A DNA stretch of 57,313 nucleotides from Gemmataceae bacterium (GTDB lineage Bacteria > Planctomycetota > Planctomycetia > Gemmatales > Gemmataceae). The stretch covers positions 1-57,313 of the forward strand of contig JANNLP010000383.1 of the NCBI GenBank assembly GCA_031396905.1, written 5' to 3'. The notes under the pieces were generated by a model. The model was given only the letters and a program-made list of their open reading frames with translations. It had not been told where the DNA came from and ran no database searches. Position 1 is the first letter of the stretch; every line of letters begins with the position of its first letter. Both the position numbers and the translations under genes were made by a program. Shown piece by piece: positions 1-57,313 of the stretch.

Positions 1-1
1 C

Positions 2-145
2 CTGATGCAGGCCTTGCGCGGCAACGCGGACCGCGGTCTGGCGATCCTCATGGACCGCCGCACCACCAGCTTCGCCGGCACCGCCGACGAAGTTCCGGAT
101 GAGGAAGTCATCAACGCGATCAAGTCGGTACCATGCCATTATTGA
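2..145 (+). CDS. 3' end of an unidentified CDS (last 47 aa, ...EVINAIKSVPCHY-stop), truncated by the window edge
   Basis: Frame 2 is open from the window edge to TGA at 143-145, with GC-rich third positions. No family recognised. Confidence 0.35.
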   Translation: MMQALRGNADRGLAILMDRRTTSFAGTADEVPDEEVINAIKSVPCHY

Positions 146-147
146 CG

Positions 148-248
148 CAATTGCGGATTTGCGATTGATGATTGCGGATTGAAAGCCCGATAGACAATCT
201 CTCTGTCAGGGCTATTGGAATCCGCAATCCGAAATCAACAATCCGAAG
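148..248. repeat. Long imperfect palindrome built from GCGGATT/TCGGATT/GCGATT heptamers, directly upstream of the E2-like gene
   Basis: Left arm is ttGCGGATTtGCGATTgatgattGCGGATTg (150-181). Right arm is ggAATCCGCAATCCGAaatcaacAATCCGAag (218-248). The inner stem agccc/gggct (184-188 / 209-213) encloses gaca...tgtc. The right arm ends 8 nt before the ATG at 256. Confidence 0.6.
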
Positions 249-255
249 TGTTCCC

Positions 256-681
256 ATGGGCCTACTTGATTCCGATGCCGGGAAGCGGCGGTTGTTGACC
301 GTCGAGGTGCCGGCTATTGAGCAGTACAACGCCGGGCGTGACCCGGAGTACCGGATCATTATTCACCGGCTGGGTGGGGCAGTGGTGATGCGTTATCGGC
401 TCAAGCCGGCGCATAACATCTACCTGCTCGAAACCCGTTTGCTGGCCAGTTACCCGACCGTACCGCCGGAGACGCGGGCGATCTCGCCGATGAAGCACTG
501 CCCGCACATGCTCGAAGGCCAAACCATGTGCATGTGGCGGCAAGGCTCGACCCGCGCGACCAATCGCTGGGATCCCGCCAGGTTCACGTGTGTCTTCGCC
601 GTGCAAGCCGCCTGGCGTTGGCTCGCCTGCTACGAAATCTGGCACGACACCGGCGAATGGCCCCTGCCTGAGGCGAAGTGA
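256..681 (+). CDS. UBC-fold E2-like (ubiquitin-conjugating enzyme-like) protein, 141 aa
   Basis: The translation ...YLLETRLLASYPTVPPETRAISPMKHCPHMLEGQTMCMWRQGSTRATNRWDPARF... matches the UBC core pattern: YPxxPP, HxP[NH], GxxxC, WxPA. The candidate catalytic Cys codon is 529-531. The start was moved from 172 to ATG 256 because 172-255 is the palindromic repeat. Confidence 0.7.
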   Translation: MGLLDSDAGKRRLLTVEVPAIEQYNAGRDPEYRIIIHRLGGAVVMRYRLKPAHNIYLLETRLLASYPTVPPETRAISPMKHCPHMLEGQTMCMWRQGSTRATNRWDPARFTCVFAVQAAWRWLACYEIWHDTGEWPLPEAK

Positions 682-1184
682 ATACTCCAGAAAACAAGTC
701 GACTCCAACAATTGGCAACGACGGAGGCGTGCGTACTTCACTGACAGGCGGTGACAAGATAGCAGCTTCGTTCCTTGTGATGATTCCTGTTGGCCTAGTA
801 GGAATATTTCTGGTCTGGATTTGTTTCGAGGGCGGCTCGGGTTCGGCCGACGCAGCCAAGGAGTTGATTAGGGAGATTAAGATACTGGGACCAGATTCTG
901 AGCCATTGCCGATTTCTGGATATGCGACAAAGAAGTACGACAACGGCGAATGGATAGTTGGCGTTGGCAAAGATAGTCATGGTTTCTTTGCTAAATTGAA
1001 CGGGGGCGGCACGCTGGTTGTCAAAGATAGCCGTGGGGACATTCGATGCTTTCTTGGCCATGTTTGTGGTCCAGGAGGCTTGCGTGACCGATTGAGTTGC
1101 ACCATGTCGCTAGACGACTTTTACAAGGAATTGATCGAATGGGATACGTTTGGCGAGTTGCGGTTTTCAACGAACAAAAAGTAG
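678..1184 (+). CDS. Hypothetical single-pass membrane protein (168 aa), low-GC gene lying between E2-like and E1-like genes
   Basis: The GTG start overlaps the E2 stop (GTGA at 678-681). There is one hydrophobic helix (IAASFLVMIPVGLVGIFLVWICF) followed by a soluble domain of about 115 aa. My hand count is about 49% G+C over 721-1200, versus 60-67% in sampled flanking lines. Confidence 0.6.
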   Translation: MNTPENKSTPTIGNDGGVRTSLTGGDKIAASFLVMIPVGLVGIFLVWICFEGGSGSADAAKELIREIKILGPDSEPLPISGYATKKYDNGEWIVGVGKDSHGFFAKLNGGGTLVVKDSRGDIRCFLGHVCGPGGLRDRLSCTMSLDDFYKELIEWDTFGELRFSTNKK

Positions 1185-1346
1185 CTAGTTGATTTGTGAT
1201 TCGCCCCACCGTCGTCATCGCTCGTTGTTCCATGGCCTGAGTCAGCGCGCCGCAAAGTATTCAAACCCCACCCCTTGCACGGGGTAACTTCTGCACGCAT
1301 TCACTGTGATGGATCATGAACTTGGGTATCATTCGATCGGAACGAA

Positions 1347-2159
1347 ATGGCCAAACTCCTCCAAGTCGGTGTCGGTTCCGGTGGCATGCCGGTTTTGGAT
1401 GCGGTTGCTCGCGATCCGCGCGTTGATTACGTCGCGCTATTTGATCCTGACATTTATCAGGAGCACAATGTCGAGCGGCATATGTTTGGCCGCGACGGCA
1501 TCGGCCAACTTAAGACCGAGCTTGCAAAGAAATGGTTGCACAATCGGCGGCCGGACCTTGGTGTGCACGAAATGGCATGGGATATTTGTGACCCGCGTTA
1601 TCTCAACGAGCTGAGAACATTCGCGGATGCCTGCGACATCGGCGTGTGCGCGGCCGACAACGAGCCGGCCAAGTACTCGTTCGATGCCTTAATGCGTCGT
1701 GCGGGCAAACCGTGGACGCTGGGCGAGGTTCTTTCGGGCGGCATCGGTGGATTGGTGCATCGCTTTGTGCCTGGCGGACCATGTTACGGGTGCGTGGCCA
1801 GTCATTTGCAACGCAACGTCACCGAAGCACCAAAGTCGCCTCTGCCGGACTACGCCGCGCCGCAACATGCGGTTGTCGATGTGCGCATCCCGGCGAGCAA
1901 GGCAGCCATCGCGACCATTGCGGGATTGCACGCCCTGGTGACGCTTGATCTGTTGGACAACGTTGATCCCGGGTTCACCACGCTTTTGTTATCATTGAAA
2001 AAGGTAGATGGTGTATTCGCCGAGGCGTATCGGCCGCACCGCTTTGTGGTGCCGAAGCTTGAAGGATGTTTGATTTGCGGCACGGCCAATCCGGCCGTCG
2101 CGGAGGGTGAATTGGATGTGGCCCTCGATCAAGCGTTTGCGCGATTGGGCGACAGTTGA
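1347..2159 (+). CDS. ThiF/MoeB-family E1-like adenylyltransferase (270 aa)
   Basis: It has the Rossmann loop VGVGSGG, FDPDIYQEHNVERH (the position of the D-x-D...N-x-x-R motif) and CAADNEPA. Two CxxC pairs (CYGC, CLIC) are typical of the ThiF/MoeB zinc site. Confidence 0.85.
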   Translation: MAKLLQVGVGSGGMPVLDAVARDPRVDYVALFDPDIYQEHNVERHMFGRDGIGQLKTELAKKWLHNRRPDLGVHEMAWDICDPRYLNELRTFADACDIGVCAADNEPAKYSFDALMRRAGKPWTLGEVLSGGIGGLVHRFVPGGPCYGCVASHLQRNVTEAPKSPLPDYAAPQHAVVDVRIPASKAAIATIAGLHALVTLDLLDNVDPGFTTLLLSLKKVDGVFAEAYRPHRFVVPKLEGCLICGTANPAVAEGELDVALDQAFARLGDS

Positions 2160-3288
2160 CCGCACGGCGGTTCACGTCAGCGCTGAATTGGCGGGCTTGG
2201 TCTTGACCAATCAGCCAGTGCCGTGGAATGCGGAGGCGGTGATTGTGGAAGCCGGTTTGCGCTTGCCAACCGGTGCACGTCGCAAGGACGACTTCGCATT
2301 ACGATTGCCGGGCCGCGAACCGGTGCGTGCGGAAACACTACGTGCCGAGGGCCCAGGCGATCAGCACTTCGTGGCATTCCGCATGCCGCCGCCGCGTGCG
2401 AATACCGTGGCCGAGTTGACGTGGCGCGACCGCACTCTGGGCCGGGCCGAGATTACCATTCTCTCGAAAGAGTCGTTTCTTCAATCACTGAAGTTGCAAT
2501 TGCCCACGCTGCACGTTCGCATCGGCGAAGAATGCGTTGCGGCACAGACCTTCATCGCATCACAGTGCTCGGGATTATCAATGGCCGGCCTGTTGACCGC
2601 GACGACAAGCCTGGCACCAATTGTCGAACTGGGCATGACAGTCGAGGTGCGCGGCGAGTTCGGCGTGGTCATGGCCAGCGTGCCGGTGCCGCTGACTGGC
2701 TCGCAATTGTCCGGCCGGCAGGCATTGGTCGCGGCCGCCCCGCGCAAATTGCCGAAAAAATCGGGTACATGGACTGTGCGCTGGCTGGTAGCCGAGCGCG
2801 AGTTGGCGGTGAACCGTGCTAAGGCGCTCAGCCCCGCGATTGCACGGCGATCATTGCGCATGGTCGGCACACGCTTCGCGGTGCGATCTGATGCCGGTGT
2901 TTCATTGCAACGCCAGGCGCCCGCACCGGCTGAAAATGTGATGGTCGGCCCGTGTTTTTTAGTGGCCAGCAGTGAGCCGGGCATGGCCGCATCATTGGAA
3001 TTTGAAGTATCACCCATCGGTCCGGGTGAACGGTGGACGCAGCAGGTTTTGATCACCGATGGCCCCACGCCAGTGATTCCAGGCTTGATCCCTGCAGCCG
3101 ATCTGGCCGACATCACGGGATTTGAACTGCGGCTTCGTGGCCGGCTGCTCGGAATGCTGCCGCTGCACCCGATGCCTAATGCGAAACTCACCGCCGAAGG
3201 TGGCTTCATGCCGCCGCCGGATTTCTCCTGGTCGCCAGCCGCTGAAGAGGAGTTGGGTGAGCGATTAACAAAGTTGATGGGTGGTTGA
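2116..3288 (+). CDS. Hypothetical 390-aa protein with C-terminal Gly-Gly, translationally coupled to the E1-like gene
   Basis: ATG 2116 is preceded by GGAGGG (2102-2107) at 8-nt spacing and overlaps the E1 gene by 44 nt. It ends ...ERLTKLMGG-TGA. GC3 is high. No family recognised. Confidence 0.7.
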   Translation: MWPSIKRLRDWATVDRTAVHVSAELAGLVLTNQPVPWNAEAVIVEAGLRLPTGARRKDDFALRLPGREPVRAETLRAEGPGDQHFVAFRMPPPRANTVAELTWRDRTLGRAEITILSKESFLQSLKLQLPTLHVRIGEECVAAQTFIASQCSGLSMAGLLTATTSLAPIVELGMTVEVRGEFGVVMASVPVPLTGSQLSGRQALVAAAPRKLPKKSGTWTVRWLVAERELAVNRAKALSPAIARRSLRMVGTRFAVRSDAGVSLQRQAPAPAENVMVGPCFLVASSEPGMAASLEFEVSPIGPGERWTQQVLITDGPTPVIPGLIPAADLADITGFELRLRGRLLGMLPLHPMPNAKLTAEGGFMPPPDFSWSPAAEEELGERLTKLMGG

Positions 3289-3320
3289 TTTAAGGCAGGC
3301 GATTCAACCGCATTGATTTG

Positions 3321-3446
3321 TCCAGCTGGTGCAGAATCCCACTAATTTGACGAATCTGCCACAACTTGTTTTCTAAAAAAGAGTTATGAAAGCGAGAAAA
3401 AGTCGTTTCGATCCGTTCATGTCTTTTGGAGAGGGCACCCCCTCCC
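3321..3446 (+). repeat. Copy 1 of a conserved 126-nt intergenic module (copy 2 at 22722-22847 on the minus strand)
   Basis: Ungapped alignment to the reverse complement of 22722-22847 gives about 94/126 identities by hand count. It includes TTGACG (3347-3352), a possible 23-codon ORF (3386-3457) and the GAGAGGGCACCCCCTC hairpin core. Confidence 0.7.
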
Positions 3447-3550
3447 ACTCGAAATAGACATTGAGTGGAATACCGATGCTACGGTAGAGTCGTTCCAAAG
3501 CAAACACATCCTAATCCCAGTCATTCAACCTGCGACGATGAACTACTGCT

Positions 3551-4291
3551 TCATTCCGCCATCATTTCCGCCGTCAAGTCCGCGTCGGTGAAGACTTGTT
3601 GCACGTCATCGTGGTCGTCGAGGGCGTCGATCATTTTGGCGATCTTCTTGCCCGTTTCGACATCCACTTCTTTCGGCATCTTTGCGAGCTGGGCGATTTG
3701 CGAATGGCCGATGGCCACGCCGGCTTTCTCCAGGCCCTCTTTAACTTGGATGTACGAAGCGGCATCGCAGGTGATCTCGAAGCCTTCATCGGTTTTCTGC
3801 AGGTCGTCAGCACCGGCATCCAGGGCGATGCCCATCAAGGTGTCTTCATCCAACGTGGTCGCGGTTACACTAAAAAGGCCTTTGCGCTCAAATAGGAATC
3901 CTACGTTGCCGGCTGAACCCATTTTGCCACCGGCGCGATCCATGATCTTGCGGACTTCGCCCGATGTGCGGTTACGGTTGTCCGTCATCACTTCAATCAG
4001 CACGGCCGACCCGCCGGGGCCGAAGCCCTCGTACATCAATTCTTCGAGAACCTCGGTGCCGGCCTCACCGGTGCCACGCTTGATGGCCCGTTCGATGTTG
4101 TCCTTCGGCATGGATACGTCGCGGGCTTTGTCGATGGCATAGCGGAGCTTAAGGTTGGTGATCGGATCGCCACCGCCGCTGCGGGCTGCGATGATGATGT
4201 AGCGCGAAAGCTTGCTCCACAGCTTGCCGCGCTTGGCGTCGATCACGGCTTTCTTGCCGGCAATATTTGCGTAATGAGAATGCCCTGCCAT
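3551..4291 (-). CDS. yebC: YebC/PmpR-family transcriptional regulator
   Basis: N-terminus MAGHSHYANIAGKKAVIDAKRGKLWSKL... and the 246-aa length are characteristic of the family. Confidence 0.93.
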   Translation of the reverse strand: MAGHSHYANIAGKKAVIDAKRGKLWSKLSRYIIIAARSGGGDPITNLKLRYAIDKARDVSMPKDNIERAIKRGTGEAGTEVLEELMYEGFGPGGSAVLIEVMTDNRNRTSGEVRKIMDRAGGKMGSAGNVGFLFERKGLFSVTATTLDEDTLMGIALDAGADDLQKTDEGFEITCDAASYIQVKEGLEKAGVAIGHSQIAQLAKMPKEVDVETGKKIAKMIDALDDHDDVQQVFTDADLTAEMMAE

Positions 4292-4413
4292 CGAGTCTCT
4301 CCGAAGTCACGTTGCTCAAGCCAGTGGCTCTGATAAGGACATGATAAGGATCAAGGCGGAAGGATGGAGGATGAATCGAAAACGGCGACAGAAATACGGC
4401 ATTCGACACCAAG

Positions 4414-6114
4414 TCAGTTAAGACTCTTGCTAGCGCTGGCGAGTTTGTGTTTGAGCAGGGCGGGGCGTGGATCATCCCGATGCGTACGGCTCTTTTCGCT
4501 GTGCTGCACGGCATTCGTCCAAGCCACGATGGCGCGATCGTGTTTGCCCCGGGCTGCGAGGATATCGCCGTAATGTTCCCATACCACCGCATCGAGCTTG
4601 CCGCCCGGCAAGGCCAATGCCTGTTCGATTTGTTCCTGAGCGGCAATCAAGCGACCCTGTCGAAAATACACCCAGCCGAGGCTATCGCGATATGCGGCCT
4701 CATCGCCGCCCGGGTCATCGCCGCCGATCGACTCCCGGCCCTGATCCACCGCGAAGCGGCAGAGTCTTTCAGCATCATCGAGCCGGCGATTCTGGTCGGC
4801 CCAAAAGTAGCCAAGGTTGTTATGTGCCAGTGCGTCTTTGGGTGAAAGCTCCAGGACACGTAGTAAGTGGCCTTCCGCGGCCGCGTTATCGCCTCGATAT
4901 TCAGCTAAGGACGCGAGACGCATCCGCAATTGCATTTCGGAGTCCCGGTCGCGAAACTCGTCAAAGGCCTTGCGCGCCACGGTCTGTGCGGCGTCGTGCT
5001 GGCCGAACCACGAAAGTACTTCGATTTGCAGCAAGTACTGCCGTACACCGGTGCCCCGTTTGACCACTTCGGTCGCCGCCGCTAATGCATCTTCCTCCCG
5101 ATCGAGGTGCATCAGGGCGCGGGCCTGATGAAAGTAAAATCCCTTGCGAAACTCGTCCTGATATTCTTTTATGCAACGCCGGCTTAGCTGCTCGGCACGA
5201 CTGAATTGGCCTGCCTGGCCATAAAGCATGAGCAATGCGTCATACACGCTCAAGGCATTGGCCGGACGAGCCGGCAACCACGATTTCAGAGTCGATTCCG
5301 CGACGTCGATGCAATTCCCGGCAATCCCCAGGCGAACGACTCGATAACTATCCTCTGGCCAACTACTGTCTGGCTGCGGTGCCGGGTATTTCTTCAACAG
5401 CGCCACAACAGCGGCAGGTTCGGTTTGCAATCCAGCCATGATGGCCTTGGCTCGGTCTGGCTGCCCAGGGTCCGACTCGCGCAACAGTGCGACCAGTTGT
5501 TCTGGTTTCTTCGTTTGCAGGCGTGCCAAGCTTGCATACGCAATCGGATCACTGTGGTCCTCTAACCATGTCAACAACCGCGATTCGTTGCGTTCGCACT
5601 CCGCGAGAGCGGCAATTGGGCCGGCCAGCTTCGGCAGTGCATCGGCCCAACGCTTCAGGTCCGGGACCAAGGTCGCAGGCCGGCCGCATTTGCCAACCAG
5701 TTCGGGCAGTTGGTTTGCCGTGATCCTATTTGTTGATGCATCGCCTGCCAGCAGTTGACGCAAAACCTTAATGTCACCGGTCAGGCGCACCACTTCACGC
5801 CGGCAGCGATCTGTGCCCGACTGATCATGGGCTAATTCATAAGCATCGGCTGCCTCGCGATAATGTTCGGCAGCAAGGTTTGCATCATCAATGGCGGAAT
5901 AGCGGCCGAGTGCTTCGCGGGCGGCAGGCAACGTCTTCGCTTTTTCGAAAGTGCGAATGGCGGCGTCTTCGTTGCCGAGTCGATCAAGTTCCCGCGCCAG
6001 CGCGAGCCATCGCGCGGGGTCGTTTGGCTGACTCTCGGCCGTCATCTGAAGTCGTTCGACCATCGACGGCACGGCCGGGGGCACAGGATCCCATGCCACC
6101 ACCAGCGCCGTCAT
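4414..6114 (-). CDS. TPR-repeat protein (about 566 aa)
   Basis: There are multiple TPR-like helical repeats, e.g. ALAHNNLGYFWADQNRRLDDAERLCRFAV and AVVWEHYGDILAARGKHDRAIVAWTNAV. The start was set at Met-76 of the ORF (MTALVV...) to avoid overlap with the divergent ATPase gene; it is uncertain. Confidence 0.75.
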   Translation of the reverse strand: MTALVVAWDPVPPAVPSMVERLQMTAESQPNDPARWLALARELDRLGNEDAAIRTFEKAKTLPAAREALGRYSAIDDANLAAEHYREAADAYELAHDQSGTDRCRREVVRLTGDIKVLRQLLAGDASTNRITANQLPELVGKCGRPATLVPDLKRWADALPKLAGPIAALAECERNESRLLTWLEDHSDPIAYASLARLQTKKPEQLVALLRESDPGQPDRAKAIMAGLQTEPAAVVALLKKYPAPQPDSSWPEDSYRVVRLGIAGNCIDVAESTLKSWLPARPANALSVYDALLMLYGQAGQFSRAEQLSRRCIKEYQDEFRKGFYFHQARALMHLDREEDALAAATEVVKRGTGVRQYLLQIEVLSWFGQHDAAQTVARKAFDEFRDRDSEMQLRMRLASLAEYRGDNAAAEGHLLRVLELSPKDALAHNNLGYFWADQNRRLDDAERLCRFAVDQGRESIGGDDPGGDEAAYRDSLGWVYFRQGRLIAAQEQIEQALALPGGKLDAVVWEHYGDILAARGKHDRAIVAWTNAVQHSEKSRTHRDDPRPALLKHKLASASKSLN

Positions 6115-6190
6115 GCTCAGCCAAATAGACAACACTCGCGCAGACCCTGGAACACGGAACAATTCGACGATTAACCATATTCTATCAGCC

Positions 6191-9031
6191 ATGACCACTC
6201 GTAACGATGCGCCGGGACTGCCGCCGGAACAGATCATTGCCAGCCGCGCCAAGCATGGCACCAATGTGTTGACGCCGCCGAAGCGCGAACCGTGGTGGCG
6301 GCAATACCTGGCCAAGTTTGACGACCCGGTGATTCGCATTCTGATGATCGCCGCGGCCGTCGCTATCGCCGTCGGTGCTGCGGAGGGTCACTATGCCGAG
6401 GGTGTTGGCATCGTTCTGGCCGTGTTGTTGTCCACAGGGTTGGCGTTTGCCAACGAGTTTCGTGCCGCGCGTGAATTCGACATTCTGAATCGCACTAGTG
6501 ATGATGTCGCGGTCACCGTTCGGCGGAGCGGCAATTTCACCACCGTGCCACGTCGCGATGTCGTCGTGGGCGACTTGGTGCAAGTCGAAGTCGGTGCCGA
6601 AATCCCCGCAGACGGCAAGCTCATCGAATCGGTCGGCCTCAAAGTCAGCGAATCACGGTTGACCGGCGAATCGAGGCCCGTTGACAAGCATGCCGATCCG
6701 GTGCATCACGATGACTCAGCTTATGCGCCGGATCATTTGTTGCGCAGCACGACCGTGGTGGATGGGCTTGGCCTTTTTAAGGTAATCGCCGTCGGCGACG
6801 GCACGCAGATCGGGCAAACCGCTCGCGCGGCTGCGGAAGAATCCGGTGTCGAGACGCCGCTGAATCGGCAACTGTTGCGCTTAAGCCAATGGATCGGCGT
6901 TGTCGGCTTCGGTGTGTCGCTGTTGACGTTCATCGCACTGGTGGCACGCGACCTGTTGACGAACGCGCTCGTGCTGAACGCGCAACAATGGTCGGTGGTC
7001 GCCGTTGCGGTCATCGGAATCAACATCGCGCTGGTGCGCGTTTGGCTCCCGATCGTGTTCGATGCACTGTATCTGACGGGTCTGAAGGTCAAACAACCCG
7101 CATGGCTTGAAGTCGAAGGGATATATGCGTGGTTGATAACTCTTGGACTGGGCATGGGCGTGATGGTCCTCGGTGCCATGATGGGTTGGCTTTTCGGTGA
7201 CTGGCCAGCACGGCCGACGGAGTGGCTGCCCGCGGAATCCGTCAAGGCATTTCTTGCTTACTTCATGATTGCCGTCACCATCGTCGTCGTTGCCGTGCCG
7301 GAAGGGTTGGCAATGAGCGTGACACTGAGTCTTGCCTATTCCATGCGCAAGATGACGGCGAGCAACTGCCTGGTCCGCCGACTGCACGCCTGCGAGACCA
7401 TCGGTGCGGCCACGGTGATTTGCTCCGACAAGACCGGCACGTTGACGATGAACGAGATGCGCGTGGTTCACGCGGATTTCAACGGCCCAATGGACTTGAT
7501 GGCCGAGGCCATTGCCGCCAACTCAACCGCACAACTGGATCGCTCCGGCGATGTGTACACACCGGTGGGCAATCCCACGGAGGGTGCATTGTTGTTGTGG
7601 TTGGCGGACAAAGGTCTTGACTATCACGGCATTCGCGCTAGCTTCAACGTCGCCGAGCAGTGGACCTTCAGCACCGAGCGCAAATTCATGGCCACGCGCG
7701 GCCGCTCCGCAAGCTCGGGCAAGAACGTAATCCATGTCAAAGGCGCGCCGGAAGTTGTGTTGGAACGGTGCACGGGGCAATCGGATGCGATTCGCCAGCA
7801 ACTTCGCGACTATCAATCACGCGGCATGAGAACTTTGGGTCTCGCTTATGCCGAGGTGGCCGATGTCTCGGCGGAGTTGGATCAACTTGCGCAGAATCTT
7901 ACCTGGCTCGGCGTGATTGCCATCGCTGATCCAATACGCCTTGAAGTACCCGCCGCGGTCGCCGCTTGCGGCTTAGCCGGAATCGCCGTGAAGATCGTCA
8001 CCGGCGACAATGCGGACACTGCGAAAGAAATCGCCCGGCAAATCGGCTTGTGGAGCGCGAACGAAGCACCAGCCGCCCATTGCACCGGCACTGACTTTGA
8101 AGCCATGTCGGACGATGATGCTTCCCGCGCGGCGAAGGAACTCAAGGTGCTTTCCCGCGCACGCCCGGCCGATAAGTTGCGGCTAGTGCGGTTGTTGCAA
8201 AAACAGGGCGAAGTCGTCGCCGTCACCGGCGATGGCGTGAATGATGGACCCGCACTCAATTATGCGGACGTGGGTTTGGCGATGGGCAAGACCGGCTCGG
8301 CGGTTGCCAAGGAAGCCAGCGACATTATTCTGCTGGACGATTCGTTTCAGAGCATCGTCAATGCGGTAATGTGGGGCCGTTCTCTGTACGAGAACATTCA
8401 ACGTTTCGTGTTATTCCAATTGACGATCAACGTGGCGGCGCTGGCGGTGGCGTTTCTCGGCCCGTTTCTCGGGTTTCAGTTGCCGCTCACGGTCATGCAG
8501 ATGTTGTGGGTCAACTTGATCATGGACACGTTTGCCGCGCTGGCCCTGGCGACCGAGCCGCCAAATGCTGCCGTGTTGAATCGTCCGCCGCGCGATCCGA
8601 AGGCGTTCATTGTCACGCCGACGATGGCCCGCAACATCTTCGGCACCGGCATCATGTTCGTCGTGGCCGTGGTTGGGTTGATTTTGATCCTGCAGTACAA
8701 CGGCGCTTTGCCGGCGGACAACGCACCGTCGCGCGGCAGCTCCATTCTGTTTTGCGTGTTTGTATTTCTGCAGTTCTGGAACCTATTCAATGCCCGCACT
8801 TTGGGCGGCACACGCTCGGCCTTTGATGGCTTGCGGCACAACCCCGCTTTCATCGCCATCGTGGTGGCGATCTTCATCGGCCAGGTGCTGATGGTGCAAT
8901 TCGGCGGCCAAGTGTTCCGTACGGTGCCGTTGCCGTGGCTCGATTGGTTGCTGGTCGTCGTCGGCACTTCGGTCGTCCTAATTGTTGGCGAGGTGATGCG
9001 CTGGCGCTACCGGAAACCAGCGGCCGCCTGA
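6191..9031 (+). CDS. Cation-translocating P-type ATPase, Ca2+-ATPase-like (P2 type)
   Basis: It carries DKTGTLT (CSDKTGTLTMNEM), TGES, TGDGVNDGPAL, VTGDNADTA and about 10 TM segments. The start is at MTTRNDAPGLPPEQIIASRAKHGTNVL. Confidence 0.93.
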   Translation: MTTRNDAPGLPPEQIIASRAKHGTNVLTPPKREPWWRQYLAKFDDPVIRILMIAAAVAIAVGAAEGHYAEGVGIVLAVLLSTGLAFANEFRAAREFDILNRTSDDVAVTVRRSGNFTTVPRRDVVVGDLVQVEVGAEIPADGKLIESVGLKVSESRLTGESRPVDKHADPVHHDDSAYAPDHLLRSTTVVDGLGLFKVIAVGDGTQIGQTARAAAEESGVETPLNRQLLRLSQWIGVVGFGVSLLTFIALVARDLLTNALVLNAQQWSVVAVAVIGINIALVRVWLPIVFDALYLTGLKVKQPAWLEVEGIYAWLITLGLGMGVMVLGAMMGWLFGDWPARPTEWLPAESVKAFLAYFMIAVTIVVVAVPEGLAMSVTLSLAYSMRKMTASNCLVRRLHACETIGAATVICSDKTGTLTMNEMRVVHADFNGPMDLMAEAIAANSTAQLDRSGDVYTPVGNPTEGALLLWLADKGLDYHGIRASFNVAEQWTFSTERKFMATRGRSASSGKNVIHVKGAPEVVLERCTGQSDAIRQQLRDYQSRGMRTLGLAYAEVADVSAELDQLAQNLTWLGVIAIADPIRLEVPAAVAACGLAGIAVKIVTGDNADTAKEIARQIGLWSANEAPAAHCTGTDFEAMSDDDASRAAKELKVLSRARPADKLRLVRLLQKQGEVVAVTGDGVNDGPALNYADVGLAMGKTGSAVAKEASDIILLDDSFQSIVNAVMWGRSLYENIQRFVLFQLTINVAALAVAFLGPFLGFQLPLTVMQMLWVNLIMDTFAALALATEPPNAAVLNRPPRDPKAFIVTPTMARNIFGTGIMFVVAVVGLILILQYNGALPADNAPSRGSSILFCVFVFLQFWNLFNARTLGGTRSAFDGLRHNPAFIAIVVAIFIGQVLMVQFGGQVFRTVPLPWLDWLLVVVGTSVVLIVGEVMRWRYRKPAAA

Positions 9032-9220
9032 TCGTTGCACGATGAGGTCCGGAGGTACGGATTACGGCGGAAATGACGGCCTCGTTTGCCCATTTTGACT
9101 CTCCCGAACTCTCCACCCACTCTTGCCTGACCGACAATAGTGAAAGGGTCCAACTTTCTCTAGCTACGCCGGCCGTGCGCGCGCGCCTTGCGCCCGCCGA
9201 ACCGTTTTGAGGTGCTACCT

Positions 9221-12200
9221 ATGTCGCGCTCCTGGTTGCGTCGGTTGTTTAGCCGCAAAGTTTCGCCGATCCGCACGACCCAACCCTCCGCGCTGCAACC
9301 ATTGCTGCGGCTCGAAGACCGAATCACGCCGGCGTTTAACACCACAATTTCGGCGCTTGCGACCGCAAACGTCGCGGTAGTGACCGCCGCAGGCACGACC
9401 ACATACACAGCAAATGCGGCGGGCGCGAATGTGGCGGTCGCCGACGTTGCCACCGAGTTAATGGCCGGCAACAACGTAGTCATCGACAGTGGCTTGCTGG
9501 GCACGGAGGCCGGCAACATCTCCACCTTCGGCCCCGGAATCGGCTTCGCCAACAAAGTGGGCACATCGCTGACGCTGCAAACGGGCAGCGGCGTGGGATT
9601 GGTGGGCGACATCACGATTATTGATATTTCATTTGCCAAAGCCGGCAGCTTCATCGCCACGGCCAACGGCAGTTTTTCCGGCTCGGGTTTGGATGTCACG
9701 TCGATTGATCTTCGAGCCGCCACCGGTTCGGTCGCATCATCGGCGACTTTGAAGGGCAGCGACCTATTCGTTTCCGCGGCGACCGGAATCGGATCGTCGG
9801 GTACACCACTGCCGACGACCGTCGTCAATCTCACCGCGGTAACGGCGGGTGCGGGTGCCGGCATTTTCGTAGCAGAGTCCGATGACCTCAAACTGGCCAA
9901 CGTCAACGGAGTCAACGGTGTTTCTGCAGCTGGTGGTGGCACCGTGTCCCTGGCGACGACCAACGGCGACATCGACACGAATGGCCGCACTGTTTTCTCC
10001 GGTGCCAGCCCGATCGATATCAAGGTTGGCGGGTTGGATCAGACGTTCAACAACGCGTCGGGTTTGGTGCAGACGCTTAACAAAGCAATTTCGATTACCG
10101 CGGATCACGTGGTGCTCGGCAATCAGGCGGATAGCATCAACGCTGGCACTGGTGACGTGACGCTGACCTCGTTTACCTCAGCACGGCCAATCAACCTCGG
10201 TTTGGTGACCGACCCGAATGGCACGTTGAGTATCTCCGATGCCGAACTCGATACGATCTCGGCGACAGTAGGCTTGGTCACCATCGGCGACTCGTCGTCC
10301 GGCACCATCACGGTGAGCGCCACGATTACCTTCCCGCACGATTTGACTTTGATTTCCGGCGCGGGCCTCGCTGGCTCCGGCGACATCATCAACGGCTCGG
10401 CTACTGCGACGACGCTGACCATCGATCAGGCCGGCAACTCAACTTATTCCGGAGCCCTCGGCGGCCCTTCCGGCGGCACGGCTAACGACAAGAATCTGGC
10501 CTTCGTGAAGCTGAAAGCTGGCGTACTCACGCTTACGGGCAACAGTACTTACACCGGTACCACCACTGTCAGCGCGGGCAGCTTGCTGGTCAACGGCACA
10601 TCAGGCGTCGGCACCACCACGGTGAAGTCCGGCGCGACGCTCGGCGGCACGGGCACCATCGGCAAATCGAATAGCACCGATGTCACGGTCGAAAGTGGCG
10701 GCACGCTCAGCCCTGGCGATGGCGGTGTCGGCACGCTGACAATCGGCGATGACCTGACTTTAGACACCGGCTCAACACTCGTTATTGATGTTGTCGGCAC
10801 GAAGTCGGATCAGGTGATCGCCAAAAAGACAAACATCGGCGATGGCGTTAACCTGCTGGGCACATCCACGTTGCCATTGATTGGAGCGGCCTACACAATT
10901 ATCAGCGGGTCAATCTCGACCACGGGCAACGGCTTCAAAGATGTTAACGGGACGAACCTGACGCCAAACAAAGGCGGCCCGATTCTCCTGGGCACCACGC
11001 AATTCAATTACGACTACTCGCTTACTAAGTTCCGGCTGACCGCCATCGGCACGACGGTATCCATCGACGGCGGCGGCAACCTTGTCATCAATGACGTCAC
11101 GGACAAGGACGACACGCTGACGATTTCCCGGGTCGGTGCGAACATTCGCGTCTTCGATCCTAATAACGCGATGCTGGCCGGCGCGGGTGTCACGCAAATC
11201 GATACCAACACCGTCGAAGCACCATTCGCCAACATCACCGGCAAGATCAACGTGACCACCGGCAAGGGCGATGATTTCGTCTCACTGCTTTTGGCGGGCG
11301 GCATCATTCCGACCGCCGGCATCACCTTTGATGGCGGTAACACCGGCCAGGATTCATTGGCAGTCACCGGCTCGGGCGTGGAAATCGCTAACTACACGCC
11401 ATCGGCCACCACCATCGGTTCGGGCGTCGTTTCCATCGGTGGCAAGAACATCAACTTCAGCAACCTGGAGCCGCTCGACATCAGCGGCATGTTGTCGGCG
11501 ACGGTGACGCTGCCCGGCGCTAACGATCAGGTGGATGTCATCAACGGCTTTGATGATGCGACGGGAGCGATTCCCGCACTGGTCGTCAGTGGCAAGTCGG
11601 CCGGCGTCGCCTTTGAAGCGGCCCACCTGTTCGACAACACCACGGCCACGATTGACACGACAGTTTCCGACGGCGTGGACACGATCACAATCACCAGCGC
11701 CGACAACGTTCACAAGAACACGAACCTGATTATCAACACTGGCACCAAGGGTGACACGCTGACGATCAATGGCGCGGTCGCCGCCGATGGCGACATCAAG
11801 TTCACATCCAATGCCATTACCGTGAACGCGGATATCACAGTGGCCACCCGCGACATCGTGTTGACTGCCACCGACACCGCCACCGTGGGCGCGGACAAGA
11901 TCACCGTGAAGACGGGCGTGACCGTAGTCGCCACGGCCGGCATCACGACGCTGCAAGCCGGCGACGATGTGGTGATCGACGGCACCGTGAAAGCCACTGC
12001 GAAGGCTGTAACAATCACCGCCGCGTTCGGCGATGCGGATGCCGGCGGCGCAATCAATGCAGCCGGAACCATCACCGCGGGTACCGACGTGACGCTATCC
12101 ACCCGCGACGATATCACGTTGGCCACCGTCAACGCGGGGGCAACGGGCGTCGTGACTGTTTCGAGTTCGGTAGGGAACATCTTCGACGATGACAACGATG

Positions 12201-15200
12201 CGACAGTGATCAGCGGCGACAAGCTGACACTTTCAGCCGTACGAGCGATTGGCAAACCGGGTGCCTTGGCGGATATCGATTCGAAAGTCACATCGGTCAC
12301 GGCAACGACCACAGGCGCGGGGCCGTTTGTCGGCGCTCCAACTCCTGGCATCTGGGTCACGGACACCGATGCATTGACCGTCACCAATGCGACGACGACG
12401 GGAGACGGTGTAATTCTGATCGACGCCGGCACCAGCCTGGATGCTCAAACCGTTGTGGCCAACGGAACGGGACGCAATGTCCGATTACAGGCGCTGAGCG
12501 GCGACCTCACCATTGGTTCCGTAACTGCGACCGGCGATAACGTCCGATTGTCCGCGACTGGGAAGATCATTGACGGCAATGTAGCTGCCAACAACGTCAG
12601 CGCAACGGGCCTGGTCCTGACAGCAGGAGCAGGAATCGCATCCTCGGCCGATCCGCTGGAAACTACGATCGTCAATTTAGCATGGACCGCCGGCACCGGC
12701 GGACTTGCCCTCAGTAATACTGGTGCCCTGACCGTCGCCTCAGTGACCGCATTCGGCACGTTAGCTGGCGGTGCGGGCGCGGCCGATCAGACCATCAAGA
12801 GCGACGGCGCGGTCGCCATCAACGAAGTGGTCAACACGGGTGCCGCGACGTTCCGCATCAGTGCCGGCGGCGATGTGACGCAAACCAAGGCCATCACTGC
12901 GAAGACGCTCGGCGTTAACACAAGTGGCGCAATCACGCTGAACGCGGCCAATGCCGTAGACAATGTCGCGCTTGAATCCACGGGCGGCAAAGCCATTGCG
13001 TTTACCTCCGCCAACGATCTCACCATCGTGACAGTGACGGCGGATGGCGCACTGTTCCCGGCGACGACGGGCGTCAAGACAGTGGGTGCCACTGTCACCA
13101 TCAACAACGCGGGTAAGACACTCACGGGCAATCAAGCCGTAACGAGTGGAAGCAAAGACATCACGCTGACGGCCAAGGACTTCGTCATCACCACGGCGGT
13201 TAACGCCGGTACGGCTTGTGTAATTGTCCTGCCAGGTGCAGGCAACACCATCACGCTGGGCACCGGCGGTACGCTCGACGACGTCGAATTGGCTTTGATC
13301 ACCGGAGCTGTGCTGCAGATCGGCGATTTCACGAACAGCGATATTTCCGTAGTCGGCACAGCGACACCCGGCCCCGCCACGCTGGATCTCCGCGCGGCGG
13401 GCAACATCAGCTCGACAGCGGCCGGCAAACTTACGGTGACCAATCTCGCGCTGCAAACCAATGCCGCTGCCAACACAATTGACTTCTCGCTGGGCACCCA
13501 CAATGCTAGCGTGCTGGCCATAGCGGCCGCCGGTGACGCGACTTATGCGGACAGCAACGCGTTGATCGTGGGCGCCGTAGCTGTTTGTCCGTCGTCTGTG
13601 CCAGCCACAGTGACTGGTGCGGTTTCGGCGAATGGCAACGTGAATGTTTCGGCAGCCGGGCTGTTGACGATCAGCAATGTGGTCACCGCCAAGACCGATG
13701 TGGCGCTGACCACCACCGGCGCGGGCAACAGCATTGGCGTGAATGCCGACGTGACCGCGACCTCTGGCAAGGCCGTCATCACGGCCGCCGGGTCCATTGG
13801 TCTTGCTGCAAATGTGACGGCCAACTCCCGCCTCACGTTGGACGGCGGTACCGGTATCAATCAAACGGCCGGCAAACTGACCGACACGGGGTTGGAGATT
13901 CTCGGCGGCGGCACCGCCACTCTGAAATCAGCCACGAACAACGTCGCCACTATCGCCATCAACTCCACCGGCGATGTCACCTACGTGGATGCCGACAATC
14001 TTGCGGTCGGTACGGTCGGTGGCACAGTCAACATTACGGCTACAGGCAAAGCGGTTCGGCTGGATTCTGTTGCCGGGAAAGTCACCGGCAGTGGCGCGAC
14101 GGATGTGTCGGCCGATTCGCTGGTTGTGAAGGCGTCCACCGGCGTTGGCCCACTCAATACTAAGATTGCCAAGCTGGAAGCGCAAACAACCACTGGCGAC
14201 ATCACCATCAACAACACCGGCGATCTTGCCATCGGCGGCGTGGCGGCGGACCTGCCGGGTGTGAAAGCCGACGCGGGCACGGTGAACATCACCGTGAACA
14301 CCACGAGGCTATCCGCAACCACCGAAGGCATTTCGGCCGGCACCGATGTGAATCTGACGGCTGACGCCATGACGTTCACGCAGCCGATTAATGGCCAATG
14401 CGTGATGCTCACGCAATTCACGGCCGCCAACAAGATCGACCTGGGCGGAGCCGACGCGGCCGGCACGTTGGCACTCGACAACACCGACCTCGCCAGCATC
14501 ACGACGACTAAAGGCCTGCGCATCGGCCAGGCCGCAGGTGGCGCGGTCACCGTATCAGCCGCGGCAAAGGCCGCTGGTCCGTTGGAATTGATCGCCGGTG
14601 CGGGTGGCATCGCCAAAACAGGTGCCGGCACGTTGGAAGTGGGCCAGTTGCTTCTGCAATCCACCGGCAAGGTCACGCTCGACAATAGTAACAAAGTCTC
14701 GAAATTAGCTGGCAAGTCTAGCGACGACTTCACGTTCACTAACGATAAGACCGTGAAGCTGGCGCTTGATACCGTCACCGTTTGTGGCGACACGCTGGTC
14801 GGCATCGACGCCTCGGGCAAGAAGATCACGCTAACCGGCGATCTTGATATCAAGGCGGCGATCACCGGCGATTGCGTGGTCTTCCTAGGTGCCAATGCGG
14901 GTGCGGCGATCAATCTCGGTACGGAATTCACCGATGCCGAGTTGGATCAGGTTAAAGCCAATGTCGTGCAACTCGGCAATGCGGCGACCTTGGCCGTCTC
15001 CGTGTCCGGCGCGATTTCGCTCGCGGCCGGTAAGGTGCCTACGCTTGAGCTACAAACCGGCGGTACGATTTCCGGCGCTGGCACGCTTGCTGTTCAGAAA
15101 CTCATAGCGGATAGCGTAGCGGCTGTCACACTCGGCGGCGGCAATGATGTGGATCTGTTTGCCGCGATTTCGACGGGAGCCATCACGTTTAATGACAGCG

Positions 15201-17842
15201 ACGACCTGACTGTGGCCGCGATCACCCGCTGTGACATGACGATCCTCACGGGCGTCACTGGCGCTTCTGTATCGTTGACAGCAGCGACGAAGCTGAGCAT
15301 CAACAACATTGTCAAGGCGACGACGGCCAACATTGATCTGAATGCCGAGGCAATGGCCATCGCCGCCGGCGTGAATGCCCCGGCCGATTGTGTGGATATT
15401 CGCGCCACCAAGGCCACCACGGTGATCAACTTGGGTGCCGCGGATGCCGCCAATGTACTCGGGTTGACCGATGGCGAGTTGGACTTTGTCTCCACGTTGA
15501 AGGGCTTGCGGATCGGTCAAGCAACCACGGCCAGCGTGCAAGTCACCGCAGCAATCGATAATGCCAACCAGCTCGCTTTGGTGGCCGGTGCCGGCGGCAT
15601 CACGGAGTCGGGTGCGGGTACGCTTACCGTGAGCAACTTGCAGTTGAATACCAGCGGCACGGTCGCATTGAATGGCGGCAACAAGGTCACGACCCTCGCA
15701 GGACAAAGCACCGACGGTTTTTCGTTCAACAACATTCAGGACCTCACCGTCGGCAGCGTGACGGTTTGTGATGTGGCTGTGGCCGGCGTTGTTTCAAGTT
15801 CCAAGAGCGTGTTGATCAGCGGCACTGCGGGATTGAACGTCACGCAGCCGGTCTCCGCATTGAACGGCAATGTAACACTCGACACCGCCAGCCAGATTAA
15901 CCTGGGCGCAAATGTCGCCGCCAATCCGACGACCGGTTTGCTGACGTTTGATGTCACGAACAACGGTGTCAATCAAACAGGCGGCGGAGTCACCGGAAAT
16001 CAGCTCCTGTTGACCGGTGCCAATGCGGGTGCTTTCACACTGCCCTCCGCTCAAAATGATGTGAACACATTCGCAGTAGCCGTCAACGGCGCGGTCAACC
16101 TTCGCGACACCGACGACCTGACCGTCGGCACCATCGGCGGCACCAGCGGTGTTAAGACGACGAACAATTTGTTTGCTGCCACCACGGGGACAGCGTTCAT
16201 TTTCCCGAGCGGCACGACGATTGACCTCGGCACGTCCAACGGCGAGATTCAAACCGGCATGAACGATGTCAACAACACCGACCAGACCGCGGCCTATGTA
16301 ACGAGAATCGACGGGGCGGCGATCACAAATGCCGGCGGCTTGAACGTCCGCGCGGGCGTCGCCTCCAACTCGGTTGTGATTTCCGCCCAGGCCACCGGCA
16401 TATTCTTCCTGTTCGGCGGAGCGCCCACAGCCGCGACGGTCACCCTGCAAAGCCCCGGCGATCAACTTTCGGTGGGTAATTCCAACACTCGCGTGATCTC
16501 GCTGCTCAACTTTGACTCGGCGACCGGCAATGGCGTCTACACCTTTGCCAAAGACAGCATGAGCCCTCCGGGCGCGATTGTGCAGTTCTTCAGCTTCGAG
16601 AAACTGATCGGACTCACCTTCCAGGCCTTCGCCGTGCAGACCGGTATGGGCGATTACCGGATCCAAGCCAATGCCGTCGTCAATGGCCAGGCTCAAGCGG
16701 CTAGCTTCTCGGCGCCTCTGCCCCGGCTGGCGCCATTCCTTGCCTCGCCGAACTTAACCAATCCATTTGGCCCGTTCGACGCGCCGTACATCAGTATCGG
16801 CGACATCAACGGCGACGGCGTCAACGACATTATTATCGGCTTCTCTTCGAATTCCGGTTCACCGTTGGTCACGGTCGTCGACGGCAATTCGATCACGAAA
16901 ATTGGCACGCAGAATCAAGCGCTCGCGACCAGCAATCTCATTGCCCAGTTCTTTGCCTATGATCCGCGCTACCAGGGCGGTGTCTTTGTTGCCGTCGCCG
17001 ACTTCGATGGCGACAGCCGCGCTGAGATCGTCACGGGGCCTGGGCGAGGCCAGGTGCCCACCGATCAGGGCGACGGGAACTTCGTTAAGGTTTTCCGCTA
17101 CCTCAGTGGGCCGAACCCGGCGACTCCCGGCAAAAACTTTGACAACACGAACAACATCGTCTTGGAGACACGGTTCTTCGCATTCGATCCGACCTTCCTT
17201 GGCGGCGTTCGGGTGGCAGTCGGCGATGTTAACGGGGACTTCATCCCGGGCAAGTCCTTGCACAAGCCGGACATCATTGTTGCCGCCGGTCCAGGTGGCG
17301 GTCCGCTCGTCCGGATCTTCAATGGCCAATCGTTGCCGACGAGCAACAGCGCATCCACGCTTGCCGCGCCGGCCACGGCACAGTTTTATGCTTACGACCA
17401 AAGCTTCACCGGTGGAGCGTTCATCGATGCCGGTGATTACAACGGCGATGGCAAAGCAGACATTCTCACCGGAGCGGGCTTCGGCGGCGGCCCGCACATC
17501 AAGGTCTTTGACGGCTTCAAGGCGTTCCAGCAGCAGCCGCTCACGCCCGTGGATGAGTTCTTTGACAAACTGCCGTCGTCCTCTTCACCGGTTGATTTGC
17601 AGACGGCACTTCGCGCCGGTGTTGCCAGTGTCGGCTTCGCGGATGTCGATGGCGATGGCCGCAACGACATCTTTGTCGGGTCCGGCCTGGGGGTTCGAAA
17701 CGCAGTTCGAATCTACTCGAACATTTTTGGTACGTTCGCTCTGCCGAATCACGCACCGAATCGGGAGATCGACACGAATCCGTCGCCGGAGTTCCGCGTT
17801 GACGGCGCTCACGTGGCCAATTCCGGCGGCCTCGTTCCGTAA
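9221..17842 (+). CDS. Giant (2873 aa) extracellular repeat protein with a beta-helical T/G/A/V-rich body, autotransporter-associated beta-strand repeats and C-terminal FG-GAP/VCBS blades
   Basis: The single ORF has high GC3. The PATR-like segment is GNSTYTGTTTVSAGSLLVNGT...GGTGTIG. There are at least five FG-GAP Ca-binding loops: DINGDGVNDIIIG, DFDGDSRAEIVTG, DVNGDF..DIIVAAG, DYNGDGKADILTG and DVDGDGRNDIFVG. The N-terminus is MSRSWLRRLF...LEDRITPA. Confidence 0.9.
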   Translation: MSRSWLRRLFSRKVSPIRTTQPSALQPLLRLEDRITPAFNTTISALATANVAVVTAAGTTTYTANAAGANVAVADVATELMAGNNVVIDSGLLGTEAGNISTFGPGIGFANKVGTSLTLQTGSGVGLVGDITIIDISFAKAGSFIATANGSFSGSGLDVTSIDLRAATGSVASSATLKGSDLFVSAATGIGSSGTPLPTTVVNLTAVTAGAGAGIFVAESDDLKLANVNGVNGVSAAGGGTVSLATTNGDIDTNGRTVFSGASPIDIKVGGLDQTFNNASGLVQTLNKAISITADHVVLGNQADSINAGTGDVTLTSFTSARPINLGLVTDPNGTLSISDAELDTISATVGLVTIGDSSSGTITVSATITFPHDLTLISGAGLAGSGDIINGSATATTLTIDQAGNSTYSGALGGPSGGTANDKNLAFVKLKAGVLTLTGNSTYTGTTTVSAGSLLVNGTSGVGTTTVKSGATLGGTGTIGKSNSTDVTVESGGTLSPGDGGVGTLTIGDDLTLDTGSTLVIDVVGTKSDQVIAKKTNIGDGVNLLGTSTLPLIGAAYTIISGSISTTGNGFKDVNGTNLTPNKGGPILLGTTQFNYDYSLTKFRLTAIGTTVSIDGGGNLVINDVTDKDDTLTISRVGANIRVFDPNNAMLAGAGVTQIDTNTVEAPFANITGKINVTTGKGDDFVSLLLAGGIIPTAGITFDGGNTGQDSLAVTGSGVEIANYTPSATTIGSGVVSIGGKNINFSNLEPLDISGMLSATVTLPGANDQVDVINGFDDATGAIPALVVSGKSAGVAFEAAHLFDNTTATIDTTVSDGVDTITITSADNVHKNTNLIINTGTKGDTLTINGAVAADGDIKFTSNAITVNADITVATRDIVLTATDTATVGADKITVKTGVTVVATAGITTLQAGDDVVIDGTVKATAKAVTITAAFGDADAGGAINAAGTITAGTDVTLSTRDDITLATVNAGATGVVTVSSSVGNIFDDDNDATVISGDKLTLSAVRAIGKPGALADIDSKVTSVTATTTGAGPFVGAPTPGIWVTDTDALTVTNATTTGDGVILIDAGTSLDAQTVVANGTGRNVRLQALSGDLTIGSVTATGDNVRLSATGKIIDGNVAANNVSATGLVLTAGAGIASSADPLETTIVNLAWTAGTGGLALSNTGALTVASVTAFGTLAGGAGAADQTIKSDGAVAINEVVNTGAATFRISAGGDVTQTKAITAKTLGVNTSGAITLNAANAVDNVALESTGGKAIAFTSANDLTIVTVTADGALFPATTGVKTVGATVTINNAGKTLTGNQAVTSGSKDITLTAKDFVITTAVNAGTACVIVLPGAGNTITLGTGGTLDDVELALITGAVLQIGDFTNSDISVVGTATPGPATLDLRAAGNISSTAAGKLTVTNLALQTNAAANTIDFSLGTHNASVLAIAAAGDATYADSNALIVGAVAVCPSSVPATVTGAVSANGNVNVSAAGLLTISNVVTAKTDVALTTTGAGNSIGVNADVTATSGKAVITAAGSIGLAANVTANSRLTLDGGTGINQTAGKLTDTGLEILGGGTATLKSATNNVATIAINSTGDVTYVDADNLAVGTVGGTVNITATGKAVRLDSVAGKVTGSGATDVSADSLVVKASTGVGPLNTKIAKLEAQTTTGDITINNTGDLAIGGVAADLPGVKADAGTVNITVNTTRLSATTEGISAGTDVNLTADAMTFTQPINGQCVMLTQFTAANKIDLGGADAAGTLALDNTDLASITTTKGLRIGQAAGGAVTVSAAAKAAGPLELIAGAGGIAKTGAGTLEVGQLLLQSTGKVTLDNSNKVSKLAGKSSDDFTFTNDKTVKLALDTVTVCGDTLVGIDASGKKITLTGDLDIKAAITGDCVVFLGANAGAAINLGTEFTDAELDQVKANVVQLGNAATLAVSVSGAISLAAGKVPTLELQTGGTISGAGTLAVQKLIADSVAAVTLGGGNDVDLFAAISTGAITFNDSDDLTVAAITRCDMTILTGVTGASVSLTAATKLSINNIVKATTANIDLNAEAMAIAAGVNAPADCVDIRATKATTVINLGAADAANVLGLTDGELDFVSTLKGLRIGQATTASVQVTAAIDNANQLALVAGAGGITESGAGTLTVSNLQLNTSGTVALNGGNKVTTLAGQSTDGFSFNNIQDLTVGSVTVCDVAVAGVVSSSKSVLISGTAGLNVTQPVSALNGNVTLDTASQINLGANVAANPTTGLLTFDVTNNGVNQTGGGVTGNQLLLTGANAGAFTLPSAQNDVNTFAVAVNGAVNLRDTDDLTVGTIGGTSGVKTTNNLFAATTGTAFIFPSGTTIDLGTSNGEIQTGMNDVNNTDQTAAYVTRIDGAAITNAGGLNVRAGVASNSVVISAQATGIFFLFGGAPTAATVTLQSPGDQLSVGNSNTRVISLLNFDSATGNGVYTFAKDSMSPPGAIVQFFSFEKLIGLTFQAFAVQTGMGDYRIQANAVVNGQAQAASFSAPLPRLAPFLASPNLTNPFGPFDAPYISIGDINGDGVNDIIIGFSSNSGSPLVTVVDGNSITKIGTQNQALATSNLIAQFFAYDPRYQGGVFVAVADFDGDSRAEIVTGPGRGQVPTDQGDGNFVKVFRYLSGPNPATPGKNFDNTNNIVLETRFFAFDPTFLGGVRVAVGDVNGDFIPGKSLHKPDIIVAAGPGGGPLVRIFNGQSLPTSNSASTLAAPATAQFYAYDQSFTGGAFIDAGDYNGDGKADILTGAGFGGGPHIKVFDGFKAFQQQPLTPVDEFFDKLPSSSSPVDLQTALRAGVASVGFADVDGDGRNDIFVGSGLGVRNAVRIYSNIFGTFALPNHAPNREIDTNPSPEFRVDGAHVANSGGLVP

Positions 17843-18059
17843 TCGCAACGGTCAATGCGGCTGGAACAATTCAGAAAGCTCAAAGTTTCCACGCGCGCCC
17901 TGTCGGGCGACGACGTTTGCTTGCCCAAATTCGCGCAACGTGCATCGAGTCCGTAAACTTCGCTAGTCCCCTTCAAGCGGGAAGTTCCGCACAACCGATA
18001 CACATGGTGAATCCGGTCCGTCCGGGGCCGGTGCGCGTTGAGTGCGGGGGGGGTTGGTC

Positions 18060-19466
18060 ATGAAGCGTCATTGGATCGCATCGCTTTCAGTGCTGGCGGC
18101 ATTCACCGCGCGCGGGTATTCGCAGGAACCGCTCGGCCTTGAGCCGTCGCCACTTACCATCGCACCGGGTCGCGCCGTTGTAGTGTCACCTGAGCAGCCG
18201 CTTGAGAAAGCGAAGGAAGGTGAGAAACTGCCGGAAAAAGTCGCCGACCCCAAAGCGGTCGCCGCGCCGGTACGGGCCAATACTAATTGCAACTTTAATG
18301 CGGGCGACGCCAGCCAGAAACCATCGCTGATCGATACGCACGCGGGGCCGCCGGATCAACTCTGGCTGCGGGCCAGCTACCTGTATTGGCATCTGGATGA
18401 CATGCCGATTCCGCAAGTGCTGGTGACCGTGAACGATCAGACGGCATTCGGCAACGAGCGAGTGGATTACGGTTGGTTCAACGGCGGACGACTCGAAGGC
18501 GGGATGTGGTTCGGCTGCGAGCACACATTCGGCATCGAATTCGGCGGGTTCATCTTTCAGCGCCGCGGCCGGGATTTCTCCGCGGTGTCCAACGGCAACC
18601 CCGGTGATCCGACCATCAACCGGCCCTTCACCAACACGGACATGGATCAGCCGGATGTTTCCCCGGTCGCCGGTCCGCCGGTTGGTGGCCTGCCGGGAAT
18701 ACGCGGCATGATTGACATTTCCGCGGCCACGCGATTGACTTCCGCAGAGGTGAGCTTTACCCGCAACCTCGCTTATGACGAGTGTTTTCAATTCGATACG
18801 TTTGCCGGCTTCCGCTACATCGACCTGATGGAAGACCTGCGAATCTCCAGCTTGTCGACGGCACTCCAGGGCAGCCCGTTCGTGTTCAACATTCCGGGCC
18901 AGTCATTCAGTAGCCTCGCCATCACCGACAGCTTTACCACGCGCAATCAACTCTACCTGGGTCAGGTCGGCGCTCGAGCAAGGTTTCATCGTGGCATGTG
19001 GTTTGGCGGCGTGCGCGGCAGTGTCGCCATCGGCCCGAATAATCAATCCGCCGACATCGCCGGCGAGAGCATCGTCACGAACGCGGCCGGTGGGCGCGCC
19101 GCCGCACCCAGCGGTCTGCTGGCGGTGACGGGCGGACCTGTCAACACCGTCAACGGCCCGCAAGTATTGCCCGCGGGTAATGCCGGCCAATACAAGACCG
19201 ATTGGTTCACGATCGCGCCGGAAGTGGGCCTGCAAGCGGGTGCGCAACTCAGCCGCTTCGTCAGCGTCCATATCGGGTACAATTTTCTCTACATCAACAA
19301 CGTGGTGCGGCCCGGTGACTTGATCGACACGACGGTCAATCGAAAGTTCCTGCCATTCAGTAGCGCCTTCGGCTCACAATCCGGCGTGAACCGGCCGGCG
19401 TTTCGCAACAACCGCGACGACTTCATCGCCCACGGAGTCGAGTTCGGCATGTCGTTCACGTTCTGA
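18060..19466 (+). CDS. BBP7-family outer-membrane beta-barrel protein (Planctomycete-type)
   Basis: It has a signal peptide (MKRHWIASLSVLAAFTARGYSQ), the WLRASYLYWHL motif, alternating beta-strand character and a C-terminal aromatic residue (...FGMSFTF). Confidence 0.8.
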   Translation: MKRHWIASLSVLAAFTARGYSQEPLGLEPSPLTIAPGRAVVVSPEQPLEKAKEGEKLPEKVADPKAVAAPVRANTNCNFNAGDASQKPSLIDTHAGPPDQLWLRASYLYWHLDDMPIPQVLVTVNDQTAFGNERVDYGWFNGGRLEGGMWFGCEHTFGIEFGGFIFQRRGRDFSAVSNGNPGDPTINRPFTNTDMDQPDVSPVAGPPVGGLPGIRGMIDISAATRLTSAEVSFTRNLAYDECFQFDTFAGFRYIDLMEDLRISSLSTALQGSPFVFNIPGQSFSSLAITDSFTTRNQLYLGQVGARARFHRGMWFGGVRGSVAIGPNNQSADIAGESIVTNAAGGRAAAPSGLLAVTGGPVNTVNGPQVLPAGNAGQYKTDWFTIAPEVGLQAGAQLSRFVSVHIGYNFLYINNVVRPGDLIDTTVNRKFLPFSSAFGSQSGVNRPAFRNNRDDFIAHGVEFGMSFTF

Positions 19467-19506
19467 AAAAGGGCACTACAATAGCTCCACAATCATCTGT
19501 GCGAGC

Positions 19507-20373
19507 GTGATCGTGACGTTTCTTGATAACTATACATTGCAGACTGTGGCGCTCGGTACGGCCACGCTGGGTGCCGTGGCCGGCGGCCTGGGCGGCTTCG
19601 CCGTATTGCGGCGACAGAGTTTACTCGCCGACGCCATTTCTCATGCGGCGCTGCCCGGCGTTGTGATCGCGTTTCTGCTCACTCATGCCAAAGACCCAAT
19701 GACGCTATCCCTTGGCGCTGCTGCGGCCGGTTGGCTCGGCGCCCTGTGCGTGTTAGGTATCGTGCGACTGTCGCGAGTGCCGTTTGATGGGGCGCTGGCA
19801 CTCGTGTTATCCGTCTTTTTCGGCGCGGGTCTTCTGCTGCTGACGGCGATTCAGAAGCGTGCCGATGCGTCGCAGGCTGGGTTGGAACGGTTCCTGTTTG
19901 GTCAGGCGGCGACGCTGTTGCCGGAAGATGTACGGGTCATTGCCGGGTTGGGTAGCGTCGCTGTCTGCTGCGTCGCCTTGTTTTGGAAAGAGTTCAAGCT
20001 GCTGACATTCGACCCGGCGTATGCCGCCGGGATCGGCTTGCCGGTGATATTACTCGACGCCGGCTTGATGTTGATCCTGGTCATCGCCGTGGTTTTGGGT
20101 TTGCAAGCGGTGGGCGTGGTCCTCATGTCCGCGCTGGTGGTAGCCCCGGCCGTGGCAGCGCGGCAATGGACGCAGAGACTTGGGCCGATGCTCATGCTCG
20201 CGGCCGTCATCGGCGCTGGCTGTGGCGTCAGCGGCACGTTTCTTGGCGACTGGCTGTCGCGGCCAGGCAAACCTGTGCCGACGGGGCCAACCATCGTGCT
20301 GGTCGCGACCATGATGGTGGCAATTTCACTGACGGCAACTTGGGGGAAATCACGGTGGCACCGGCCGACCTGA
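19507..20373 (+). CDS. Metal (Zn/Mn/Fe) ABC transporter permease, ABC-3 family
   Basis: It uses a GTG start and has the FAVLRRQSLLADAISHAALPG motif plus 8-9 TM segments. Confidence 0.88.
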   Translation: MIVTFLDNYTLQTVALGTATLGAVAGGLGGFAVLRRQSLLADAISHAALPGVVIAFLLTHAKDPMTLSLGAAAAGWLGALCVLGIVRLSRVPFDGALALVLSVFFGAGLLLLTAIQKRADASQAGLERFLFGQAATLLPEDVRVIAGLGSVAVCCVALFWKEFKLLTFDPAYAAGIGLPVILLDAGLMLILVIAVVLGLQAVGVVLMSALVVAPAVAARQWTQRLGPMLMLAAVIGAGCGVSGTFLGDWLSRPGKPVPTGPTIVLVATMMVAISLTATWGKSRWHRPT

Positions 20374-21455
20374 CACTGACCGCGATGGCCACTGCCGCGG
20401 CTTGTTCCGTGCCCGGCGTATTCCTGGTGCTGCGCCGGCAGTCGTTGGCCGGCGATGCCATCGGCCATGTGATTCTTCTTGGGCTGGCTGGCGGCTTCCT
20501 GCTCGGAGGCTCGCTAGGGTCGCCATTGGTGATGCTAGGTGCGGCCGCCGTCGGTGTATTCACTGTCGCCGTTGTCGAAGCATTGGAAAAATCGCGCCTC
20601 GTCAAGAGCGACGCGGCTTTGGGTCTGGTTTATCCGGCACTTTTCAGCATCGGCGTCATCCTCGTATCGCAAATGCCCAAAGATGTACACTTTGACGTGG
20701 ATGCCGTGCTGCTCGGCGATCTGGTTCACGCGCCGCTGCGACGATTCAACTGGTCGGGCCGCGACTTTGGGCCGGTGTCACTGGTTGTCATGCTCGGATT
20801 GTTCGTAGCAAATACGTTGTTCGTGTTCGTGATGTATAAACAGTTGAAACTATCGACTTTTGATGCCGACCACGCGGCAACGCTCGGCGTGCGGCCGGGG
20901 TTGATCCATTACATGTTGATGGCGCTGGTGTCGCTTACGGTGGTCGCGGCTTTCGATGCGGCCGGTGCGGTGCTGGTCGTGGCCTTTCTCGTTGCCCCCG
21001 CCGCGACCGCGTATTTGCTGACCGATCGGCTTTCCGTGATGTTGGTGTTGTCCCTGATCGTCGCGCTATTCGGGGCGGCGGCGGGGTCGGACGTGGCCGA
21101 CCGGCTGGATGCCAATGTCGCCGGCGCGGTGGCAGTCGTATTTGGCGGGATGTTTGTGATGACGGTATGCCTGTCGCCTCGGCATGGCTTGATCGCACGA
21201 TCGGTCCGGCGTTTGCAACAGATCAACGAGTTCACACAAGGCCTGCTCGTGGTTCATTTATCACACCACGCAAACACGCCGGCGGCCGAGGAAGAAAACC
21301 GTGCTGATCGACTCGGCCATCACCTGAACTGGCCGGAAGCCAAAGTGGTCAAACAACTCATGACAGCAGAACGCAACGGCTTGATCGTCCGTGACGGCAC
21401 AATGATTCGGCTCACCAAGGATGGCAGTCAACAGGCCCGGGCGTTGTTTGGTTAA
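20355..21455 (+). CDS. Second ABC-3 metal permease fused to a C-terminal winged-helix (DtxR/MarR-like) domain
   Basis: It contains FLVLRRQSLAGDAIGHVILLG. The C-terminal 90 aa or so (...NWPEAKVVKQLMTAERNGLIVRDGTMIRLTKDGSQQA) looks like a wHTH. The start is ambiguous: GTG 20355 overlaps the upstream gene, or ATG 20385. Confidence 0.8.
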   Translation: MAPADLTLTAMATAAACSVPGVFLVLRRQSLAGDAIGHVILLGLAGGFLLGGSLGSPLVMLGAAAVGVFTVAVVEALEKSRLVKSDAALGLVYPALFSIGVILVSQMPKDVHFDVDAVLLGDLVHAPLRRFNWSGRDFGPVSLVVMLGLFVANTLFVFVMYKQLKLSTFDADHAATLGVRPGLIHYMLMALVSLTVVAAFDAAGAVLVVAFLVAPAATAYLLTDRLSVMLVLSLIVALFGAAAGSDVADRLDANVAGAVAVVFGGMFVMTVCLSPRHGLIARSVRRLQQINEFTQGLLVVHLSHHANTPAAEEENRADRLGHHLNWPEAKVVKQLMTAERNGLIVRDGTMIRLTKDGSQQARALFG

Positions 21456-21464
21456 GTAGTGTTT

Positions 21465-21532
21465 TCACCACGAAAGACACGAAATATGACTGGAAGTCAC
21501 CGTGTTCGTGTATTTCGTGTCTTTCGTGGTGA
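21465..21532. terminator. Perfect 22-bp inverted repeat (REP-like hairpin) between convergent genes
   Basis: tcaccacgaaagacacgaaata (21465-21486) and tatttcgtgtctttcgtggtga (21511-21532) are exact reverse complements with a 24-nt loop. The element abuts the stop of the 21533-21721 gene. Confidence 0.65.
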
Positions 21533-21721
21533 CTAGTTCCAACACGCCCGGCAAACAAGAATCGAACCCACCAAACCCAGCGTGAACACGCATGACATCA
21601 GCAGGATGATCGACTTAGCGCCGGCAACATCTTCTTTTTGAAACGCATCAATCTGTTCGGGTGAAAAATTGCCGTTGCGGTCCGGCATCGTCGTTCCCAA
21701 TCCGTGATGTTCTGCCGCCAT
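21533..21721 (-). CDS. Small hypothetical membrane protein (62 aa)
   Basis: It has a GAGG motif about 10 nt upstream of the ATG, one C-terminal TM helix (SIILLMSCVFTLGLVGSILV) and a hairpin immediately after the stop. Confidence 0.5.
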   Translation of the reverse strand: MAAEHHGLGTTMPDRNGNFSPEQIDAFQKEDVAGAKSIILLMSCVFTLGLVGSILVCRACWN

Positions 21722-21792
21722 CGCTTATACCTCGTGAATGAATCGAATCGTAAATATAGTGTGATTAGAAGCCGGTTGCAACCGGTGCGAGG

Positions 21793-22182
21793 TCACGACA
21801 ATTCCGTGCGGTGAAAGTGCACGTGCTTCCAGTCCTCGCCCTGCTTTTGCCAGACGCGCGTCTCGGCAAACGCCTGTGAACTTGCCGTGCCATCCGGCAT
21901 CTCGCGTTGATTGAGCCGAACATACGCGACGATGGCCGCATTACTCATTACGCGGACTTTCGGCGCGATCATGGTAGTTTGCGCCTGTCGCCCACCGCGC
22001 GGGCTGATGTCGAAATAGAAGTAATGAAATTGCAAGCCTTCAACGAGCGCCCCGTGGGCTTCGGGTTCAAAGGCGGTCACGCTGGGATCGCACAATGCCT
22101 GATATGTAGCCCAGTCGCCTCGCGCAATGCTATCCAGCAGGAGTTGATTCTGCTCCAGAACCTCAGCGGCGGTCGGGTCCAT
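21793..22182 (-). CDS. NTF2/SnoaL-like protein (CaMKII-association-domain / DUF4440-like), 129 aa
   Basis: MDPTAAEVLEQNQLLLDSIARGDWATYQALCDPSVTAFEPEA...AETRVWQKQGEDWKHVHFHRT has the typical NTF2-like cone pattern. The start was trimmed to Met-64 of the ORF. Confidence 0.75.
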   Translation of the reverse strand: MDPTAAEVLEQNQLLLDSIARGDWATYQALCDPSVTAFEPEAHGALVEGLQFHYFYFDISPRGGRQAQTTMIAPKVRVMSNAAIVAYVRLNQREMPDGTASSQAFAETRVWQKQGEDWKHVHFHRTELS

Positions 22183-22317
22183 GAAATGGTCCCTCCGAAT
22201 GAGAAACGAACTGCGCAATCGGGATGCTGATTCTGTAGCCGGTTTGCTCGCCGACGCAAGGGTGCGGAACGGAATATCGCAAAAAGGCTTGACTCGATTG
22301 GCACAATCAGGCGTGGG

Positions 22318-22384
22318 AAAAAAGTGCGGGCACAGGGTTGTTGTGCGGCCGGGACTCGCTACCGGCCGCAACCCTGTGCCCGTG
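22318..22384 (-). terminator. Rho-independent-type terminator on the minus strand
   Basis: The 12-bp outer stem is gggcacagggtt / aaccctgtgccc (22328-22339 / 22370-22381). The 8-bp inner stem is gcggccgg / ccggccgc. On the minus strand it is followed by gcacTTTTTT (A6 at 22318-22323 on the plus strand). Confidence 0.55.
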
Positions 22385-22721
22385 TGGGAAGGAGATATTG
22401 GAAGGTTGTTTGATCTGCCTTAGATTCGGGACTCGCATACCGAATCATTCGCAGTGTGTATAAGCATCGGCCGTGCCAATCACGTGCAAAAATTACAAAA
22501 TATTCGCCCGCGGTGTCGCAACGATAATAATTACAACGAGTTAGCGACGGCTGATGCCGCAGCATTGAACAGTTCTCCGAATGCCCTCACCTTCCCATTT
22601 GGCAGTCTGTGCGATTCCGCTACACGGGGTGTAGCGTTCTGCTTTGGATTCAACGTTCTCTCGAAACTCTGCAACAAAACCCGAGTTGAGCGGGGATTTG
22701 AGCAAAACGTTTGTTCCAACC

Positions 22722-22847
22722 GAGAGGGGGTGCCCTCTCCAGAAGAAACAAATGGATCGGAACGATTTTTTCTCATCGGTATAACTCTCTTCTCAAATCC
22801 AAGCTGTGGCAAAACTGTCAACTTGGCTGGATACGGCACCAGTTGGA
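22722..22847 (-). repeat. Copy 2 of the conserved 126-nt intergenic module (copy 1 at 3321-3446)
   Basis: About 75% ungapped identity to copy 1. It contains TTGACA (22821-22816 on the minus strand), an ATG at 22776 in the same frame as the copy-1 mini-ORF, and a perfect gagaggg-cacc-ccctctc hairpin. Confidence 0.7.
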
Positions 22848-22890
22848 ATAAACGCACGTTGGCGGACGGGTACCGCAGCAAGAACTGGCC

Positions 22891-23084
22891 GGGCCACCTG
22901 GTAGTGGGTCAGTTTGGTTTTCTTCGCGCTTCCTTCGTGTTCTTTGTGTCTTTGTGGTTGGTCTTAAGAACTCACCACAAAGACACGAAGAACACAAAGG
23001 AAAACACAAAGAAGACCGGTGCATTTCCAAACTCGTCAATTCCTCACCCTGTGGCAAATTGACCCACTACCGGCCACCTAGTAG
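22891..23084. repeat. MITE-like nested palindromic element
   Basis: The 12-bp terminal inverted repeats are ggtagtgggtca (22899-22910) and tgacccactacc (23060-23071). A flanking 13-nt direct repeat ggccacct[g/a]gtag lies at 22891-22903 and 23072-23084. The central 27-bp near-perfect hairpin is 22932-22958 / 22974-23000, related in sequence to the 21465-21532 hairpin. There is no coding capacity. Confidence 0.5.
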
Positions 23085-23234
23085 TCGATTCGTTGCAGAG
23101 CCTTACCTCAGCACACATTGCCTGAATAAAACCACGGAACAGCGCATGGCGCGGTGCGCCATTGTCGTCGAGAACTTCACGCCCCATAACTGGTACTGAC
23201 GGAACCCGCACGTTCAAACTGAAAGGCATCGGCC

Positions 23235-23777
23235 ATGCCTCGAAGGCCACCGTTCGCGCGCGAACATGCGTGGTGGTCGTGGCATCATCCGCGCATTGTC
23301 CGTGCGGTGGCGGGGGCTGCCCACGAACATTGGCTGGCCATTGTAAATCGAGTGCTGGGGGTCAATCGCTCCACGGGGAGTGGGCCGAAGTCGTTCGATG
23401 ACTTGAGCCAACAGGTGCTGATTCGCCGCAACGCGCGGAACGTGGATCGCCTGCTCAGGGGCCAGTACACCGCGTCCGACGGATTCCGGTTGGCCCTCGC
23501 CACGGCGCTGGGGATTCCCGTCGGCGACTTGTTGCCGGACAACCGCAAATGGATTGCACGAACGACGTGGCGATTGTGCGAAGGCGTAGTGGGTGACGAG
23601 GACTGCCGAGCCTACGCCGCGTTTCGCGAGTTTGCCCAACACGCCGAATCGGGGAGCCGAACGGCGCACGAATTGAACGGGACGCCGGCCGACACATGCA
23701 TCGCGGTGGAAAAAGCAATTGCCGCTCTTGATCCGATCTTGATGGTCATCGACAGGGAATTGAGCGCAGGAGATTGA
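23235..23777 (+). CDS. Hypothetical protein with a possible HTH segment (180 aa)
   Basis: High GC3 in this frame, which is preferred over the antisense ORF 23214-23795. The HTH-like stretch is FDDLSQQVLIRRNARNVDRLLRGQ...LATALGIPVGDLL. It ends 4 nt before the next gene. Confidence 0.55.
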   Translation: MPRRPPFAREHAWWSWHHPRIVRAVAGAAHEHWLAIVNRVLGVNRSTGSGPKSFDDLSQQVLIRRNARNVDRLLRGQYTASDGFRLALATALGIPVGDLLPDNRKWIARTTWRLCEGVVGDEDCRAYAAFREFAQHAESGSRTAHELNGTPADTCIAVEKAIAALDPILMVIDRELSAGD

Positions 23778-23781
23778 TAGC

Positions 23782-24666
23782 GTGTCCGAGTTCACCGACG
23801 AAGACGTGATCCGATATGTGCTCGGCGCCGCATCGCCGGAAGCTACCGCCGCGCTGCGCAGCCGCGCCGCTGAGGATAAAGAACTGGCCGCGACAGTGGA
23901 GCTTTTGAGTCAATGTACACCCGTGTCGTTTGCCAACCTGTCACAACCTCCGCGCCGCCGCCGGTATTCGCCCACCGGCGCGCGGCGTATTGCCCTAGCG
24001 TTAATCGCCGCCTTCGCCGCTAGCGGCTTGGCGTGGGCCGGCTGGACCATCCTCGCGGAAAAGCCGCTGTTGGAGGATCGCTTTGATTCCAATTGGGGCG
24101 ACCCAAACAAATGGACGACACCGCGACGGAGTGTGTTCGTCGAGAATGGCCACGTGCGGCTGTTTGACCGCGGTTACTTGGTGACTGCTAAAGAGTATCC
24201 GGGGCCAATTGAGTTGACATTTCGATGGCGCTGGACGGATCTGGTGGGTGACTTCAATTACCGCGATGATCTCACGATTGCGCTGCGGACCAGTGGGATT
24301 CCCAAGTCAGCATTTGCGTTTGAAATCACTGATGGCGTGGTGATCAAGCTGTTTGCATATCTCGGCAGAATTTCGATTCGATATGCCAGTGGTGAAGATA
24401 TCGGGTGCGAAAGTGCGGCAGGTTCTTTCCCAATGCCATCCGATACTTGGCAGACCATTCGCGTCACTGACGACGGCGAGACTATTGCCGTTTACTTCGG
24501 AAATGAAGCGAACAGAGCGCGCGGCATCGAACCGGCCGTGACCATGCGCTCGATTCGCCCAGTTCAGCACAGGCGTATTGCCTTTTACAACCGAGAGCGA
24601 TTGGCGTCGGCGAGTCATGAAAGCTGGATCGACGATGTTGTGCTGCGGCGGCTGAATAACAAATAG
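23782..24666 (+). CDS. Anti-sigma-factor-like membrane protein with an extracytoplasmic LamG/DUF1080-like domain
   Basis: It uses a GTG start. The N-terminus (DEDVIRYVLGAASPEATAALRSRAAEDKELAATVELL) resembles anti-sigma N-domains. There is one TM helix (IALALIAAFAASGLAWAGWTIL) and a C-terminal beta-rich domain of about 200 aa (KWTTPRRSVFVENGHVRLF...). Confidence 0.6.
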   Translation: MSEFTDEDVIRYVLGAASPEATAALRSRAAEDKELAATVELLSQCTPVSFANLSQPPRRRRYSPTGARRIALALIAAFAASGLAWAGWTILAEKPLLEDRFDSNWGDPNKWTTPRRSVFVENGHVRLFDRGYLVTAKEYPGPIELTFRWRWTDLVGDFNYRDDLTIALRTSGIPKSAFAFEITDGVVIKLFAYLGRISIRYASGEDIGCESAAGSFPMPSDTWQTIRVTDDGETIAVYFGNEANRARGIEPAVTMRSIRPVQHRRIAFYNRERLASASHESWIDDVVLRRLNNK

Positions 24667-24896
24667 CCAAGAGCGAACGTCCCTATACCCCTGATCAGGA
24701 AACATGTGATGAGAAGTCAGAACAAAAAGAATGGAAGTAGCGTCCGCTGGCCACTGAGCGAAGGAAGACCCTTCAACACGGGATAGTGAAACAATGTCAG
24801 GTCGTTCGATTTGAGAAGTCGATTGCTCGCCCTAATAAATATGAGCGATTTGGTCAATCTAAACTAGTATCATGCACGTATACTGAGGAGTTGCCG

Positions 24897-26696
24897 ATGC
24901 GACCGGTACGTACTTTGATTGCGGTTCGAGACTTAGAAAGCCGCGTTGTTCCCGCTGTCTACACGGTGACAACAATCTCGGACGCTGGTGGTGGATCTCT
25001 TCGGCAGGCAGTTTCAAGCGCGAATGCCAATCCGGGCACTGATACAATCAATTTTGATGCGTTGTTCAATGCTCAGCAAACCATCTTTCTTACAAGCGGC
25101 TCGATTTCGGTCACGGGTTCTCTAACCATCACGGGGCCAGAGTTGACTCGCGTCGTGGTCAACGGCAATGCCTCCAGCCGTCATTTTACGGTGGACGGAA
25201 CGGGAGTACTCAATTTCAAGCTGGAAAATATCAACTTGACCAATGGCAACGCAACAGGGATAAATTACGGCGGGTCACTTTTCGTCCGCAACGAGGCGAT
25301 GGTGTTGACCAATTGCGATTTGACAAGCAATCAGTCGGCGCAGGAAGGCGGTGCGATTTATCTTGATAACAATGCTTCTCTGGTGGCGACCAATTGTCGA
25401 TTCCTGTCAAATCAATCGATCACTTCGGGCGGTGCTATTCGTGCAAATAGTTCAAATGCTGTCAATATGACCGGTTGCACGATTCAAAGCAACATAGCCG
25501 GATTCGCAGGCCAAGGTGCGGTCGGCGGTGCGATCCGGGTATCGAGTGGCAGTTTGACAATTGAGAACAGTTGTTTTTCGGATAACACATCAACCGAGTG
25601 GGGAGGAGCAATTGACATTGGCGGGACCTTTCCGGCACCAATCGTGATCCGCAATAGCACGATTTCGGGCAATGCAGCAGGCTTCCGCGGCGGTGCAATC
25701 TCATTGCGCTTCACTTATGGGAACCTCTTGGTTCAAAACTCGACGATTACAAGCAATAACGGCGGCACGGGCAACGGTGGTATCTATCGGACTGCGGGTA
25801 ATAGCCAAGTGATGTTGGAAAGCACGACGGTGGCGCAGAATACCGGCTCTAGTGCTACAGACATTTCCAGCAGTGGCGGTGTATCGGGCACTAATTCGTT
25901 GATCGGAATATCAGGTGCAGGTTCCGGTCATAATTTGAGCGGAACTGGAAACAAGACGGGCACTTTGGCCGCCCCCTTAGACGCAAAGCTGTCCGCTTTG
26001 ACGAATAACGGTGGAACAACGCTAACCCATGCGTTACTTCCCGGAAGTCCGTGTATTGATGCGGGGTACAATCCGCAAAGTCTTGTCTTCGATCAGCGGG
26101 GACAGGGATTCGTTCGCATGTTCGCTTCAGCCGCCGACATTGGATCATTTGAGTCGCAACTTACGGCCAAAGTCTCCCACAGTACGATAAATGGCGCCGA
26201 AAGTCAGCGTTCGAAAGTGACATCACTAACCGTTACCTTTGATCAAGTCATTACCTTCAGCGGGTCGGTGGCCAGTGCTTTCAATCTACGTCATTCAGTC
26301 AACGACGCCGTTGTCAACCTTGCGGCTACCGTCAATAACACTAGCACCAGTACGGCTGTCACTCTCAGTTTCATTAGCGGTTCCGTTGACGGCAGTTCGC
26401 TTGCCGATGGCCGGTATACGCTGACTGCGTTAGCATCGCAGGTCAACAATGGCAACTTTGATGGCAACGGCGACGGCACGCCGGGCGATAACTACACACT
26501 AATCGGCACACCCGTAAACGGGCTATTCCGCCTCTTTGGCGACGCCGACGGTGACGGCACTGTCGCCGCCAATGACTTCATCCAATTCCGCCTCGCACTT
26601 GGCGGCACTAACAGCACCTTCGACTTCGACAACGACGGCTCCGTCAGCGCCAGCGATTTCATCCAGTTCCGGCTGCGCTTCGGCGGGTCGATATGA
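24897..26696 (+). CDS. Secreted right-handed beta-helix protein (choice-of-anchor-Q / pectate-lyase-fold type) with C-terminal dockerin-like EF-hand repeats
   Basis: GAGGAG lies upstream of the ATG. The N-terminus is MRPVRTLIAVRDLESRVVPA, followed by TVTTISDAGGGSLRQAVSSANANPGTDTINFD. It has repeated GGAI/GGAIxxxxxxL beta-helix rungs and a terminal pair DADGDGTVAANDFIQFRLALGG / DFDNDGSVSASDFIQFRLRFGG. Confidence 0.85.
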   Translation: MRPVRTLIAVRDLESRVVPAVYTVTTISDAGGGSLRQAVSSANANPGTDTINFDALFNAQQTIFLTSGSISVTGSLTITGPELTRVVVNGNASSRHFTVDGTGVLNFKLENINLTNGNATGINYGGSLFVRNEAMVLTNCDLTSNQSAQEGGAIYLDNNASLVATNCRFLSNQSITSGGAIRANSSNAVNMTGCTIQSNIAGFAGQGAVGGAIRVSSGSLTIENSCFSDNTSTEWGGAIDIGGTFPAPIVIRNSTISGNAAGFRGGAISLRFTYGNLLVQNSTITSNNGGTGNGGIYRTAGNSQVMLESTTVAQNTGSSATDISSSGGVSGTNSLIGISGAGSGHNLSGTGNKTGTLAAPLDAKLSALTNNGGTTLTHALLPGSPCIDAGYNPQSLVFDQRGQGFVRMFASAADIGSFESQLTAKVSHSTINGAESQRSKVTSLTVTFDQVITFSGSVASAFNLRHSVNDAVVNLAATVNNTSTSTAVTLSFISGSVDGSSLADGRYTLTALASQVNNGNFDGNGDGTPGDNYTLIGTPVNGLFRLFGDADGDGTVAANDFIQFRLALGGTNSTFDFDNDGSVSASDFIQFRLRFGGSI

Positions 26697-26708
26697 TGTT
26701 TCCGACAA

Positions 26709-26760
26709 AGCCCGCAGCGCAAGCAAGGTGTTTTGATCGCCTTGCTGGCGCCGTGGGCTC
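26709..26760. repeat. Palindromic element of the AGCCCGCAGCGCAAGCAAGG family (second copy at 50983-51046), in a convergent-gene junction
   Basis: A 20-nt exact match (26709-28 = 50984-51003), plus the shared right-arm cgccttgct and the closing gggctc. It folds as an imperfect hairpin. Confidence 0.6.
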
Positions 26761-26847
26761 ACGACCTCAACGTCTGCGTCTATCAAGGGTACCAGGGTTG
26801 GCCTTGTGTGTTTCGCCGAGCGGCCATACACCCTGCGGACTTCATAG

Positions 26848-27210
26848 TTAGCGCCAATGGTTCAACACGGTATATTCACCGCCAATTGGCACGCCTGCCG
26901 ACTCCAGTTTCCGGATGGCGGCCACGATGCCCTTGGGTGTCAGGTCGCGGGTGGGGTCGTTGTCCCAGCGAACCGCAAGAATGCCCGGATGGTGGCCGTG
27001 GGCTTCTTGGACCAGCAGATGCAACTTTTCGTAGTCATCGTAGTTGGCCGTCAGGAATACCCGGCGTTCGCTAATCGCGAACGTGAATTGAACCGGATCG
27101 GAACGACCCAACAAGTTGACGCCAGACGGTGTCTCCAGGTCGTGCCCAGCTTTTCGAAACAGACGGACCAACTGATCGCTTGCCGAATCTTCGTCAACGT
27201 AAATTCTCAT
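26848..27210 (-). CDS. DUF5615-family PIN-like putative toxin (120 aa)
   Basis: MRIYVDEDSASDQLVRLFRKAGHDL...RVFLTANYDDY is typical of the Mut7-C/PIN-like partners of DUF433 proteins. It has an ATGA overlap with the upstream gene at 27207-27210. Confidence 0.75.
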   Translation of the reverse strand: MRIYVDEDSASDQLVRLFRKAGHDLETPSGVNLLGRSDPVQFTFAISERRVFLTANYDDYEKLHLLVQEAHGHHPGILAVRWDNDPTRDLTPKGIVAAIRKLESAGVPIGGEYTVLNHWR

Positions 27211-27557
27211 AGGCCAAGCCGGGCTCGCTCCTGCGGCGACAAAACCCGATACTTGCCCCCATACTTGTAGTCGGGATCGTTCATTCCCGTAGCTTCCATG
27301 AGTCGCTCTTCTCGCTCGAAGTCTTCGCGGATTTCCGGCGGGTCGGTTTGGCAATAAGCAATGGCTTCCTCCACCGCTTCCAATGGTAGACCGTACCCCT
27401 CAGCAATCTCTGCGGGGGTGTACGGCTCCTCGGCACTCATGAACATGCCATAAAGGATTCGGGCTCGGATGCGCCTTCCCTTGATAAAAAGCTGCTTATA
27501 GTGCGACTTAGGGTTCGCTTCCAGGTGTTTCCAGGCAGTGGTAACGGTGGGTTCCAT
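27207..27557 (-). CDS. DUF433-family putative antitoxin (116 aa)
   Basis: It contains ...FIKGRRIRARILYGMFMSAEEPYTPAEIAEGYGLPLEAVEEAIAYC... (DUF433 HTH-like core). The start was trimmed to MEPTVTT. Confidence 0.7.
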   Translation of the reverse strand: MEPTVTTAWKHLEANPKSHYKQLFIKGRRIRARILYGMFMSAEEPYTPAEIAEGYGLPLEAVEEAIAYCQTDPPEIREDFEREERLMEATGMNDPDYKYGGKYRVLSPQERARLGL

Positions 27558-27637
27558 AAGTGCAATTCTACCACATGCGGCGTAGGGACCACAGATCGAA
27601 AACGGGCAAAACACGGACTGTAAGCGACACGTCATTT

Positions 27638-28630
27638 TCACTGGACAAATTGCATGATCTCGGCCATCACGCCGAAGTACTCGTCAAACGACAGCCCATC
27701 AACGGACAGTGTTCGCTGAGCGGTCACCCCATCGATCAGCGGGCCGGCGTCGATCATGATTTGCAACAGACGGTGTTCTTCGTTGGTGTCGAAAAGCGAG
27801 GCATCGAATGGCACGCCGCGCAACACTCGCACGCCGGTGGCCAACGCATATGCGCCCCAGTTGCTGATGCCGGCTACGATGAGTTCGTTTGTTGGCGTGC
27901 AACAGCCGACCTTGTCGCCATTGGCGATGTTGCGTGCGATGGTGGGGCGCGGGATTTTGCCCATGCCGATTTCGTTGCCGCCGTCGCCGATGCCGATAGT
28001 GATCGCGTCACCGGGGTTGTCGAACAGGTAATGAGCGGGCCGCGTCAGGTGCGTCATTTCGCGGCCCCGCATGGAGTAACAGCGGCCGTCGCTGTGACTG
28101 GGGCCGACACGTTCGAGTGCGATTAGGATGTTGGCGGGGGCGGCGCGGCGATAAAACTCTTGGCGGAATGTATCGGGGTCGGTTTCGTCGGGCAATTCCA
28201 CTACAGGTACGGTGTCCGAGTATTCGTAGCGGTAGTCGCCAGACTTCCGCTCTTGTCTTTCGGCGGAACTCTGGCGAGTTCCGCTACGATGATCCAATTC
28301 CGCGGCCGCCACCCCCGCTCGCAATGCTGCCATCGTGGTGCCGTCGCTGGCCAGCGTCACTGGAATACTCAACGGTGACAATGCTCGGGCCAGGTACAGC
28401 GCTCCCAGCGGACCATCGGTTTCACCACATGGTGGGTCCGCCGAGGGGATCGTGAAACCGGTGATAATAGCAATGCGCGGTGATGGATGTGTCGCAATGT
28501 TGCGACAAGCGCGCACGAAGTCGCCGGCGGTTGCGGTGATGAGATTGTCGCGCGCGTCAGCCGCCAGGCCGCGGTTGCCGGGGTCGCCCTGCACGATGGC
28601 CAAGATCTGTTCGAGTTTCTGTTCAATCAT
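27638..28630 (-). CDS. DUF4392-family protein (D-glutamate-cyclase-like domain)
   Basis: It has DPGNRGL, IAIITGFTIP...CGETDGPLGALYLARAL, IGIGDGGNEIGMGKI and GISNWGAYALA. The start at MIEQKLEQ gives an ATGA overlap with the RluA stop (28627-28630). Confidence 0.75.
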   Translation of the reverse strand: MIEQKLEQILAIVQGDPGNRGLAADARDNLITATAGDFVRACRNIATHPSPRIAIITGFTIPSADPPCGETDGPLGALYLARALSPLSIPVTLASDGTTMAALRAGVAAAELDHRSGTRQSSAERQERKSGDYRYEYSDTVPVVELPDETDPDTFRQEFYRRAAPANILIALERVGPSHSDGRCYSMRGREMTHLTRPAHYLFDNPGDAITIGIGDGGNEIGMGKIPRPTIARNIANGDKVGCCTPTNELIVAGISNWGAYALATGVRVLRGVPFDASLFDTNEEHRLLQIMIDAGPLIDGVTAQRTLSVDGLSFDEYFGVMAEIMQFVQ

Positions 28631-29334
28631 GGCGGGCAATTGCGGAAAAGTTCGGGGAAGCGGCCACTCCATCTTGGCGGCAAGGCGGCCGTCAACGTGA
28701 TCGGCGACTTTTGCACCGGGTGCAGGAACGTCAGCCGGCGGGCATGCAGGGCGATGCCGCCGGGAAACGTGATCTCTGATCCATACTGATAGTCGCCGGC
28801 AATGGCGTGACGGCGCGTTGACAACTGCACGCGCAATTGGTGTTTTCGTCCGGTTTGCGGCCGCAGTTCGAGCCAGGTCATGCCGTTAGTTGTGCCGCGA
28901 ACTTCATAGTGAGTGCGTGCTGCTTTCGCACCCTCCGCATCGACGGCGACGACGTGCATCAACTTTGTTCCTTCGTCCTTGAGGAGGCAATCCTCGAAAG
29001 TGCCGGCCGATGGATTGATCGCGCCTTCGGCCACCGCCCAATACACTTTGTCGATGGCATGGTCGCGGAATTGTTCGCTGAGCCTCGCAGCCGACTTGCT
29101 GGTTCGAGCGAACAGCATAACTCCGGATGTGGGCTTGTCGAGCCGGTGCACGATGCCGAGGAACACCTGTCCCGGCTTGGCAAACTTCGTTTTCAAGTAT
29201 GCCTTCACCACGCGGTCCAGCGTTTCATTCGTGCCATCGAAATGGGTACACGGCACGCCGGCCGGCTTGGCCACGGCGATGCAATGATTATCCTCGAACA
29301 GCACGTCGAGGTCCGGCGGTACTTGAAGGTTCAC
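28627..29334 (-). CDS. RluA-family pseudouridine synthase
   Basis: The catalytic motif is [23 protein letters not shown]; it also has KVYWAVAEG and HQLRVQL. Confidence 0.9.
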
Positions 29335-29384
29335 GGGTCGTCATTATACCAGCCCCGCCCGCAACATCGCGTCGAGTGTGCCTG

Positions 29385-30167
29385 ATGAACGATTTCACCA
29401 CCGGGGCGGCAGTCCGCGCCGCTTGCCGGGCCGCCAAACTCGATACCCCAACGCCAGGTATGGCTGCTGGTTTCGTGCAGGCCAATCTGGTGGCGGTGCC
29501 GCGTGAACTGGCATTCGACTTTTTGTTGTTCTGCCAACGAAACCCGAGGCCGTGTCCATTGTTGGATGTGACAGAGCCGGGCGATCCGGTGCCACGCGAG
29601 GTCGCGCCGTCGGCCGACTTGCGTACCGATTTACCACGTTATCGCATCTGGAAAAACGGCGAGCTTATCGATGAGCCGACGAATGCCACGAGCCAATGGC
29701 GTGACGATCTGGTTGGCTTTTTGCTCGGCTGTTCGTTCACGTTTGAATCGGCACTGATCGCGACCGGTGTGCCCGTGCGGCACATCGAACAAGGCCGCAA
29801 CGTGCCGATGTATCGGACGAACATTCCATGCCGAACCGCCGGCGTAGTCCGTGGCCCACTTGTCGTCTCAATGCGACCGTTGACGCCGGCTCAAACGGCG
29901 ACGGCGACGCAAATCTGTTCACGCTTCCCGCGTGCCCACGGAGCGCCAATCCACTTCGGCGATCCCGCGGCCATCGGCATTCGCGACATCGCCAAGCCCG
30001 ATTACGGTGATCCAGTTGACATTCGCTCCGGCGAGGTGCCTGTGTTCTGGGCGTGCGGCGTAACACCGCAAGCGGCGCTGATGACAGCCAAGCCGGCCTT
30101 TGCCATCACGCATGCGCCGGGGCACATGTTTGTGACTGATTTGCGCGATTCAGAATTGGAAGGATAA
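29385..30167 (+). CDS. DUF1445/UPF0317-family putative hydro-lyase (D-glutamate-cyclase-like domain)
   Basis: It has [58 protein letters not shown] and [10 protein letters not shown]...[12 protein letters not shown]. Confidence 0.85.
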
Positions 30168-30177
30168 GCGACCACGT

Positions 30178-30207
30178 AGCTTGGCGGCGCATCGGCACCG
30201 CCAAGTT
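30178..30207. terminator. Hairpin between convergent genes
   Basis: agcttggcgg / ccgccaagtt form a 10-bp stem (one G-U pair) with a 10-nt loop. There is no clear T-tract. Confidence 0.4.
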
Positions 30208-30217
30208 CCAAAAGTAT

Positions 30218-30568
30218 TTACAGGGAGTGAATGTGCACTCGCGCCCGGAAGCCGAGGCTTCTCAGGTAGTTGGTGTACACCTGAGCTTCGTTAGCGCTGA
30301 ATGTCCGCCGGAACGTTTGCCAGAAATGCCAATCGGGCCGGCGATATTCAACGACGTAAGCCCGTATCTGCGGAATCACGACCGGGGGGACGGGATTCTG
30401 CCCGGAGTAGTAGTAACTCGGGTAGATGCCGTACCCGTATTGATATCTGAAGTTCGGTTGGTATCCCGGTTGGACGCTTGGGAACGGCCGCACCTGGCCG
30501 TTTATCTCGGGAGCCGCGATGCCCAATCCGATCAATGCCAGAGCGGAATAAACGGCGGTGCGTAACAT
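30218..30568 (-). CDS. Small secreted Tyr/Pro-rich hypothetical protein (116 aa)
   Basis: AGGAGGG lies 5 nt upstream of the ATG. The signal peptide is MLRTAVYSALALIGLGIAAPE. This frame is preferred over the antisense ORF 30227-30565. Confidence 0.65.
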   Translation of the reverse strand: MLRTAVYSALALIGLGIAAPEINGQVRPFPSVQPGYQPNFRYQYGYGIYPSYYYSGQNPVPPVVIPQIRAYVVEYRRPDWHFWQTFRRTFSANEAQVYTNYLRSLGFRARVHIHSL

Positions 30569-30774
30569 GATGTCCCTCCTGCCGGCCAGCCGCTTCCGCG
30601 AAAGTGCCGGACTGCCAAATTAACGCCCGGGGCTCCGATAACTTGCGCTTCTTTGGGATGCGCAATCCCCGGACCAGGATACTCTAAACAGCAAATGTTC
30701 TGTGAACCAATTGCGCCTGTCGCCTGTCGGGGTTAGGACATTGCCAGCAAATCTAAGCAGACAGGAGAGGCGCG

Positions 30775-31170
30775 ATGACTCGGATATTGACGAAATCGCT
30801 ATATGGCATTCAAGCAGTTATCTTCCTCGCCGCCGGTGTCAGCGTCTTATTGCTGGGCACTAACCTGCTGCCCGCGGCCATGCGGCAACTCATCATGGAC
30901 ATAGCCCAGGGAAACAACGACACGCTGCACATCATACAAGAGTTTGGCTCGTTGCTTGTCTTCACGGGATTAATCACGCTGTGGTTCCTTCGGCACTACG
31001 AAGAAAGCCGATCATTCCATTGGGCTATGACGATCTTCTGGGCACTGTTCGCACTTGTTCATTGGTTTAACACGCAAGGCCAGTTTCAAAGCGGCCTTCA
31101 CGCCGTTCCTGACACTGTCCCGCTGGCATTGTTTTTGGTGTTGGGTGTCATGCGAGGCAGCAAGGCGTAA
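30775..31170 (+). CDS. Hypothetical integral membrane protein (131 aa, about 4 TM)
   Basis: There is a GGAGAGG RBS upstream and four hydrophobic segments. Confidence 0.6.
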   Translation: MTRILTKSLYGIQAVIFLAAGVSVLLLGTNLLPAAMRQLIMDIAQGNNDTLHIIQEFGSLLVFTGLITLWFLRHYEESRSFHWAMTIFWALFALVHWFNTQGQFQSGLHAVPDTVPLALFLVLGVMRGSKA

Positions 31171-31217
31171 GGAATCATGTCGGTCAGCGCTCGGCTGCCT
31201 CCGCGGCGGGCTAAACT

Positions 31218-32927
31218 TTACACTGCATGCATAACCACGACAGTGACGTTGTCGCCGGCGCCGTAGAGGTTGGCCAGGTTGACCAGGTGGCGGGCGGCGG
31301 ATTCGGCGGAGGTGGCTCGTTCCAGGATGGCTTGGATGATCGCGGGTTTGATTTGGTTGGAAAGTCCGTCGCTGCACACGAGCACCCAGTCACCAGGCTC
31401 CAATGGCACGTCGGCGACTTGCGGTTCAATCTCATTCCAGCCGCCAATGGCTTGTTGCAGTTCGGCTCTGCGCGGATGAGTCTCGGCTTCCTCCGATGTG
31501 ATCTCGCCGGCTTCGACCAGGCGGTTCACATACGTTTGATCGCGGGTGAGTTGAGTGAGCTTGCCGCGCGACAAGCGATACGTCCGGCTATCGCCGACGT
31601 GACCAACAACGAGATGCCGGCCGTCGCTGAAGATGACTTCGGCGGTGCAACCCATGCCCCGGCGGCCGATCCCTTGCCGTGAAGCCACGTACACGCTGCG
31701 ATTAGCTTCTTTGAGCGCCTCGGTCACGCGGTTGCGATATTGCTCGCGGCAAATGGTCGGTGGGGTGACATCGCCGTGGTCCGCGACGCGGGCGAATGGC
31801 GCTTCGGATGCCAGAGTCTCGTAGAGCGATTTCACGGCCAGTGCTGCAGCCACTTCACCGGCTTCGCTGCCGCCCATGCCGTCGGCAACCAGAACGAGGG
31901 CGTAGTCTTCCAATTCGTCTTGGCGGCCGACCGACGTCTGCAATACGGCGAAGGCATCTTCGTTGCCGCTGCGGACCATGCCCGTGGTTGACCACGACGC
32001 CGTTTCGAGACGGACCCTGCCGAGTGAACGCTGGCATTGCTCCAACAATGCGATAAGTTCGCCGAACCCGGTGGGATCGGTCGCCACGCCGTCTGATGTG
32101 GGAAAGCGGCGATTCACATCGGCGACGAAAGTCTTGCTAAGCAAGCGGCCTAGGAGTGGATGGGCTGCTGGAAACCGTTCGATGTACGATTTCGGCACGC
32201 CAGGCGAATGAAAATCGAGATCTGATAGCTCGCGGCCGAGCAACAATGAGTAGATGAGGGATCCAAAACAAAACAGATCGGATCGGGCGTCAATCCAGGC
32301 ACCGGTGGTCAATTCGGGTGGCGTGCAACACGTCGGCACCAGCGGCACATCGCGGGGCAGCGGCAATGGCAATAGATTGCCGGTATCCGTGAGCACGACT
32401 TGGCCTGCGGGCGTCAGCAGAACCTGGTCGGGTCGCAACTCCTCGAGAATGGCCCCGGCCGCGTGCAGTACTTGCAATAAATCAGCAAGTTGAATGAGCC
32501 AACCGAACTTCTCGGCAGTCGGCCAGTCGGCATCGTCCCAGGCATCCCAGAGATTCACGCCCTTTGGCAATTCCAAGGCTAAGTAGGCATAGTCGCCATC
32601 CTGAAATCGACCGAGTACTCGCGGTAATCCCATGTGCTTGCATTTGGAGCGCAGCCGTTCTTCCCAGGCGAGGCTGGGCCAAATGGATCCGTCGCCGGGC
32701 AACGGCGGGTCGCCACCCACCGGCTGCTTTTCGCGGATCAACTGCACATAGGGGGCGAACTTGGTCGAACGGTCCTTCGCCAGGTAACGCGCCAATCCGC
32801 AACGATTCGACACGAGTCGATCGAGCTGATACCGCCCGGCCAACAACGGCGGCGTATCGACTGCTGGTCGGGGGAAATCAAGGGTGAGGACGGCGGACAT
32901 TGGCCTTTCCTGTGCGTGAAGGGTCAC
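31218..32927 (-). CDS. Fusion of a degenerate protein-kinase-like domain and a PP2C-family Ser/Thr phosphatase
   Basis: The C-terminal PP2C motifs are intact: LVADGMGGSEAGEVAA, HVGDSRTY, VCSDGLSN, DNVTVVVM. The N-terminal kinase fold has PPE and DLFCFGSLIY motifs, but its catalytic loop reads ILEELRPDQVLL instead of HRDLKPxN and it has DTG instead of DFG. Confidence 0.85.
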   Translation of the reverse strand: MTLHAQERPMSAVLTLDFPRPAVDTPPLLAGRYQLDRLVSNRCGLARYLAKDRSTKFAPYVQLIREKQPVGGDPPLPGDGSIWPSLAWEERLRSKCKHMGLPRVLGRFQDGDYAYLALELPKGVNLWDAWDDADWPTAEKFGWLIQLADLLQVLHAAGAILEELRPDQVLLTPAGQVVLTDTGNLLPLPLPRDVPLVPTCCTPPELTTGAWIDARSDLFCFGSLIYSLLLGRELSDLDFHSPGVPKSYIERFPAAHPLLGRLLSKTFVADVNRRFPTSDGVATDPTGFGELIALLEQCQRSLGRVRLETASWSTTGMVRSGNEDAFAVLQTSVGRQDELEDYALVLVADGMGGSEAGEVAAALAVKSLYETLASEAPFARVADHGDVTPPTICREQYRNRVTEALKEANRSVYVASRQGIGRRGMGCTAEVIFSDGRHLVVGHVGDSRTYRLSRGKLTQLTRDQTYVNRLVEAGEITSEEAETHPRRAELQQAIGGWNEIEPQVADVPLEPGDWVLVCSDGLSNQIKPAIIQAILERATSAESAARHLVNLANLYGAGDNVTVVVMHAV

Positions 32928-33547
32928 ACAACTACGCGCAACTGAATCGTGCCGACCTGAACAATGTCGTTAATGCTGAGCGACCGGCGATCGCCTGGAG
33001 CAAGGCGGATGCGATTCACGAAGGTGCCGTTCAATGAGTTCAAGTCTTCGATTTCCAGCGATCCATCAACGAAGTGAAGCACGGCATGTTTGCGACTCGT
33101 CCAAATGCGTTCAGCAGGTTCCTGGTCTTCCAAGTCAATGGCGATGGGATGATCATCGCGGCGGCCGATGAAGTTCGGCCCGTCGCTGATCGTGTATTCG
33201 GCATTGAGTTTTCTGCCACGAACAACACGCAAACGTGGGCGGACGCCCGGCTGGACCAAGTCTTCGGCCGTGTCGCCATCCGTACTGTCGCACGCGCCGG
33301 CGATCAGGCGCGATTCCGCCAATGCCACGGCCAACGAAGGTCGATTGGCGATGTTTGCAATCGGTGTGTTGAGAATTTCGGCATCAGCTGCTACGTCGTT
33401 GGGTGCGCGGCGGTCGGTCACCACGCGCATTTCCATCGTACCGGCGGCGCGTGTCATCATGCGGATCGGCACCGTGATCGGCAGGTCGTCGTCGGTGGCC
33501 GGCGGCTCCGTCGCGTTGATTAATGAAGGGAATTGTTGAGTGTTCAT
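32924..33547 (-). CDS. FHA-domain protein
   Basis: It contains FIGRRDDHPIAIDL...TSRKHAVLHFVDGSLEIEDLNSLNGTFVN. It has an ATGA overlap with the downstream phosphatase gene. Confidence 0.88.
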   Translation of the reverse strand: MNTQQFPSLINATEPPATDDDLPITVPIRMMTRAAGTMEMRVVTDRRAPNDVAADAEILNTPIANIANRPSLAVALAESRLIAGACDSTDGDTAEDLVQPGVRPRLRVVRGRKLNAEYTISDGPNFIGRRDDHPIAIDLEDQEPAERIWTSRKHAVLHFVDGSLEIEDLNSLNGTFVNRIRLAPGDRRSLSINDIVQVGTIQLRVVV

Positions 33548-33674
33548 TACCGCATCACATTTTGGGGGTAACCCTCACAACGACACAGGCGCGCCGCCGC
33601 CGGGGTCCAAATGCTGTCCCAAGTCTAGGTCAAGGTGCGACCGGATGCAAAAGGAACCGGAACAGTGCGAAAAA

Positions 33675-35858
33675 CTACTTGATAAACAGCATTTCCCGAT
33701 ACGTGGGTAACGGCCACAAATCGTCGGCAATCACGTTTTCCAGCCGGTCGCTCAGGACGCGGACGGCATTCATCGCCGGCACGACCTTATCGCGTGAGTG
33801 CTTGGCATGGTCCAAAAGCTCGCCGCTCGCCTGATGCGCCAGCGCATGTTCCAGGTCGGCAGTGGCGCGCTGAAATTCGTTCATCATGATCGTCAACGAC
33901 TTCAACATCTCTTGTTGCGGCGTGTTATCGACACCGGCGGCACGGGTGGCGGTGACAGCGCTGGCGACTTCCAATTGGTATCGCAGGGCGGCCGGCAGGA
34001 TCATCGTCTTGGCCATCATCGCGGTCAGGCGAGCCTCGACCGTGATGGTCTTGATGTAGTTTTCGCACAGAATGGTGTACCGGCTCTGCAATTCGCGTTC
34101 GCTGAAGACGCTGTACTTGCGAAACAGCGCGGTCGTCTCGGAGCGCAGAAGCACGGGCAGGGCATCGACGGTGTTTTTACAATTGGGCAGACCGCGACGC
34201 TCGGCCTCCGCGTGCCACTCGGCCGAGTAGCCGTCGCCGTGGAAGATTACCTTCTTCGATTCGCGGATAATGCCCGGTAGCAGATCTTGAATTGCTCGAT
34301 GGAGATCTTTGCCCTGGCTGATGGCACCGTCCAATGCAGTTGCCATGAAGTCCAACGACTCGGCAACGATGGTGTTGAGAATCGTGTTTGGCCCCGCAAT
34401 GGATTGGGAGCCGCCGACGGCGCGGAACTCGAACTTATTGCCGGTGAAGGCGAACGGGCTGGTGCGGTTGCGGTCGCCGGCGTCCTTGGGTAACTTGGGC
34501 AGCACGCCAACACCAATCTCCATCAGGCCGCCGGCCTTGGTCGACTTGGCGGTGCCGGCTTCGATCTGATTAATGATGTCTTCGAGTTGCTCACCGAGGA
34601 AGATCGACACAATGGCCGGTGGTGCTTCGTTGGCACCGAGCCGGTGATCATTTCCCGCGTGAGCGACGGAGACGCGCAACAACTCCGAATACTTGGCGAC
34701 CGCGCGAATGACGGCGACGCAGAAGACGAGGAATTGAGCATTGTCGTGCGGCGTTTCGCCAGGGTTGAGCAAGTTTTCGCCCGCATCGGTGGCCATCGAC
34801 CAGTTGTTATGCTTGCCCGTGCCATTGATGCCGGCAAAGGGCTTCTCATGGAATAGGCACGCCAGGCTGTATTTGGGCGCGGTGCGGCGCAGCACTTCCA
34901 TCGTGAGCATCTGATGATCGGTGACGAGGTTGGCATCCTCGAACGTCGGTGCGACTTCGTATTGGCTCGGAGCAACCTCGTTGTGCCGTGTCTTGATGGG
35001 CACACCGAGTTTGAATAACTGGGCCTCGCAATCCGCCATGTAGGCCAACACCCGTTCCGGGATGGAGCCAAAATACTGGTCTTCCATCTCCTGCCCTTTG
35101 GGCGGGGAGGTGCCGAATAGCGTCCGCCCGGCGGCGATGAGGTCGGGCCGGGCGTAATAGAAATTCTTGTCGATCAGGAAATACTCTTGCTCCGGACCGA
35201 CCGTGGCGAAGACTTTCTTGACTTCTGTTTTGCCGAACAGGTGGAGGATGCGCATCGCTTGCTTGGACAATGCCTCCATGGAACGCAGTAACGGCGTCTT
35301 GGTGTCGAGCGCTTCACCGGTCCAACTGACGAAGGCCGTGGGAATGACGAGCGTCGATCCGTTTGGACTTTCGAAGATGAAAGCGGGGCTGGTCGGATCC
35401 CACGCGGTGTAACCGCGCGCTTCAAACGTCGCGCGGATGCCGCCGGAGGGAAATGAACTAGCGTCCGGCTCACCACGGACCAACTCTTTGCCGGAGAACT
35501 CGGCGATAGCTCGGCCATCACCGGTTGGAGTGACGAAGCTATCATGTTTCTCGGCGGTCAACCCCGTCATCGGTTGAAACAAATGCGTAAAGTGAGTTGC
35601 ACCTTTGGACAACGCCCAATCCTTCATCGCGTTGGCGACAGCGTCGGCAATGTGCGGATCGAGCGGATCGCCGAGGCGGATCGTTTTCTGAAGTGCGCGG
35701 GCGATGGGTTTGGGTAACATCTCGCGCTGAACAGATTCGCTGAAGACATTTTCGCCAAACGTGTCGATGATCCGTTGTTCTTTGAACGATACGTTCTGCA
35801 GATGGTACTGCGCGGTGGCAATTGCCTGCATGGCGGCCTGCCTGGCGGTCGTCGTCAT
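33675..35858 (-). CDS. glnN: Glutamine synthetase type III
   Basis: It is about 727 aa with a GSIII-type N-terminus ([17 protein letters not shown]) and catalytic core ([22 protein letters not shown]). AAGGAG lies upstream of ATG 35858. Confidence 0.92.
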
Positions 35859-35886
35859 GTCGCCGTCTCCTTCGCGAATTGCGATA

Positions 35887-37692
35887 TTACTTGCGGTCTT
35901 GGATCCCGAGAGCGGACCCGGCGGCACCAGCTATCTTGGCGTGGTCACTTGGCCACGCGCTCAACATATGGCCCGGATCACCCCGAGTCACCTTAGCATT
36001 GTGCCGCGCCAGCGCGATCCAGGCCCACGCTTGGGCGGCTGATTTGTCGCCGGTTTTCACTTGCCCAGCATCAAGACTGTTGGTGGCGGAGCGAAGTTCG
36101 GCTTGCAGTGCGGCAAGGTGCAGCCACGGCGTGACGGTCGGCAACTTCACATTCTCGGCCAGTTGACGGGCGAGGTCTGCCTTGCCCGCACGGCCGCACG
36201 CCCGGCCCAGTCTCATCACGGCCCATGCTGGCAATGTGAATGTCTTTCCTTGCTCAGCGACGAAGGCAACGGCCGCTTGTAACTCACCAGGATCACCCAT
36301 TTCCAATGCGGCGTCAGCGAGCATAGCCAACGCCGCCGACTTGTGTTCCACCGAGCCATTTAACATGGCAACTTTACGAGCCTTTTCCACATCGCCGGCG
36401 CGGGCGTAGCCTTCCGCATAGGCCAATCGAGCCAACAGCGTTGGATCATCGCCAACTGGTTCGGGGATGATTTGCCTTGCCTTGGCCACTTGGTTGCGAG
36501 CGACCAAGAGTGCGACAAAGCGAGGCGACGCTCCGCCTTCGCCCGATACCGATTGGATGAGATCATCGGCCACTTTGTCCGCCGCGGGATCCTTGATGGC
36601 ATGCAACATCAGCGCGACACATGCCAGCGCGTCGGCCCGGTCCGCTTCCGTCGGCAGCGCATCGGGAGCCAATCCGACAATTAATGGCTGCTTCTGACCC
36701 GCCGAACGCAATTTGCGCGTCAGTTCTTCCAGCACCAGCCAACCATCCTCGCGTGGCAGTTCCTTGCAGATTTGCAAGGTCTGCCTCAGTTCGCGCTTCA
36801 CTGTATCCCATTCAAGAGCCTGCTTGGCGTCGATCTTTGCGTCGTCGCCGACCAAGTCCGCCTGAACTTGAACTAACGCCGCCAGCAAGCCGACTTTGTC
36901 CGTTGGCGTATCGGCCTGGCGAATGGCCGACCGCGCTTCCTGAAGCTGTTTGACACCGGCTTTCAAGTCGGGAGCAGGTTCATGCAGATAGAACTCGCCG
37001 GCTGCGGTCGAGACAGCGGCCGGCCAACCCGGCGGCAGCGTCTTAATGCCTTTCAGCGCATCGGCGACAAAGCCCATGCGCCGGTCATCCGCGGCCTTGC
37101 CGCGATAGAAGTAAAAGCCGCCGGCGGTGAGGACCAGCGAGGCAATCGCCAAGCCGATGTAGAGGTTACTTCGATCCGGTGCCATCCGCGTCTTACGGTC
37201 GACGATGACCTTGGCTTCCAACAATGCATCGCGGCTAACGATCTGCTGCTGTAACTGAGTGTTGCCCCACGCGCCTTCCGGAGCGGCCTCATCATCCTTC
37301 CGGGCCATCGTGATGGAGCCTTTGACCTCACGCCAGTCTTTTTGCGGTGCACCCGATGCCGGCACGGGAACCGTGACGATGCGCCGACACGACGGGCAAG
37401 GAGCCTTTTTGCCGGCTTTCTCCAGCGGATATTCAACCATCTCGAAGCAGTATTCGCATTCCACCTTGATGGCGGTATCGACGGTGGCTGCCAGGGCCTC
37501 GTGTTGCTTTGAGCCTTCAACAAGGGCCGCCGTCGCCATGGCTTCCACGGCGTGCGATTCTTCGACGGACACCGTCGGCCGGGGCACGGTCATCACGACC
37601 TTACATTGCGTACATGGCGCTCTTTTGCCGGCGAGCTCGTCTTTGACCTTGTAGGACTTCTGGCAACTGGGGCATTGAAATGAAATAGCCAT
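35887..37692 (-). CDS. Membrane protein with two N-terminal zinc-ribbon modules and a C-terminal helical-repeat (TPR-like) domain
   Basis: The zinc ribbons are [10 protein letters not shown]...[11 protein letters not shown] and [10 protein letters not shown]...[11 protein letters not shown]. The TM helix is [20 protein letters not shown]. Confidence 0.75.
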
Positions 37693-37817
37693 GCTATTGC
37701 ACGCACTCCGGGGCCGATAACAGCATTATCGGGCCGGAGTAGCGCATGGACAACAACCTGCGCACAATGTGGCAATGTCGGGTTGGTTAAACGAATCGAA
37801 TCAAACGACAGTCTGCG

Positions 37818-39251
37818 TCAAAAGCCCCAGTTCAACTGTACGGTGGCTTCGAATTGATCCGGCCGCGGGCCGGTGATCGGTGTCCCGCCCGCAAAGGTGA
37901 GCGTCGTGCGGCGGCCGATGCCGAAGTGCAACCCGCCTGTCAACACCACCACGTCCGACGCACTGATGCCGGAGTCGCGGGAATTTTCGAAAGGGATGTT
38001 GACGTGACACTCAATGGTCGGCGTAATGGAACTCAACCATGCGTCCGGATTCTGGTACGCGAAATAGCCGACGCCGATATCGCTGAACGAAATCGTCAGG
38101 TCGCGGTCGTCGGTCGGGAACGCGATTGACGTGAAGCCGTGAACAAACAGGCGATCCCAGGCCTGATACACGCCAACCCAGGGCTGTAACAACGTGGAAT
38201 AGAGCTTCGAACCATCGGCGAGCGGGATGCCGCCGCCCGTCGGTGCGGTCACGACAAGACCGCCGGACGCCACGCGTTCGGCCTCGGGATCGTTGATGAA
38301 GGCGTACTTCAGGATCATAGTCAGGTCACCGACGCGGGACGAGTTAAAAGTGCTGCCGCCCCCCAAGGTATTGCCGGTCGTTGGAAATGGCGCAAAGGCT
38401 TGCAGCCGACCGGCGTCGAACGGCGTGGAAGCCGACTGGTCCGATTGCAGGAACGGCAGCCGCATGCCGAACGAAGCACTGCCGTCCAGGAATGTCTTCT
38501 CGAAGCCAAGAGTCTCGCGGTGAATGTTGGTCGCGGATAACATCGGAGTGGTGAGCGTACTGGGCTGGCCCGCCACGGTTCCGGAGTTCAGCGTGGAATT
38601 CAAAGTATCACGAAGCACATACGGACCCGGCGCGCCGGTCACCAATGGGTTGGGCAACAGCGTCAAGAATCCGCCGGAAGCCAGTAGTCGGTTCGGCACC
38701 TGGTGAAAGTAGTTGTACGTCACATAAACGCGGTCCTGCGGTTGCACCGCCTCGTTCTCGGCAATCTTGAATGCACCGCGCCCCAGCGACAACGCGGCGA
38801 AACGATAGGTCTCGTCGATCTGGGCAAAATTTGGAACGCTGCCACCGCGCGGGATCACGACGACCGCACCGGTGGGTGTCGTGTTGGGATTGCCGATGAC
38901 TAGGCCATTTGGAAACGGCCCGGCTGAAAGAAACGACTGAACTGTGACGAAGCTGGTACCAAAGTAACCCGGGAAGTCGCCGATCATGCGCGGAGCGGCT
39001 CGTGTCAGCGGTGCCGGCTGATTCGACATGTCGAACGGCTGCGACGGTGCCGCTTGCATGCGCGGGTCGGTAGCCGGCGGCGGTGTTGGCCGGACGGGCG
39101 GCGCTGTCGCTGGCGGCCGAACCGTTGTGGGCGGTTGCGGCGACGGTTGCACCGGCGGTGGTGTTTGCTCGGCGACGATTGGCGATTGACCGCTAGCGCT
39201 TGTGGCAACGAGGCAAATCGCGGACATTCCAGCAAGCAGTTGTCGGCGCAT
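37818..39251 (-). CDS. Putative outer-membrane beta-barrel protein with a Pro/Thr-rich N-terminal linker
   Basis: It has a signal peptide (MRRQLLAGMSAICLVATSASGQ), a PPxP-rich region, alternating strands and the C-terminal ...VQLNWGF. Confidence 0.7.
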   Translation of the reverse strand: MRRQLLAGMSAICLVATSASGQSPIVAEQTPPPVQPSPQPPTTVRPPATAPPVRPTPPPATDPRMQAAPSQPFDMSNQPAPLTRAAPRMIGDFPGYFGTSFVTVQSFLSAGPFPNGLVIGNPNTTPTGAVVVIPRGGSVPNFAQIDETYRFAALSLGRGAFKIAENEAVQPQDRVYVTYNYFHQVPNRLLASGGFLTLLPNPLVTGAPGPYVLRDTLNSTLNSGTVAGQPSTLTTPMLSATNIHRETLGFEKTFLDGSASFGMRLPFLQSDQSASTPFDAGRLQAFAPFPTTGNTLGGGSTFNSSRVGDLTMILKYAFINDPEAERVASGGLVVTAPTGGGIPLADGSKLYSTLLQPWVGVYQAWDRLFVHGFTSIAFPTDDRDLTISFSDIGVGYFAYQNPDAWLSSITPTIECHVNIPFENSRDSGISASDVVVLTGGLHFGIGRRTTLTFAGGTPITGPRPDQFEATVQLNWGF

Positions 39252-39362
39252 CCGTTCCCACCTCCGTGTCGGACTGGCGCAGTCCGGGCGTATCGGAACT
39301 ATCGGGTGTGATTGTGGCGCGACTTGAACCGGTTACGATTGGGGCGTGCCACGAGGTAGTTT

Positions 39363-41753
39363 CTACGCATCGTTGTTGGGTAGAGCTGCCCGCTCTTTCC
39401 GCGCCGTGTTGAGGTGATCACGATAGTTGACGTTGGCGGGGTTGTGCTTGGCCAACTCGGCATAGCGGGCCACCGCCTGATCGAATGCGACACGGGCCGT
39501 GTCTGTCGAACCAATCAACTGACAAGCTCGGGCCAGCGCCAAATAAGCATCGGCCGTGTGGGGTCGATACTCGGGAAGGTTCTGCACGGCCGCCAATGCC
39601 TGCACCGCTTCTTCGAGCAGACCAATGCGCTGCTCGATGGTGTGATTCTCGGCATTCACCTGGCCGAGCCTCATGCAGGCGATGCCGAACATGCCCTGAA
39701 ATGTCGTCACTTTCGGATGCCGCTTCACCACCTCGCGCCAACTGGCGACCGCCGCCGTCGAATGATCGTACGCAGCCGCCGGGTCATTGCGCAGTTGATA
39801 CATACGGGCCAGCTCGGCATTGCACGAAGCGAGTTTCGTCTGATACAGCGTGTTCAATGGATTCTGATCAGTCAACGCCTGCCATAGTCGTCTCGCTTTG
39901 TCTGTGGCATCAATTGCACCATCGGCTCGGCTATCCTGAAGGCTCAACAAACGTCCGAAGTTAAAGCGGTTCTGGGCCAGTGAATTCTTGTACTTCGCGT
40001 TATCCGGCAATCGAGTCAGGAGATCGGCAAGCAGCTGGCGTGAGTCTTCGAAAAGGGCTTCCGCGGCCGTGGTATTCTTGTTGTGTTCCGCGTCCAAACC
40101 GGCGCGGTTGTACATCGTCACGGCAACGTCATGTTCGTCGTCGGGCTGGTTGGCCTCTTGCACCAGCTTCCGGCGAATGTCTTCCGCGGCCAGGAATGAC
40201 GCCGTGGCTTCCGCGACCTTGCCCGCGCGATCGTGGACGCCGCCGAGTCGGTTGAATGCCGTGCCGAGTTCGCGGCGCCAGGCAATGTCATTGTCATGTT
40301 GCTTCAGTTGCTCATGACAGAGCGCGATCGCTTTACCGTATTCGGCTGCCGCCTCATCGAGCTTTCCGACGTCCACCAAGAGCCGGCCACGGCGCAGATA
40401 TGCCTTCGCTCCCCGCGCGATGAGTTCCGGGCTATCACCGGAATACTGGCCCAATTTGTCCAACGATCGACTGACACTATCGAGCATAGCCTGCCGCTGC
40501 ACTTCCGGGTCGCCGGCACCCGGCAGGTCTTCTTGCTCCAGAAGATCGTCCACCGCGCCGAGCGCAATTCCCAATGTGCCGACAGCGCGGAGCCGTGCCG
40601 ACTCCGCCTTACGTTCGGCACGCCACAATCCCACACTCAGGCCGGACAACGCGAACAAACTCCAGATGCCCATTCCGATCAATGAGGCCACCGCCGGCCG
40701 ACGTTTGGCCCACTTGATGGTCCGCTCCCACGCCGTGAGCGGCTTAGCCAGCGTGGGTTCGCCATCAAGGAAGCGCTGTAAATCGGTCGCCAATTCGGTT
40801 GCCGACTCGTAACGCCTGAGCGGTATCTTTTCGAGGCATTTGAGGCAGATCGCTTCCAGCTCGCGCGGCAACTTCACCAGCTTCGACGGCGGCAATGGCT
40901 CTTCACTGGCGACGGCGAGCATCGTGTCGATCGTGGAGGCACCGCGAAACGGCGGTCGACCCGTCAAACACTCGTAGAGAATTGCGCCAAGTGAATAGAC
41001 ATCCGAGAGCCGGTCCGCATGTCCTTCGGTCTGTTCCGGCGCCATGTAGCTGGGCGTACCGAGAATGGTGCCTGCATGAGTAATCCCGGGTGTCGCTTGA
41101 CCGGAACCGGGGTCGAAGCGTTTGGCCAGGCCAAAGTCAGTGATCTTTAGCGTACCATCGCTGGCAAGCAACACGTTATCGGGCTTGAGGTCACGATGAA
41201 GAATGCCGTGATCGTGCGCGGCCTGGATCGCGCCGGCCAATGTGGCTACGGCCTTGGCCGCATCATTGGGCGTCATCAAATCGCGTTGCAAGCGCCCGGT
41301 GAGGCTGCCGCCACTGCAATACTCCAACGATAGGAACGGTCGACCATCGCAGTTGCCGATCTCGTGAATCTGCGCGACGTTCGGGTGTTGCAGCGCCGCG
41401 GCCGCCTCGGCTTCGGCCTGAAAGCGCACTTGATCTTTGGCCCGAATCTCGCTTCCGCGAACGAACTTCAGCGCCACGATTCGATTCAGCGCGACTTGCC
41501 GGGCTTTGTAAACAACGCCAATGCCGCCGCGACCAAGCTCGCCAAGGATTTGGTACCCCGGCACGACGGGCGCGGCTCCGATAGTTGGTGCATCGTTGCC
41601 GGTTGTCTGCGCCTGTTTGGTGGGAGCATCGTGGAGAGGTGTCAACGGTTCCGGAACAGGCGCATCACCCAGCGTCTGGGTTGCTCCCGACATATCCGCC
41701 GAAGACACGGATCGTCGAGTTGGCGAGGAGCCAGTATGCTCAGGTTCAGCCAT
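39363..41753 (-). CDS. Ser/Thr protein kinase with TM segment and C-terminal TPR repeats
   Basis: It has GRGGIGVVYKA, HRDLKPDNVLL, DFGLAK and GTPSYMAPE, a TM helix after the kinase domain and multiple TPR-like repeats. Confidence 0.93.
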   Translation of the reverse strand: MAEPEHTGSSPTRRSVSSADMSGATQTLGDAPVPEPLTPLHDAPTKQAQTTGNDAPTIGAAPVVPGYQILGELGRGGIGVVYKARQVALNRIVALKFVRGSEIRAKDQVRFQAEAEAAAALQHPNVAQIHEIGNCDGRPFLSLEYCSGGSLTGRLQRDLMTPNDAAKAVATLAGAIQAAHDHGILHRDLKPDNVLLASDGTLKITDFGLAKRFDPGSGQATPGITHAGTILGTPSYMAPEQTEGHADRLSDVYSLGAILYECLTGRPPFRGASTIDTMLAVASEEPLPPSKLVKLPRELEAICLKCLEKIPLRRYESATELATDLQRFLDGEPTLAKPLTAWERTIKWAKRRPAVASLIGMGIWSLFALSGLSVGLWRAERKAESARLRAVGTLGIALGAVDDLLEQEDLPGAGDPEVQRQAMLDSVSRSLDKLGQYSGDSPELIARGAKAYLRRGRLLVDVGKLDEAAAEYGKAIALCHEQLKQHDNDIAWRRELGTAFNRLGGVHDRAGKVAEATASFLAAEDIRRKLVQEANQPDDEHDVAVTMYNRAGLDAEHNKNTTAAEALFEDSRQLLADLLTRLPDNAKYKNSLAQNRFNFGRLLSLQDSRADGAIDATDKARRLWQALTDQNPLNTLYQTKLASCNAELARMYQLRNDPAAAYDHSTAAVASWREVVKRHPKVTTFQGMFGIACMRLGQVNAENHTIEQRIGLLEEAVQALAAVQNLPEYRPHTADAYLALARACQLIGSTDTARVAFDQAVARYAELAKHNPANVNYRDHLNTARKERAALPNNDA

Positions 41754-41781
41754 GCAGCACGTTATCCTGCGGCCAAACCGC

Positions 41782-42990
41782 TCACACCGACGCGACTACC
41801 GGCAATCGCTTTCGGCCGTTCAGCTTTTGGTCGACTCGTTCAACTTGATTGGCTTCCCAACTCTTCAACTCATCCATCAATGCATCGACCATATCTTCTT
41901 CCAACACATGGCGGACAATTTCGCCGTTGCGGTAGATCACGCCCTTGCCATTACCAGCGGCAATGCCAATGTCGGCCTCCTGCGCTTCGCCAGGACCGTT
42001 GACGATACAGCCCAGCACGCTGATCTTGACCGGCGTTTTCTTGCCTTCAAGACGATGCTCCAGTTCGGCGATGATCTTTTCCAGGTCAATTGCCAGTCGG
42101 CCACAGGTCGGGCAGGCAATGATTTCGGGTTTGCGCACGCGCCGGCCCGTCGCTTGCAGAATGTCAAAGCATGCGGCCACTTCTGGAACCGGGTCGCCAA
42201 GCAGGCTGACGCGGATGGTGTCGCCGATGCCGTCCAGCAATATGGGCGCTAAGCCGCAAGCGGACTTCAAAGTCGCATACGGCGGCTTGCCCGCTTCGGT
42301 GACGCCGATGTGTGTCGGGTAATTCGCTTGCTTGGCATACAAGCGGTACGCTTCGACGACGGTACGGACATCCGATGATTTCAACGACACGATCATGTCG
42401 TGATAACCTTCGCTCTCCGCAATCTCGATATAACGGATCGCCGAATCGACCATGGCTGGCGGACAGGGGTAGCCGTATTTCATGGCAAATTCGCGTTCGA
42501 GGCTGCCGGCGTTCACGCCGATGCGCATCGGCACACCCTTGTCTTTGCACTTGCGCAAGACCTGGCGGAAGCGATCCATGCCGCCGATGTTGCCGGGGTT
42601 GATGCGAATCTTGTCCACCGAATGATCGAGAGCTGCCAGCGCCATCTTGTAATCGAAATGAATGTCGCAAATCAGCGGCACGCGCATGTGCTTCTTGATT
42701 TCGCCCAGCACGGCGGCGTCTTCCGCTTTCGGCACGGTGACGCGGATCAGTTCGCAGCCGGCCTCTTCCAACGCGTGAATCTGCGGCAACAACTGATCGA
42801 GCAAATGCGTGTCCGGCACGGTCATCGATTGGACGCGAATGTCGTTGTCGCCGCCGATGCCGACGCCGCCCACCGCGACCTCGCGCGTCTTATGCCGTTG
42901 AAATGGCGATTGATACAGATTCGCCGGCGGTGTCAGTTCGCCGTTGGCCTCCATTGCGCGCGTCTCCACGATAGAAGTTCTCCTGCTCAA
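41782..42990 (-). CDS. ispG: 4-hydroxy-3-methylbut-2-en-1-yl diphosphate synthase (flavodoxin)
   Basis: It has VQSMT, IRVTVP, ICDIHFDYKMAL, IRINPGNIG, ACPTCGR and GCIVNGPGE. The true start may be Met-13 (42954). Confidence 0.93.
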   Translation of the reverse strand: MSRRTSIVETRAMEANGELTPPANLYQSPFQRHKTREVAVGGVGIGGDNDIRVQSMTVPDTHLLDQLLPQIHALEEAGCELIRVTVPKAEDAAVLGEIKKHMRVPLICDIHFDYKMALAALDHSVDKIRINPGNIGGMDRFRQVLRKCKDKGVPMRIGVNAGSLEREFAMKYGYPCPPAMVDSAIRYIEIAESEGYHDMIVSLKSSDVRTVVEAYRLYAKQANYPTHIGVTEAGKPPYATLKSACGLAPILLDGIGDTIRVSLLGDPVPEVAACFDILQATGRRVRKPEIIACPTCGRLAIDLEKIIAELEHRLEGKKTPVKISVLGCIVNGPGEAQEADIGIAAGNGKGVIYRNGEIVRHVLEEDMVDALMDELKSWEANQVERVDQKLNGRKRLPVVASV

Positions 42991-43069
42991 TTTTTACCAT
43001 AACGGCTACGACACGGTAACCCCATCAAGCGAACCGCCACGCCGGCGGCAAAACAACTATCATCGCAGT

Positions 43070-43996
43070 ATGGCTTTCCGCTCTACACCTGACGGCGGGC
43101 ACGTGCCCGTCATGCTGGCTGAAGTGATGCTAGCGCTCGACCCGAAGCCGGGCGAGATAGCCGTTGATTGCACGCTCGGTGCAGCGGGTCACGCCGTCGA
43201 GTTGCTAAAGCGTGTCGGCCCCACCGGCCGGCTCATTGCCAGTGATCTTGATCCAGCGAACCTCGAACCTGCCCGAACTACACTAGCGACAATCGGCGAA
43301 AACTTCGAGCTTCATGCGACAAACTTTGCCGGCATGGCGCGGTTGCTGCCAGAGGGCGGGGACGTGGTATTGGCCGACCTCGGCGTATCGAGCATGCAGA
43401 TTGATGATCCGGGCCGTGGCTTTTCATACCGTCGGCCAGGACCGCTGGATATGCGCATGGACCCGAAGCGGGGTCGGCCGGTTTCGGAATTACTGCCCAC
43501 GATGTCAGTCGATGATCTGGCCAAGGCTTTGCGCGAGCTGGGCGACTTCGACGAGTTTGGGCCGCAAGCCGCGGAGAAGTTGGCCAGTGTGATCGCGCAG
43601 TCGCCGCCGACAACGACGGAACAACTCACGGAAATGATTGTTAAACATGTCCCGCCGCCGCCCGCGCCGGTGGGCAAACTTGTTAAGCCTTGGCAATTGA
43701 AGTATCGACCGGTGGCGTGCGCCTATCAAGCTCTGCGAATTCTGGTTAACCGTGAGCTAGCGAATCTGACGGAGTTATTGCGGGCATTGCCAGCCGCGCT
43801 AAAGCCCGGTGGCCGCGTTGCCGTGATCTCATTTCACAGCGGCGAGGATCGCCTGGTCAAACAATCGTTCCGCGATGGCCAGCGCACCGGCGTGTATGCA
43901 TCCGTTGCCGACGAAGCCATCCGCGCCAGCTACAACGAGCGCCAAACCAACCCGCGCTCACGCTCGGCGAAACTGCGCTGGGCCAAGCGCGGTTAG
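43070..43996 (+). CDS. rsmH: 16S rRNA (cytosine1402-N4)-methyltransferase
   Basis: It has HVPVMLAEVM, DCTLGAAGHA, DLGVSSMQID..RGFSY and ISFHSGEDRLVK. Confidence 0.92.
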   Translation: MAFRSTPDGGHVPVMLAEVMLALDPKPGEIAVDCTLGAAGHAVELLKRVGPTGRLIASDLDPANLEPARTTLATIGENFELHATNFAGMARLLPEGGDVVLADLGVSSMQIDDPGRGFSYRRPGPLDMRMDPKRGRPVSELLPTMSVDDLAKALRELGDFDEFGPQAAEKLASVIAQSPPTTTEQLTEMIVKHVPPPPAPVGKLVKPWQLKYRPVACAYQALRILVNRELANLTELLRALPAALKPGGRVAVISFHSGEDRLVKQSFRDGQRTGVYASVADEAIRASYNERQTNPRSRSAKLRWAKRG

Positions 43997-44030
43997 CCGC
44001 GACGCGAAGGTACTCCGAAGCGGAGCGCGT
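43991..44030. repeat. 40-nt palindromic element (second copy at 53056-53095), here spanning the rsmH stop codon and the convergent intergenic spacer
   Basis: ggttagccgcgacgcgaaggtactccgaagcggagcgcgt is 39/40 identical to 53056-53095. The internal stems are gacgcg/cgcgtc and ctccg/cggag. Confidence 0.8.
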
Positions 44031-44037
44031 CACCGCA

Positions 44038-44715
44038 TCACGCCTTCATCGCCACCTTCAGCCGGGCTTGCACCGCTTCCCAATTGACGACATTCCACCA
44101 GGCGTCGACATAATCGGCGCGTTTGTTTTGATATTTCAAGTAATAGGCATGTTCCCACACGTCCACACCGAAGATGGGAAAGCGGCCGTCGGTCAACGGC
44201 GTATTCTGGTTCGCGCTGGGCAATACAGACACATTCTTTTCCTTGGCATCCCACACAACCCATGCCCAGCCGCTGCCGAACTGGCCCAGCGCCGTTTCCT
44301 TGACGGCCTTCTTGAGTGAATCGAGATCGGCACCCCACGCCTTCAAAAAGTCATCCGACGGCTTGCCGCCGTTCTTGGCCATGATCTGCCAGAACATGCT
44401 GTGGTTGTAATGCCCGCCGCCGTTGTTGATGATTGCTTGCTGCTTGGCTTCCGGCAGCGACTTCACGTTTTTCAGGACATCTTCGATCGGCTTCTTCAGC
44501 CATTCGGTGCCTTCGAGAGCCTTATTGAGATTGTCCACATAAGTTTTGTGATGCTTGCCATGATGAATCTCCATGGTCTTGGCGTCGATGTGTGGTTCCA
44601 GCGCATCGACGGCGTAGGGCAGGGCCGGCAGCGTGAAGCCATCGGCCACGTGGGCGAAAGCGGGCTTGGCCAAAAGGGCGGCGCCGGTCACGGCGAGCAT
44701 TTCACGGCGGTTCAT
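44038..44715 (-). CDS. Fe/Mn-family superoxide dismutase with an N-terminal Tat-like signal peptide
   Basis: LPALPYAVDALEPHIDAKTMEIHHGKHH and DVWEHAYYLKYQN are SOD motifs. The N-terminus is MNRREMLAVTGAALLAKPAFA. Confidence 0.92.
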   Translation of the reverse strand: MNRREMLAVTGAALLAKPAFAHVADGFTLPALPYAVDALEPHIDAKTMEIHHGKHHKTYVDNLNKALEGTEWLKKPIEDVLKNVKSLPEAKQQAIINNGGGHYNHSMFWQIMAKNGGKPSDDFLKAWGADLDSLKKAVKETALGQFGSGWAWVVWDAKEKNVSVLPSANQNTPLTDGRFPIFGVDVWEHAYYLKYQNKRADYVDAWWNVVNWEAVQARLKVAMKA

Positions 44716-44747
44716 CGTGTGTACCTCTGAAGGATGTTTCTTGCTAT

Positions 44748-45449
44748 TCACGATACTTCGTTGGCGGCCATATTCCAGTAATCGGGCAATGGCGCTTCCA
44801 CAGTTTGCGGTTCGTAACTGATCGGATGCAGAAACGTCAGCGAACGGGCATGGAGGGCAATGAGCCGATCGCGCGGCAACTCGGCCGGTGGCCCGAAGGA
44901 CGTTTTCGATCCATACAGCACGTCACCGAGAATGGGCCAACCGCGTGAGGCCGCTTGAATTCGCAGTTGATGCATCCGGCCCGTATGCGGCGACATTTCG
45001 AGTAGTGTGGTCGCGGCTCGCTGTTCCAGCACGCGATAGGCCGTCTCGGCTCGACGAGCATCCGGTGAACCCTCGGTCACAATTTCAGCGCGGGCTTCAT
45101 CCTGAATCTTGTGGAGCCAGTCTTGCCACACGCCAGTTGTCGGCATCACGATTCCGTCAACCAATGCCCAATACACCTTGGTGACTTGTCGCTCGCGGAA
45201 CTGCTCGGCCAATCGCGCGGCAGCTTTAGATGACTTGGCAAAAAGGACGACGCCCGAAACCGGTCGATCCAGCCGGTGCGGCACGCCAAGATAAACGTTG
45301 CCCGGCTTGTCGTATTTGATGCGAATGTAGTCGCGTGCCCAGGCCCAGAGAGTCGGCAGACCCACGGGCAGTCCTTGCGTCAACAACCCGCCGGGCTTGG
45401 CCAGCGCTAGGCAGTGATTGTCTTCAAAAAGAACGGCCGGCTCATTCAT
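44748..45449 (-). CDS. RluA-family pseudouridine synthase (second paralogue)
   Basis: It has HRLDRPVSGVVLFAKSSKAAARL, KVYWALVDG and HQLRIQA. Confidence 0.9.
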   Translation of the reverse strand: MNEPAVLFEDNHCLALAKPGGLLTQGLPVGLPTLWAWARDYIRIKYDKPGNVYLGVPHRLDRPVSGVVLFAKSSKAAARLAEQFRERQVTKVYWALVDGIVMPTTGVWQDWLHKIQDEARAEIVTEGSPDARRAETAYRVLEQRAATTLLEMSPHTGRMHQLRIQAASRGWPILGDVLYGSKTSFGPPAELPRDRLIALHARSLTFLHPISYEPQTVEAPLPDYWNMAANEVS

Positions 45450-46816
45450 TCGGCCGCGGTCGTCTTGGCGAGTTGTTCGCGGATGTGTTCGAGGGCTTTA
45501 TCCAGCACTTTGTCCGTGAATGGGGCTTCCATTTTCTCGCGCAGCTTTTCCGGAACGTTGCCGGTCTTGCCCGCGACAATGTCCCGAAAACGCCTACCTT
45601 CAAAATACTCCTTGCGTTCCTTGTCATTCAACACAATCTCGAAGCCGGGACTGGGCCGGACACCCCAATCATCCGCTTCCCGCGCCTCCTGGAACCGATG
45701 AATATTCTTGCCGTTGGGCCGCGAGTAACTGGCGATGGTTATTTTCAGCGCCGTTTTGCGGCCTTCAAGAGTGTGAAAGCTCTGCACGCTGCCTTTGCCA
45801 TAACTGCGTTCGCCAATGATGGTGGCGCGATTGTGGTCCTGCAGGGCGGCCGCGACGATCTCACTGGCGCTGGCGCTGAAGTGATCGATCAACACGGCAA
45901 TCGGATGATCGGCAGCCGGCTCGAGAAGATCGTTGCCGGGTTTGGCGCTGAAGGTCTCATTGTCTTCGGACCGGCGGCGGTGCGTGCTGACAATCGCACC
46001 CGAAGTCAGGAACATGTCGGAAATCTCGACGGCACTCTTCAGTAAGCCGCCGGGGTTCGCGCGCAAGTCGAGGATCAATCCCTTGATGCCCTGAACTTGC
46101 AACTCTTCAAGTACCTTCCGCAGCTCGGCTGTTGTCGGTTCGTCGAACTCGAGAACACGGACGTAGGCGATCTTTTTGTCCTTATCGATGAAGAAGTCCC
46201 ATTCGCGTTGATCGCTGGTCTTGCGGACGTCACCGACGATCGTGGGTACCTCGATGGTCGCCCTCTTCAACGGCACTTGAATCGGTTCGGCTTCACCGTC
46301 GCGCAAGACCGTCAGCGTCAGCGGCGTGCCCGGCTCGCCGAGGATTAATTCAATCGCATCGCTGGATCGCTTGCTCTCAAGAGATACGCCATTGACCTGG
46401 GTGATGATATCGCCGGGTTGAATGCCAGCCTCGTAAGCCGGAGTGCCGGCAATCGGACTGGTCACCAGCAAACCTTTGTTGTTCTGGTCGCGCAACACGC
46501 TGATGCCGATGCCGCCAAACTTGCCCCGACTCTTGATGCGAAACTGCTGGAGTTCGCGTTCGTTGAAATAGTTGGTGTGCGGGTCGAGTCGCTCCAAGCC
46601 GCCTTCGATCATGTTTTCAACGAGTTCACGCCGGCTCTTGGCGTCCAATTCGCGGACATAGTTCTGATCGACCGCGTTCACGACTTCCGCGAACAGCCGG
46701 ATCAATTCGTAGTCTTCCTGATGCTCCCGTCCCACCGGGGCACTGTAGGCGAAGACCAGACCGGTCACGATGATGGTGGGGATGCTGACGAGCCAGGCGA
46801 GATTCCAGCGGTTCAT
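45446..46816 (-). CDS. S41-family C-terminal processing peptidase with PDZ domain
   Basis: It has a PDZ segment (GIGISVL...GTPAYEAGIQPGDIITQVNG), LILDLRANPGGLL and SASASEIVAAALQD. The start was set at MNRWNLAWLVSIP (membrane anchor). Confidence 0.9.
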   Translation of the reverse strand: MNRWNLAWLVSIPTIIVTGLVFAYSAPVGREHQEDYELIRLFAEVVNAVDQNYVRELDAKSRRELVENMIEGGLERLDPHTNYFNERELQQFRIKSRGKFGGIGISVLRDQNNKGLLVTSPIAGTPAYEAGIQPGDIITQVNGVSLESKRSSDAIELILGEPGTPLTLTVLRDGEAEPIQVPLKRATIEVPTIVGDVRKTSDQREWDFFIDKDKKIAYVRVLEFDEPTTAELRKVLEELQVQGIKGLILDLRANPGGLLKSAVEISDMFLTSGAIVSTHRRRSEDNETFSAKPGNDLLEPAADHPIAVLIDHFSASASEIVAAALQDHNRATIIGERSYGKGSVQSFHTLEGRKTALKITIASYSRPNGKNIHRFQEAREADDWGVRPSPGFEIVLNDKERKEYFEGRRFRDIVAGKTGNVPEKLREKMEAPFTDKVLDKALEHIREQLAKTTAAE

Positions 46817-47073
46817 AGACCGGCTCCGGTGGTCGAAAGGACGGTTTCCGGGATTATAACGGGTCGGTCGCCGCGCCGGCACACCATTCCTGCGGGACAC
46901 ACCGTGTGAACCGTGTAAGCCGACGCTGCCGACTCGGTAAACTCTGGCGCATTTGCGCCGGGCTGACCTACAATTCTCTTTGCTAATCGCCAATATCTAC
47001 TCGATTGCCACCCCTTCGCCAGCTTATCCTGTCTACCTGATCGAAAGACTCGACCTACGCGGAGAAACTTAAC

Positions 47074-47916
47074 ATGTACAGCATCGTGGTTGCCGCCATG
47101 CTCACGACGGGAACTCCCGCCCCGGCATTCGGCGGTTTGTTTAACCGCGGGGGCGAATCGTGCCTCGGCGGCTGTCAAGGCTGCAACGGCGGCAGTTGTT
47201 ATGGGTGCGCTGGCTGCACAGGCTGCCAGGGGTGTTGCGGAGGCTACGGCTTCCTCGGCATTCGCGACTTCTTTTCCAATGCGTTTGGCTCCGGCAGCTG
47301 CAACGGCTGTTGCGGCGGATGCAATGGCTGCTACGGCTCCATGAGTTGCTACGGCGGTTGCATGGGAAGTTGCATGGGCGGTTGCCAAGGCAGCTATTCC
47401 ATGGGTGGTTACGGCATGTCATCCTCGGGCTATGAAATGCCAATGGGCGCATACGCCTCCATGCCAATGAACAGCTATGGCACGATGCCTATGAATCCTT
47501 ATGGCATGTCTACCGATGCGATGCCGTACTCCATGCCGCAAGGCAACGTGATGAACTCGGTGCCGCCGCTGAATATGCCGAACCAGTTGCCGATGGGTCC
47601 GCCGCCACAAGCGGCCGATGCGACCGTGCCCGCGAATCAGGCGACCGTGGTGGTCAACCTCCCGGCCGACGCGCGCTTGTATGTCGAAAAACACCTGATG
47701 ACTCTAACGGGAACCACCCGCGCGTTCCGCACTCCCGATTTGGCGCCCGGCTCAAAATACAACTACACGATTCGCATGGAAGTCGAACGTAGCGGCAAAA
47801 TGATCGAAAAGACGGAAACGATTACTGTTGAGCCGGGCAAGCGCACGCAAGTGTCGTTCGCCGACCCCGGCGAAGGCGGCGCCTTGACCCGCGCCCAAAT
47901 CGCTTACATTCAATAA
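47074..47916 (+). CDS. TIGR03000-domain protein with N-terminal Cys/Gly-rich and central Met/Pro/Tyr-rich regions
   Basis: The C-terminal ATVVVNLPADARLYVEKHLMTLTGTTRAFRTPDLAPGSKYNYTIRMEV matches the Planctomycete TIGR03000 pattern. GGAG lies upstream of the ATG. Confidence 0.85.
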   Translation: MYSIVVAAMLTTGTPAPAFGGLFNRGGESCLGGCQGCNGGSCYGCAGCTGCQGCCGGYGFLGIRDFFSNAFGSGSCNGCCGGCNGCYGSMSCYGGCMGSCMGGCQGSYSMGGYGMSSSGYEMPMGAYASMPMNSYGTMPMNPYGMSTDAMPYSMPQGNVMNSVPPLNMPNQLPMGPPPQAADATVPANQATVVVNLPADARLYVEKHLMTLTGTTRAFRTPDLAPGSKYNYTIRMEVERSGKMIEKTETITVEPGKRTQVSFADPGEGGALTRAQIAYIQ

Positions 47917-47941
47917 TGCGTCTACGGCTATCCGCGAAGTG

Positions 47942-47980
47942 AACGACGGCGGAAGGACTCCACCGTCGTTTGCTTTTTTC
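47942..47980 (+). terminator. Rho-independent terminator
   Basis: The stem aacgacgg / ccgtcgtt (47942-49 / 47963-70) is followed by tgcTTTTTTc. It lies between the convergent TIGR03000 gene and rpsT. Confidence 0.75.
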
Positions 47981-47985
47981 TTCGG

Positions 47986-48261
47986 CTAGACCTTAGCAGT
48001 CTTCTTCGCCAGCAGCTTTTTTGCCAACTGCGACTTCTTGCGGGCGGCGGCGTTCGGGTGAATGGTGCGCTTGGCGGCCGCTTTGTCGAGCTTGCCGGCG
48101 GCTTCGTTATAAGCCTTCTGCAAAGCGGCCGCATCGCCGGTCTTGACGGTGGCGTCGAAGGCCTTCAACTGCTTGGTGATGGCACGAATGCGGCCCTTGT
48201 TCCGCAGTCGGCCCTTTTCGTATTGACGATGACGCTTCTCGGCCGACTTCGTGTGAGGCAT
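47986..48261 (-). CDS. rpsT: 30S ribosomal protein S20
   Basis: MPHTKSAEKRHRQYEKGRLRNKGRIRAITKQLK... Confidence 0.93.
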   Translation of the reverse strand: MPHTKSAEKRHRQYEKGRLRNKGRIRAITKQLKAFDATVKTGDAAALQKAYNEAAGKLDKAAAKRTIHPNAAARKKSQLAKKLLAKKTAKV

Positions 48262-48290
48262 CGAAACCTTCCCCTATCGATTCAATTGAA

Positions 48291-49157
48291 TTAGACTTCG
48301 CCCACCTTGAGGCGGACGAACTTTTCGGCTTGCAGCTTGGCTTCCGTCAGAAGCTGGCCCACGGACTTCTTGCCGTACTTACCCTGGTTGGCGATCGGTT
48401 GATCGAGCAGCACGTTTTCGCTGAGCCAGGTGTTGAACTTGCCTTCGGCAATCTTGTCCACCACGTTGGCGGGTTTGCCCGCCGCCTGTTGGTCGGCTTG
48501 CTGCCGGGCAAATGTCTTTTCGCGTTCCATCACGTCGGCAGGCAACTCGCTCGACTTCATGTACGCCGGCTTCAGTGCTACGACGTGAGCGCAGATATCG
48601 CGGAGCAGTTCCTGGTCGGGCGTCCCCTCGCCGGAGACTTGCAGCAACACGCCGTTGGCGCCATCGTGGTGGATGTACGAGCCGCACACGCCGGGGAAAC
48701 GGACGAACCGCGCCACCCGCATGTTCTCGCGAATCAGGCCGACGACATCTTCGAGCCGCTGCATCACTGTCTTGTTGGCGTCGTCGCAGAACGGTTGCGT
48801 CATCAGCGCTTCGACGGTGGGCGGGTTCTTCAACGCCACATGCTTCGCGATGTCGTTGCCCAGCGCGACGAAGCGGTCGTTCTTCACGACCGATGGCGAC
48901 TCGCAGCGAATCTCGACGATGGCGCCAACTTTAGCATCGTTGTCGCAAAAGATGGCGACGCGGCCTTCGGCAGTTTCGCGGGCACCCTTTTCACCGCCGA
49001 GGAACTTGGCCCCCTCCTCGCGGAGGATGAGCATGGCTTTGTCCATGTCGCCGCCGGCTTTCTCCAGCGCGGCTTTGCACTTCATCATCGGCATGTCGGT
49101 GCGGTCACGCAATTCGCGGACGGCGGTAGCGGAAATGTTGCTCATCGGCGTACCCAT
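48291..49157 (-). CDS. tsf: Translation elongation factor Ts
   Basis: It has the UBA-like N-terminus (VRELRDRTDMPMMKCKAALEKAGGDMDKAMLILREEG) and is 288 aa. An alternative start is at 49145. Confidence 0.93.
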   Translation of the reverse strand: MGTPMSNISATAVRELRDRTDMPMMKCKAALEKAGGDMDKAMLILREEGAKFLGGEKGARETAEGRVAIFCDNDAKVGAIVEIRCESPSVVKNDRFVALGNDIAKHVALKNPPTVEALMTQPFCDDANKTVMQRLEDVVGLIRENMRVARFVRFPGVCGSYIHHDGANGVLLQVSGEGTPDQELLRDICAHVVALKPAYMKSSELPADVMEREKTFARQQADQQAAGKPANVVDKIAEGKFNTWLSENVLLDQPIANQGKYGKKSVGQLLTEAKLQAEKFVRLKVGEV

Positions 49158-49215
49158 ATTCGTACTGGCGGTCTCCTTCTCCCGGAGACACGGTCGGCAG
49201 GCGGTTTGTTCGGGG

Positions 49216-50091
49216 TTACTGCACGGCAGCGGCCATCGGCGGAGACGGCGGCGAGCCTAACGGCGTCGGCGGTGTTCGTGGCCGATATTGGTTGGCCGCC
49301 TGTTCCGGTGACAATGCCGCCTTGCCTTCGAGCACGGCATCGCACAACCGCGACACGACCAATTCAATGGATCGCAAGCTGTCATCGTTGCCCGGGATTG
49401 GCAAATCAACCAGGTCCGGATCGCTGTCGGTATCGATCAACGCCAACGTCGCCAGACCCATGCGCTTGGCTTCTTTGAGGCCGATCTCTTCCCGCTTCGG
49501 ATCGATAAAGATCACAGCGTCGGGCAGCCGATTCATGTTGCGAATGCCGAGAAGGTTGCGGCGAATCTTCGACAACTCACGGCTCAGCGTGCTGACCATC
49601 TTCTTGGAGTAGCGGCGAATCTCGGCAGACTCAGGCGCTTTTGTCAGGTCAAGTTTGCCGGCGTCGTTCATCATCGTGCGGACGTAGGCCGTCATGTCGA
49701 CGCGATCCGGGTTTTCGCCGGACGGCAGCCACATGGCTTCCAACTCGGCAAGGCGCTTCAAGCGACCACGAATCGTGCGGAAGTTCGTGAGGCAGCCGCC
49801 GAGCCAGCGCTCGCTGACATAGGGCATGCCGCATCGGGCCGATTCACGTTCGAGAATCTCACGGGCTTGGCGCTTGGTGCCGACGAAAAGAACGAGACCG
49901 CCGCGTGAAACGGTTTGGGCAACAAACTTGTGCGCCCGCAGCAGGCCGCGTACAGTTTCCTTCAGATCAATAATGTGGATCAGGTTGCGTTTGCCGTAAA
50001 TGTACGGCCGCATCTTGGGGTTCCAGCGGCTGGCCCGGTGCCCATAATGCACACCGGCTTCAATGAGGTCCTTTACCTGAACGATGGCCAC
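49216..50091 (-). CDS. rpsB: 30S ribosomal protein S2
   Basis: [35 protein letters not shown]... It has a C-terminal Pro-rich extension. Confidence 0.93.
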
Positions 50092-50252
50092 GCACGCGCC
50101 TCCGAAGGAAAACTACCGCGCTCCGCCGAGTCGATACGGCTACCTGCCCTGTCGCACCAGCGCAGGGTCGGGCTGTTAAACTAGCGGGTAAGCCCCCGCC
50201 ATTCAATAAGTTATAGAAAAAACCGTCCCGCCCGGCCGGAGTTCGTGAGAAA

Positions 50253-50984
50253 GTGAACATGCGAATCGTGCCCGTCATGGATGTGCTCAAGGGCGAAGTC
50301 GTGCGAGCGGCCGGCGGCGACCGGTCGAAATACCAGCCAATCGAGAGTGTTCTCTGCCCGACCGGCGAGCCGCTGCCGTTCGCCTATGCCCTGCGCGAGC
50401 GCTTCCAATGCAAGGAAATCTACATTGCCGACTTGGATGCCATCGCAGGCCAACCACCTAACCTGGACCTGATTCGTGGACTGGTTGAACTCGAAATCCT
50501 GCCCTGGGTCGATGCCGGCGTGCGCGATGCAGCGGATGCACTGAGACTGAGGCAAGCCGGAGCGGCCGTCGTGGTCGGCTCGGAGACAATCGCCGGTCCG
50601 GAGGCGTGGGAACGAGTGTTGCGTGCCACGGATTCGCGCCGGCTGGCGTTCTCATTGGACCTGCGCGGTGCCGACGCCGTGGCCCCACATTGGCCAGAAC
50701 GTGATCCTAAACGATTGTTGGAACAGGTCTTTGCTCAAGCCGGCGAAGTTGCCACCGATGCGCCGGCAAGATTGTTCATCATCGATTTGGATCGTATCGG
50801 TGCAGAGCGCGGCGTCGGCACAGAATCACTGTTAGAGCATTGCGTGCAACGCTATCCCGATTGCGAGGTATACGCTGGCGGCGGCCTACGCGGCCCCGGC
50901 GACCTCATGAAACTCGCCCGCCTCGGCATCGCCGGCGTCCTCACATCGTCCGCCCTGCACGAAGGCACGCTTCAACCGAGGTGA
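50253..50984 (+). CDS. HisA/HisF-family TIM-barrel protein (type associated with H4MPT-linked C1 gene clusters)
   Basis: It has IVPVMDVLKGEVVRA, IYIADLDAI, VVVGSETI, LFIIDLDRIGAERG and YAGGGLRGPGDL. Confidence 0.8.
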   Translation: MNMRIVPVMDVLKGEVVRAAGGDRSKYQPIESVLCPTGEPLPFAYALRERFQCKEIYIADLDAIAGQPPNLDLIRGLVELEILPWVDAGVRDAADALRLRQAGAAVVVGSETIAGPEAWERVLRATDSRRLAFSLDLRGADAVAPHWPERDPKRLLEQVFAQAGEVATDAPARLFIIDLDRIGAERGVGTESLLEHCVQRYPDCEVYAGGGLRGPGDLMKLARLGIAGVLTSSALHEGTLQPR

Positions 50985-51046
50985 GCCCGCAGCGCAAGCA
51001 AGGCGAGGGCGTTCAATCTCCCTTCGCCTTGCTTGTGTTCGGGCTC
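50983..51046. repeat. Palindromic element of the AGCCCGCAGCGCAAGCAAGG family (other copy at 26709-26760), in a convergent-gene junction
   Basis: gagcccgcagcgcaagcaaggcga ... tcgccttgcttgtgttcgggctc forms a long imperfect hairpin. It overlaps the TGA of the HisA/F-like gene. Confidence 0.6.
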
Positions 51047-51055
51047 AAGGAGCAG

Positions 51056-51544
51056 TTACCGGACCCAAGTATAGGTTGCTGACTGGCCAAAGCTCTCTTC
51101 CACTTCGAGCGCCAGCGTGTCGGGCACGAAGCTGTGTTCTTTCTTGAGAATTTCCAACAATTGATGAGCCAGATGTTTGGCGAGCAACTCGGCCGTGGTG
51201 TTCTCAATCGGCAGGATCATGCAATCCTCGCGCGGGAACGACCACATGCGATCACGATGACGCAGCAACACTTGCCGATCCTGGATTTCGCATTGAATCA
51301 ATGAGCTTAACCCCGGCACCATCATGCGGTGATCAAGTTGATCGGTCAACTTCTTGAGATGGTTCTTGAGCGCGATGAAATCGAACAAGTAATGATTGGC
51401 ATCAAGCTGGCCCGTCAGTTCGCAAGATGCGCGATAGTTGTGCCCATGCAGCCGCTCACAATTCTGGCCATCGTAGGTAATGAAGTGCCCGGAGCAGAAA
51501 ACCAGGTAATCCTTGGTGACACGAATGGTGTAAGAATCGGTCAT
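51056..51544 (-). CDS. 6-pyruvoyl-tetrahydropterin synthase (PTPS/QueD)-family protein
   Basis: It has FCSGHFITY...ERLHGHNY and the fold-typical His triad and spacing. It is 162 aa. Confidence 0.85.
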   Translation of the reverse strand: MTDSYTIRVTKDYLVFCSGHFITYDGQNCERLHGHNYRASCELTGQLDANHYLFDFIALKNHLKKLTDQLDHRMMVPGLSSLIQCEIQDRQVLLRHRDRMWSFPREDCMILPIENTTAELLAKHLAHQLLEILKKEHSFVPDTLALEVEESFGQSATYTWVR

Positions 51545-52347
51545 GATGCTTCATCCGGTAACACTGTGATGATACTCTGCCGCAAGGCGACGAATAAGGA
51601 AGCGCACACCAGATCGGCCGTGGTGCCGGGATTGCGTTGCGGAAACTCAGCTTCAAACCACGCCTCAAGCGCCGGCAATTGTGAGGCATCGGCGAGGATG
51701 GCCTGCGCCAATGATTGCAGTTGGCACGCTTCTTGTTCACCGCGCTTGCGATGCACAAGTGAATCGGGAAAACGGGAGAGGAATCGCAGGTGAAGGTCGA
51801 TGATCGCGGCTTCCAGTTCTCTTCCGCCGGGATAAACCCGGCGGCTCGTAAAGTGCTTCGCACCTTCGAGGACATCGGCGAAATTGTTTACGTATTGCCG
51901 GGCGATGCTATCGCGGTCGGCGGCCAGCGACATCGCGTCTTTCAGCGTCACCGTGGGCGTGGCGGCGACATCCTGCTCGGCGACTTGCCCAAGCCCGCCC
52001 GGTTTGGCCAAACGAATGGCTTCGTAAACGTGAATCGCATCATCTACCGTCAATTCATCAAGCGTCTTGACGATATCAGGGCCCGCAGCCAGCGGCGCCA
52101 GCAGCAACACGATCCCCAAGTTGGTGTTACTGTTTACGTTTCGTGTAGTGCTGCGAATACACTCCAGAACCGTCTCACCAACGGGGCGATCAGGTGCGCC
52201 GTTCAGCACTGGTGCAATCGCGTCCGCGCTTGTCAACAAATCTTGATATGTCAGATTGGGAAAATCGCGTTCGCGATGTACGTTGCCGGGTTTACGCGCG
52301 GTCGCTTCGAGAATGCACGCCAAGCGGGCGCATTCGCCGATGGTCAT
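51541..52347 (-). CDS. Triphosphoribosyl-dephospho-CoA synthase (CitG/MdcB)-family protein
   Basis: ACILEATARKPGNVHRERDF...TNLGIVLLLAPLA is typical of the family. It has ATGA overlaps at both ends. Confidence 0.8.
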   Translation of the reverse strand: MTIGECARLACILEATARKPGNVHRERDFPNLTYQDLLTSADAIAPVLNGAPDRPVGETVLECIRSTTRNVNSNTNLGIVLLLAPLAAGPDIVKTLDELTVDDAIHVYEAIRLAKPGGLGQVAEQDVAATPTVTLKDAMSLAADRDSIARQYVNNFADVLEGAKHFTSRRVYPGGRELEAAIIDLHLRFLSRFPDSLVHRKRGEQEACQLQSLAQAILADASQLPALEAWFEAEFPQRNPGTTADLVCASLFVALRQSIITVLPDEAS

Positions 52348-53228
52348 GCTTGCACCCGCTGGGCAATGAAATCAAGAACGGCCCCGGCCACGTCCTCATC
52401 ACACGTGGCACTCAGCGCTTTCCAGCCGGGCACGCCGTTGACTTCGAGCACGTGCCAGCCGTTCGGACCATGTAACAAGTCCACGCCGGCGATGGGGCAA
52501 CCCACTACTCGTGCTGCCGCGATGGCGAGTTCTTGTTCTGACGCGCTAAGCCGCAAGCGGGTGGTGCTGGCGCCCTGGGCGACGTTGGTGCGCCAGTGGT
52601 CGCTATGTCGTTTCATGGCGGCTAGCACCTGATCGCCGAGTACGAAAGCACGAACATCCCAACCATCATGTTCAATGAATTCCTGGAGATAAAGCACGCC
52701 GCCCGTGTTGGCCACGGCATGGCAAACGCGCCACGCGGTTTCGGCATCACTGACACGCACCATGCCGCGGCCTTCGGAGCCGAACAACGGTTTAATGATG
52801 ACATCGCCGCCCAGTTGCTCGTATGCAACCATGGCCTCGTCGGCGCCTTGCCCGCACCATGTACTCGGCACCGGCAGTCCGGCCGCGTGCAGCCGTTGCG
52901 TCGTCAGGTACTTGTCGATGCAAAATTCCAGCGCTCGCGGCGGATTGAACACCGCAATCCCGCGCGACTCGGCCGCATGCAACACGTCCATCCGAAAGAT
53001 CACCTGCTCCAACGAGCCCGCCGGCATCGTGCGAACAAGATATGCGTCGGCCTGCCGGTTAGCCGCGACGCGAAGGTACTCCGTAGCGGAGCGCGTGCTC
53101 AGCGGCGGAACCCAATCACTGAGTCCTGTAAATTCGCAAAGGTCCAAATCAATATCACGCGTCGCCGCCGCCCGCTGCAAGTCCTGCACATGCCAACCGG
53201 TGCCGGATGACAGAAGTGCCAAGCGCAT
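52344..53228 (-). CDS. RimK-type ATP-grasp ligase (MptN-like, H4MPT:alpha-L-glutamate ligase family)
   Basis: It has DKYLTTQRLHAAGLPVPSTW, IIKPLFGSEGRGM, YLQEFI and GVDLL...VLEVNGVPGWK. Confidence 0.85.
   Translation of the reverse strand: MRLALLSSGTGWHVQDLQRAAATRDIDLDLCEFTGLSDWVPPLSTRSATEYLRVAANRQADAYLVRTMPAGSLEQVIFRMDVLHAAESRGIAVFNPPRALEFCIDKYLTTQRLHAAGLPVPSTWCGQGADEAMVAYEQLGGDVIIKPLFGSEGRGMVRVSDAETAWRVCHAVANTGGVLYLQEFIEHDGWDVRAFVLGDQVLAAMKRHSDHWRTNVAQGASTTRLRLSASEQELAIAAARVVGCPIAGVDLLHGPNGWHVLEVNGVPGWKALSATCDEDVAGAVLDFIAQRVQA
53056..53095. repeat. Intragenic copy of the 40-nt palindromic element seen at 43991-44030
   Basis: 39/40 identity. It lies in frame inside the ATP-grasp CDS and encodes ...TRSATEYLRVAAN.... 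Confidence 0.8.
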
Positions 53229-53230
53229 AG

Positions 53231-54160
53231 TTACAACCCAAACGATTGCCGAAGAACATCCGGCGCGGTCCGGCCGAAGGCAAACGAGTTGCCGCTGGTC
53301 ATATTGTGAAAAACGATTTCAGCCGGGGCGAACAGTTGCTTGTCCATCGCATAGAAGTCATGATTAGCGGCTTTGAACAATTCCAGAAACGGCGTGCCGA
53401 ATGAAGGCGAGGCGCAGGCCGGCACGCGCGGGCCGATCTCTTTTAGGCGTTCATCGCTGTCGTGGACCCAGAGATGCACTTTGCCGCCATAGAGAATCGC
53501 GTCGTTGGTGCGGCCGAGCGCCTTGAGGTCATCCTTGGCCGGCGGCGGCAGCGGCGCAGTGCCGATGCCAGATGAAATTGCCTTCACGTCGTATTTCAGT
53601 TCGTGTAACTTGTGCAGGGCGACTTCGACCGACCGCGACGCGATTTGTACTCCACCGGCAAGGCTGGCTGTGGGTGCGACCCACAGTGTCAACGCCGCCG
53701 GGGGGAGTTGCAGCTTGTCGGCAAGGTAGCGCACGACACTCGCTGTTGGCAGCGTTCGTGTTTCAATGATTCCCACGGCCTGCTTGGCCGTCTCACGCAA
53801 GCCGATGCTGTCGTAAAGTTCTTCCTTGCCGTAGTGGGCACGCATCGGACCCGAACCCATGCCGAACCAGTCGCCGACCTTGATCTGCCAGCCGGCGTAT
53901 TGCGAGCCGAGGCATGCCGCCAGCGGGTGGTCGGTGGTGACCTGAATTGTCGGCCCTGCTATAATGTCAACCCGGCCCAGGTCGGCGAGGCAGACGCGTG
54001 CCAACGCCAGTCCGGCAAGGTGCCCGCCGGGTGCGTCGATGCCAGCGTCAATGACACGGGCCTCGGCAACGTTGTTGACAATGACGCCAAGCGCCCAAGC
54101 ATCAGCGAGAAGCTCATCGCTGAGCCGAGCCGCACGATCGTTCAGAAAAAACCGCGCCAT
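53231..54160 (-). CDS. mch: Methenyltetrahydromethanopterin cyclohydrolase
   Basis: It has LAACLGSQYAGWQIKVGDWFGMGSGPMRA and VAPTASLAGGVQIASRSVEVALHKLHEL, and ends ...FAPAEIVFHNMTSGNSFAFGRTAPDVLRQSFGL, matching remembered Mch sequences over the full length. Confidence 0.9.
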   Translation of the reverse strand: MARFFLNDRAARLSDELLADAWALGVIVNNVAEARVIDAGIDAPGGHLAGLALARVCLADLGRVDIIAGPTIQVTTDHPLAACLGSQYAGWQIKVGDWFGMGSGPMRAHYGKEELYDSIGLRETAKQAVGIIETRTLPTASVVRYLADKLQLPPAALTLWVAPTASLAGGVQIASRSVEVALHKLHELKYDVKAISSGIGTAPLPPPAKDDLKALGRTNDAILYGGKVHLWVHDSDERLKEIGPRVPACASPSFGTPFLELFKAANHDFYAMDKQLFAPAEIVFHNMTSGNSFAFGRTAPDVLRQSFGL

Positions 54161-54232
54161 GAGGACTTTTTCTCAAGAGTTGGCCAGCCGCGGCTGAATA
54201 TCCGCAGACCATCGGGCCGATAGTACAACGTA

Positions 54233-55099
54233 ATGATCCCGGCGGGAGTCGCCAAGCAAATGCTGCGTATCACACTGTTCCTGACGCTCTGCCTCATCAT
54301 CGGCCCGGACCGCACGGAGCCGGCGCAGGATCAATTCCTCGTCGGCGAAGTACCAATCCCGGCTGCGGTGGTTACGACGCTTGATGCCATCCCGACGGCG
54401 GAGAGTTTCGAAGAGTTGGCCAAGACCGATGCGTTGGCCTGCTTCCGCGCCGCCGTTGCCCGCTACCATCGCGATATTCCCGTGGGCTACACTGCCGTGA
54501 TGCGCAAACACGAGCGCATCGGTGGCCGCATGTACCAGCCCGAAAATGTCGAAATCACTTATCGTAACGAGCCACAGGCCGTGTTGATGAAATGGGTCAG
54601 CGAGCCGGCCGGTCAAGCCGACCGCGTGCTGTATGTGGAAGGCGCCAACGACAACAAACTTGTGTGCCGTCCGAAGTCAGCGATCGCCCGCGCGGTGGCT
54701 GGCTCAATGGTGCTGACGGATCCAGAAGGTCGCGATGCCAAAGGCGGCGGCCGAGTCAGCGTCCGTGAATCGGGTCTGCTGAAAGCCACCGAACAAATCC
54801 TAAGCGCCTGGGGCAAAGCCAAGGAAGACGACAAACTCCATGTCGAATATCTCGGCATTGAAAAAGTGAAAGAACTGGATGGCCGAAAGGTCCACCTTTT
54901 CCGCCGCACAGTGAACCCGCCGGAAAAAGAAGGCGTGACGACAATCGTCACCGGCCTCGATGCCGAAACCTGGCTTCAGGTCGTTAACATTCTCACGGAC
55001 GCCAAGGGCAAACCCATCGCCTCGTATTACTTCAAAGACATCAAGGTGATGCAAGAGTTCCCGGCCGGCACGTTCGAAAAGACGGTCGTAGCGAAGTAG
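54233..55099 (+). CDS. Secreted hypothetical protein (possibly DUF1571/LolA-like)
   Basis: It has an N-terminal hydrophobic signal (MLRITLFLTLCLIIG) and high GC3. The family assignment is from memory only. Confidence 0.6.
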   Translation: MIPAGVAKQMLRITLFLTLCLIIGPDRTEPAQDQFLVGEVPIPAAVVTTLDAIPTAESFEELAKTDALACFRAAVARYHRDIPVGYTAVMRKHERIGGRMYQPENVEITYRNEPQAVLMKWVSEPAGQADRVLYVEGANDNKLVCRPKSAIARAVAGSMVLTDPEGRDAKGGGRVSVRESGLLKATEQILSAWGKAKEDDKLHVEYLGIEKVKELDGRKVHLFRRTVNPPEKEGVTTIVTGLDAETWLQVVNILTDAKGKPIASYYFKDIKVMQEFPAGTFEKTVVAK

Positions 55100-55100
55100 G

Positions 55101-55985
55101 TTACATCTCCACCGCCGTCACCACTTCCACTTTTTCTGGCGTTGCAATCGCCATCACGAATTTCGTCGTCATCGTGCACGCCGCGCCCGAGTTGCCGTTC
55201 TTATCAATCGCCAGAAAGGCGATGCGACACACATCGACACCGCGCAACTTGGCGGCTCGCTTCACCCGGCCCACGGCGGCTTCGCAAGCGGCTTGGGCCG
55301 ATAGTCCCACTCGCATCTGTTCCACAATGTAAAAGCTGCCGACGATGCGCATGCTTTCTTCGCCGACGCCCGTGGCCCCTGCGGCACCCGCCTCATTATC
55401 CACATAAAGTCCATGGCCAATGATCGGCGAATCGCCGACGCGGCCGGGTAACTTGTGCGCCAATCCTGAAGTGCTGCAAGCGCCGCCGAAATGACCAGCT
55501 GCATCACGGGCCAGCACGGTCACGGTGTCGTGGTCCACGCTGGGGTCGGGAAGTTGTTGCGGGCCATCGCCGGGTTTGGGTCGCGTCTTTTCCCATTGCT
55601 GCACGCTCAACGGCGTAGACAAGTTTTCCAGCGGGAAGCCTTCGGTCGCGGCAAAGTCGCGGGCACCTTCGCCGAGCAACAACACATGGCGGGTCTTATC
55701 CATCACGCGGCGAGCCAACGCGCAAACATGGCGGACGTTTTCAACGCCTGCCACAGCGCCGCACCGCAGCGTGGAACCATCCATTACGCAGGCATCCAAT
55801 GTGACACGGCCGGTTACATCGCCGAGGCCACCATAGCCGACGGAGTTCACTGTCGGGTCGTCTTCAACGGCTTGGGCGCCGGCAATGGTCGCATCCAGCG
55901 AAGACTGGCCAATCTGTAATAGCGGAGCCGCTACCCGGACGGCAGTTTCACCAAATTGCCAAGTCGCAATCGCGATCCACGACAT
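55101..55985 (-). CDS. Ntn-hydrolase, isoaspartyl peptidase / L-asparaginase (asparaginase-2) family
   Basis: It has SVGYGGLGD, the autoprocessing site HDTVTVLA, and GRVGDSPIIGHGLYVDNEAGAAGATGVGEE. The start was set at MSWIAIATW. Confidence 0.88.
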   Translation of the reverse strand: MSWIAIATWQFGETAVRVAAPLLQIGQSSLDATIAGAQAVEDDPTVNSVGYGGLGDVTGRVTLDACVMDGSTLRCGAVAGVENVRHVCALARRVMDKTRHVLLLGEGARDFAATEGFPLENLSTPLSVQQWEKTRPKPGDGPQQLPDPSVDHDTVTVLARDAAGHFGGACSTSGLAHKLPGRVGDSPIIGHGLYVDNEAGAAGATGVGEESMRIVGSFYIVEQMRVGLSAQAACEAAVGRVKRAAKLRGVDVCRIAFLAIDKNGNSGAACTMTTKFVMAIATPEKVEVVTAVEM

Positions 55986-56071
55986 GAGGATTCTTCCTGA
56001 AATTGGGTAAAGTTTGCCGATTCTCCAGATTCTCAAGTTATACAAACCAGGCAACCGATACCGAATGTACC

Positions 56072-57313
56072 GTGCGTATCGAACAAGCCATCGCTGCGTC
56101 CCGATTCCGCCACTTGGCCGTGTTTGGCCTCATGTTGTTGTCGCTGTCCGGTTGCACTCGCCGGTTTTGGCGTGAACGGGCCGATCGCGAGGTCGATGGC
56201 ATCCTCACGGAAAAGAACTGTTACGACCAATGGAAAATCGAAGCGTATCATTTGCCGCCCGATGCCCGCGCCCGCTTTGCCGACCCGAGCTGTGATGCCG
56301 ACCGCCCGCCGATGCCGCCGGACGACCCCGCCGCACGGTTACTATCGCCGAATCCGCAAGCACCGGGCAAATCTGGATGTGGCAATCCCGACGGCACCGG
56401 ATACCTCCAATTGATCGCCGCATGGGACACGGAGAACCGCGCCAAACTTCCGGCCAGCACCGAAGCTGCGGCAAGCATTGCCAGCATTGCCGGGCCAACG
56501 CCGACGAACCCCGTGCCTTATGAAAAGACATTGGAATCGAAAGAACGCCCTTACCTGTTGACTGTCGATCAAGCCTGTGAACTCGCACTATTTAATAGCC
56601 GTGAGTTCCAGGATCAGCGCGAGAACTTGTACCTGTCCGCATTGCCGGTGACGCTGGAACGTTTTGCCTTCGCCGCCCAGTTCTTTGCGACGGAACAAGT
56701 CATTCGCGAGCACACTGGCCGCAACACACCCGAAGGCCACGGCAATCGCTGGCGAGGTAATACCGAGCTAGGTGTTAGCAAGTTATTCCCAACTGGAGCG
56801 CTATTGCTCGTCCGCTTCGCCAATCAGGTCGTTGTTAACATGGCAGCGGTAGGATCGGCACGAGTCATTACGCCTTCGACAATCTCATTGGACATGACAC
56901 AGCCGCTGCTGCGCGACGGCGGCAAAGCCGTCACGCTGGAACCGCTGACGCAAACCGAGCGCAATCTGCTCTACCAGGTGCGCGGCTATGCACGCTTCCG
57001 CAAAGAGTTTTTTGTCAGTATCGCTGCCGGCGGTGGCGCGGGCGGCTTCGGCAGCAACTTCGTGTCCGCACCGATTTTGCAGGCATCCGGCACAGGCAAC
57101 GTCGAAGGCTACTACCCCACGATGTTGCGGGGTGCGATTCTCGAAAACCAGCGGCAAAACGTGAAGATGCTCGAAGCCATTCTGGCGTTCTATCGCGGGT
57201 ATCTCGAAGGCGGCGACGTTTCGCAATTGCAAGTCGATCAAGTCGAACTCGACTTGCTTAATGGACGCTCGGCAGCTTTACAACAGACCCAACTACTGAG
57301 CGACGCACTGGAT
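56072..57313 (+). CDS. TolC-family outer-membrane efflux lipoprotein, 5' part (continues beyond the window)
   Basis: Frame is open from GTG 56072 to the window end; it is not in the supplied ORF track because it has no stop. It has a lipobox (FGLMLLSLSGC) and TolC-type repeats: LTVDQACELALFNSREFQDQRENLY, LLYQVRGYARFRKEFF, and LQVDQVELDLLNGRSAALQQ. Confidence 0.75.
   Translation, partial: MRIEQAIAASRFRHLAVFGLMLLSLSGCTRRFWRERADREVDGILTEKNCYDQWKIEAYHLPPDARARFADPSCDADRPPMPPDDPAARLLSPNPQAPGKSGCGNPDGTGYLQLIAAWDTENRAKLPASTEAAASIASIAGPTPTNPVPYEKTLESKERPYLLTVDQACELALFNSREFQDQRENLYLSALPVTLERFAFAAQFFATEQVIREHTGRNTPEGHGNRWRGNTELGVSKLFPTGALLLVRFANQVVVNMAAVGSARVITPSTISLDMTQPLLRDGGKAVTLEPLTQTERNLLYQVRGYARFRKEFFVSIAAGGGAGGFGSNFVSAPILQASGTGNVEGYYPTMLRGAILENQRQNVKMLEAILAFYRGYLEGGDVSQLQVDQVELDLLNGRSAALQQTQLLSDALD

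Follow-up and report, generated by a model that had tools for sequence, protein, structure and literature searches.

A CBASS-related E1/E2/JAB operon of Gemmataceae with a 60-residue candidate modifier and a triple-Ig partner

The window analysed in this work is the entire 57,313-nt NCBI contig JANNLP010000383.1 (assembly GCA_031396905.1), and the assembly has no sequence further left. Its first bases hold the 3' part of a gene for a small protein, here called s60, followed by four complete ORFs that are all on the forward strand and by the features listed in Table 1. Rfam, tRNA and promoter/terminator scans yielded nothing further, and literature searches returned no description of the operon.

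Table 1. Features at the left end of the window (positions counted from its first base).
Feature	Position	Strand	Basis or remarks
s60 gene, 3' part (47 codons + stop)	2..145	+	translation matches full-length 60-aa genes of related loci L001, L002 and L003
Long intercistronic stem-loop in the s60-E2 spacer	147..251 (arms ~154-180, 219-245)	+	inverted repeat; MFE -43.3 kcal/mol, z -4.7
E2-like conjugating enzyme, E2-CBASS family, 141 aa	256..681	+	Cys92 (codon 529-531), His84
ORF2, lineage-specific low-GC insert, 168 aa, one predicted TM helix	678..1184	+	variable E2-E1 slot
ThiF-type E1 adenylating enzyme, 270 aa	1347..2159	+	GxGxxG, Arg-finger, AADNE, two CxxC pairs
GGAGGG ribosome-binding site + 44-nt E1/ORF4 dual-coding overlap	2102..2159	+	sequence; overlap in relatives
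ORF4, 390-aa partner	2116..3288	+	AF2 model, Foldseek, alignment of 120 homologues

Comparison with other Gemmataceae revealed that the gene order JAB, s60, E2, E1 and a protein of about 400 aa is kept in 52 of the 56 informative loci, that is, those with sufficient upstream flank. Judged by this synteny, the operon has five genes (JAB/s60/E2/E1/triple-Ig protein), of which the window carries the right-hand four-fifths; it is fixed and syntenic throughout this planctomycete family and vertically inherited. Beyond the five genes, no recurrent neighbour was found within 10 kb in the 34 loci compared with flanks of that size. Where the operon is split, s60 remains with JAB and E2, and E1 and ORF4 remain together. 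The sequence-only reading of this DNA had described a module with neither a DUB nor a small partner, had suspected that the operon extends leftwards and had made its reading depend on co-conservation of the genes in relatives. The extension was borne out, as bases 2-145 are the s60 3' end and a Prok-JAB gene precedes s60 in relatives, and the genes are co-conserved; the claimed absence did not survive, since JAB and s60 precede E2 in those same 52 loci. The contig begins inside the s60 gene and, on this comparison, the apparent lack of a DUB and of a small protein is an artefact of its cut end.

Sequence comparison places the first complete ORF in the UBC/E2 superfamily, with a His upstream of the catalytic Cys. 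This E2 call had been made earlier from a quoted peptide and a Cys codon that are both present as read, and it is strengthened by matches to the PADLOC CBASS E2 models (best 7.5e-11). A profile search of the PDB gave weak matches (E ~0.2), all of them E2 enzymes with the catalytic Cys aligned. A local Pfam scan of the window E2 gave no match, and its assignment to PF26395 (E2-CBASS) comes from precomputed annotations on its homologues. The pattern YP..PP...PH(x7)C is invariant in relatives of 23-94% identity, and the His/Cys pair, on whose conservation the sequence-only reading had made its call depend, is invariant (H84 and C92) even among relatives of 23-48% identity.

The adenylating enzyme matches PF00899 at 3.6e-15 and the PADLOC Cap2 E1-E2 models at about 8e-19, and profile matches in the PDB include UBA5 (2.6e-8), MccB (1.5e-7) and Cap2 (6e-5). 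The motifs VGVGSGG, FDPD..N.ERH and CAADNEPA and the CxxC pairs CYGC and CLIC, which had been picked out by eye, are all present; the adenylation motifs and the four Zn-type Cys are intact, and the only invariant cysteines are those four and C101. It had been allowed that this protein might group with sulfur-carrier enzymes, and the NCBIfam scores speak against such a grouping: 41 bits for ThiF against a cut-off of 275, 27 against 449 for MoeB and 44 against 450 for SAMP-E1. No MoaD/ThiS partner was present among the gene calls or among the conserved neighbours of related loci, in which E1 always adjoins E2 and JAB. The idea of a divergent, uncharacterised conjugation module stands, with a genuine E2 and a genuine ThiF-type E1, and the operon appears to fall outside the known bacterial ubiquitin-like systems.

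JAB is known from the loci of relatives; the window starts within s60, downstream of the JAB position. In these relatives the JAMM motif E...HxH...S..D is intact, reading EE(T/I)GW ... HTHPGSLRxPSxGD in 44 orthologues, and the protein matches PF14464 at 6e-9 and the CBASS JAB defence model at 3e-7. Two divergent JAB proteins contain YPFLPP motifs, which had prompted the idea that the JAB C-terminal extension is a degenerate E2/UEV domain; for Gemmataceae this idea was rejected (hhalign probability 0.3% against the E2 profile).

The s60-E2 spacer and the E2-E1 slot differ in their conservation. At the position of the window stem-loop, 51 of the 58 orthologous spacers have a hairpin too, of unrelated sequence and with a median z of -7.1; of the 58 JAB-s60 spacers, only 4 have one. 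ORF2 is absent from all of the at least 80 orthologous loci, forms a singleton cluster among about 15 billion proteins, has a GC content of 0.48-0.52 versus 0.60-0.64 in the flanks and gave no match in family searches; in the closest relatives, unrelated ORFs occupy the same slot. Of the four coupled ORFs proposed earlier, the couplings hold (E2 and ORF2 share GTGA at 678-681, and E1 and ORF4 share 44 nt at 2116-2159), and ORF2 drops out as an operon member. For the same reasons it was rejected as a conserved membrane partner: the "membrane component" attributed to the module is an insert specific to this lineage and unique to this contig.

The last gene of the operon is tightly joined to E1. 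GGAGGG stands at 2102-2107, 8 nt upstream of the ORF4 ATG, and in 56 of 58 loci the two genes overlap by exactly 44 nt, with both frames conserved, which implies translational coupling. ORF4 begins with a segment rich in Trp and Arg, continues with three Ig-like beta-sandwich domains and a flexible tail bearing the motif EGGF...DFxW...AAEEEL.ERL, and ends in a helix. Its AF2 model has a pLDDT of 88.9, and its Foldseek matches are domains of filamin, titin and complement C3. These three Ig-like domains led us to reject the idea of a hidden nucleotidyltransferase. All family members found came from Gemmataceae/Gemmatales genomes. The C-terminal GG noticed earlier (...KLMGG here) is not conserved: 73% of homologues have the aligned Gly, which is followed by 0-10 variable residues, and Gly is lacking altogether from 4 of 117 tails, LLENRERN being one of them. 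Divergent operons have large partners that end in ...HAHVA, ...DSLK or ...ALRQ, and with these endings and the partial conservation of Gly the terminal GG was downgraded as a conjugation site. Homology of ORF4 to these large partners was not significant (hhalign E 0.07-0.09); they have in common only their position and their beta-rich character.

The small protein s60 is 60 aa long in every Gemmataceae locus compared. In 63 of 64 loci its last residues are SVPCHY, and its N-terminus, MDFRPL, is equally invariant; a homologue search gave 1334 clusters, and the best 120 of these were all at least 75% identical to the query. No family model matched s60. The best AF2 model is a helix, a hairpin and a helix followed by a floppy, disordered tail (pLDDT 71; the other four models 55-60), and Foldseek found no structural neighbour with E <3 in the PDB. 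In the divergent operons, the small protein adjoining E2 has [C/T/G]-H-[Y/F] at its C-terminus, with 0-3 residues after it (THYLRG, THFAG, THYGS, THYA); a conserved end with a few trailing residues is also the pattern of Ubl precursors. We infer from these data that s60 is a candidate modifier whose modelled fold is not beta-grasp.

Copies of s60 were also found on phage-like contigs, one of which encodes E2 as well. One viral homologue ends in CHYGSV, and one viral contig has two adjacent tail-module ORFs with leaders ending in ...AIKSVPCHH and ...AIKTVPAHY, the remaining protein following directly. Some eukaryotic viruses encode linear fusions to ubiquitin. Because phage-like contigs bear copies of both s60 and E2, their sequences suggest that the system acts at the host-phage interface.

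Taken together, our findings are compatible with a CBASS-related E1/E2/JAB cascade that conjugates s60 and is encoded together with a triple-Ig partner, a reading to which we give an even chance. In such a cascade, the ThiF-type E1 would adenylate the invariant, flexible s60 tail (...SVPCHY), the s60 thioester would move to E2 Cys92, assisted by His84, and E2 would join s60 to amino groups of target proteins. The JAMM-type JAB would take s60 off again and could also mature it where 1-3 residues extend past His-Tyr/Phe. The stem-loop 3' of s60 probably holds s60 in excess over the enzymes. ORF4, coupled to E1, may be a scaffold, a substrate receptor or the main substrate, docking via its C-terminal tail. 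Gene content, homology, conservation and structure models are direct results of the analysis; that s60 is the modifier, which way it is passed on, what it is attached to and which role the system has in the cell are inferred from them. The points counted for s60 as modifier are its invariant tail, the Ubl-precursor-like ends, the phage leader fusions, the hairpin and the linkage of s60, JAB and E2; against it count the moderate non-beta-grasp model, the missing PDB neighbour and the few invariant E1 Cys. We know of no E1-E2 cascade with a C-terminal Tyr, and a bulky terminal residue may be unsuited to the E1 adenylation pocket; as a precedent for a non-Gly C-terminus we counted the full-length alignment of E1 with MccB, which adenylates a non-Gly C-terminal residue. 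The stronger proposal, that s60 is a new kind of modifier of 60 aa, not modelled as beta-grasp, with a mature His-Tyr end, conjugated by CBASS-type E1 and E2, removed by JAB, fixed family-wide, copied together with E2 by phages and mimicked by fusions of tail-module proteins to its tail, is tentative, and we hold it to be possible rather than probable.

Among other explanations, s60 might be a regulatory or adaptor subunit, or a dedicated substrate, of JAB/E2, and the conjugated species might be another one (self-modification of E2 or ORF4, or a lipid). The lack of a beta-grasp model, of a PDB neighbour and of a fitting family model would suit this role, and so would the N-terminus, as invariant as the C-terminus, since the invariance of both ends suggests several interaction surfaces. 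Nevertheless, the H-Y/F ends with 0-3 variable residues and the in-line phage fusions to the tail motif are hard to explain in this way, and we consider it unlikely. Rather unlikely as well is a CBASS-like system without cyclase, in which ORF4 replaces the CD-NTase, its tail being trimmed, adenylated by E1, conjugated by E2 and released by JAB, and s60 is an accessory. The E1/ORF4 coupling and the terminal GG in the window lineage are also compatible with ORF4 as the E1 substrate. Such a role would agree with the 44-nt overlap in nearly all loci, with the two genes staying unseparated in split operons and with the conserved, flexible tail, some 40 aa long, that ends in GG here and has the aligned Gly in most homologues. 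It also has precedents, as Cap2 conjugates the CD-NTase via a C-terminal Gly or Ala (PMC10097602) and the E2 of E2-CBASS removes residues beyond a near-terminal Gly (PMC12948482). However, the terminal residue varies, a few tails have no Gly, and the large partners of divergent operons end otherwise; moreover, conservation in the tail falls on an internal motif and an acidic helix, which resemble a docking element more, and phages copy s60 and E2, not ORF4.

A role outside conjugation, with E1 adenylating the s60 C-terminus for sulfur transfer or an MccB-like peptide modification and with E2 and JAB secondary, appears very improbable. E1 does align end-to-end with MccB, also matches MoeB and ThiF, and has two CxxC pairs as in MoeB and MccB, but its ThiF/MoeB/SAMP-E1 scores of 27-44 bits lie far below the cut-offs of 275-450. 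It corresponds to MccB residues 117-348 only, it has no N-terminal peptide clamp, rhodanese domain or MoaD/ThiS partner, and it always occurs together with an E2 whose catalytic Cys is invariant and a JAB whose JAMM motif is intact. The original idea of a self-contained E2/ORF2/E1/390-aa module truly devoid of DUB and modifier retains the least credit, indeed almost none: the window shows no JAB, and the four ORFs run in one direction, but the nearest relatives, L094 and L003, are among the loci in which JAB and s60 precede E2, the s60 end is still present on the contig, and ORF2 is found nowhere else.

Protein conjugation has so far been demonstrated for three families of bacterial ubiquitination-like operons, type II CBASS, Bil and Bub, and all are sparsely distributed. 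The Gemmataceae operon would employ CBASS-type enzymes without nucleotide signalling. If s60 is conjugated, the definition of a ubiquitin-like modifier would widen in both fold and C-terminal chemistry, and the phage copies would offer a tractable example of phages copying, and fusing proteins to, a bacterial modifier. The case also illustrates how a contig end can produce a false "missing component" signal.

In type II CBASS, a Cap2 E1-E2 fusion and the Cap3 JAB conjugate the C-terminus of the CD-NTase (PMC10097602). The likeness is close: the best defence-model matches of E2, E1 and JAB are the CBASS E2, Cap2 and JAB models, E2 belongs to PF26395, E1 possesses the CxxC pair taken for the active site and mutated in E. 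coli Cap2, and reversible conjugation via a C-terminal tail is what we propose, by analogy, here. In contrast, E1 and E2 are on separate genes, two further partners (s60 and the triple-Ig protein) are always present, and the operon is fixed and syntenic family-wide whereas CBASS is sporadic. Neither a CD-NTase nor an effector is conserved within the Gemmataceae operon or close to it; the sole PADLOC cyclase match is that of E2 to a cyclase-E2 fusion model, at its E2-like C-terminal end (positions 481-540 of 542), and no cyclic-nucleotide-activated effector was matched by PADLOC or recurs in the 10-kb flanks of the 34 loci. The E2-only (short) type II CBASS (PMC12948482) likewise has a stand-alone E2 of this Pfam family, about 140-160 aa long; the C-terminal helix of its partner recruits E2, and residues past a conserved C-terminal position are processed, both of which may have counterparts here. 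The operon described here always has E1 and JAB, and its partner is not a nucleotidyltransferase. MccB of the microcin C7 system (MccB/MccA) resembles our E1 in its ThiF fold, two CxxC pairs, adenylation of a non-Gly C-terminus and full-length alignment, and it differs in having an N-terminal peptide-clamp domain, a heptapeptide substrate and no E2/JAB partner. Bub (6E/DUF6527), in which bacterial E1, E2 and peptidase genes likewise accompany a diverged modifier, proceeds through oxyesters and has BubE, a serine protease of the DUF6527 family (PMC11601596), whereas E2 Cys92 is invariant here and no DUF6527 occurs among the conserved neighbours. Bil (BilABCD) has a beta-grasp Ubl as modifier; the s60 model, of moderate confidence (pLDDT 71), is helix-hairpin-helix, the conserved C-terminal motif of s60 is His-Tyr/Phe, and the domains of ORF4 are Ig-like. 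The Gemmataceae enzymes score on CBASS models and on no other defence model, and the triple-Ig partner is additional. Both systems have separate genes for a small protein, E2, JAB and E1 in one operon, and a link to phage tails may be a further likeness: Bil tags a phage tail protein (PMC10557695; PMC11601603), and here phage tail-module ORFs bear the s60 tail motif.

The operon at the edge of the window is best read as a reversible conjugation cascade with a 60-aa candidate modifier, s60. A sequence-only reading had described four ORFs (E2, ORF2, E1 and ORF4; see table), a GTGA overlap, a 44-nt overlap with GGAGGG 8 nt before the ATG, a UBC-like stretch (YPTVPPE...HCPHMLEGQTMC) with its Cys codon in E2, and ThiF motifs with two CxxC pairs in E1, and all of these were found in the sequence. 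Its claim that a deubiquitinase and a small partner are absent did not hold, since the window edge cuts s60, and relatives have a JAB gene before it. The first bases of the window translate into the last 47 residues of s60, a protein present at full length in relatives. A Prok-JAB gene precedes s60 in the nearest NCBI relative, in Limnoglobus roseus and Urbifossiella limnaea, and on a JGI contig encoding proteins with 82-94% identity to those of the window, and the JAMM site of the relatives' JAB is intact (E...HTHPGSLRxPSxGD). The window is the entire 57,313-nt contig, so that JAB, known from the relatives' loci, would lie beyond the contig end here.

A profile of the 390-aa ORF4 protein collected 80 species-level loci, which come from Gemmataceae/Gemmatales genomes or from MAGs labelled more broadly or doubtfully. 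The order JAB, s60, E2, E1, ORF4 is kept in 52 of the 56 loci with at least 3 kb upstream; conservation of gene order was thus borne out for E2, E1 and ORF4 and failed for ORF2, which occurs in none of the related loci besides the window. Apart from these five, no gene recurs within 10 kb of the operon in related loci, so that neither a CD-NTase nor an effector goes with it. JAB-s60-E2 stands apart from E1-ORF4 in L. roseus, as observed from the E2 side, and Zavarzinella formosa and one Limnoglobus MAG carry E1-ORF4 with no JAB, s60 or E2 within 10 kb. Downstream of the operon, on the opposite strand, the window encodes what by eye resemble a YebC-like regulator and a large TPR-like protein, neighbours that are not kept beside the operon in relatives. 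HK97-type head genes (portal, S78 protease, capsid, head completion) adjoin the operon or its E1-ORF4 half at four loci, the protease and capsid being 56-74% identical between loci. The nearest relative has an eCIS core gene upstream of its operon.

The role of ORF2 as an operon partner was abandoned, since it has no family match, clusters with none of about 15 billion proteins, is confined to the window locus and lies in a low-GC patch (GC 0.48-0.52; flanks 0.60-0.64). The E2-E1 gap, where ORF2 sits, holds an unrelated 139-aa ORF in one of the two closest relatives (L094), an unrelated 97-aa ORF plus a glycosyltransferase in the other (L003), and a Mrr-type nuclease (PF04471 Mrr_cat, 5.7e-5) in the more distant L039. 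The E2-E1 spacer thus acts as a variable slot, taking up foreign low-GC genes that differ between lineages.

Both enzyme assignments were upheld. The E2 (141 aa) matches eleven PADLOC models, ten of which are CBASS E2 models (best 7.5e-11), and its homologues have precomputed PF26395 (E2-CBASS) matches. E2s of the species-level loci are 69-82% identical to that of the window, and the expected conservation of a His/Cys pair was confirmed for H84 and C92, invariant down to relatives of 23-48% identity, among which H81 and C82 are not. Searched with the E2 family profile, 1.84 billion representatives yielded only 133 clusters, the distant ones including stand-alone E2s, JAB-E2 fusions and C-terminal E2 domains in proteins scoring strongly on CBASS E2 models. 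The E1 (270 aa) matches PF00899 (3.6e-15) and the Cap2 E1-E2 models of PADLOC (about 1e-18), and on the NCBIfam models of ThiF, MoeB and SAMP-E1 it falls far under the cut-offs; it is therefore no sulfur-carrier enzyme. It retains GxGxxG, the Arg finger and AADNE, and its PDB relatives are UBA5, MccB (full-length alignment), MoeB, the NEDD8 and SUMO E1s, and Cap2. Five Cys are invariant, namely C101 and the two CxxC pairs. Since Escherichia coli Cap2 was inactivated through its CxxC pair C493/C496 (PMC10097602), the catalytic Cys of the E1 may, by analogy, belong to a CxxC pair; another possibility is direct transfer of the adenylate to E2.

The small protein is 60 aa long in every case, with an invariant N-terminus (MDFRPL) and a C-terminus that reads SVPCHY in 63 of 64 loci. 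Its AF2 model shows a helix, a hairpin, a helix and a disordered tail, and no PDB neighbour was found for it; the model is moderate (pLDDT 71) and argues, not firmly, against a beta-grasp fold. In each of the divergent operons reached via distant E2 relatives, an E2 and a small protein are accompanied by a large beta-rich protein and by a JAB, which is often membrane-anchored or fused; a ThiF-type E1 is adjacent in all but one. Their small proteins align with s60, the His being invariant, and a conserved end with 0-3 variable residues beyond it is, by analogy, the pattern of protease-matured Ubl precursors. In divergent operons both JAB and the large beta-rich partner bear N-terminal transmembrane segments, the JAB being membrane-anchored in L085, L086 and L088; in their place, the N-termini of Gemmataceae ORF4 and of at least the JAB of L003 are rich in Trp and Arg. 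Together, these N-termini hint that the system works near the membrane. Beside the L085 operon, in divergent orientation, is a Pup-ligase (PafA/Dop-like) gene flanked by small ORFs.

Homologues of s60 also occur on phage-like or viral contigs. L091, where a terminase and an AcrVA2-like gene are present, encodes one ending in ...SIPCHY and an E2 60% identical to that of the window. Three IMG/VR contigs (L096, L097 and L098), one of them 235 kb long, carry homologues whose surrounding 6 kb lack E1, E2 and JAB, and that of L097 ends in CHY-GSV. In L099 (IMG/VR UViG_3300032893_000179), two adjacent ORFs of ~200 aa that follow closely after a tail-completion gene (phrog_26, 1.6e-26) begin with leaders of ~55 aa that end in ...EEVIQAIKSVPCHH and ...EEVIEAIKTVPAHY and continue in-line into the remaining protein; the leader ends (...AIKSVPCHH, ...AIKTVPAHY) correspond to the last ~19 residues of s60. 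These fusions are reminiscent of ubiquitin-fusion genes. An integrase and a GAPS4 defence system lie beside one divergent operon. Taken together, the phage links favour s60 as the moiety that forms peptide-type bonds through its C-terminus, and indicate a function at the host-phage interface.

In the window, the spacer between s60 and E2 forms an extended hairpin (-43.3 kcal/mol, z -4.7). Of 58 loci (L001-L083), 51 have a hairpin here (median z -7.1), against only 4 of 58 for the spacer between JAB and s60, which is of comparable length. Its position is kept; its sequence is unrelated between species, with arms often made of 7-nt tandem repeats. Further long, near-perfect hairpins of short repeated motifs occur elsewhere in the window, so that the element type is genome-wide, and these repeat-built hairpins appear to form a REP-like class. 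The specific feature is the retention of a hairpin between s60 and E2, and we infer that this hairpin gives s60 and the downstream enzymes differing expression levels.

Feature coordinates and C-termini of small proteins
Feature	Locus	Coordinates (strand)
s60, 3' part	window	2-145
s60-E2 hairpin	window	147-251
E2	window	256-681
E2 Cys codon	window	529-531
GTGA overlap	window	678-681
ORF2	window	678-1184
E2-E1 slot	window	682-1346
E2-E1 slot	L094	8426-8932
E2-E1 slot	L003	5279-7231
E2-E1 slot	L039	3510-4061
E1	window	1347-2159
E1/ORF4 overlap	window	2116-2159
ORF4	window	2116-3288
YebC-like regulator	window	3551-4291 (minus)
TPR-like protein	window	4414-6339 (minus)
Further hairpins	window	21465-21532, 22930-23002, 28224-28289
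HK97-type head / eCIS neighbours	L003	1-3496
HK97-type head / eCIS neighbours	L093	1900-5600
HK97-type head / eCIS neighbours	L020	3687-5409
HK97-type head / eCIS neighbours	L076	13135-15630
HK97-type head / eCIS neighbours	L094	630-4874
Transmembrane-bearing partners/JABs	L085	4800-5948, 7559-8044
Transmembrane-bearing partners/JABs	L086	5042-6697
Transmembrane-bearing partners/JABs	L088	2594-4261, 6638-8236
Pup-ligase gene	L085	2808-4205 (minus)
s60 homologue + E2	L091	4932-5956
s60 homologues	L096, L097, L098	around 6001
Leader-fusion ORFs	L099	5893-6489, 6501-7103
Small protein, ...VPTHY-LRG	L085	
Small protein, ...VPTHF-AG	L090	
Small protein, ...GTHY-GS	L092	
Small protein, ...STHY-A	L088	

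The AF2 model of ORF4, built on an alignment of 120 homologues (mean pLDDT 88.9), has three Ig-like beta-sandwich domains (about 20-115, 126-238 and 247-350), a low-confidence linker and a C-terminal helix (374-387), with Foldseek matches to filamin, titin and complement C3 domains. Its conserved Trp/Arg-rich N-terminus (MWPWIKRWRDW...) is coded within the E1 overlap. In 56 of 58 loci this overlap measures exactly 44 nt, and the protein sequences read from its two frames are both conserved, which makes it a true dual-coding segment. In the proposed cascade, E1 would adenylate the s60 tail, E2 would carry s60 on Cys92, JAB would trim s60 and remove it from conjugates, and the triple-Ig protein may act as a scaffold, a receptor or the main substrate. 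The main rival, that ORF4 is itself the conjugated protein in the manner of CBASS, is a less probable reading. Its tail has a conserved motif (EGGF.PP.DF.W..AAEEEL.ERL..L), and an aligned Gly lies near the C-terminus in 73% of sequences, followed by 0-10 residues; four tails have no Gly, and the terminal GG is, judging from the aligned tails, a feature of the window's clade only.

No description of this operon was found in the literature. It differs from CBASS in having neither cyclase nor effector, and from Bub in having no DUF6527 and in retaining the E2 Cys; the modifier of Bil is a beta-grasp protein, and s60 does not model as one, at moderate model confidence (pLDDT 71). In its proposed mode of action the operon is like Cap2/Cap3, in its organisation like Bil, and the reversible cascade with s60 is best read as a variant of the bacterial ubiquitination-like operons.
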